A DNA stretch of 24,000 nt from Fidelibacterota bacterium UBA7300. Its GTDB lineage: Bacteria; Fidelibacterota; Marinisomatia; Marinisomatales; UBA2128. The translations under genes and the position numbers were made by a program. The notes under the pieces are model-generated. The model was given only the letters and a program-made list of their open reading frames with translations, was not told where the DNA came from and ran no database searches. The stretch is from the NCBI GenBank assembly GCA_002471865.1, contig DKQU01000041.1:23340-47339 (forward strand), given 5' to 3'. How positions within the stretch are numbered: position 1 is the first letter of the stretch; each line of letters opens with the position of its first letter. Below are positions 1-24,000 of the stretch, piece by piece.

Positions 1-2
1 TC

Positions 3-770
3 CATAAGGATTATATATCTGCTGGGGCTCATGTGATTACCACCAACACTTTCCAGCTCAGCCGCCGCAGTTTCAGGAACCACTTTGCCAGCGACGAACA
101 CATGGCCCTCCAAGGTGTTGCTAACCTAACTGATCGGGTCGGAGAACTGGTCAATGATTCTGTTCAGTTAGCTGATGAGGCTCGGAAAGCGCTCGGCAGA
201 GATGATGTTCTTATTGCTGCTTCCATTACCACATTGGAGTGGTGCTTCAGACCTGATAAAACCCCTGATATTGAAAAAATCTATGATGAATACCTCGCAG
301 AGCTTACAGATTATTCAGACGCTGGCACCGACATATTTCTATTTGAGACCTTCAATTCCACTCCTGAAGCCGTTGTCGCTATCCGGGCAGCCAGGGAAGT
401 CGGTAAGCCTGGATGGATAGCCTTGGTTCCTTATAAGGACGGCAACCTGCTAGGAGGTGAGTCTATGGAGCAGGTGGTAGATGCTCTGGGTCCTGAGGAA
501 CCGGATGTACTTTTATTAAACTGTGCTCCGCCTCATCATGTTACTGCGGGTATGGAAAAACTTGCTCCCCTTTGGAAAAGCCCGCTGGGTGTTTATGCTC
601 ATGTGGGGAAATTCAATCCACCGGAATGGCACTTCACCAATGAGTATCCCCCAGATAAGTATCTTTCTGAATGTAAACATTGGCACGACTTGGGTGCTAC
701 CGTCATAGGAGGTTGTTGTGGTACCACACCTGAACACATAGCACTGATCTCCAATTCTCTTGAAGACTGA
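3..770 (+). CDS. Homocysteine S-methyltransferase family protein (Zn/Hcy-binding domain), 5' end cut by the window edge
   Basis: The frame is open from nt 3 (HKDYISAGAHVITTNTF, the conserved N-proximal family motif), so the GTG at 33 in the ORF track is not the true start. LLNCAPP and GGCCGTTPEHI supply the three Zn-ligand cysteines typical of this family. TGA stop at 768-770. Confidence 0.85.
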   Translation, partial: HKDYISAGAHVITTNTFQLSRRSFRNHFASDEHMALQGVANLTDRVGELVNDSVQLADEARKALGRDDVLIAASITTLEWCFRPDKTPDIEKIYDEYLAELTDYSDAGTDIFLFETFNSTPEAVVAIRAAREVGKPGWIALVPYKDGNLLGGESMEQVVDALGPEEPDVLLLNCAPPHHVTAGMEKLAPLWKSPLGVYAHVGKFNPPEWHFTNEYPPDKYLSECKHWHDLGATVIGGCCGTTPEHIALISNSLED

Positions 771-776
771 AGATCT

Positions 777-2411
777 TCAATCTTCTATCATAAACGGATA
801 ACGATAGTCCTTGGGAGGATCAAGATTTTCTTTGATTGTCCGTTGTGAAACCCACCGAGCCAAATTCCACATGGAGCCGGCCTTGTCATTGGTACCGGAA
901 GCTCTGCCGCCGCCGAACGGCTGCTGACCTACTACTGCACCGGTGGGTTTATCGTTGATATAATAGTTGCCAGCGGCATGCCTGAGTACCGAGCCAGCCT
1001 CATCCAGAGCTTGTTGGTCCTGAGAGAATACACATCCTGTGAGTGCATAGATGGATGTATTATCTACAAGATTCAGTGTCTCCTTCCACTGTGAGGGGTC
1101 GTAGATATAGATGGTCAATACCGGTCCGAAGATTTCCTCTTCCATGGTTTTAAAATGCGGATCAGTTGTGAGAATCGTTGTTGGCTCGATGAAATAACCC
1201 ACTGAATCATCATAATTTCCTCCGGTGAGAAGCTCAGCAACCGGCGAATTCTTACCGAACTCGATGTATTCCACAATGGAGTCAAAAGCTGCCTTGTCAA
1301 TTACAGCGTTCATAAAGTTGGAAAAGTCTTCTACATCACCCATTTTGATGGTCTTCACCTCGGCAATATAACGCTCCTTCACTTCATCCCAGATGGTAGA
1401 GGGGATGTAGGCCCGTGAGAGAGCAGAGCATTTCTGACCTTGATATTCGAAAGCGCCTCGAACCATGGCTGTCGCCAGCGCATCAATGTCCGCCGATTCG
1501 TGAGCTATACAAAAATCCTTCCCGCCGGTTTCACCTACTATTCGTGGATAGCTCCGATAGTTTGCGATGTTTTCTCCGACAGTTTTCCACATTCGATGAA
1601 ATACAGCCGTGGAACCGGTGAAGTGAATGCCCGCCAGATCAGGGTGAGGCATGAGATTTGGGCCGACCTTTGAGCCTTGTCCCGGAATGAAATTGATGAC
1701 TCCATCAGGCAGTCCTGCTTCCTGAAACAGCTTCATCAGATAATAGGCGGGATAGACGGCGCTTGAGGCCGGTTTCCACAGTGAGACATTCCCCAAAAGT
1801 GCCGGTGATGTGGGGAGGTTACCGGCGATGCTCAGAAAATTGAACGGCGTCACCGCGAAGACGAACCCTTCCAGCGGGCGGTGCTCGGTGGAGTTCCGAG
1901 TTGGCTCCGGCGAATACATGGGCTGATTGGAGTAGAGTTCCTGCGCGTAGAACGGATTGAAGCGGTAGAAGTCGATGAGCTCGCACGCCGCGTCTATTTC
2001 GGCCTGGTAGGCGTTCTTGCTCATGTTGAGCATGGCGGCGGCATTCATGAGATCGCGATAAGGACCGGTGAGCAGTTCGTCCATTTTGGAAAAAATCTTT
2101 GCACGAGTTTCGAATGGTGTAACAGACCACTCTTTCCACGCCTCGAGAGCTGACTCAACCGCCATCCGGACTTCCTCTTCGCCGGCTTTGTGATAGCGTC
2201 CGATTATGTGATGATGATTGTGGGGCATTACGCAATCTACCAGGTTTCCGGTGCGGATTTCTTCCCCACCGATGATAAGCGGGATCTCAATCTCGGTTGC
2301 CTGCAATTCAGCCAGCTTGGCTTTTAAACTTGCTCTCTCGTCGCTGCCGGGAGCGTATGATTTTACCGGTTCGTTGACCGGTATTGGGACGGTTAAATCG
2401 GAATTATTCAT
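777..2411 (-). CDS. pruA: L-glutamate gamma-semialdehyde (1-pyrroline-5-carboxylate) dehydrogenase
   Basis: 544-aa aldehyde dehydrogenase superfamily protein. Motifs seen: N-terminal PVNEPVKSYAPGS, NAYQAEIDAACELIDFYRFN, catalytic Glu region VGETGGKDF and catalytic Cys region QGQKCSA. Length and motifs match the long monofunctional P5CDH seen in Bacteroidota-like lineages (recalled from memory). Confidence 0.9.
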   Translation of the reverse strand: MNNSDLTVPIPVNEPVKSYAPGSDERASLKAKLAELQATEIEIPLIIGGEEIRTGNLVDCVMPHNHHHIIGRYHKAGEEEVRMAVESALEAWKEWSVTPFETRAKIFSKMDELLTGPYRDLMNAAAMLNMSKNAYQAEIDAACELIDFYRFNPFYAQELYSNQPMYSPEPTRNSTEHRPLEGFVFAVTPFNFLSIAGNLPTSPALLGNVSLWKPASSAVYPAYYLMKLFQEAGLPDGVINFIPGQGSKVGPNLMPHPDLAGIHFTGSTAVFHRMWKTVGENIANYRSYPRIVGETGGKDFCIAHESADIDALATAMVRGAFEYQGQKCSALSRAYIPSTIWDEVKERYIAEVKTIKMGDVEDFSNFMNAVIDKAAFDSIVEYIEFGKNSPVAELLTGGNYDDSVGYFIEPTTILTTDPHFKTMEEEIFGPVLTIYIYDPSQWKETLNLVDNTSIYALTGCVFSQDQQALDEAGSVLRHAAGNYYINDKPTGAVVGQQPFGGGRASGTNDKAGSMWNLARWVSQRTIKENLDPPKDYRYPFMIED

Positions 2412-2527
2412 TGATTATGTTCCTTAATAATAGGGAATGATATTGAATTTATGACTGAAGGAATTTAGCTGGAGCAGTCAGTAATAAGCAAGTGGAAGGA
2501 CTGATATAAAAGTAGAATTAAAGTAGC

Positions 2528-3370
2528 TTAGTTATTCTTTATTCGCGATAATCGTAAGATCTCCGGGGCATATTCAAAATGAATGGTATCAAAGTGGCTC
2601 CATTTTCCTCCCCAGACGAATCCATTTTTCTCAAATGCATCTATGACTGCTTGCGGGGGAGTCCACCGTTTTTCCAGCGGAATTAGATGCCACTCTTTAA
2701 TAAACGCAGTACTCCATTTCCAGTTGGCGTGTTTGCCATCATACGATTCGGGTACTAAGTCTAAAGCCAATCCATAGGAATGATGGCTGGCATTTTCAGA
2801 TCCGCGTACTTTTTTCTGTTGGAATGAATAGATAATTTTAAGGTTCTCAACAAAATCCTCAACTTCAACATTACTCTTTGCTGCATAAAAAATTTCTGTT
2901 TCCACTTTTCTCAATGCTTCCTCACAAAAATGGTTCATATATGCCTTATGATCTAAAAAAGGGACCCAATCGCACTGTTCTCTCAATAGAGTTTCCTTGG
3001 TACCGAAAACAAGATCCAGGAAATCTGAAGATCGCACTGGCATTTGCTGATATTTAGGAGGTTTTATCAGTTTGCCTAGAGGGTAATCGTAGAAGATTGA
3101 CTGATACCGGTTTTGAAACCTGAAACCCTCTTCAGTGAGCATCCTGCCGTTGCGGAAATAAACCCAGGTTTTGTTGATCAAGAAGGCTACGTCGTTATCC
3201 TTGGTTGTAGTTTCTTGAATGAAATCTCCGTACACTTCAAGCAAAACGGCAACTTCCGGGATGTCTTCCCACTTTGATGTAGTTTGTTCAAGCGGTGGGA
3301 AAGCTGGAGTTAGAAAACTTAAAACAATGAGAGGTGACAGGATGATTTTCCCTGATGAGATTGGGTTCAA
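2528..3370 (-). CDS. M15 family (VanY/LAS-fold) zinc metallopeptidase, probably exported
   Basis: SHHSYGLALDL (H-x6-D) plus WSHFDTIHFEY (distal His) form the LAS-type Zn signature of D-Ala-D-Ala carboxypeptidase-like M15 enzymes. The N-terminus is hydrophobic (IILSPLIVLSFLTPAFPP). Only a TTG start is available, and it overlaps the GNAT stop. Confidence 0.7.
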   Translation of the reverse strand: MNPISSGKIILSPLIVLSFLTPAFPPLEQTTSKWEDIPEVAVLLEVYGDFIQETTTKDNDVAFLINKTWVYFRNGRMLTEEGFRFQNRYQSIFYDYPLGKLIKPPKYQQMPVRSSDFLDLVFGTKETLLREQCDWVPFLDHKAYMNHFCEEALRKVETEIFYAAKSNVEVEDFVENLKIIYSFQQKKVRGSENASHHSYGLALDLVPESYDGKHANWKWSTAFIKEWHLIPLEKRWTPPQAVIDAFEKNGFVWGGKWSHFDTIHFEYAPEILRLSRIKNN

Positions 3371-3819
3371 ATTTTACCTTCCATAATGATATAATTGGAT
3401 TTATCCATTCCCAGTTTTCGGTAGGTCTCTTGAGCCGAGATATTAGATGTATCAACGTACAATCTAATTCCGCAAATATCTCGATTTTCTCTTACCATCT
3501 TCAGGACTGTTTTGTGGAGTTGGCGGTAGATTCCTTTGTGCCGAAAATCAGGTTTGACATACACGCTTTGTATCCACCAGAAGTTGCCATTCCGCCAATC
3601 GCTCCATTCAGTGGTGATCATCAGTTGTCCTGCGACTTGGCCGTCGGCTTCAGCCAGCAGATAGAATCCCTTTTTCGGGTCATCAAAAAGTTGGTTGACA
3701 CCTTTTGTGAGGGTATCGTCATCTAATAACTTATCTTCAGTCTCGAGTGCCATGGCCTTGTTGAATTTGACGATAATTTCTGCGTCTTGTAGTGTAGCTT
3801 TACGAATAGTTAGTTTCAT
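3367..3819 (-). CDS. GNAT family N-acetyltransferase
   Basis: 150 aa. Acetyl-CoA binding motif region VYVKPDFRHKGIYRQLHKTV (Q/R-x-x-G-x-G/A-like). Typical GNAT length and pattern. Confidence 0.8.
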   Translation of the reverse strand: MKLTIRKATLQDAEIIVKFNKAMALETEDKLLDDDTLTKGVNQLFDDPKKGFYLLAEADGQVAGQLMITTEWSDWRNGNFWWIQSVYVKPDFRHKGIYRQLHKTVLKMVRENRDICGIRLYVDTSNISAQETYRKLGMDKSNYIIMEGKI

Positions 3820-3853
3820 AATTTTCCTAAGTCCTTTCCTGACAGACCGTCTT

Positions 3854-3885
3854 AACCTGACAGGTGTTCTTGTACCTGTCAGGTT
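3854..3885. other. Perfect 12-bp inverted repeat (AACCTGACAGGT / ACCTGTCAGGTT) with an 8-nt loop, between the TauE stop and the GNAT start
   Basis: Read directly from the sequence. A third copy of the core CCTGACAG lies at 3838-3845. No U-tract follows the hairpin on the transcribed (-) strand, so it is not a canonical intrinsic terminator. Confidence 0.6.
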
Positions 3886-3903
3886 GCAAGTTCTCTTTAA
3901 TTT

Positions 3904-4674
3904 TCATATCACTCCACTTCCAAGCCCGATGGAAAGGATAATTAGCATCACAGCTACTAACTTTTGGATTTGCTCCATGGTGACTTTTTCCACCAGTCGT
4001 TTACCAATGAACGCTCCCAAAAATGCTGCTGTACATCCAGTGATTATAAGAGGAATATTCTCGCTTTCCACTCCGGTATTATGACTGCTGTAAATCGCCA
4101 ACCGAGCCACATCAACCAGACAGGCGATGGTTACACCAGTTCCGATGAACTGCTCTTTCGTAAGTCCTGCATTTGCCAGAAAGGCACTTCGTAATGCACC
4201 CTGATGACCGGAAAGTCCCCCCATTAACCCGCTCACGGCTCCTCCAAGTGGAAGGAACTTTGAAGCGAATTGGAGCTCACGGAACCGCGGCAACAAATCC
4301 AGCATGGCGAATCCTAGAATCAGTACCGAGACTACTAGTTTAACAGCTTCTACGGTCATTTCTTTTCCCAGCCAGTTATAAGAATAGAGAGGTTCCAAAC
4401 CTGAGAGCTGAGTAAGAATCCACGCTCCGACAAATGCGAGAGTCATAGCAGGCAGTCCAAATTGCAGCAGGATACGATTCTTCCGATGTTTTCCAAAGAG
4501 TATAACCTTGAAAATATTGTTTGCCAGATGAACTACTGCTGTTGCTGCGATTGCAATCTCGATGGGGAAGAAAATGGCCATAGCCGGCATCAATAAAGTG
4601 CCGAGTCCAAACCCTGAAAAGAGTGTGAGTCCGGATACAACAAGAGCTACAGCAGCAATGAGAACATATTCCAT
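3904..4674 (-). CDS. TauE/SafE (DUF81) family anion exporter, polytopic membrane protein
   Basis: 256 aa, about 8 hydrophobic Gly-rich segments in a 4+4 arrangement typical of TauE/SafE sulfite/organosulfonate exporter-like proteins. The ATG at 4674 directly abuts the TAG of the upstream arsC (TAGATG), and a GGAG lies about 10 nt upstream. Confidence 0.75.
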   Translation of the reverse strand: MEYVLIAAVALVVSGLTLFSGFGLGTLLMPAMAIFFPIEIAIAATAVVHLANNIFKVILFGKHRKNRILLQFGLPAMTLAFVGAWILTQLSGLEPLYSYNWLGKEMTVEAVKLVVSVLILGFAMLDLLPRFRELQFASKFLPLGGAVSGLMGGLSGHQGALRSAFLANAGLTKEQFIGTGVTIACLVDVARLAIYSSHNTGVESENIPLIITGCTAAFLGAFIGKRLVEKVTMEQIQKLVAVMLIILSIGLGSGVI

Positions 4675-5025
4675 CTACAGAAGCTCCAATACTTTTTCTG
4701 TAGGACGACCAAGTATTGCAAAACTGCCTTTTACAGCTATAGGTCGCTCAATCAATCTTGGATGAGCTGCCATCCGTTGAAAAAGTTCATCATCATCCTC
4801 AAGTTTATCCTTAAGCCCCAACTCTTTGTATTCAGATTCCCGCTTGCGAATGAATTGATTCGGTCTCAGCCCCATCATCTTAGCCAGTTTCCGGAGTTCC
4901 TCTTCCGTCGGCGGTTCATCAAGATACTTGATCAACTTCGGTTCAATCCCATTATCCTTGAGAAGCTTCACGGCTTCCCGGCTCTTTTTTCATCTGGGGT
5001 TGTGATAGATTACCATTTCACTCAT
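4675..5025 (-). CDS. arsC: ArsC-family (glutaredoxin-type) arsenate reductase with an in-frame TGA at the catalytic Cys position; candidate selenoprotein (116 aa counting Sec)
   Basis: Manual translation of the minus strand from ATG 5025-5023 gives MSEMVIYHNPR-TGA-KKSREAVKLLKDNGIEP..., continuous with track ORF 4675-4971. The TGA (4992-4990) replaces the Cys of the HNPxC(G/S)xSR motif (Cys12 of plasmid R773 ArsC, as recalled). The Arg triad equivalents are present (FIRKRE, IERPIA, LGRPTE). GGAGATAAAG sits directly before the ATG. A stem-loop lies 13 nt after the TGA. Confidence 0.75.
4960..4979 (-). promoter_or_regulatory. Candidate bacterial SECIS stem-loop downstream of the in-frame UGA
   Basis: The mRNA reads UGA-AAAAAGAGCC-GGGAAGC-CGUGAA-GCUUCUC. 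This forms a 7-bp stem (6 Watson-Crick pairs plus 1 G-U) with a 6-nt apical loop containing GU. The loop lies about 20-25 nt after the UGA, within the spacing usually described for bacterial SECIS elements. Confidence 0.5.
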
Positions 5026-5130
5026 CTTTATCTCCAAGTTAGTTTATGGCTAAAAAATAGCGATAAAGTTGTATGAAATGCCACTATCCATTGGAACTTT
5101 ATATTCTTTTTCTGAGTTATTCGGAAAGAA

Positions 5131-5159
5131 TTGACAACTCGAACACAGGTGATTAACTT
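5131..5159 (+). promoter_or_regulatory. Possible sigma70-like promoter for the mreB operon (TTGACA, 17-bp spacer, TAACTT)
   Basis: Exact TTGACA at 5131-5136 and a weak -10-like TAACTT at 5154-5159, in the 162-bp divergent intergenic region. The -10 is poor, and FCB-type organisms may use different promoter consensus sequences. Confidence 0.25.
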
Positions 5160-5187
5160 TGGCGACATATTCCACTTCTGATATCTC

Positions 5188-6210
5188 ATGAAATTTATAA
5201 AAAACGGCGTTGGCAGTTGGGTTTCCGGTGATCTTGCTATTGATTTAGGAACAGCCAATACTCTTATCTGGATGACAAGTAAGGGAATTGTAATCAATGA
5301 GCCGTCAGTGGTTGCTCGCAATATAAACGATGGAGAAATAGTAGCTGTGGGCAATGAAGCCAAAGATATGGTGGGGAAAACTCATCGTGAATTGGAAACT
5401 CTTCAACCACTAAAAGATGGCGTTATTGCAGATTTCACAATGACCGATGGGATGCTTCAAGGATTTGTCCGAAAAATCAATTTCAACAGAATTGCTCGTC
5501 CTAGGATGGTAATCTGTGTACCCAGCGGCGTGACGGAAGTAGAGCGCCGGGCAGTAAAAGATTCAGGAGAAAGAGCCAACGCTCGAGAGATTTTTCTGGT
5601 GGAAGAACCCGTTGCAGCTGCAATAGGGATTGGATTGGATATCAGCAAACCAGTAGGAAATATGATTGTTGATATAGGTGGAGGCACGACTGAAACTGCT
5701 GTTATCGCACTAAATGGAGTTGTTACCAAAGAAACTATCCCTGTAGCTGGTGAAAAAATGGATGAAGCAATAGTTCAGTGGTTCAGAGTTGAACACAAGC
5801 TTGAGATAGGTATTCCTACTGCCGAGAAAATTAAATGTTCTGTAGGTGCTGCCATGCGTATGAAGCAAACTTCTATTGCAGTTAAAGGTCGAGATCTCGT
5901 TTCAGGTATCCCCAAGACAGTTGAAATCTCTTCAGATGAAATCCGGCAAGCGCTGAAAGATTGTGTTACCCAGATTGTAGATGCCGTAAAACGAGCGTTG
6001 GAAAAAACTCCACCCGAGTTAGCGGTAGATATTCTGGATAGAGGAATTATCTTAACCGGTGGCGGAGCAAGCCTGAAAGGATTGGATCAAAATATTCGTG
6101 AACGTACAAATCTTGCTGCAAATGTTTCTGAATCACCCATGTTCGATGTTGTAAAAGGGACTGGCATAGTACTCTCAGATGTAAAGAAGTATGCGGATGT
6201 CCTTATCTAG
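5188..6210 (+). CDS. mreB: Rod shape-determining actin homologue MreB
   Basis: 340 aa. Motifs seen: DLAIDLGTANTLI, EPSVVA, MVICVPSGVTEVERRAV, EEPVAAAIG, VDIGGGTTE and GIILTGGGASLKGLD. These are canonical MreB/actin-fold phosphate and adenosine motifs. Confidence 0.95.
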   Translation: MKFIKNGVGSWVSGDLAIDLGTANTLIWMTSKGIVINEPSVVARNINDGEIVAVGNEAKDMVGKTHRELETLQPLKDGVIADFTMTDGMLQGFVRKINFNRIARPRMVICVPSGVTEVERRAVKDSGERANAREIFLVEEPVAAAIGIGLDISKPVGNMIVDIGGGTTETAVIALNGVVTKETIPVAGEKMDEAIVQWFRVEHKLEIGIPTAEKIKCSVGAAMRMKQTSIAVKGRDLVSGIPKTVEISSDEIRQALKDCVTQIVDAVKRALEKTPPELAVDILDRGIILTGGGASLKGLDQNIRERTNLAANVSESPMFDVVKGTGIVLSDVKKYADVLI

Positions 6211-6216
6211 CATTTC

Positions 6217-7014
6217 TTGATGCGCCGTTTTCTTGGCTTTCTGGTTGAGCGTAAAGATTACGTCACACTTATACTGGCAGTAATTTTCTCTATTGCATTA
6301 CTTTCTTCTGATGATTCTGAAGAAATCCGAATCATCCGCGGCAAAACCAATGATGTCCTAAATGTACTTTATTCCCCTGTTCAATGGGTTCGAGATGTCA
6401 ATATATTAAAGCGTGAAAACGAAATCCTGAAATCAAGATCAGTCCAGCTCAAACTTCTAAATTCATCTCTCATAAACTATAAATATGAAAATGAACGACT
6501 TCGTGAGATGTTGGAATTTAAAAGACAAAGACGTTTGGAACTTATTCCGGGACGAGTGATCAACAAAGGAATGTCTGTTGTCCTGAGTTCTATTAGCATA
6601 GATATTGGAACTAGAGAAGGGATTGAAGAAAACAGTGCTGTAATGGGAATTGACGGTATTGTTGGAAAAACTGTAAACGTTGGTGAGCATTCGTCTATTG
6701 TTCAAATTCTTCAAGATTATAATGCAAGAGTCAGCGTAAAACTGGAAACTTCAGGAGCAACTGGTATATTAAGATGGCGAGAAAAAGATACATTTGAAGT
6801 CTGGGAAATTCCGAAGGCAATTCCTGTTCAAATGAGCGAGAGGATTCTGACGTCCGGGCACAGCGATATATATCCCGAAAATCTACCAGTAGGAAAAGTT
6901 ATTGAAGTCATAGATCAACCAGAAATGCTTCACAAAATTATTAAAGCTGAGGCTTTTACTGATTTTTCATCTATCCAATATGTTTTTGTTGTCAGGAGTC
7001 TAAGTAGTGAATAG
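6217..7014 (+). CDS. mreC: Rod shape-determining protein MreC
   Basis: 265 aa with an N-terminal TM segment, a coiled-coil (NEILKSRSVQLKLLNSSLINYKYENERLREML), then a beta-rich domain (GIDGIVGKTVNVGEHSSIVQIL). Positioned between mreB and mreD. Start is TTG 6217 or ATG 6220. Confidence 0.85.
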   Translation: MMRRFLGFLVERKDYVTLILAVIFSIALLSSDDSEEIRIIRGKTNDVLNVLYSPVQWVRDVNILKRENEILKSRSVQLKLLNSSLINYKYENERLREMLEFKRQRRLELIPGRVINKGMSVVLSSISIDIGTREGIEENSAVMGIDGIVGKTVNVGEHSSIVQILQDYNARVSVKLETSGATGILRWREKDTFEVWEIPKAIPVQMSERILTSGHSDIYPENLPVGKVIEVIDQPEMLHKIIKAEAFTDFSSIQYVFVVRSLSSE

Positions 7015-7489
7015 AAATACAACACTACTTTTAGCTGGGTTGACTTTTATTCTACAGTTTTATCTATCAGAGTTCATGACTATCGGTTCTATACGTCCCG
7101 ATTTTCTCCTTATTTTTGTAATCTATGTGTCATTTCAATACGGAAGTTTTATAGGCGTGATTGCGGGATTTTCACTTGGTTTGTTAGGAGATCTTAGCGA
7201 TGGGTCCATGTTTGGATTAGCACCATTGACTAAATCAATCACAGGTTTCCTTGTTGGCAAACTTCAGGGCCAGCATTCCCGTATGAATCCTTTATATTTC
7301 CATGCTACTTGGATAGGGATCATCTTTTTTCATTTTGTCTTTTATATTTATTTTCGTTTTCAAACATTATATGAAACCTCATCTGAACAGTTTTTTCTCA
7401 CATGGTTATTTTCAGCAGTATACACCTTGGCGCTTCTTGGATTAATGCAGATAGTGAAGCCAATTGGTGAGATCCGCCCATTAGAATAA
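7007..7489 (+). CDS. mreD: Rod shape-determining protein MreD
   Basis: 160-aa polytopic membrane protein. It overlaps the mreC 3' end by 8 nt and has the conserved position in mreBCD. Confidence 0.75.
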   Translation: MNRNTTLLLAGLTFILQFYLSEFMTIGSIRPDFLLIFVIYVSFQYGSFIGVIAGFSLGLLGDLSDGSMFGLAPLTKSITGFLVGKLQGQHSRMNPLYFHATWIGIIFFHFVFYIYFRFQTLYETSSEQFFLTWLFSAVYTLALLGLMQIVKPIGEIRPLE

Positions 7490-7495
7490 AGCTTT

Positions 7496-9268
7496 ATGCT
7501 TAAAAGCGAAATCTATGTACCTGTAAACAGGCGTAATACAGCCTTCTCAGTTGTAATTCTTCTCTTTTTAATACTTTTCGTAAAACTATATACTCTCATG
7601 ATTCATTCTTATGAGGAGTTTAGGAATAAAGCTGATTATAATCGGATTAGACCAGTTATAACGTATGCTCCCAGAGGTAACATTTACGATCGGAATGGAA
7701 GTGTTCTCGCAGCCAATAGCTCAGTTTACACTATTTCTGTGATAAGGGATGAGTTAACTGATACGGAAAATGAACTTTCTCAAGTATCAGGGTATCTAAA
7801 TATTCCTGTGAAAACTTTGAAAAAGAATATGAAAAAATATGGCAGAGGGAGATTCCTTCCATCAAGAATAGCACGTGATGTTAAAGTAGAAACTTTAAGT
7901 CTTATAGAGGAACACAAAAATGAACTACCCGGAGTTATATATTCAACATTACCTGTACGTTATTATCCAATGCAGGATTCAATAAGAGCATCCCATCTGC
8001 TAGGCTATCTACGTGAAATCGGTCCAAGTGATCTGTCCAGAAAAGACGGGAGAGGATATGTCGGTGGTGATTTCATTGGTGCATCCGGCTTAGAGTATTT
8101 CTATGAATCTCATCTAATTGGAGATAAAGGGCATTATTATCAACAGGTTGACGCTTTAGGCAGAGAAGCCGGCGAGGTTTCTGACCGTGAACCTATTCCA
8201 GCAATACCTGGAAATGATCTTTATCTTACAATTGAATCGAAACTTCAGGCTGATGTAGAGAAAACCCTGGAAGGATTGAAGGCGTCATCAGTGGTCCTCA
8301 ATGCTTTAACAGGAGAAGTGCTGGCTATGGTAAGTAAACCTGATTTCAGATTAAGCGATTTTGCCGGTTTTATGGAGGATGAGGAATGGCAGCGCTTCCA
8401 GAATTCTAGAGAAGATCTTCTCCTTAATAGAGCCATAACAGGACGTTATCCTCCCGGGTCTGCTATGAAGTTAGTTACAGCCATTGCAGGACTGGAAGAA
8501 AAGTTAACCAATCTTGATTGGACAGTTGAATGTACTGGTAGTTATTATTATGGTGACCGCGTTTTCAGATGCTGGAAAGAAGAAGGTCATGGAAAAGTAA
8601 ATATTTCAAAGGGAGTGAAGGAGTCGTGTAATATCTACTTTTATCAATTAATTCAACGGATGGACATAGATATTTGGTTTAAATACGCAAATTTATTTGG
8701 GTTTGGTTCAAAGACAGGAATCGACTTACCTCAAGAGAAAAGTGGTATTGCACCAAACCGTAAGTTTATGAATAGAAAATACGGTAAAAGAGGATGGACA
8801 AGTGGCACTCTTCTAAACATTTCCATAGGGCAGGGAGATTTGTTGGTTACGCCTCTTCAGATGTCTCGGTTTGCGGCAATTCTTGCTACCAAAGGGAAAA
8901 ATATCGCTCCTTGGCTTGCTTCACGCCCTAATGCTCAAGCAAAAAAGATTTCTTTTAAAAAATCGACTTGGGATTTGATACATGAAATGATGTTTAATGT
9001 TATTAATAAACCCGGTGGTACTGCTTACAGCAGCCGAATTGCATCAACTTCAATTGAGTTCTATGGTAAAACCGGAACTGCGCAAAATCCTCGAGGTGAA
9101 GCTCATGCATGGTTTATCGGATTTGCGAAAAAAGGTTCTCAAACGATATCTATATCGGTGATAGTGGAAAATGGTGGTACAGGAGGTTCAGTTGCTGCAC
9201 CGGTCGCTAGCAAGATTGTACAAAGTTATTTCAATGAGAGTGAAGCTCAAGAGTTAGTGATTAAATGA
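7496..9268 (+). CDS. mrdA: Penicillin-binding protein 2 (elongasome transpeptidase)
   Basis: 590 aa with an N-terminal TM anchor. Transpeptidase motifs SAMK (SxxK), SCN (SxN) and KTGTA (KTG). Followed by rodA with an ATGA overlap. Confidence 0.9.
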   Translation: MLKSEIYVPVNRRNTAFSVVILLFLILFVKLYTLMIHSYEEFRNKADYNRIRPVITYAPRGNIYDRNGSVLAANSSVYTISVIRDELTDTENELSQVSGYLNIPVKTLKKNMKKYGRGRFLPSRIARDVKVETLSLIEEHKNELPGVIYSTLPVRYYPMQDSIRASHLLGYLREIGPSDLSRKDGRGYVGGDFIGASGLEYFYESHLIGDKGHYYQQVDALGREAGEVSDREPIPAIPGNDLYLTIESKLQADVEKTLEGLKASSVVLNALTGEVLAMVSKPDFRLSDFAGFMEDEEWQRFQNSREDLLLNRAITGRYPPGSAMKLVTAIAGLEEKLTNLDWTVECTGSYYYGDRVFRCWKEEGHGKVNISKGVKESCNIYFYQLIQRMDIDIWFKYANLFGFGSKTGIDLPQEKSGIAPNRKFMNRKYGKRGWTSGTLLNISIGQGDLLVTPLQMSRFAAILATKGKNIAPWLASRPNAQAKKISFKKSTWDLIHEMMFNVINKPGGTAYSSRIASTSIEFYGKTGTAQNPRGEAHAWFIGFAKKGSQTISISVIVENGGTGGSVAAPVASKIVQSYFNESEAQELVIK

Positions 9269-10488
9269 TCAATTTGATTGGAAAACTTAGAGTAGCTCCT
9301 CTCCGTTGGCTGTTTCTAGCAATGGTACTAAACGGTTTTGGTCTCTTGGCACTCTACAGCATTACTACTCATTCAGGGGAGTTACTGCTTTCATCCCGTT
9401 TTTTTAAACACCTTTTCTGGATGATTCCCAGTCTGTTTGCTTTCCTTTTCTTTCTGGGAATTTCGAAAAGAATCATTCACAAATATTCGTATGCGGCTTT
9501 AAGTGTAATGATGGTTTTGATAATTGTACCTTTTGGAATGAGCTCTATAGCTGGTACTCATAGATGGATATCACTTGGGGGTGTGAGTTTTCAACCTGTA
9601 GAGGTACTCAAGTGGGTTCTAATCATAAGCTTAGCAAGATATCTTTCTGATCACAATCTGGAAATTCAGAGGTTGCGTTCGGTAGTAATTCCAACTGTAG
9701 CAACACTGGTACCTGTTGCTTTTGTAATCAATCAGCCTGATTTAGGTTCAGCTGTGTTACTATTAATGTTATCCTTCCCATTACTTTACTGGGTAGGTGC
9801 ACGTCCTCTGCACTTATTTATGTTGATTGCTCCATTGGTGAGCATCTTAACTGCTTTTAGTTTAATTACCTTTACTATTTGGATTGCTGCAGTAGGTATA
9901 GTTCTCTATTTTTCAAGAACAGATTTACGGATTGGACTTGCTAATTTTTTTGGAAATGTATTTTTGGGACTGTTAACTCCAGTCCTCTGGGGTAAACTAC
10001 AACCCTATCAGCAGGAGAGAGTTCTTGTAATGCTAGATCCAACTCGTGATCCTCATGGTGCAGCATATCAGGTAATACAATCTCAGACGGCCATAGGGTC
10101 TGGAGGATTTTCTGGAAAAGGCCTAGGAAACGGAACACAGACTCATCTAAAATTCTTACCTGAACAGGAGACAGACTTCATATTCTCTGTTATTGGAGAA
10201 GAATTAGGCTTTGTAGTGGTATGCCTGATCCTAGCACTTTTTTTGTATCTTATCTTGGATATTATCAAAGTTGCATTTCAGTCAAGTGAGCGATTCTCAA
10301 GTTTGATTATCTTTGGAGTTGGTATTCTTTTTCTATTCCATGTTTTCGTTAACATCGGTATGACAATAAACCTGTTGCCGGTCAAAGGTCTTCCATTACC
10401 GTTCATAAGTTATGGTGGTTCATTTCTTGTATCATGTTATGCTATGTTAGGTTTGGCCATGAATATGTCATTAGAGGGAGAGGAGTAG
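9265..10488 (+). CDS. rodA: Peptidoglycan glycosyltransferase RodA (SEDS family)
   Basis: 407-aa polytopic FtsW/RodA/SpoVE protein. Motifs seen: QPDLGSA, DPHGAAYQVIQSQTAIGSGGFSGKG, ETDFIFSVIGEELG and LPFISYGGS. Confidence 0.9.
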   Translation: MINLIGKLRVAPLRWLFLAMVLNGFGLLALYSITTHSGELLLSSRFFKHLFWMIPSLFAFLFFLGISKRIIHKYSYAALSVMMVLIIVPFGMSSIAGTHRWISLGGVSFQPVEVLKWVLIISLARYLSDHNLEIQRLRSVVIPTVATLVPVAFVINQPDLGSAVLLLMLSFPLLYWVGARPLHLFMLIAPLVSILTAFSLITFTIWIAAVGIVLYFSRTDLRIGLANFFGNVFLGLLTPVLWGKLQPYQQERVLVMLDPTRDPHGAAYQVIQSQTAIGSGGFSGKGLGNGTQTHLKFLPEQETDFIFSVIGEELGFVVVCLILALFLYLILDIIKVAFQSSERFSSLIIFGVGILFLFHVFVNIGMTINLLPVKGLPLPFISYGGSFLVSCYAMLGLAMNMSLEGEE

Positions 10489-10583
10489 TCAATCCAATTT
10501 GAAATAGTTTGAATTTTTTCGTCTATAGAGCTAACTTTACATACTCTATCCGATCCGAGGTTGGACGCTTGAGGCAGTTAAAT

Positions 10584-11354
10584 ATGAAACATCTTCAACT
10601 ATTAATAATACTATTCATCGGTATTTTTTCCTCTCAGCTTATTGGGCAGGATGATATAACTAAGCGAGTAGATGCTCTCGAAGCTCAGATTAATCAACTA
10701 AATAGCATCATCATCCCAGATGTTGAGAATGCTTTGAGTACAGTTGTTCGGGCAAAATCTCAATCTGATAGCGCTACGATTATGCTGATCAATAGAATTA
10801 ATTCTATTCAAAATAAAATGAAAATCCTTGAAGATAAAGCTGCTTACTCAGATAGTACTAATCTTGAGATATTGGAACAGTTAGTGATGATAGAGAACAA
10901 AATAGTCTCGTTAGCAAGAAGTTTTAATGAGCTTTATAGTATAAAGGCAACACCTGAAGCATTTGAAACACCAAAACTAAGCTCTGATGAATTTAAAAAG
11001 CGTTATGTGGATGCTCTAAGTAGCTATCAAAATGGACGATATGAAGAAGCTATTCAGGGTTTTTCCACCTTGAATTTTAGTGAATCAGGCCACCCTTTAG
11101 CAGACAATAGTCAGTATTGGTTGGGTGAATGTTACTATTCCATGAAAAATTATAAACGAGCGATATTGGAATTTGAGAAGGTGATGCAGTTTTCTAAGTC
11201 GGATAAACAAGATGATTCAAAACTTAAACTTGGACTTTGTTTTCTGAAGATAGGTAACAATCAACGAGCTCGAGCTGAATTCAAGGATTTGCTTGAATTA
11301 TTCCCAAACAGTGAATATTCACAGCGTGCTCAGCAATACCTACACCAACTTTAG
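10584..11354 (+). CDS. CpoB/YbgF-like periplasmic protein (N-terminal coiled-coil plus C-terminal TPR)
   Basis: Start moved from the track position (10509) to ATG 10584, which has GAGG 9 nt upstream and gives a signal peptide MKHLQLLIILFIGIFSSQLIGQ. A coiled-coil segment is followed by Y..A...YQNGRYEEAI..F......HPLADNSQYWLGECYY....Y..AI.EF..V.......D.KLKLG.C....N...A...F..L...FPNSEY, the YbgF-type TPR pattern. Confidence 0.65.
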   Translation: MKHLQLLIILFIGIFSSQLIGQDDITKRVDALEAQINQLNSIIIPDVENALSTVVRAKSQSDSATIMLINRINSIQNKMKILEDKAAYSDSTNLEILEQLVMIENKIVSLARSFNELYSIKATPEAFETPKLSSDEFKKRYVDALSSYQNGRYEEAIQGFSTLNFSESGHPLADNSQYWLGECYYSMKNYKRAILEFEKVMQFSKSDKQDDSKLKLGLCFLKIGNNQRARAEFKDLLELFPNSEYSQRAQQYLHQL

Positions 11355-11389
11355 TTTTTGAACTACTTTATTTTGAGGAGACATATTAA

Positions 11390-12229
11390 ATGCAGTTGAA
11401 AACTTATTTCCTAACATCAGAAATATCACCATTCTCTGAAACTGGTTTTCTCTCACTTTTCTCTAAGAATATACCCATTTATTTACAGGAAAAGGAACAG
11501 GATATAAGAATTACATCACCTAAATATGGTTATATCAGTGAGCGAAAGTATATCCTGAGAGAGGTAATCAGGCTTCGGGAGATAGAGTGTGAGATTGGTG
11601 ATGAGATGATAAAATCTTCGGCTAAATCTGCATTTATTCCTAAAACTAGAGTTCAGGTTTACTTTATGGAACATGCTGACTGGTTTCAGCCTTTGACTCC
11701 TCTTCTCTATAAATCCAGAAATGGTCGAATATTATCAGATAATGCTGAGAGATTTGGTTTTTTCAGTAAAATGGGTCTAGCCATGTTGACTGATCTTTTC
11801 TGGTGTCCCAACATAGTGATATGCAATAGTTGGCAAGCTGCGACTGTTCCACTTCTCAATAATCAAATTTACTCTAAGGAAGAGTTCTATGATGGTATTC
11901 AGACCGTTCTACTGATACACAGCCTTGATGAGAATGCTGTCATTCCGTCTGATACGTATGATACACTTGGAGTAAAACTTCCAGATAATATTAATGAAGA
12001 TGAAGTTAATTCACTTGTAGTTGGTGCATTAGCAGCTGATCTAGTCATTGCTGTGGACAGTCCTGAAGCAGAGATTTCTAAACAATTAGCGGAACATCCT
12101 GCATTTAAACCGCATTATAGTGCAATTAAAGGAAAGGTAAAAAAACTTAAGGTTTCAGATGATTCAACCACCTCGTTCCAATCTGCCGCAGGAGAGCTCG
12201 ACGGTCTGCTCAGGAAACTCGCTTCCTGA
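11390..12229 (+). CDS. Glycogen/starch synthase N-terminal (GT5) domain-only protein with a degenerate active-site motif
   Basis: 279 aa; GAGGAG Shine-Dalgarno upstream. It is colinear with the N-half of GlgA as recalled: SEISPFSETGFLSLF vs SE..P..KTGGLADV; NAERFGFF vs DN.LRFA.L; PNIVICNSWQAA vs PD.VH.HDW...; LIHSLDENA vs T.HN..YQG; LVIAVDSPEAEI vs ..TVSPTYA.EI. The C-terminal Rossmann half of the GT-B fold is absent. Confidence 0.6.
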   Translation: MQLKTYFLTSEISPFSETGFLSLFSKNIPIYLQEKEQDIRITSPKYGYISERKYILREVIRLREIECEIGDEMIKSSAKSAFIPKTRVQVYFMEHADWFQPLTPLLYKSRNGRILSDNAERFGFFSKMGLAMLTDLFWCPNIVICNSWQAATVPLLNNQIYSKEEFYDGIQTVLLIHSLDENAVIPSDTYDTLGVKLPDNINEDEVNSLVVGALAADLVIAVDSPEAEISKQLAEHPAFKPHYSAIKGKVKKLKVSDDSTTSFQSAAGELDGLLRKLAS

Positions 12230-12256
12230 AAATCTCCTAACTGACATCTACACAAA

Positions 12257-13531
12257 GTGAGTAACTATCCTTTAAAATTCTTCTTGAAGTCATTAGTAAC
12301 CTTCTTCAGCATTTCCTTTTCTGTAATTTTCCTGATGTCTTGTATCGAGAATTCATTTCCAACTGATATAAGTGATTTACACCTTGATCTATTGGACACA
12401 GTAACTGTGGATATAGAATTATCACCTTATCAAACCCCGCCTGAGATTGGCTCTAATCGTTATCTTTATGTAGGGAGTAATGGAGACTTCACTATTTCTC
12501 GTACAGTTCTTAAAGTTGGCAGCCTCACTGCAATTCAGGACTCAACTTTTGAGATGATAGACAGTCGCATTGAATTGACTCTTGTTGACACTGTTTTGGA
12601 CATTCAGCCGTCATTTATTCTCTCATATTTTGCCATGGATTCTACTATCGAATTCTCTGAATCAGGAACCAACTTTGATAACGATGACTGGCTGGACGAA
12701 ATTGTATTTGATGGACAATTTACTGCTGATTCCCTGTCTCTTGACACATCCGGTATCTACACTGTTGAATTTCCAGTTGATACTTCTGTTGTGATGGAAT
12801 GGGCAGATACTTCTGCAGATCCGCAACTCCTAGTACTGGAAGCACCGGCGTTGAACAGCGAAGTTCTGCAATTTTATTCCACTGAAAATGGCTCGCTTGA
12901 GCCAGCACTTATAATCTCCTATAGTGATTCTGTAACTGTGACAGTGACTATTGATTCAATGGAAGTGGACACATTGATTCTGGATACATTAGAATTGGTT
13001 TTGGAGATGAGTTCTGATGTTTCCATAGTTGAACCACCTTTGTTTGCCGGCGGTGGATTCGATTCAACTCAAATCTACTTCAGTAATGGTGCTGGGATGA
13101 AAGCACTTATGAATGTGGACTTGGATTCACTAAATGTGCCTGAAGAAGCGGTAATACTGAAAGCAAAACTAGTTCTCTACAGCGATTCTACCAATTCCAA
13201 TTGGGAAGAAGATGGGACATTTAATATGAAGATAGCCACTCTGGAAGACAGTATCGCAAATGAGGATGATTTTATCTGGCCCGCATTTATTTCTGAGGAT
13301 AGCCTCGGTACAGGGACACTGAAAGTAAGTTCTCTTGATTCTACCGACATGCTAGTTCACAGAATTGATAGATTGATTGAAACGATATTCCTCGGGGTTG
13401 AAGATAATCTCGGTTTTAAGTTAGAGACATCTTCAGCTCCATCGATTTTTAACATTGTAGCTTTTCATACTTCTGATAACCCGGATTCAGCATTACATCC
13501 AAGATTGGAGATTTATTACGGTGTTCCTTAA
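12257..13531 (+). CDS. Acidic Ser/Thr/Asp-rich lipoprotein of unknown function (possibly DUF4270-like)
   Basis: 424 aa with a signal peptide and lipobox (SVIFLMSC) and an acidic beta-rich composition. The DUF4270 suggestion rests only on my recollection that small GT5-like genes are followed by DUF4270 lipoproteins in Bacteroidota. It is not verified here. Confidence 0.45.
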   Translation: MSNYPLKFFLKSLVTFFSISFSVIFLMSCIENSFPTDISDLHLDLLDTVTVDIELSPYQTPPEIGSNRYLYVGSNGDFTISRTVLKVGSLTAIQDSTFEMIDSRIELTLVDTVLDIQPSFILSYFAMDSTIEFSESGTNFDNDDWLDEIVFDGQFTADSLSLDTSGIYTVEFPVDTSVVMEWADTSADPQLLVLEAPALNSEVLQFYSTENGSLEPALIISYSDSVTVTVTIDSMEVDTLILDTLELVLEMSSDVSIVEPPLFAGGGFDSTQIYFSNGAGMKALMNVDLDSLNVPEEAVILKAKLVLYSDSTNSNWEEDGTFNMKIATLEDSIANEDDFIWPAFISEDSLGTGTLKVSSLDSTDMLVHRIDRLIETIFLGVEDNLGFKLETSSAPSIFNIVAFHTSDNPDSALHPRLEIYYGVP

Positions 13532-14792
13532 GAAAAGCGTATTGACCGTGGGATTATTGATGACTATGATATCAGCACAATCACCATATAATAGCGCTGG
13601 TATAGGTATGTTATCAGATTTTTCTGCAGCACCGGCTTTCGGTCTGGGGATGTCTGGTCTGATGGGAGGATTCAACCACTCAGTCTCTACTCAAAACCCA
13701 TCAACATGGCCTGAGTTGAATTTTAGCAAATTAACAGTGCATTATGTGGGCGGAGAGATTCAAAACCAAAGTTTTCGAACCAGTTTTGGAAGTCTTGGGG
13801 ATGCTTCTTTTATTTTACCTATTAAGGGTGAGTACGCATTAGGATTAGGGCTCAAACCGTTTGCCAACAAAACTTACCTACTCACTGATACTTCTGTTCT
13901 GGACACAATCTTTGCAGGTGATACTCTGGCATTATCCACCGATTTATCCGGATCTGGTGGTATTGGTTCATTTCGTACGGCAATAGCAAAAAGATTAAGT
14001 GATAGGTTAGCATTTGGAATTAGTACAGAGTTTCTTTTTGGTGTCTCTTCGGAATCAGCTATAATATCAGGACTCTTTTCCGGTGATACTACGGTAGTTA
14101 TAACACGTAATCACGAAATAAAGGGGACCTTTTTTTCTCTCTATTTAACTACTTCGCTTTTTGATACTCCAGCGAAATCTTCTCTGTATTTATCAATACG
14201 AGCACCTATTGGAACTCGAAGAATTATTGAACGTGCGGATCATGTTTTTATCGATAATGATGGCGATCAAGAATATACTCCTTGGGATGATCCGCTTCCA
14301 TATTATGTAAATAGTTCAGAAAACAATATTTCTTCTTTTTCACTTCCTGTTGATTTTTCAATTGGTGTAATGTATCATCTTAGTGGTTCTACTTATTTTG
14401 CTGGTGAGTTTGTTAGCCGCAACTTTGATAAAAATGATCTGTTTCCAACCTCTTCAATAAATTCAACAGTTGATTCCGGTCACCGTCTGGCTTTAGGGCT
14501 CCTTAAGGAGGGAACGACAGAAAGTAGATCTCTGCTGAGTCACCTCCATTACCGGATTGGATTTTTCAATAGACAACATTACATTTCAAACAACGGAGAA
14601 TCTGTCACTGAACAAGGTTTAGCTTTTGGAATTGGTATCCCTTTCGGCTTAACAAGAAATCAGATAGATATAGGTTATCAATTTGTTGAAAGATCTGGTT
14701 TTCTTTCTTCTGAACCTGAAATAGTAAATCAAATAACAATAGGTTTGACTCTCGGTGACGTGTGGTTGGCCAGTAGAAAACGGAGAAAATAA
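13521..14792 (+). CDS. Outer-membrane beta-barrel protein, unknown function
   Basis: 423 aa with a signal peptide MFLKKSVLTVGLLMTMISA/QS and alternating amphipathic beta-strand pattern throughout. The C-terminal region (ITIGLTLGDVW) is followed by a short basic tail. The N-terminal SPYNSAGIGML...GLGMSGL resembles plug/hatch segments of FadL-like barrels. Overlaps the upstream gene by 11 nt. Confidence 0.55.
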   Translation: MFLKKSVLTVGLLMTMISAQSPYNSAGIGMLSDFSAAPAFGLGMSGLMGGFNHSVSTQNPSTWPELNFSKLTVHYVGGEIQNQSFRTSFGSLGDASFILPIKGEYALGLGLKPFANKTYLLTDTSVLDTIFAGDTLALSTDLSGSGGIGSFRTAIAKRLSDRLAFGISTEFLFGVSSESAIISGLFSGDTTVVITRNHEIKGTFFSLYLTTSLFDTPAKSSLYLSIRAPIGTRRIIERADHVFIDNDGDQEYTPWDDPLPYYVNSSENNISSFSLPVDFSIGVMYHLSGSTYFAGEFVSRNFDKNDLFPTSSINSTVDSGHRLALGLLKEGTTESRSLLSHLHYRIGFFNRQHYISNNGESVTEQGLAFGIGIPFGLTRNQIDIGYQFVERSGFLSSEPEIVNQITIGLTLGDVWLASRKRRK

Positions 14793-14797
14793 AAATA

Positions 14798-16081
14798 ATG
14801 AGAATTAGAAGTAGATATTTGTTACAAATTTTGGGTTATGGATTAATTATTTTGATATCAGCTTCATGTGTACCGCCTGAAGCCGAGGAAGAGTTTCCTG
14901 AGGATGAAGAATGGCTGGAAGAAAAAGATGACGAAAGATGTGATCAGTTATTAAGTAGTGCTGCAGAATACTACAAGAACAAAGATTGGAAATCTACTAT
15001 TAGAGTTTACCGTATGTTGACTAATGAAGGTTGTGACCGCGGAAATGAAGAGCAAGTTTATCAGTTTTGGGCTATTGCTCACGAACGTCAAGCACAGTTT
15101 GATAGTTCAGAAATAGTCTTACTCCAGGGTTTAAAGCATTTGACAGATAATTTAAATTTATATAATCGCCTAGCTTACGCCTACAAACGACTGGGAAAAT
15201 CTGAAGACGAAGCCTATGTATATCAAGATATCTTGGATATTGAACCAGATAACAGTGAGACATTAAAAGAACTGGCTCGAGTTTACGGCGATATGGAACG
15301 ATTTGAAGAGCAGGTTGAAGTGCTCAAGCAAATCTTGGAATTAGAGCCAACCAATAAAAGTGTTGAAGGTGATTTAGTCCTGGCTTACGAAAATTTAGGT
15401 CTTGATCCTCTGGATATTTACCGCACTCGATTTGCTCATAATCCTAATAACGTTTCTTATGGGATTGATTTAGCTGATCAACTAATGCAGTCAGACGAAT
15501 TTGTAGAAGCGATTGATATTTTAGAGGATCTATCCCATCAGCGGAGCAGCAATGGAGCTGTCTCTAAGAAATTGATCTTTAAGAAGTTGGCTCAAGCCTA
15601 CGTGGGAAACGACCAACTTTCGAAAGCATCTGAATCATATATTCGCCTATTTGAAGAAGACTCGGGAGATTTCCGAACTGCTATTGAGATTGTCTCTCTC
15701 AATATTGATATTTCTGATTTCAAAACGGCACTTCTATGGATAGAGAAGGCGATAGAAATTGCACCTGAAAATGGGGAACCTTTGGGTTATAAAGGAAACG
15801 TCTATTATCAAGCAACACTAGATTGTCGTGAAGAGGAACCAAGTACTGATGATAAAATAGTTGCAAGTTTAGCTCAAAAATACTTTAAAATGAGTTTAGA
15901 GAAAGGATATCGTAAGTTTAGAAGAGATGTAAAATATTTAGATGAAAACGAAGATGATTTACTCTTTGGTTTAGAGGATTGGTTTTTGTTGGAAGATCAA
16001 AGCGTTTCACTAAAACCTTCAGGAGATTGCTATAGTTGGGTGAAAGAAGCGCTCCCTAAAGATCCCTCTTGGAAACAGTAG
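14798..16081 (+). CDS. TPR-repeat lipoprotein
   Basis: 427 aa with a lipobox (ILISASC), an acidic linker, then multiple TPR-like helical repeats (for example AYAYKRLGKSEDEAYVYQDILDIEPDNSETLKELARVYGDMERFEEQVEVLKQILELEP). Confidence 0.6.
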   Translation: MRIRSRYLLQILGYGLIILISASCVPPEAEEEFPEDEEWLEEKDDERCDQLLSSAAEYYKNKDWKSTIRVYRMLTNEGCDRGNEEQVYQFWAIAHERQAQFDSSEIVLLQGLKHLTDNLNLYNRLAYAYKRLGKSEDEAYVYQDILDIEPDNSETLKELARVYGDMERFEEQVEVLKQILELEPTNKSVEGDLVLAYENLGLDPLDIYRTRFAHNPNNVSYGIDLADQLMQSDEFVEAIDILEDLSHQRSSNGAVSKKLIFKKLAQAYVGNDQLSKASESYIRLFEEDSGDFRTAIEIVSLNIDISDFKTALLWIEKAIEIAPENGEPLGYKGNVYYQATLDCREEEPSTDDKIVASLAQKYFKMSLEKGYRKFRRDVKYLDENEDDLLFGLEDWFLLEDQSVSLKPSGDCYSWVKEALPKDPSWKQ

Positions 16082-16125
16082 TTTTATTAGAAAAGGATAC
16101 AGTGTACTGTATTATTTAATGTTAA

Positions 16126-17445
16126 ATGACTGAAGCTTCAATTAGAGTACTATCCCTTCCAGATGTAGACCCAGACGTCTATACCTCAATTCAAAATGAG
16201 ACACTCCGTCAAGGAAATACTCTTGAGCTGATTGCCTCCGAGAATTTCGTCAGTAAAGCTGTGCTGGAGGCAGCGGGTGGTGTTATGACAAACAAATATG
16301 CTGAGGGGTACCCAGGCCGACGATACTATGGAGGCTGTGACTGGGTGGATGTTGCAGAAGATCTAGCCCGAGACAGAGCCAAAGAGCTTTTTGGATGTGA
16401 TTATGCTAATGTACAGCCCCACTCCGGATCACAAGCGAACATGGCAGTTTACTTTACATTTTTGCAGCCAGGAGATACTCTCATGGGATTGGATCTTGCT
16501 CATGGCGGGCATCTTACTCACGGCTCCCCGGTAAATTTTTCAGGTAAGCTTTTCAATATTGTATCTTATCAGGTTGATAAGAAGTCTGGACGAGTCGATT
16601 TTGATGAAGTGTTGAGGCTCGCCAAAGAGTCCAATCCGAAGCTCATCGTCTGCGGCGGGAGTGCTTATCCTCGATTCATCGAATTCGAGCAGTTCAGGGA
16701 AGTAGCTGACGAAGTAGGAGCATATTTGATGAGTGATATTGCCCATCCTGCAGGGTTGGTTGCAGCAGGGATTCATCCTAGTCCGATGGAATTTTGCGAT
16801 GTGGTGACGTCCACGACACACAAAACTCTTCGCGGACCTCGGGGCGGTTTGATTCTCATGGGGAAGGATTGGGAAAATCCATGGGGTGTGGTGGCTCCCA
16901 AATCCGGTCGGACGAAAATGGTCTCTGAATTACTCGATTCCACGGTCATGCCAGGCATTCAGGGCGGCCCGCTTATGCATGTCATAGCCGCTAAAGCTGT
17001 CGCCTTTGGTGAAGCATTGCAGCCGGAATTCAAGGAATATTGTCAGAAAGTTGTGGATAATGCACAAGCAATGGCCGATGCTCTATTGGAACTCAACTAT
17101 GACTTGGTGAGTGGTGGTACGGATACTCATGTGATCTTGGTCGATCTGACCAAACGAGAGATTTCCGGAAAAGCTGCAGAAAACGCTCTCGAGAAAGCCG
17201 GTATCACTGTTAACAAAAATATGGTTCCGTTCGATCAAAAGAGCCCATTTGTGACCAGCGGGATTCGCGTCGGGACTCCAGCAGTAACGACTCGCGGTAT
17301 GGGAATTGATGAGATGAAAGGAATTGCCAACATGATTGATAGAGTTATCTCCTCCCATGAGAATGATGAACTGATAACACAAGTAAAAGGCGAAGTAAGC
17401 GAACTCTGCTCCAGATTTCCTCTCTATACTGATTTGCTCGGTTGA
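16126..17445 (+). CDS. glyA: Serine hydroxymethyltransferase
   Basis: 439 aa. Motifs seen: [35 protein letters not shown], the PLP-lysine motif [12 protein letters not shown], and SGIRVGTPA. Confidence 0.95.
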
Positions 17446-17472
17446 TAATTATCAGGACATAGCGAGATCTTT

Positions 17473-18330
17473 TTGAAATCTAACAAAACTCTCCTCACTG
17501 CAACACTTTTATTGATTCTTTTCTTCTTTGGTTGTACTGCTCATCTGTTCAAGCACCATCCAAATCTAGCTGAACAACTCTTCGAGAAAAGGGTATCAAA
17601 ATCCGAGAAGCAGGTTCGTAAGCATCCTCGAGACAGCGCTGCTAAGTTGGAAGCGTGTAAAAATTTGACTATGTACGGTCACGTTTTCGTCTTACGTGAA
17701 TCCGAGATTATGGAAGAAGAAGATTTTACTCAAAGCCGAGAATTCCGGCTGGAGGCCAACAGTTTATTCCAGAATGCTTACAACTATGGTTTGGAGTCAC
17801 TTGATATTTTGCACCCTAGTTTTCAGGAGTCATTCCATAAAGATTCCGGAGTTATGCTGGGGAAAGTAACTATTGAGCAAGTTGATTATCTTTATTGGAC
17901 TGCGGCTGCACTTGGGAGTATGATCTCAACGGCAAAGGGTGACCCGTACGCAATTGCCGATCTTCCTAAAGTGGGTATTCTCATCGATAGGGCCATGGAA
18001 TTAAACGAGTCCTACGACAAAGGGAGTTTGCATGAGTTTATGATATCGTTCGTTCTCAGTCGTCCTGATTCACCTACTGATGCGATTGAAATTGCTAAAA
18101 ATCATTTCGACAAAGCTGTTGTACTTTCAGGCGGGAATCGAGCATCAGCATTTGTAACTTATGCAGAATCAATATGTACATTGGAGCAAGATCGATCGGA
18201 GTTTCTATCTATGCTCAATCGAGCCTTGGAGGTGGATGTTAACGCAGATCCTGATCTGAAACTATCCAATATCGTTTCTCAGGAACGGGCTGCATGGTTA
18301 AAGGAGCGAGTAGATGACCTCTTTTTCTAA
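17473..18330 (+). CDS. TatT-like TPR lipoprotein accessory component of a TRAP transporter (TPAT type)
   Basis: 285 aa, TTG start, lipobox LFFFGC, all-helical TPR-like sequence. It sits immediately upstream of dctP and fused dctQM, the same order as Treponema pallidum tatT-tatP-tatQM (recalled from the published TPAT description). Confidence 0.55.
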   Translation: MKSNKTLLTATLLLILFFFGCTAHLFKHHPNLAEQLFEKRVSKSEKQVRKHPRDSAAKLEACKNLTMYGHVFVLRESEIMEEEDFTQSREFRLEANSLFQNAYNYGLESLDILHPSFQESFHKDSGVMLGKVTIEQVDYLYWTAAALGSMISTAKGDPYAIADLPKVGILIDRAMELNESYDKGSLHEFMISFVLSRPDSPTDAIEIAKNHFDKAVVLSGGNRASAFVTYAESICTLEQDRSEFLSMLNRALEVDVNADPDLKLSNIVSQERAAWLKERVDDLFF

Positions 18331-18331
18331 C

Positions 18332-19327
18332 ATGTCTTTTTTTCGGAAAGCAGTAATCATATCTATCTTGGTTTTGGCTCCCGTTTTTATTCAGGCTCGT
18401 GTGGTTATTAAGATGGCTACACTGGCACCTAATGGTTCGCCTTGGCACGAGCTTTTGCTGGAAATGAGTCAGCGCTGGAAGAAGGCGACACGAGGAGAAG
18501 TGATAATAAAGATATATGCCGGCGGAGTGGCGGGAGAAGAGCGGGATGTGGTACGGAAAATGCGGATTGATCAACTGCAGGCTGCAGCGGTAACTGTCGA
18601 AGGTCTAACAGAAATCAGTCAGGACATGAACGTATTTTATATCCCCATGCTGGCTAAGACTTCGGAAGAACTCACGTTTATTAGAAACAACTTAACACCT
18701 GACCTAAAAAGTGATTTAAGCAGAAAAGGGTTCAAGCTTCTCGCTTGGGCTGATGTGGGGTGGGCATATTGGTTTACGAACAAAAAAGTAACTACTCCTA
18801 CTCAAATGAGAAAATTAAAGTTGTTTACCTGGGCAGGAGATTATCGTTTTGTAGATCTATATAAACAATTTGGTTTTCATCCGGTTCCTATGTCAACTGC
18901 AGATATGTTAACTTCTTTACAAACTAAAATAATAGATGGGTTTGCTACAACGCCAATGTTTGCACTCTCTTTCCAATGGTTTGCTTTGGCGCCAAACATG
19001 CTAAACATGAAATGGGGTCCTATCATCGGAGGTGTGGTAATCACCAAGGAAACTTGGAACAAAATTCCTGAAAAGTATCATCATGAGCTAGAGTCTATTT
19101 CTGCAGATATCGAGAAAAAAGCTGCTGAATTCGTGGTGATGACTGAGAAGGCTTTGGATGTTATGAAAGATAACAATCTCACTGTTCACGAACTGTCCGT
19201 TACAGAGATGAAAAAGTGGGAAGATCAAATGTTGGATGCTTATCCATATGTAAGAGGTTCAATTGTACCGGATGCGATATTTGATAAAGCAATTGAATTG
19301 AAAAGCGAGTACCGAAATAGGAATTAA
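18332..19327 (+). CDS. TRAP transporter substrate-binding protein (DctP family)
   Basis: The track ORF starts at 18314, but ATG 18332, one nt after the tatT TAA, gives a clean signal peptide MSFFRKAVIISILVLAPVFIQA. Mature start VIKMATLAPNGSPWH and overall length fit DctP-type SBPs. Confidence 0.8.
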   Translation: MSFFRKAVIISILVLAPVFIQARVVIKMATLAPNGSPWHELLLEMSQRWKKATRGEVIIKIYAGGVAGEERDVVRKMRIDQLQAAAVTVEGLTEISQDMNVFYIPMLAKTSEELTFIRNNLTPDLKSDLSRKGFKLLAWADVGWAYWFTNKKVTTPTQMRKLKLFTWAGDYRFVDLYKQFGFHPVPMSTADMLTSLQTKIIDGFATTPMFALSFQWFALAPNMLNMKWGPIIGGVVITKETWNKIPEKYHHELESISADIEKKAAEFVVMTEKALDVMKDNNLTVHELSVTEMKKWEDQMLDAYPYVRGSIVPDAIFDKAIELKSEYRNRN

Positions 19328-19393
19328 GAATATAATACAAGATACATTTAGTCAATCAATAGATTGTATAGATATAATTAATCTTCTAGGCTT

Positions 19394-21415
19394 GTGACTC
19401 GGATAGTAACAGTAGTAGCTGTTTTTTCACTGTTGGGTATGGCTTTGCTGCCTACTGTCGAATCTCTCAGTCGGATAGGTATTGGTATTCCACCCATTCC
19501 CGGTTCAGAGGGATTTGTTCTTCTGGCAACTCTATGGGTTGCATTTTTGGGTGCTATTTTGGCTGCTCGAGATAAACGTCTGTTGGCGTTATCACAGGAA
19601 GTAGAGTATTCAGATAACCAACCGGTTAGCTTGCGGACACTGTACAGCAATACCATGACTTTTGTGCTTGTGTCAGTCATGACCTACGCTAGTGCAGGGT
19701 TCGTCTTGGAGAATTTTGCTGCAGAGACAAAAGTAGTCCCCGCACCGTTCTGGGTAGTAGCAGTGATAATACCCATTGGATTCGCTTTAATAACTACTTC
19801 AGTATTCTTGGTGAGTCCTAGAAATATCCTTGTTCGAGGGTCCATGATTTTCGCAATAATTATTGTTTCGATCATGGGCTACTTTGAGTTGTTTACTCAG
19901 CCACAGTTCTTTTGGATAGGAGTTGTCTTGATTCTTGTCTCATTTCCTATGGGTGTCCCCATCTTTGCAGTTTTAGGCGGTTTATCCATGCTTATACTTC
20001 ATTACAATTTTGGCACTATTCAGACCATTGCGAATGAAGCTTTTACTATAACTGAAAAATATGAATACGCCACCATACCGCTCTTTGCTTTGACAGGATA
20101 TATTTTGGCGGAAGGGGGAGCACCCAAGCGATTAGTGGGGGTATTCCATAACTGGTTCGGTTGGATGCCGGGTGGAACTCCAATTGCGACTGCGCTGATT
20201 TGCGCTTTCTTCACAGCCTTAACGGGAGGTTCTGGTGTCACTATTCTTGCTCTTGGCGGACTCCTCCTGCCTATGCTGCGTGAAGAAGGTTATCCATTGG
20301 GATTTTCCATAGGATTAATTACCGTTTCCGGCTCACTGGGTCTTCTTTTTCCTCCAAGTCTACCACTTATCCTTTATGGCGTAAGAGGTGGTACTTCTAT
20401 GCAGTTAGGAATTGATAAAATCTTCCAGGCTGCTTTTGTCCCGGGACTTATTTTAGTGGGCTTGGTTAGCTTATGGGGAATCCGGCAGAGTTATATATCC
20501 AAAGTTGAACGGACTTCTTTTGATCTTAACCGGGCTGTAAAGTCTCTTTGGGAGGCTAAATGGGAGGTAGTGATACCTTTCCTAATTCTTCTCTCAATTC
20601 TTACAGGTTTTACCCGCCTCGTAGAGGTAGCTGCCATGAGTGCGGTTTATTCTCTCATTGTGGAAGTTTATATTTATAAAGACCTAAAACTGGATGATCT
20701 ATATAAAGTTGTTGCAAAATGCGCCAAATTCGTTGGAGGTATCCTTATAATCATTGCTATGGCAAAAGCACTTAATCTGGCATTTGTGGATATTTATTTT
20801 TACGAGACTATGATAAATTGGATAGAAAACAATATTCATAACAAATTTGTTTTATTGTTGGCACTAAACATCTTTTTACTCATTGTAGGGTGTCTAATGG
20901 ATATTTTTTCTGCGATCATTATCATTGTACCACTTATAAGTCAACTTTTCAGTTCGTCAACATTTTCTATGTTTGGAGAATTTTCTGAAGGTGGGATTGC
21001 CATGATGCTCGGGCTTCAAGCTGTTCATATCGCAGTTATCTTTATTGCCAATCTAGAGTTGGGTTATATAACTCCTCCCGTCGGAATGAACTTGTTTCTT
21101 TCGGCTTATCGTTTCGACAAACCTCTCTCAAAGATTTACCGAGCTACACTTCCTTACTTTTTGATTCTGTTGTTTGGTGTTATGGTGATTACTTACGTGC
21201 CTATCGCCTTCCCCGGACTGTTACCCGGTATAGAATCTTCCTCGACTGATAGCGACGAAGATGGAATGCCCGATTGGTGGGAAAAGGCATTTATGCTCAA
21301 TGTCAACGAAGATGATTCAGGAAAAGATTCTGATAAAGATGGTGTGACCAATCTGGAAGAATTTAATCAGGGAAGCAATCCACGAAAACCACCCGAGTTG
21401 GATGACAGTGGTTAA
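19394..21415 (+). CDS. TRAP transporter fused small/large permease (DctQ-DctM) with a C-terminal TSP3-like Ca-binding repeat tail
   Basis: 673 aa. The N-terminal approx. 170 aa have 4 TM segments (DctQ-like: LATLWVAFLGAILAARDKRLLAL). A polytopic DctM-like domain follows (IPLFALTGYILAEGG, FFTALTGGSGVTILALG, GSLGLLFPPSLPLILYG, ELGYITPPVGMNLFL). The last approx. 60 aa are soluble and acidic with two DxDxDG motifs. Confidence 0.85.
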   Translation: MTRIVTVVAVFSLLGMALLPTVESLSRIGIGIPPIPGSEGFVLLATLWVAFLGAILAARDKRLLALSQEVEYSDNQPVSLRTLYSNTMTFVLVSVMTYASAGFVLENFAAETKVVPAPFWVVAVIIPIGFALITTSVFLVSPRNILVRGSMIFAIIIVSIMGYFELFTQPQFFWIGVVLILVSFPMGVPIFAVLGGLSMLILHYNFGTIQTIANEAFTITEKYEYATIPLFALTGYILAEGGAPKRLVGVFHNWFGWMPGGTPIATALICAFFTALTGGSGVTILALGGLLLPMLREEGYPLGFSIGLITVSGSLGLLFPPSLPLILYGVRGGTSMQLGIDKIFQAAFVPGLILVGLVSLWGIRQSYISKVERTSFDLNRAVKSLWEAKWEVVIPFLILLSILTGFTRLVEVAAMSAVYSLIVEVYIYKDLKLDDLYKVVAKCAKFVGGILIIIAMAKALNLAFVDIYFYETMINWIENNIHNKFVLLLALNIFLLIVGCLMDIFSAIIIIVPLISQLFSSSTFSMFGEFSEGGIAMMLGLQAVHIAVIFIANLELGYITPPVGMNLFLSAYRFDKPLSKIYRATLPYFLILLFGVMVITYVPIAFPGLLPGIESSSTDSDEDGMPDWWEKAFMLNVNEDDSGKDSDKDGVTNLEEFNQGSNPRKPPELDDSG

Positions 21416-21582
21416 TATCAACTGTATTAACTCAAAACGTCGTAAATTGAATTCCTTGATATAAGGTGAACATGAGAATATATTCGACCCATAATTTTGG
21501 TGAGGATAGAATGGGAACACGTTTGGAAACTAGTCGTTAGATTTGAGAACATCTTATTACAGGCATCTGGAAAATTGAATTA

Positions 21583-23001
21583 ATGAGAAAAACACTTTAT
21601 AGCGTCGTTATTGCATTTGTTCTGTCACAAGGGACTTTATTTGGTATAAGTGAAGCTTCTGCACTATTCCTGCTTATTTCCCCCGGTGCCCGTGCTGGTG
21701 GAATGGGAGAGGCTCAGGTTGCTGTGGCAAATGATGCTTACGCCAGTTATTGGAATCCTGCCGGTCTTGCTTTCCTTGAAGATAGCGAGGTTGCACTTAT
21801 GCATGTAAATTGGCTGCAGAATTTAGTTCCGGACATGTATTATGAATTTCTCGCTTATCATAAACATGTTCCTTCATTAGGCACACTTGGCGGTCACGTA
21901 ATTTTTCTGAATTTAGGAGAACAAGAGCGACGAGGTGAAAACAACGAAGATTTGGGAACTTTTACCAGCTTCATGTACGCCTTGACTCTCTCTTATGGGG
22001 CTAAAATTTCACCTTATTCATCTATCGGACTTAATGCAAAAATATTACACCAAAATTTGACAGGTAAAGGAGCAGGGGCAGAGAGAGGTGAAGGCGTTTC
22101 CACAGACTTTGCTTTCGATCTCGCCTATCTTCAGAAGGGATTTTTAACACCCAAATTAGACATGGGCATTACTATTACAAATATTGGACCGAAAGTTTCA
22201 TTCATCGATGAAGCACAAGCTGACCCCATGCCTACAAATCTTACGTTAGGGTTGAATTATCGAATTATAGATACTGAATTTAACCGACTTAATCTTGTCG
22301 TCGATTTTGATAAGATGCTAGTGGCCTCTTATCCAGAGATGGACTGGGATGGTGATGGACGAGTCGGTTTATACAATGATAATGGGAAATATGTGGGTGA
22401 AGCAGGAGAGTACAATGAAGCTGGGGACCGCGAGGCCGCACATACAGATCCTATCTATCTGGCTTTCTTCACCTCTTGGCTTGATGATTGGTATTTAGGA
22501 GGTGACATAGATTGGGATGAAAACACTCATATCGGCGGATATTACGAAACCGGTTTGCGCAGTGGTGAGCTTTTCGATGATTATGGTGCCGACGGAATTG
22601 ATGGAACAGATGATGATGGTGAAGGTGACGGTGAGTGGGATGATGGTGAATCTTTTTCTGATGATAACGGAAATGGCGAGTGGGATTCCTATGAATGGGG
22701 AGACGAAGGATACGGAAAGTATAATTCCGACGGTGAACTGGAAATTGGAACAGGAGCCAACCGAAGTTTCTCTACCGAAATAGATGAGATGGTTTTCAAC
22801 TTAGGGTTCGAGTACTGGTACTCCAAATATTTTGCTCTTCGCGGAGGATATTATTACGATAAACTCGGAAAGATCAGCAATCCTACTTTTGGGATAGGAT
22901 TAAGATTCGCTGGATACGGTTTTGATGCAGGTTTTACACTTGGGCCTCCCGGACATCCACTTACCAATACAGTCAGATTTTCATTGAATATGGAGTTTTA
23001 A
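21583..23001 (+). CDS. FadL/PorV-like outer-membrane beta-barrel with a large Asp/Gly-rich insertion
   Basis: 472 aa with a signal peptide. N-terminal LLISPGARAGGMGEAQVAVANDAYASYWNPAGLAFL resembles the hatch motif shared by FadL-type and PorV/PorQ-type barrels. The protein ends in an aromatic residue (LNMEF). An approx. 140-aa acidic insertion lies in the C-terminal half. Confidence 0.6.
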   Translation: MRKTLYSVVIAFVLSQGTLFGISEASALFLLISPGARAGGMGEAQVAVANDAYASYWNPAGLAFLEDSEVALMHVNWLQNLVPDMYYEFLAYHKHVPSLGTLGGHVIFLNLGEQERRGENNEDLGTFTSFMYALTLSYGAKISPYSSIGLNAKILHQNLTGKGAGAERGEGVSTDFAFDLAYLQKGFLTPKLDMGITITNIGPKVSFIDEAQADPMPTNLTLGLNYRIIDTEFNRLNLVVDFDKMLVASYPEMDWDGDGRVGLYNDNGKYVGEAGEYNEAGDREAAHTDPIYLAFFTSWLDDWYLGGDIDWDENTHIGGYYETGLRSGELFDDYGADGIDGTDDDGEGDGEWDDGESFSDDNGNGEWDSYEWGDEGYGKYNSDGELEIGTGANRSFSTEIDEMVFNLGFEYWYSKYFALRGGYYYDKLGKISNPTFGIGLRFAGYGFDAGFTLGPPGHPLTNTVRFSLNMEF

Positions 23002-23027
23002 GATAGTCAAACAAATGTCAGGTTATC

Positions 23028-23061
23028 AGTCCTGTGGTCGAACGATTACAGGACTTTTTTA
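23028..23061 (+). terminator. Rho-independent terminator
   Basis: AGTCCTGT-(12-nt loop)-ACAGGACT followed by TTTTTT, 27 nt after the stop of the barrel gene. This is the only canonical terminator I see along the long plus-strand gene array. Confidence 0.8.
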
Positions 23062-23064
23062 TAG

Positions 23065-24000
23065 ATGAATATTTCTAAGAATCTTACAATCCTTTTGATT
23101 GCAATTTCTGCAATTTCAGCACAACAAATTCCACTGCAGGGAGACATATCTATTCTTGTTATCCGTACATCTTTCGCTCAAGACAGTGATGTGTCTACGA
23201 CCGGAAATGGTCAATTTCTCATAGAAGATTACGAAGGAGATTGTATTCCCTACGTCCTCGATCCGCCTCCGCATGATCGAGAGTATTTCGAGGCGCACCT
23301 CCAGGCTCTAGACAGTTACTTTAACTCAGTATCGCAAGAACAGTTAGGCATAGATATCTTAAACTCATTGGTGCTGCCTATCGATACTTTGGGCAGTTAC
23401 AGTCTTGCTTCCACAATGGCATATTACAATCCCTACGGCGATGAGGAACTTCAGGAGTTGCGCTTAGCAGAACTGTTCCGAGATGCACTGGAAGCGGCAT
23501 ACGTGGACGAAGGAGGCATTGACTTTGATGCCTATGACCTGTTCACGGTGGTGCATGCCGGTGTCGGACAGGATTTCGCTCTGCCGTTTCTCGATCCCAC
23601 TCCGGAAGATATAGCTTCGGCTTACATTGATTCCAATTTATTGCTGGAACAGTTGGGTGCTGCTGAAATAACTTTTAACAACGGAAGCTCTGTAAGCTCT
23701 GGAATCATTCTGCCGGAAACACAGAACCACCTCCTTTTTGATGAGGCGGATGATATTTTCTTCGGAGCGTCAGATCCGTGTGAATATCAGTTTGCTCTCA
23801 CTGGTACATGGGCTTTAATGATGGGCTTTGCCATGGGCTTACCGCCACTGTGGGATACGGAATCCGGCGAAAGCGGTGCCGGTGTTTTCGCTCTCATGGA
23901 CCAGGGCTCCAATAATGGTCGTGGAGTCATCCCAGCACCACTTGATGCGTGGAGCCGTATTTATAGCGGTTGGGAGACCGCGACTACGGTTGGGCCAACC
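23065..24000 (+). CDS. Secreted M6 (InhA)-like peptidase-domain protein lacking the HExxH motif, 3' end beyond the window
   Basis: Not in the ORF track because there is no stop within the window. ATG 23065 opens a frame that stays open to nt 24000 (312 codons). Signal peptide MNISKNLTILLIAISAISAQQ. VVHAGVGQDF, GTWALMMGFAMGLPPLWD and GVFALMDQGSNNG align by eye with the M6 patterns vvHAGvGqE, AHEFGHdLGLPDlYD and WslMssGSw.G. Confidence 0.5.
   Translation, partial: MNISKNLTILLIAISAISAQQIPLQGDISILVIRTSFAQDSDVSTTGNGQFLIEDYEGDCIPYVLDPPPHDREYFEAHLQALDSYFNSVSQEQLGIDILNSLVLPIDTLGSYSLASTMAYYNPYGDEELQELRLAELFRDALEAAYVDEGGIDFDAYDLFTVVHAGVGQDFALPFLDPTPEDIASAYIDSNLLLEQLGAAEITFNNGSSVSSGIILPETQNHLLFDEADDIFFGASDPCEYQFALTGTWALMMGFAMGLPPLWDTESGESGAGVFALMDQGSNNGRGVIPAPLDAWSRIYSGWETATTVGPT

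Follow-up and report, generated by a model that had tools for sequence, protein, structure and literature searches.

On the minus strand of the window, the 24,000-nt stretch of DNA that was analysed, a gene for an arsenate reductase-like protein of the ArsC family, interrupted by an in-frame TGA, is directly followed by a gene for a TauE/SafE permease (Table 1). The TAG stop of arsC and the ATG start of tauE are separated by 0 nt, the minus strand reading ...CTT CTG TAG/ATG GAA TAT, so that the contiguous stop and start described in the sequence-only reading of this DNA are indeed there, as is the GGAG that it had placed in the 3' end of arsC. Beyond tauE, the same strand carries genes for a GNAT acetyltransferase, an M15 peptidase and a P5C dehydrogenase, and the divergently oriented mreBCD-PBP2-rodA genes lie upstream of arsC. 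Family searches agreed with the earlier statement that arsR, arsB and acr3 are absent from the 24,000-nt window; at this locus arsC does not stand beside ArsB or Acr3 and ArsR, as it does in a canonical ars operon. The 84 nt that separate tauE from the GNAT gene contain an inverted repeat, which may mark the end of the operon or form a regulatory hairpin; it was not picked up in the terminator scan. More generally, scanning the window for promoters and terminators gave no signal beyond that expected from shuffled sequence, and no terminator was called at the arsC-tauE junction or behind the two genes. The palindrome CCTGACAGG after tauE was also considered as a repeated genomic element and rejected, its 11-mer occurring nowhere else in the genome.

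Table 1. Genes and sequence elements at the arsC-tauE locus (positions in the window)
Feature	Position	Strand	Description
arsC(Sec)	4675..5025	-	116 codons, U12-K-K-S15 (UxxS), glutaredoxin-fold ArsC family; TAG stop 4677-4675
tauE	3904..4674	-	256 codons, TauE/SafE (TSUP family) permease; ATG 4674-4672
GGAG within arsC 3' end	4684..4687	-	9 nt before tauE ATG
GGAG, putative Shine-Dalgarno of arsC	5032..5035	-	6 nt before arsC ATG
In-frame TGA, codon 12 of arsC	4990..4992	-	predicted to be read as selenocysteine
SECIS-like hairpin	4960..4979	-	7-bp stem GGGAAGC/GCUUCUC, CGUGAA loop, begins 10 nt past UGA
Perfect 12-bp inverted repeat	3854..3885	-	AACCTGACAGGT ... ACCTGTCAGGTT; no U-tract
GNAT acetyltransferase gene	3367..3819	-	next same-strand gene; directly 3' of arsC in tauE-less relatives (L013, L019)
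mreB	5188..6210	+	divergent from arsC; anchors synteny block mreB<>arsC-[tauE]-GNAT-...-P5C dehydrogenase

The arsC frame is open over its whole length only if the TGA, which is preceded by 11 sense codons, is read through; with the TGA taken as U, the product counts 116 residues and starts with MSEMVIYHNPRUKKSRE. Orthologues of arsC are present in 34 genomes of an order-level sample consisting of 60 relatives and the window's own genome (61 genomes), and their codon 12 is TGA in 20 and TGC in 14 of them. Support for the SECIS-like hairpin rests on the alignment, because the region folded as a single sequence does no better than shuffles (z = -0.18). Among 16 aligned Sec-type orthologues, 90% of the cells are paired versus 33-58% with the partner columns slid, the covariation score is reached by none of 500 shuffles, and three of the 16 sequences have U:A in place of a G:C pair of the stem, a compensatory double change that turns Ala into Ser and Leu into Ile in the protein. 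The loop reads CGUGNA in the alignment and contains a G. No Rfam family, and hence no curated SECIS or riboswitch, was matched in the window. The window's genome (1.55 Mb, 84% complete) encodes the machinery for selenocysteine insertion, with adjoining genes for SelA (513 bits) and SelB (413 bits) on contig C67, SelD (387 bits), itself with an in-frame TGA, on C19 and a tRNA-Sec on C111. Given the UGA at the Cys12 position, the covarying hairpin and this machinery, the earlier description of ArsC as a selenoenzyme holds, and selenocysteine at UGA12 is a well-supported prediction.

ArsC matches PF03960 at 65.1 bits (cut-off 24) and the NCBIfam equivalog TIGR00014, 'arsenate reductase (glutaredoxin)', at 129.8 bits (curated cut-off 106.05). 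Its residues 1-116 align without gaps to residues 1-116 of R773 ArsC (1I9D/1JZW), and U12 is assigned to the catalytic Cys12 position because this alignment is gapless; the Arg60/Arg94/Arg107 triad of R773 is retained as R60, R94 and R107. Arsenate is the predicted substrate. The highest-scoring PDB matches of ArsC are the YfgD-like proteins 3F0I (E 7e-31) and 3RDW (E 3e-28).

One Acr3 is encoded in the genome, on contig C35 (454 bits, cut-off 283), flanked on one side by a zinc-ribbon protein gene and then lgt, on the other by an Rce1-like gene and then lepA. The sequence-only reading had considered that a canonical ars locus elsewhere might explain arsenic resistance; the exporter of such a locus does exist on C35, but neither arsR nor arsC lies beside it. 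ArsB was not found in the genome, and the search of the genome for ArsR returned two weak HTH_5 matches, both outside the window. As a candidate for a second arsenate reductase, an LMW-PTP gene on C37 was evaluated and not counted, because its 132 bits fall below the Trx-type ArsC cut-off of 174. Across the 61 genomes, both ArsC and Acr3 occur in 13, ArsC only in 21, Acr3 only in 8 and neither in 19; the idea that ArsC tracks Acr3 in the order was rejected, Acr3 being present in 13 of 34 genomes with ArsC versus 8 of 27 without. Since the presence of ArsC does not track Acr3, a route from arsenate to Acr3 is itself an assumption, and the substrate of the ArsC-like enzyme may be something other than arsenate.

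These data bear on a first alternative, according to which the ArsC-like protein would be a YfgD-like thiol/selenol oxidoreductase of other function and the permease an unrelated neighbour. The two best PDB matches, themselves uncharacterised, point in this direction, as do the lack of an ArsC-Acr3 association across the 61 genomes and the gene context: ArsC and TauE were searched in these genomes, 20 arsC loci were fetched with the window genes mapped onto each, and an ars gene stands beside arsC at none of the 20. The passing of the curated TIGR00014 cut-off and the retention of all four catalytic positions in the gapless R773 alignment pull the other way, and we regard this alternative as possible, if on the unlikely side. 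Its core, that the enzyme acts on something other than arsenate, bears on every reading given below.

The gene order mreB<>arsC(Sec)-tauE-GNAT-...-P5C dehydrogenase recurs as a block in the genomes G000 (the window's own), G001 and G002 of family f1 and G024, G047, G010 and G036 of family f8, so that arsC adjoins tauE in 7 of the 9 genomes sampled of these two related families; an eighth linked locus (L037) comes from a further Neomarinimicrobiota MAG. Expressed over the order sample, the adjacency is found in 7 of 20 genomes with a Sec-type ArsC and in 0 of 14 with a Cys-type ArsC. G003, which belongs to the window's genus, has mreB<>arsC(Sec)-GNAT-M15 on one contig (G003:C96), with a 187-nt spacer at the place of tauE and with 77% and 96% identity to the window for arsC and mreB, respectively. 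Within family f8, G056 (contig G056:C145) has mreB upstream of arsC(Sec) and the GNAT gene 39 nt behind it, without tauE. No TauE match was found elsewhere in G003 or G056, genomes that are 94% and 92% complete. In G007 (family f5) only mreB<>arsC is left of the block; in families f2, f6, f9 and f14, arsC is followed by a gene for an Asparaginase_N-like protein of 163-166 residues or a GT2 glycosyltransferase, and elsewhere an aldo-keto reductase or EEP-family gene lies 3' of arsC. The gene-neighbourhood comparison that had been proposed as a check of the pairing finds it, in the order sample, only in families f1 and f8, ArsC orthologues in other families adjoining different genes. As to exporters, Acr3 is encoded in the pair-holding genomes G000, G001, G002 and G024, and neither Acr3 nor ArsB was found in the pair-holders G010, G036 and G047 (95-97% complete). 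When the relatives were searched for ArsB, families f1 and f8 gave no match, and the matches in other families were weak (about 50 bits). In G003 and G056, Acr3 and ArsB were not found either, and ArsC(Sec) thus persists there without any recognised exporter.

The permease itself matches PF01925 at 84.9 bits (cut-off 32.6) over profile positions 1-236 of 237, without a match to any NCBIfam model, and hydropathy, scanned crudely, points to about 7-8 hydrophobic segments, where a TSUP permease would be expected to have about 8 transmembrane segments in a 4+4 repeat. It is the sole TauE-family gene found in the genome, and its start codon and N-terminus align in 8 of 8 orthologues. With an alignment of the eight TauE orthologues as query and one genome per GTDB species as database, more than 580 relatives were retrieved, the best 80 of which share 47-57% identity and come from Ignavibacteriota, Bacteroidota, Thermodesulfobacteriota, Nitrospirota, Planctomycetota, Elusimicrobiota and others. 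Only two of these best 80 loci have ArsC within about 4 kb of TauE, both from f8-type Marinimicrobia of the linked clade. A phylum sample of 251 genomes holds a TauE orthologue in 14, and at none of the 7 loci in families f19 and f22 is ArsC beside TauE. Taken together (best 80 plus these 7), ArsC is absent from the surroundings of 85 of 87 TauE orthologue loci, the exceptions being the two members of the linked clade. A consistent partner of the TauE subfamily, sought as a clue to its substrate, did not emerge: about 150 neighbouring genes fall into 102 clusters, among them PadR, DUF190, NA37, cytochrome b561, glutathione peroxidase, YitT, GATase, ChrB_C (twice) and Tpt1, and the one large cluster, NA37 in Aquimarina, is specific to that genus. 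The neighbours of the TauE orthologues included no selenium gene, and sulfonate genes were found neither among them nor in the window. The two ChrB_C genes adjoin distant TauE orthologues and hint at oxyanion stress.

In a maximum-likelihood tree of 92 TauE sequences, the eight ArsC-linked copies form one clade (support 100/99) with f1 and f8 sub-groups, and the non-linked Marinimicrobia copies fall elsewhere. Because the linked TauE proteins form one clade, the arsC-tauE linkage has a single origin: it arose once and has been passed down by vertical descent along with flanking genes unrelated to it; at least two deletions, in G003 and G056, removed tauE and left arsC(Sec) in place.

The sequence-only reading had suggested for the pair a dedicated reductase-exporter module, in which ArsC(Sec) would reduce arsenate or another oxyanion and TauE would export the product, be it arsenite or an oxyanion of selenium or sulfur, replacing or supplementing Acr3/ArsB in this lineage. 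Such a module could explain why a tight operon was kept across two families with the tauE of this clade always behind arsC, it would provide G010, G036 and G047, which hold the pair without Acr3 or ArsB, with an arsenite exit, and it fits both the transport of small anions by the TSUP family (Pfam PF01925 description) and the ChrB_C genes next to two distant orthologues. A conserved module would, however, be expected to recur independently or to be retained whenever either gene is present, and neither is seen. Both genomes that deleted tauE kept arsC(Sec) and also lack Acr3 and ArsB; given the single origin, conservation of the pair amounts to shared descent of a block that includes the unrelated GNAT and P5C dehydrogenase genes; 85 of the 87 TauE loci lack ArsC, and the window's genome has an Acr3. 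Full-text literature searches gave no TauE-ArsC or TauE-selenium link by title or abstract. With its single origin, two losses of tauE and an ArsC-free context at nearly all TauE loci, the proposed module is weakly supported and we consider it unlikely.

Whether or not the two proteins work together, their genes are probably expressed together. In the eight linked loci the gaps between arsC and tauE measure 0, 0, 1, 46, 25, 1, 2 and 2 nt, and nowhere in the linked clade does tauE occur without arsC immediately upstream. Six of the eight junctions are thus of 0-2 nt, which is what a functional pair would also look like. Tight junctions are common in the window, where 9 of 19 same-strand junctions do not exceed 10 nt and two unrelated genes, those for GNAT and the M15 peptidase, have a 4-nt overlap; since they are so ordinary here, contiguity alone says little on shared function. 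Nor is the GGAG in the arsC 3' end a general feature: only the window copy and L015, at another position, have a GGAG before tauE, and the motif of the window is absent from G001 and G002 of the same genus, with their 0-1 nt junctions. The statement that both genes are almost certainly co-translated can therefore be kept in part. The abutting co-orientation is preserved in eight genomes and makes coupling reasonable, but the GGAG is not conserved and tight junctions are frequent. A stronger case than the window's GGAG comes from f8, where the tauE copies with gaps of 1-2 nt (L016, L017 and L037) start with TTG and have no GGAG or other Shine-Dalgarno motif, while a GGAG/GGAGG-type motif is kept upstream of arsC in most of 9 orthologous loci (L016 has GGGG... 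and L019 only AAGGAA). For this reason termination-reinitiation is a reasonable mechanism: arsC and tauE are probably co-transcribed, and tauE is probably translated by ribosomes that reinitiate after terminating on arsC. As a corollary of reinitiation, the output of tauE would depend on the decoding of UGA12 as selenocysteine.

Carried further, this dependence leads to a combined proposal, in which TauE would be a non-canonical exit for the product of Sec-ArsC, and the sole one in genomes without Acr3, with its synthesis gated by Sec decoding of arsC via termination-reinitiation; we hold this to be decidedly unlikely. That selenium gating is the point of the arrangement, ribosomes arriving at tauE only after UGA12 has been decoded and TauE perhaps moving selenium species, agrees with the 0-2 nt gaps, the TTG starts without GGAG in L016, L017 and L037, the missing GGAG in G001 and G002 and the Sec form of ArsC in 7 of 7 pairs of the order sample (none has the Cys form), but is very improbable in view of the GGAG at a workable distance that would allow the window's tauE to be initiated independently, the absence of this TauE orthologue from 13 of the 20 order-sample genomes that have a Sec-type ArsC, the lack of selenium genes among TauE neighbours and the position of most of the closest TauE orthologues in Bacteroidota, e.g. 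Aquimarina and Flavobacterium. Selenocysteine use is rare in Bacteroidota.

These alternatives exclude neither one another nor the reading that we prefer, to which we give a probability of roughly 0.6, namely that a known UxxS ArsC selenoprotein heads a lineage-specific operon into which a TSUP permease was inserted once, the permease being probably coupled to arsC yet functionally dispensable, with arsenite export plausibly via Acr3. In this preferred reading, arsC(Sec) and tauE would form the head of an operon particular to a lineage of marine Marinimicrobia (Fidelibacterota). ArsC would be an arsenate-reductase-like enzyme of the R773 type with a glutaredoxin fold, its catalytic Cys12 replaced by selenocysteine and UGA12 being decoded by means of the intragenic SECIS hairpin by SelA, SelB, SelD and tRNA-Sec. 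The gene for the TSUP anion permease would have entered its position in the common ancestor of the two related families and would since have descended along with the entire mreB<>arsC-tauE-GNAT-P5CDH block. TauE would not be an obligatory partner, as ArsC(Sec) presumably functions in close relatives that lack it, and arsenite formed by ArsC could leave the cell via the stand-alone Acr3 on the other contig. Because the arrangement arose once, was lost twice and is accompanied by an Acr3 elsewhere, it is probably a local one and not a new detoxification module, and we infer that a dedicated ArsC-TauE pathway is absent.

Should TauE nevertheless turn out to be a true partner, it would represent a new family of arsenite or oxyanion exporters, provide the first substrate clue for a large and mostly uncharacterised permease family and offer an example of downstream translation that depends on upstream selenocysteine insertion. 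In the preferred reading the locus is of use in another way, as a documented case that warns against inferring functional coupling from adjacent genes in a streamlined genome. For annotation, the full arsC frame corrects the usual call of a 98-codon fragment starting after the UGA. That this selenoprotein and Acr3 do not go together over the order bears on the real substrate of the ArsC-like enzyme.

When compared with known systems, the locus resembles a canonical ars operon (arsR-arsB/acr3-arsC) in that the window's genome encodes both a reductase of the ArsC family and an Acr3 exporter, and differs from it in that arsC and Acr3 lie on different contigs, without ArsR beside either and with ArsB not found. 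At the level of the enzyme, the glutaredoxin-coupled R773/E. coli ArsC and the window's ArsC coincide in position 12 and the three arginines when aligned, but R773 ArsC has Cys where the window's protein would have Sec, possesses a 25-residue C-terminal tail that is missing here and belongs to the arsRDABC/arsRBC operon type, whereas the window's arsC lies outside any such operon. Similarity is highest to the YfgD-like proteins of Vibrio cholerae (3F0I) and Yersinia pestis (3RDW), which share the HNPR(C/U)xKSRE motif, a length of about 117 residues and a chromosomal stand-alone context with the window's ArsC; unlike it, they carry Cys and have one extra residue inserted after position 53. The permease has the full-length PF01925 match, the size of about 256 residues and multiple putative transmembrane segments in common with TauE, the sulfite exporter of Cupriavidus necator, and SafE, a sulfoacetate exporter. 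In contrast to these transporters of sulfonate catabolism, it has no sulfonate-degradation genes nearby and is linked to an ArsC-family gene. The closest counterpart of the selenoprotein is the 'ArsC 1' UxxS family (pfam03960), described first from the Sargasso Sea by Zhang & Gladyshev 2008 (PMC2398784) and included as 'Arsenate reductase (ArsC) 1' in a 2022 review (PMC9312934), accounts that leave gene context and TauE unmentioned. Here as there, proteins of the same Pfam family with U-x-x-S at the catalytic position and a putative intragenic SECIS occur in marine uncultured bacteria, with Cys homologues in relatives. The window's ArsC, with its pfam03960 match, UGA in UxxS, SECIS-like stem-loop and Sec machinery, shows all four hallmarks of the family and no difference from it was found, so that it adds a further member, in a lineage-specific operon, to a selenoprotein family already known since 2008.

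In the 84-nt spacer between tauE and the GNAT gene, we found a perfect inverted repeat (see the table below), of which the arms AACCTGACAGGT and ACCTGTCAGGTT are separated by an 8-nt loop and which lacks a U-tract. A third, CCTGTCAGG-like copy lies in the same spacer immediately 5' of the GNAT ribosome binding site, and an 11-mer of the repeat occurs only once in the genome (G000). Since a related ACCTGTCAGGT precedes the GNAT gene in G003, a same-genus relative without tauE, the repeat element seems to be part of the GNAT 5' region. Further downstream, the GNAT stop overlaps the M15 peptidase start, which exemplifies the compactness of same-strand junctions in G000; no functional link between this overlapping pair is apparent.

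Coordinates of the features discussed
Feature	Location	Strand	Remark
Perfect 12-bp inverted repeat	window 3854-3885	minus	tauE-GNAT spacer
GNAT stop/M15 peptidase start overlap	window 3367-3370		4 nt
selD match	G000:C19:17967-18890		outside window; 387 bits
Acr3 arsenite exporter gene	G000:C35:17901-18890 (L008 6875-7927)		stand-alone
ChrB_C-domain genes	L036 4786-5223; L048 3362-3703		3' of distant TauE orthologues

The selD match of G000 contains one in-frame TGA, and SelD is therefore probably a selenoprotein itself.

The Acr3 gene is flanked on one side by an Rce1-like gene and then lepA, and on the other by a gene for a zinc-ribbon protein and then lgt, with neither arsR nor arsC beside it, and among 61 relatives from the order the presence of ArsC did not correlate with that of Acr3. 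Among the order's other families, several (f2, f6, f9 and f14; loci L020-L025 and L029) have, directly after arsC in its Cys or Sec form, a gene for a 161-166-residue protein matching the asparaginase N-terminal domain only (PF00710), which makes it a recurrent alternative neighbour. The ChrB_C-domain genes follow within 3-17 nt of two distant TauE orthologues, one from an unclassified bacterium and the other from a Planctomycetes MAG, and hint faintly that this TauE subfamily has an oxyanion-stress context.

Follow-up and report, generated by a model that had tools for sequence, protein, structure and literature searches.

The list of open reading frames for the 24,000-nucleotide stretch analysed here (contig DKQU01000041.1 of Fidelibacterota bacterium UBA7300; the window) holds on the minus strand a piece of just 98 amino acids (4675..4971) with a GTG start, as had been reported in a preliminary description of this DNA. 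The locus thereby raises the question whether this piece is the gene, the remnant of a gene, or the larger part of a gene that continues upstream through an in-frame TGA. The preliminary description proposed the latter, namely a glutaredoxin-type arsenate reductase (ArsC) that carries selenocysteine (Sec) in the place of its catalytic cysteine. In translation, the minus strand from 5025 to 4675 is indeed a single, continuous frame of 116 codons, broken only by the TGA at 4992-4990. It starts as ATG(5025-5023) S E M V I Y H N P R TGA(4992-4990) K K S R E A V K L L, it ends as L E L L TAG(4677-4675), and it contains zero Cys codons and zero Trp codons. The features of the locus are collected in Table 1.

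Table 1. Coordinates of the features of the arsC locus, given as positions in the window.
Feature	Position	Strand	Evidence
Candidate Sec-ArsC gene, 116 codons (Met1-Leu116, putative Sec12) plus TAG stop	4675..5025	-	translation, TIGR00014, PF03960, R773 alignment
Shine-Dalgarno GGAG, 6 nt 5' of the true ATG	5032..5035	-	direct reading; kept in orthologues
In-frame TGA, putative Sec at the catalytic Cys12 position, motif U-K-K-S = UxxS	4990..4992	-	alignment, conservation
SECIS-like hairpin (5' arm 4979-4973, loop CGUGAA 4972-4967, 3' arm 4966-4960)	4956..4981	-	MFE fold
GTG, Val19 codon, start chosen by gene callers; conserved GUG of the hairpin apical loop	4969..4971	-	ORF list, alignment
Arg60 codon CGC = R773 ArsC Arg60	4846..4848	-	alignment; invariant in alignment A1
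Arg94 codon CGA = R773 ArsC Arg94	4744..4746	-	alignment; invariant in alignment A1
Arg107 codon CGT = R773 ArsC Arg107	4705..4707	-	alignment; invariant in alignment A1
TauE/SafE-family permease gene; its ATG directly follows the TAG of arsC	3904..4674	-	PF01925, 84.9 bits

The Shine-Dalgarno sequence that had been noticed in front of the upstream ATG is in place, and GGAG or GGAGG occurs at the matching place in the orthologues L001, L005, L009, L010 and L011. The companion claim, that no ribosome-binding site precedes the internal GTG, holds in the sense that none is properly spaced; there is, however, a GGGAAG 2 nt 5' of this GTG, which is too close for a normal ribosome-binding site. Scans for promoters and terminators around the gene stayed at background level. 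Public collections store truncated products of 98-99 aa and, for one orthologue, a protein with Trp, i.e. the gene is mis-annotated by gene callers in the way that had been expected. The identical truncated product has been called on 48 contigs and the members of its 90% cluster on hundreds more, and the TGA is present in every related lineage examined, which together imply that the TGA is neither an assembly error nor due to chance. A sequencing error, which the preliminary description had named as a possible source of the TGA, was rejected for the same recurrence on 48 contigs.

To which family does the complete frame belong? For the profile searches and the structure alignment the protein was used with U12 replaced by C. 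In this form it scores 129.8 bits against the glutaredoxin-type arsC model TIGR00014 (curated cut-off 106.05) and 65.1 bits against the Pfam ArsC model PF03960 (cut-off 24). Residues 1-116 align to residues 1-116 of R773 ArsC (1i9d/1jzw) with zero gaps, and the TGA consequently lands on Cys12, the nucleophile, just as had been proposed from the motif; the three Arg equivalents that had been described as intact are Arg60, Arg94 and Arg107. Two other members of the same fold were considered and rejected: the Spx/MgsR type of regulator (TIGR01617, CxxC), as the score of 57.2 bits is below the cut-off of 75.05 and there is no second Cys, and the 'ArsC 2' or arsenate reductase-like type (UxxC), as the motif here is UKKS, the frame has no Cys codon and NF041106 is absent among the NCBIfam hits.

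The closest homologues (P0001-P0006, P0016 and P0067; 63-93% identity) all carry the matching TGA, in each case preceded at a distance of 11 codons by an ATG with GGAG(G), and the residues YHNPR in between are preserved by means of synonymous changes (CAC/CAT, CCC/CCG/CCA and AGA/CGG/CGC). The TGA is conserved in L001-L014 as well, and a pattern scan of marine metagenomes yielded 103 distinct full-length genes with TGA (Sec-type genes), nearly all of which have an ATG 8-12 codons upstream, although the scan pattern did not demand one. The median pairwise identity of these 103 genes is 42% over the protein part beyond the hairpin region. More distant homologues have Cys at the TGA position (YHNPRCSKSR versus YHNPR(TGA)KKSR). 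A scan of contigs with the protein alignment, in which Cys was back-translated as TGY, recovered 590 Cys-type genes that match over residues 1-116, all from Proteobacteria and other phyla, and this Cys-type set was re-used as a negative control. The Sec-for-Cys signature put forward earlier is thus present in full, with an in-frame TGA opposite Cys and conserved sequence on both sides of it.

If the TGA were a true stop, the locus would be a pseudogene, or only the 98-residue protein would be expressed from the internal GTG, and the list of open reading frames and the public collections do carry only that product. We consider this scarcely credible. The 11 codons before the TGA, their ATG and the Shine-Dalgarno sequence are conserved in every lineage and vary synonymously, whereas one would have expected orthologues that start at the GTG to keep nothing upstream of the TGA. 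In addition, the 98-residue product would begin too late to include the fold's first beta-strand and its catalytic loop, the internal GTG is part of the apical loop in a conserved hairpin, and a stop that is held at one exact codon at a median identity of about 42% is unlike the behaviour of a pseudogene.

Alternatively, the UGA could be read, free of selenium, as a standard amino acid, either because the genetic code is reassigned (table 4 or 25) or through near-cognate read-through with Trp or Cys. The public translation of orthologue P0006, which has W at the Sec position, would fit such a reading; the codon there is TGA, nevertheless, and since the stored product does not match the table-11 translation of its own locus, the W stems from gene calling. 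TGA ends 7 of the 21 genes in the window, including the two immediately downstream of arsC, the arsC TGA is the only in-frame TGA among these 21 genes, and TGG encodes Trp 105 times. The code is therefore not reassigned, and code 4/25 was rejected. Read-through with a standard amino acid is further at odds with the alignment, in which the position is matched by Cys and never by Trp or Gly, and plain read-through needs no conserved hairpin within the limits known for SECIS elements, so that we regard this alternative as very improbable.

Such a hairpin, claimed in the preliminary description to lie at SECIS distance, was found inside the coding sequence: its 7-bp stem starts 17 nt after the UGA, and two added lower pairs (4981-4980 with 4957-4956) extend it across an AA bulge. 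The published description of bacterial SECIS elements (bSECIS; PMC13188914 Fig. 2A) specifies (i) a loop of 3-9 nt on a stem of 4-16 bp, (ii) a G at loop position 1 or 2, (iii) 16-37 nt from UGA to loop and (iv) an MFE of -7.5 kcal/mol or lower. The window hairpin lies within all four limits (loop CGUGAA, 7 bp, 17 nt, -9.8 kcal/mol). A hairpin within limits i-iii occurs in 88 of the 103 Sec-type genes, in 85 of these at the identical 17-nt spacing, compared with 11 of 80 Cys-type genes, where the positions are scattered; all four limits are respected in 47 of the 103, many of the others lying above -7.5 kcal/mol. The loop reads CGUG in 96 of the 103 sequences, and in a minority subgroup of the Sec-type genes a hairpin is kept whose stem is different and whose loop is AGUUA.

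The element is under constraint at the RNA level. The share of paired cells in the alignment of the Sec-type genes is 87.5%; shuffles gave 80.5%, with none of the 500 reaching the observed value, and sliding the partner arm gave 30-61%. Stem pair 25-34 is UA in 57 sequences, GC in 46 and broken in none, with at least 4 independent switches, i.e. the compensatory changes among orthologous TGA genes for which the preliminary description had suggested a search are there as a repeated G-C to U-A exchange. Two-sided changes were seen in this one pair only, and because the change goes together with Ala/Ser and Leu/Ile exchanges at residues that lie four apart, a cause at the protein level is possible for it. 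Synonymous sites tell the same story: at third codon positions within the hairpin the entropy amounts to 0.36-0.55 bits for Sec-type genes versus 1.1-1.8 for Cys-type genes, which have no conserved hairpin, whereas outside the hairpin it is about 1.6-1.9 in both. Covariation and synonymous-site constraint thus contradict the view, raised earlier as a possible refutation, that no conserved structure follows the TGA.

General-purpose RNA tools were less responsive. Rfam was run on the entire window with gathering thresholds and on 4850-5050 at E <= 10; the matches were spurious ones only (lncRNA, snoRNA), with no SECIS family among them and no model at the site, and RNAalifold predicted no pairs and no consensus structure for the 103-sequence alignment. 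The single-sequence fold has z = -0.18 versus shuffles, which means that thermodynamic stability alone gives the hairpin no support. As to the suggested check against a bacterial SECIS model, no Rfam model scores, but the hairpin agrees with the bSECIS description, and a covariance model built from the element itself is specific to Sec-type genes: it hits a single site in the window and has no significant hit in the 1.4 Mb of Cys-type loci. We infer that the hairpin acts as a bacterial SECIS element.

Decoding of UGA as Sec would require the corresponding machinery. A search of the window, of the 10 kb past each of its ends and of some 2.1 Mb of fetched loci detected none of selA, selB, selD and tRNA-Sec; ARAGORN, run on the window and the fetched loci, gave no tRNA-Sec. 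A tblastn search with the E. coli K-12 SelA, SelB and SelD proteins gave two weak matches only (28-29% identity over 82-89 aa), which are taken to be other members of the SelD enzyme superfamily. This negative result for the DNA covered would fit termination at the TGA, and also read-through with a standard amino acid. From the literature, SelD has been reported in three partial SAR406 single-cell genomes, and a bacterial survey of 2016, the only published one that we found to cover SAR406, lists the group as 'orphan SelD', as these partial single-cell genomes yielded neither further Sec components nor genes for selenoproteins. We nevertheless infer that SelB-dependent Sec insertion takes place and that the Sec machinery is present in this genome.

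All in all, the gene very probably is a genuine, Sec-decoded selenoprotein gene of the ArsC family. Its product would be a 116-residue glutaredoxin-type reductase whose single catalytic nucleophile is Sec instead of Cys12. Translation would begin at ATG 5025 and the ribosome would pass UGA 4992-4990 without termination, as the hairpin 17 nt downstream would serve as SECIS element and recruit the SelB-GTP-Sec-tRNA(Sec) complex; after insertion of Sec at the UGA, translation would continue to TAG 4675. In the predicted reaction the selenolate would take the role of the Cys12 thiolate and attack arsenate bound by Arg60, Arg94 and Arg107, after which the adduct would be resolved by glutathione and glutaredoxin and arsenite be released.

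Proteins of this type have been listed before. Zhang, Fomenko and Gladyshev described an arsenate reductase selenoprotein family in the Sargasso Sea data (2005; PMC1088965; 14 sequences, UxxS motif), the GOS data contained 77 sequences of 'ArsC 1' (2008; PMC2398784), and reviews of 2022 (PMC9312934) and 2026 (PMC13188914) list Sec arsenate reductase, with MBT3519430.1 as an example. The statement that marine surveys list Sec-containing ArsC homologues was therefore accurate, and so was the remark that none had been characterised biochemically: the 2026 review calls the functions of such selenoproteins largely uncharacterised, and our literature searches found no assay of a natural Sec-ArsC. 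By its sequence the window gene is a member of this 'arsenate reductase' or 'ArsC 1' family (UxxS; COG1393, pfam03960, TIGR00014), known since 2005. It shares with that family the Pfam and TIGRFAM assignment, the UxxS motif (U12-K-K-S15), the marine origin, the Sec opposite the catalytic Cys and the SECIS-like hairpin directly downstream, whose apical loop holds a G, and it differs from it in nothing of kind. 'Arsenate reductase 2' (UxxC; cd03032, NF041106) also is an ArsC/Spx-fold selenoprotein from marine metagenomes, but its motif sets it apart and the window gene is not a member.

With R773 / E. coli ArsC (1i9d, 1j9b, 1jzw) the protein has in common the gapless 116 residues, the Cys12 position, the three Arg residues and an N-terminal motif of the YHNPxC type. 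It differs in having Sec for Cys12, in its length (116 residues and no C-terminal extension, versus 141), in lying outside any arsRBC operon and in falling below the cut-off of the E. coli ArsC-specific model PRK10026 (97.8 versus 242 bits). The hairpin, in turn, resembles the bacterial SECIS of the E. coli fdhF/fdnG type (Zhang and Gladyshev's bSECIS) in being intragenic and directly after the UGA, with a 6-nt loop, G-U at loop positions 2-3 and a 7-bp stem; its stem is short and AU-rich, however, and no similarity of its sequence to an Rfam family could be detected. What is added to the knowledge of 'ArsC 1' is the attribution to Marinimicrobia/SAR406, the conserved site next to mreBCD, where TauE is coupled to the gene, and a quantitative analysis of covariation and synonymous sites for the SECIS of the family.

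Genome context bears on the question which substrate the enzyme acts upon. Glutaredoxin-type ArsC is typically, if not obligatorily, encoded in an ars operon (with arsR, arsB or acr3). Here arsB, acr3 and arsR were found neither in the window nor in the 10 kb past each end, so that it is the equivalog model, together with the conserved residues, that carries the assignment to arsenate. The neighbours of arsC are instead mreBCD-PBP2-rodA, the TauE permease, a GNAT acetyltransferase, an M15 peptidase and P5C dehydrogenase. The TauE/SafE gene probably is co-transcribed with arsC; whether it serves in the same function is uncertain. arsC and TauE lie side by side in 11 Marinimicrobia-type loci, where the TauE identity falls as low as 47%, in no other Sec-type loci and in 0 of 76 Cys-type loci; as this arrangement is confined to the Marinimicrobia-type clade, TauE was rejected as a general functional partner of ArsC.

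Hence Sec might be inserted into a small ArsC-fold selenol/thiol reductase that has another role than the reduction of arsenate. The housekeeping character of the neighbourhood and the missing efflux pump and ArsR would be in line with this, as would the low PRK10026 score, the verdict of the 2026 review on function and the ranking of the solved structures, among which 3f0i (110 bits) and the 'putative arsenate reductase' 3rdw (101.7 bits) outscore R773 ArsC (88 bits). These closest solved relatives are short proteins of 119-121 residues, deposited as 'arsenate reductase' or 'putative arsenate reductase'. On the other hand, TIGR00014 is an equivalog-level model above whose cut-off the protein scores, and the Cys12 position and the three arsenate-binding Arg residues are conserved in a gapless alignment with R773 ArsC. 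We therefore hold a different substrate to be rather unlikely, and judged by model and residues arsenate is reasonably likely to be the true physiological substrate.

At the level of the individual gene, this is a textbook-style hidden selenoprotein rather than a new kind of system, and its practical value lies in annotation: because public collections hold the 98-residue fragment, and once a Trp-containing protein, most annotations of this lineage, which is abundant in the ocean, lack the active site. The gene also is a good choice for a first biochemical study of a Sec-ArsC that occurs in nature, in which selenolate and thiolate attack on arsenate could be compared, and it adds evidence for the use of the Sec pathway by SAR406. 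Tentatively, one may go a step further and suppose that SAR406 bacteria decode Sec and that the Sec-ArsC is a conserved selenoprotein of the clade's core genome, with a fixed place next to mreBCD and a coupling to TauE. If that is true, SAR406 would no longer count among the groups that may have an unknown selenium trait dependent on SelD, the invariant CGUG loop with its repeated compensatory switches would be among the cleanest natural cases of covariation in a bacterial SECIS element, and selenium-dependent handling of arsenate, or another redox reaction of the ArsC fold, would be widespread in the SAR406 bacteria of the ocean.

The ArsC gene is a minus-strand open reading frame in which an ATG is followed by ten sense codons (S E M V I Y H N P R), an in-frame TGA, 104 further sense codons and a TAG (see table). 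The preliminary description had read the frame in this way and was correct in its particulars, i.e. the ATG, the in-frame TGA, the GGAG preceding the ATG and the 98-aa fragment with a GTG start, which is all that the mechanical ORF list retains of the gene. The GTG taken as start codon by gene callers is the conserved GUG of a hairpin's apical loop. The frame contains neither Cys nor Trp codons, so that the TGA-encoded residue would be the sole chalcogen nucleophile of the protein.

Features of the ArsC gene, its surroundings and related loci (window coordinates unless a fetched DNA locus, L, is named)
Feature	Position	Strand	Basis or remark
ArsC frame	ATG 5025-5023 to TAG 4677-4675	minus	translation
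GGAG	5035-5032	minus	sequence reading; 6 nt 5' of ATG
TGA	4992-4990	minus	
98-aa ORF	4675..4971	minus	GTG start 4971-4969
Arg60 codon	4848-4846	minus	R773 ArsC alignment
Arg94 codon	4746-4744	minus	R773 ArsC alignment
Arg107 codon	4707-4705	minus	R773 ArsC alignment
Hairpin stem, 7 bp	4979-4973 with 4966-4960	minus	fold; nt +14 to +33 from T of TGA
Hairpin loop CGUGAA	4972-4967	minus	fold
TauE/SafE-family permease	3904-4674	minus	ATG (4674) abuts ArsC TAG (TAG/ATG)
PF02574 gene (end)	33-770	plus	
PF02574 genes	L214 11642-13488		
Glyco_transf_5 protein, 279 aa	11390-12229		starch-synthase catalytic domain only
Overlapping ORFs, ~424 aa	12257-13531, 13521-14792	plus	no Pfam match
TRAP-type transporter cluster	17473-21415	plus	
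Gene of P0006	L014 108-458 (GCA_001628635.1, LULX01016413.1)		TGA at W position
Minority hairpins	L106 3236-3289, L130 2783-2836, L156 1701-1754		
Minority hairpins	L193 354-407, L208 2310-2363, L210 7247-7300		

With the TGA position entered as Cys, the 116-residue protein scores 129.8 bits with the glutaredoxin-type arsC equivalog TIGR00014 (cut-off 106.05) and 65.1 bits with Pfam ArsC (PF03960), and stays under the cut-offs of the Spx/MgsR and the E. coli-specific ArsC models. Comparison with solved structures aligns residues 1-116 to residues 1-116 of plasmid R773 ArsC (1i9d, 1jzw) without gaps, which places the TGA at Cys12; Arg60, Arg94 and Arg107 of R773 ArsC are all kept. The predicted assignment to arsenate rests on the equivalog model and these conserved residues, both of which favour arsenate over another substrate. 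The enzyme may nevertheless act on a different one, as the closest solved structures belong to short proteins with the deposit names 'arsenate reductase' or 'putative arsenate reductase' (3f0i, 3rdw) and no ars genes were found near it (window plus 10 kb past each end).

A search of 5.8 billion proteins yielded closest relatives (P0001-P0005, P0016 and P0067; 65-93% identity) that are all 98-99 aa long at 84% query coverage, and more distant ones (53-63% identity) of full length (113-123 aa). The DNA of the truncated relatives (loci L001-L013) has the in-frame TGA after YHNPR in every case and, wherever the locus reaches far enough, an ATG 11 codons before the TGA with GGAG(G) ahead of it; YHNPR itself is kept via synonymous changes (CAC/CAT, CCC/CCG/CCA, AGA/CGG/CGC). 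The full-length NCBI-derived entry P0006 carries W at this position (YHNPRWKKSR), evidently an artefact of translating TGA as Trp, and represents a second type of mis-annotation besides truncation. Metagenome contigs were scanned with the TGA obligatory, the pattern fixing HNPR-TGA-xKSR plus positions 1 and 2 of the following codon while leaving free the upstream ATG and everything from 18 nt after the TGA on. At least 119 stretches were recovered, which include at least 103 distinct full-length genes with TGA (Sec-type) and, besides, 3 chance matches. Among the matches listed, nearly all Sec-type genes have an ATG 8-12 codons before the TGA, and pairwise identity over the remainder of the protein is 42% at the median and 18% at the lowest. 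Homologs with a Cys codon (Cys-type) read YHNPRCSKSR at the same place; a genome scan gave 590 such genes, and those kept, 80 in number, match over practically the full protein.

An assembly error at the TGA is excluded because the identical 98-aa fragment was called on 48 contigs and members of its 90% cluster on hundreds more. Reassignment of the code is excluded as well: among the window genes, TGA ends 7 of 21, including the two directly downstream of ArsC, it occurs in frame solely in ArsC, and TGG encodes Trp 105 times. A pseudogene, or a true 98-residue product, fails to explain a stop at one and the same codon in more than 100 diverged genes, the N-terminal extension being conserved and translatable.

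The published bacterial SECIS model comprises an apical loop of 3-9 nt closed by a stem of 4-16 bp, G at one of the first two loop positions, a UGA-to-loop distance of 16-37 nt and an MFE of at most -7.5 kcal/mol (PMC13188914, Fig. 2A). All four properties are present in the window hairpin, which has a 6-nt loop with G-U at positions 2-3, a 7-bp stem, a spacing of 17 nt and an energy of -9.8 kcal/mol; two extra pairs lie beneath an AA bulge. The hairpin that had been proposed at SECIS distance is confirmed, and the selenocysteine interpretation as such is supported by the conserved TGA, the alignment with Cys-type genes and this SECIS-like structure. The first three properties are shared by 88 of the 103 Sec-type sequences among the matches listed (85 of these at 17-nt spacing), and the energy threshold is also reached in 47; in the same codon register 11 of 80 Cys-type sequences show the first three, at scattered positions. 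As counter-evidence, the stability of the window hairpin is at the level of shuffled sequence (z = -0.18), no Rfam model scored at its site, and RNAalifold predicted no consensus structure for the 103-sequence alignment.

The strongest single result for the hairpin is constraint at synonymous sites. Third-codon entropy inside the hairpin (+18, +21, +24, +27, +30) is 0.36-0.55 bits in Sec-type and 1.1-1.8 bits in Cys-type genes, and outside it about 1.6-1.9 bits in both alike; since it is low only inside the hairpin and only in Sec-type genes, the constraint is at the RNA level, local and confined to genes with the TGA. In the ungapped nucleotide alignment of the Sec-type hairpin region, window included (A2), 87.5% of cells are paired, compared with 80.5 ± 0.7% in column shuffles (0 of 500 reaching the observed value) and 30-61% when the 3' partner is slid. 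Columns 25 and 34 pair as U-A in 57 and as G-C in 46 of the 103 Sec-type sequences among the matches listed, and the pair is never broken, with at least 4 independent switches on a neighbour-joining protein tree built without the hairpin region (random labelling, ~34). On the other side, two-sided change is confined to one pair, where it goes along with Ala/Ser and Leu/Ile replacements. When the window, itself a training sequence, is searched with a covariance model of A2, a single site scores (64.1 bits); across 1.4 Mb of Cys-type loci the best score is 15.5 bits (E = 0.85). A minority subgroup (protein motif SRDSVRIL) has a GAUUC/GAAUC stem, a 5-nt loop AGUUA and a 3' arm moved by one base, and keeps the G-U in the loop and the 17-nt spacing. 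The hairpin of L155 is a further variant, with an 8-nt loop.

The MreB, SHMT and P5C dehydrogenase of the window match exactly NCBI proteins named Candidatus Marinimicrobia (SAR406, Neomarinimicrobiota); the source is a marine MAG of this group. In Marinimicrobia-type loci the ArsC gene is divergent from mreB-mreC-mreD-PBP2-rodA, and the genes behind it usually encode, in order, a TauE/SafE-family permease, a GNAT acetyltransferase and an M15 peptidase. The TAG/ATG junction suggests translational coupling of ArsC and TauE. This adjacency occurs in at least 11 Marinimicrobia-type loci (TauE identity down to 47%), in none of the other Sec-type loci among the matches listed and in 0 of 76 Cys-type loci with enough flank, and in L001 TauE is missing altogether; we treat the pairing as lineage synteny. 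Elsewhere, two tandem genes of the homocysteine S-methyltransferase family (PF02574) lie just past P5C dehydrogenase, the window holding the end of one. Some PF02574 members methylate seleno-amino acids. The pair of ~424-aa ORFs, flanked by the Glyco_transf_5 gene and a TPR protein gene, recurs in this order in L001 and L217. The TRAP cluster encodes a TAtT T-component (PF16811), the solute-binding protein DctP and a 673-aa membrane protein in which DctQ and DctM are fused; PorV and a protein bearing a Por secretion tail (type IX secretion) come next.

No tRNA-Sec, SelA, SelB or SelD was found in the window, 10 kb past each end or ~2.1 Mb of fetched loci. In a 2016 survey of 5,200 bacterial genomes, three single-cell genomes of SAR406 were assigned to the class 'orphan SelD' (PMC5029168, Table 1), i.e. 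with selD present and other selenium-utilisation components and selenoprotein genes not detected (PMC5029168). The conserved Sec-type ArsC in SAR406 suggests that this class reflects incomplete genomes and not an unknown SelD-dependent trait.

The finding is real, and the gene belongs to a selenoprotein family already described. Sargasso Sea data led in 2005 to the prediction of a Sec arsenate reductase carrying the motif UxxS (14 sequences and a SECIS figure; PMC1088965), the GOS data contained 77 Sec sequences of 'ArsC 1' vs 784 Cys homologs (PMC2398784), and reviews of 2022 and 2026 place UxxS ArsC under COG1393/TIGR00014 (GenBank example MBT3519430.1), the latter noting that bioinformatics is the sole source of knowledge on nearly all selenoproteins of this kind (PMC13188914). 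The window motif U-K-K-S fits 'ArsC 1' exactly, whereas membership of 'ArsC 2' (UxxC, NF041106) is rejected on this motif and the lack of Cys codons. Bacillus subtilis ArsC is of the unrelated phosphatase-fold class. An engineered form of that enzyme, with Sec at position 89 by amber suppression, is the only experimental Sec-ArsC that we found in the literature (PMC4150793). The present analysis adds the assignment to SAR406 and the conserved locus, and it shows quantitatively that selection acts at the RNA level on the SECIS hairpin of the UxxS ArsC family.

Follow-up and report, generated by a model that had tools for sequence, protein, structure and literature searches.

Does a TRAP permease of the inner membrane carry, as a genuine part of the protein, a repeat usually met in secreted and surface proteins, and what could such a repeat do there? 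The question is raised by a fused dctQM gene of Fidelibacterota bacterium UBA7300 (assembly GCA_002471865.1), located in a window of 24,000 nucleotides (the whole stretch of DNA analyzed; contig DKQU01000041.1, positions 23,340 to 47,339 of the forward strand; coordinates below are those of the window). A sequence-only reading of this DNA had noticed units resembling thrombospondin type 3 (TSP3) repeats past the last transmembrane (TM) segment of the permease, and had suggested that they face the periplasm and may tether the transporter to a partner in a Ca2+-dependent way.

The TRAP locus

The genes tatT, dctP and dctQM follow one another, and a gene encoding an outer-membrane barrel of the PorV/PorQ family comes next:

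17473..18330, + strand: tatT, TPR-type T-component lipoprotein of the TRAP system (Pfam TAtT PF16811, 184.2 bits)
18314..19327, + strand: dctP-type substrate-binding protein (Pfam DctP, 139 bits; NCBIfam TRAP_S1, 290 bits)
19394..21415, + strand: fused dctQM permease with tail, 673 aa (Pfam DctQ and DctM; TIGR00786)
21583..23001, + strand: PorV/PorQ-family (FadL-like) 14-strand outer-membrane barrel (NCBIfam PorV_fam, 253.7 bits, cut-off 90; AF2 model)
22546..22692, + strand: genus-specific Asp/Gly-rich insertion in the long barrel loop (loop, residues 248-403), from comparison with other genera

The tatT and dctP genes share 17 nt, and a gap of 66 nt lies between dctP and dctQM. The N-terminal Cys of TatT was read by eye as that of a lipoprotein. 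TRAP genes adjoin tatT in 25/25 relatives searched, and the barrel gene is found directly after dctQM in all 12 loci inspected; the four genes thus look like one conserved unit. Since a TatT-family gene is in operon with dctP and dctQM, the system belongs to the TatT-associated TRAP transporters (TPAT), with which it has in common a TatT-family protein (PF16811), a DctP-type binding protein and a fused DctQM permease. It differs from them in the 62-residue TSP3-type tail of the permease, in the conserved FadL/PorV-like barrel that operons of this taxonomic order also have downstream, and in the substrate, here only presumed. Proteins of the TatT family, frequent in marine microbes, bind long-chain fatty acids; the binding of TatT to both the binding protein and a hydrophobic ligand is established for Tp0956 and Es_TatT only (PMC11713862). 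Because of this fatty acid binding, the four-gene unit is plausibly a trans-envelope route of fatty-acid uptake, and the TRAP system with the tailed permease a probable, putative fatty-acid uptake system.

The permease is encoded by one uninterrupted frame of 673 codons, the last of which ends at 21412, with the stop at 21413-21415. DctQ (residues 16-134; PF04290, 38.7 bits, cut-off 28.3) and DctM (residues 177-603; PF06808, 224.1 bits, cut-off 23.8) are recognized by Pfam in a single chain, which also belongs to the curated fused-DctQM family TIGR00786 (292.9 bits, cut-off 268.45). Named database relatives are assigned to Candidatus Marinimicrobia, Neomarinimicrobiota or Fidelibacterota. Foldseek pairs the AF2 model (pTM 0.73) with solved TRAP QM structures at a probability of 1.00 (9pym, 8thi, 8y4w and 7qe5, E 2e-19 to 7e-15; TM-scores 0.58-0.62, normalised to the query), and has the elevator-type QM fold. 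Both fold and helix order are like those of the solved permeases HiSiaQM (7qe5, 8thi), PpSiaQM (7qha), FnSiaQM (8y4w) and IseQM (9pym). The solved chains, however, stop 6-12 residues past the alignment, which reaches as far as the last TM segment does (9pym_A aligns up to residue 629 of 635, 7qha_B up to 415 of 427), whereas the permease in the window runs ~67 residues further.

Anatomy and relatives of the tail

The end of the permease is made up as follows:

21125..21208, + strand: last helix, residues 578-605 (AF2 helix), with the last TM segment (TM12 of the M part, transport domain) as its hydrophobic core, 588-606 (hydropathy peak)
21209..21247, + strand: linker FPGLLPGIESSST, residues 606-618, partly conserved within the genus
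21248..21283, + strand: first half-unit DSDEDGMPDWWE, residues 619-630, with residues invariant in four species and a weak DxDxDGIPDxWE match
21284..21325, + strand: spacer of 14 residues, 631-644, corresponding to the GLN-type repeat spacer of P0121 and P0123
21326..21382, + strand: second half-unit DSDKDGVTNLEEFNQGSNP, residues 645-663, the best Pfam TSP3_bac stretch
21383..21412, + strand: poorly conserved C-terminal end, residues 664-673, variable, and 5 residues shorter in G003

Sixty-eight residues follow the last helix. The tail proper comprises residues 612-673 (62 aa; residue 612, a G, begins at 21227), and contains a single bacterial TSP3 double unit of ~48 aa, past which no other domain is seen. 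Both half-units lie exactly where the sequence-only reading had put them, DSDKDGVTNLEEF beginning at residue 645 (21326), and the motif is no chance resemblance. Scanned by itself against the Pfam family TSP3_bac (PF18884), the tail reaches 25.8 bits (E 9.2e-6, two stretches), just above the cut-off of 25, and only 17.1 bits, under the cut-off, within the full-length protein; the best stretch, tail residues 34-55, covers profile positions 1-22 of 22. By BLASTP, the ~47-aa unit aligns on six tandem copies (40-49% identity, best E 2e-12) in P0121, a 983-aa repeat protein of a marine Thermoplasmatota archaeon, and the tail aligns as well to repeat units of P0123, an Opitutae protein. A profile built from the four tails of the genus yielded 26,061 matches at E<=0.001 among 1.84 billion representative proteins, with up to 46 stretches per protein, each over profile positions ~12-60. 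Ten of ten shorter top matches scanned are TSP3_bac proteins (28-303 bits). The great majority of the repeat's relatives are large repeat proteins, and those with names are mostly secreted, which bears out the earlier view that the pattern normally belongs to secreted or surface proteins.

The tail and the TSP3_bac array proteins P0121 and P0123 share, at 40-52% identity, the double unit DxDxDG-(M/L)PDxWE, spacer, DxDxDG-xxN-xEE(F/Y)-xxG(T/S)(D/N)P. In the array proteins, however, 6 to 46 copies stand in tandem and serve as stalks or join one domain to the next, while the repeat in the window is a single copy at the extreme end of a polytopic transporter of the inner membrane. The pattern D-x-[DN]-x-D-G-[LMIV]-[PSTD]-[DN]-x-x-E occurs in the genome of origin solely at the two tail sites. 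The tail does not belong to the eukaryote-type family TSP_3 (PF02412, cut-off 25 bits), to which it gave no match in Pfam, two orthologues of the genus reaching only E 0.11-0.23 (11.6-12.7 bits). It does not belong to Binary_toxB (PF03495) either, the match scoring 15.7 bits against a cut-off of 25 over positions 2-14 of a 78-position domain. In the PA-type binding components of the latter family (Vip4 and C2-II chains), a 13-residue DxDxDGIPDxWE motif resembles the first half-unit, with no homology to the tail beyond it; in structures, this motif coordinates two Ca2+ ions. A search of the PDB for a solved structure of the tail-type repeat found none, returning sub-threshold matches to the first half-unit motif only (E 0.58). 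In the AF2 model residues 611-673 have a pLDDT of 28-42, no fold, and no packing against the permease. Such low values are expected of a fold that would require Ca2+, and AF2, which models no Ca2+, is uninformative on it. Binding of Ca2+ by the tail, a prediction, is probable.

The sequence-only reading knew of no description of a DctM-TSP3 fusion. The literature search agrees with it, in that no paper linking DctM with thrombospondin-type repeats was found, unrelated papers alone being retrieved. As far as this search goes, the combination of permease and TSP3 repeat is new; the TPAT transporter type and the TSP3_bac repeat family are both already known.

Conservation, membrane side and distribution

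All four genomes of the genus have this fused frame (G000-G003, overall identity 80-86%). Three clusters of metagenome proteins (P0001-P0003) show it too, as does an independently assembled ENA contig, in which the gene order is unchanged. Pairwise dN/dS values of the tail are 0.13-0.17, indicating that it is under purifying selection in the + frame; the dS of the tail is like that of the body, hence no overlapping RNA constraint is indicated. Reverse-strand ORFs overlapping the tail (21193-21351 and 21317-21520) were discarded as mechanical only, on the same two grounds. Twenty-nine of the 67 aligned tail columns are invariant in the four species, and include the D and G residues of both DxDxDG loops, the following D/N and E, and the PDWWE and NLEE stretches. 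Invariant residues are D, D, D, G, P, D, W, W, E in the first half-unit, and D, D, D, G, V, N, L, E, E in the second.

As to the side of the membrane, the M subunit of PpSiaQM has 12 TM segments and is N-out/C-out, Q being N-in/C-in, and its transport domain consists of TMs 4-6 and 10-12 (PMC9971032). The binding protein rests with its C-terminal lobe on the elevator domain in the model of HiSiaPQM (PMC9352664). In the window's permease, four K+R and one D+E are counted in the loop ahead of the last TM segment, five K+R and 18 D+E in residues 607-673, a distribution which fits the positive-inside rule; the net charge of the tail (612-673) is -13. Because of the homology to solved SiaQM proteins, the positive-inside rule and this charge, the tail is predicted to be periplasmic, on the mobile transport (elevator) domain, at the docking face for the binding protein. 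Anatomy and location of the tail, taken together, are highly probable.

These data bear on the doubts that accompanied the sequence-only reading, namely that the extension could be an artefact (frameshift, misassembly, fusion with a small downstream gene), or that the tail could be cytoplasmic. No point in support of either was found. A frame that stays open in the genomes of four species, in the three metagenome clusters and in the independently assembled ENA contig, and that is under purifying selection, speaks against an artefact; there is no small gene to fuse, as just 55-190 nt separate dctQM from the barrel gene in other genera; homology to N-out/C-out SiaM and the positive-inside rule speak against a cytoplasmic tail. 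We regard this whole alternative as exceedingly improbable. The in-frame fusion after the last TM segment, as well as its periplasmic side, for which the fold match also speaks, are in line with what had been read from the sequence.

DctM homologues were surveyed for C-terminal extensions bearing the motif, a check proposed along with the sequence-only reading, and among the genomes searched the extension is restricted to one genus. Of 401 genomes of the phylum searched, 277 carry DctM; only the four of the genus align past the last TM segment, and the tail was not found in the other 273. Nor was it found in 116 of the 120 closest database proteins (lengths 575-607 aa), a 637-aa protein among these 120 being likewise devoid of a C-terminal extension. 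Among the 80 best metagenome relatives, 78 stop 47-58 residues past the PPVGMNLF motif, without tail; in other genera the permease ends within 7-10 residues of the ITYxP motif. A word-based search with the tail gave only 11 candidates, five of which obtained a score, P0001 being the sole DctM among those. A DNA pattern scan of 185,579 species genomes detected at least 119 loci, and among the matches listed only L128, on a contig of G003, is a DctQM. The repeat profile matches six of the 151 genomes of the order; four matches are the tails described here, two are weak matches to secreted proteins. No donor of the repeat was found within the order, these two weak matches being all that the 147 genomes outside the genus contain. 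As the unit is nearly absent from other genomes of the order, the 3' extension was probably gained in the ancestor of one marine genus of Fidelibacterota (Marinimicrobia/SAR406), with a repeat unit coming from outside the order.

An unrelated acidic tail of ~70 residues was observed in a metagenomic DctM (L192). Acidic periplasmic tails may have arisen more than once.

Possible roles of the tail

The reading we prefer is the following. The dctQM gene of a TatT-associated TRAP transporter would have gained a 3' extension corresponding to one ~48-aa TSP3 double unit. By homology, the tail would leave the periplasmic end of TM12, in the moving elevator domain, where the binding protein docks. At the Ca2+ level of seawater, both DxDxDG loops would bind this ion, and the tail, whose net charge is -13 before Ca2+ binding, would fold into a small, strongly acidic knob. 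The most likely role of the knob, a speculative one, would be to help capture or hold the DctP-type binding protein, itself less negative in the genus. A selected Ca-repeat tail, periplasmic and aiding DctP capture, is as a whole the best explanation at hand, and one on which we are evenly divided. Recruitment of the binding protein, taken by itself, is ranked first among the ideas about a partner, and is put forward tentatively. All other lineages work without a tail, which counts against recruitment and implies that the tail is not needed for transport. A more specific idea, that the Ca2+-loaded tail is a built-in docking aid for fatty-acid-carrying DctP or for a TatT-DctP complex, is unlikely.

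Recruitment draws on a charge pattern observed in this one lineage. Mature DctP proteins have net charges of +1, +3, -4 and -3 in the genus, vs. -6 to -14 in six other genera, and the basic substitutions are scattered along the sequence, with genus-specific Lys/Arg at positions 57, 115, 137-138, 157-158, 205 and 254; the TatT core has a net charge of -11 to -15 in the genus, vs. +3 to -13 elsewhere, and the permease body, with -1 to +3 vs. +1 to +10, shows no basic shift. An acidic TatT (-13) in a genome without tail, G007, is a partial counter-example. Composition drift was considered as the source of the DctP shift and rejected, because the permease body is unshifted, and loci of equal GC content (L005, L009, L010) keep an acidic DctP. 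DctP became less acidic while its two presumed docking partners, the tailed permease and TatT, gained negative charge, a weak hint at a charge-based recruitment of DctP. Between an acidic tail and an acidic TatT, repulsion would be expected unless they are bridged by Ca2+.

The tail may also have no specific protein partner, and act as a Ca2+-stabilised cap or spacer. It could shield or stabilise the transport domain at its periplasmic end or buffer cations close to the membrane, or it could be an add-on of slight use that became fixed in a single lineage. Confinement of the tail to a genus whose relatives all do without it would be expected of such an add-on, and the single unit with no domain following, and the AF2 model, in which the tail does not pack on the permease and pLDDT stays below 45, are consistent with it. 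So are the acidic tail of L192 and the acidic loop of the neighbouring barrel, enlarged in the tail-bearing genus, which may point to a general trend of the lineage. On the other hand, dN/dS values of 0.13-0.17 along with invariant ligand positions and PDWWE/NLEE stretches argue for selection on specific residues, not on charge alone, and the opposite charge shifts of DctP and TatT fit a partner better. A cap or spacer is a real possibility, though not what we expect.

The suggestion that the tail, by way of Ca2+, ties the permease to the neighbouring barrel or the cell wall, forming a fixed trans-envelope uptake complex, finds some ground in the gene order, the barrel gene being next to dctQM wherever inspected, and in the barrel itself. 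An Asp/Gly-rich insertion of ~40-49 residues is found in the barrels of G000-G003, the genomes with the tail, and is missing from six other genera. The OmpA-like domain, to which we turn for a precedent, lies in the periplasm. In the Myxococcus xanthus protein TraB, the linker from the barrel to an OmpA-like domain that binds the wall consists of short, Ca-binding TSP3-type repeats (Dai et al. 2017, as cited in PMC12045341). Periplasmic TSP3-type repeats have a precedent in this TraB linker, but those repeats belong to an outer-membrane protein and join two domains, whereas the repeat in the window ends an inner-membrane permease. The AF2 model of the barrel (14 strands; moderate confidence, pLDDT 64.9) places the long loop, residues 248-403, between strands 9 and 10, and turns of 2-3 residues follow strands 2, 4, 8, 10 and 12; by the usual rule, short turns after even strands make the loop between strands 9 and 10 extracellular. 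The acidic insertion would thus be extracellular and out of reach of a periplasmic tail, so that a Ca bridge between tail and barrel is disfavoured by strand order, and the outer-membrane barrel, named as a candidate partner in the sequence-only reading, is an unlikely one. Moreover, the last helix is in the moving transport domain, where a rigid tie to wall or outer membrane would be a hindrance, and ~45 folded residues beyond the linker would be short for spanning the periplasm. A tether of this kind is very unlikely.

The case concerns one uncultured genus and a role that is only proposed, and its importance is accordingly moderate. The tail is a real, selected, genus-restricted add-on to a known transporter type, and indicates that a transporter of the inner membrane can co-opt one lone copy of a repeat otherwise typical of giant surface proteins. 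If the tail were a built-in docking aid, TRAP uptake in the genus would respond to periplasmic Ca2+, and a new way to couple a binding protein to an elevator transporter would be at hand. TRAP transporters depend strictly on the docking of a soluble binding protein, and the recent SiaQM structures have turned attention to how this docking is tuned. Here nature provides a permease whose moving domain has a selected, putatively Ca-binding periplasmic appendage, a simple handle on whether additional contacts alter the capture of the binding protein.

TSP3 units in the order and extensions of DctM relatives

Outside the permease tails, the double TSP3 unit (two half-units and a spacer) was found in only two ORFs among 151 genomes of the order, L024:256-1194 in genome G307 and L025:3-1757 in genome G380. 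Each carries one or two units, which appear to join domains of probable secreted proteins, and the L024 ORF has an N-terminal hydrophobic segment resembling a signal peptide. Three further large ORFs of the genome containing the window carry single DSDxDG-xPD-(W/L/Y)-x-E half-units, the second half of the TSP3 unit being absent from all of them:

C21:3098-6562, ORF with single half-units
C107:145-1581, ORF with single half-units
C112:3-1121, ORF with single half-units

Extensions of other kinds were observed in two DctM relatives from the best 80 metagenome loci related to the DctM C-terminus. The first (L192:1501-1860, contig PVBE010935669.1) has a different acidic C-terminal tail of about 70 residues, with a repeated LPLGN-(I/L)-DLEA motif and an Asp-rich end; it shows no TSP3 likeness, and an acidic tail in the periplasm may have been gained here independently. 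The second (L215, contig RCNC010037329.1) continues past the last TM segment with a stretch of about 50 residues that is strongly basic. Such an extension, if periplasmic, would violate the positive-inside rule, so it may have arisen artefactually, by a frameshift or by read-through.

Charge and insertions in the partner proteins

The DctP-type binding protein (18314-19327) is far less acidic in the tail-bearing genus than in other genera, net charge ranging from +3 to -4 vs. -6 to -14, with genus-specific Lys/Arg residues at positions 57, 115, 137-138, 157-158, 178, 205, 254 and 285. TatT (17473-18330) is more acidic in the genus (-11 to -15) than elsewhere (+3 to -13).

The window barrel scores 200.7 against the PorV equivalog, under the cut-off of 250. 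Its long loop (residues 248-403, between strands 9 and 10), predicted to be extracellular by strand order in an AF2 model, hosts a genus-specific feature:

22546-22692, (+) strand, Asp/Gly-rich insertion

The insertion spans about 40-49 residues, and is absent from six other genera. In the barrel gene of genome G001 (L002, contig C72), ambiguous bases within the acidic insertion translate as X, which suggests uncertain assembly or strain variation in this repeat-like stretch.

Conserved order of the TRAP locus

17473-23001, (+) strand, tatT-dctP-dctQM followed by a PorV/PorQ-family (FadL-like) barrel

This arrangement is conserved order-wide (window, loci L002-L012 and L145-L158). The barrel directly follows dctQM in 12/12 loci inspected, and the TatT gene adjoins the TRAP genes in all 25 of 25 relatives. 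Long-chain fatty acids are ligands of TatT proteins (PMC11713862), so the set may constitute a complete outer-to-inner-membrane unit for fatty-acid uptake.
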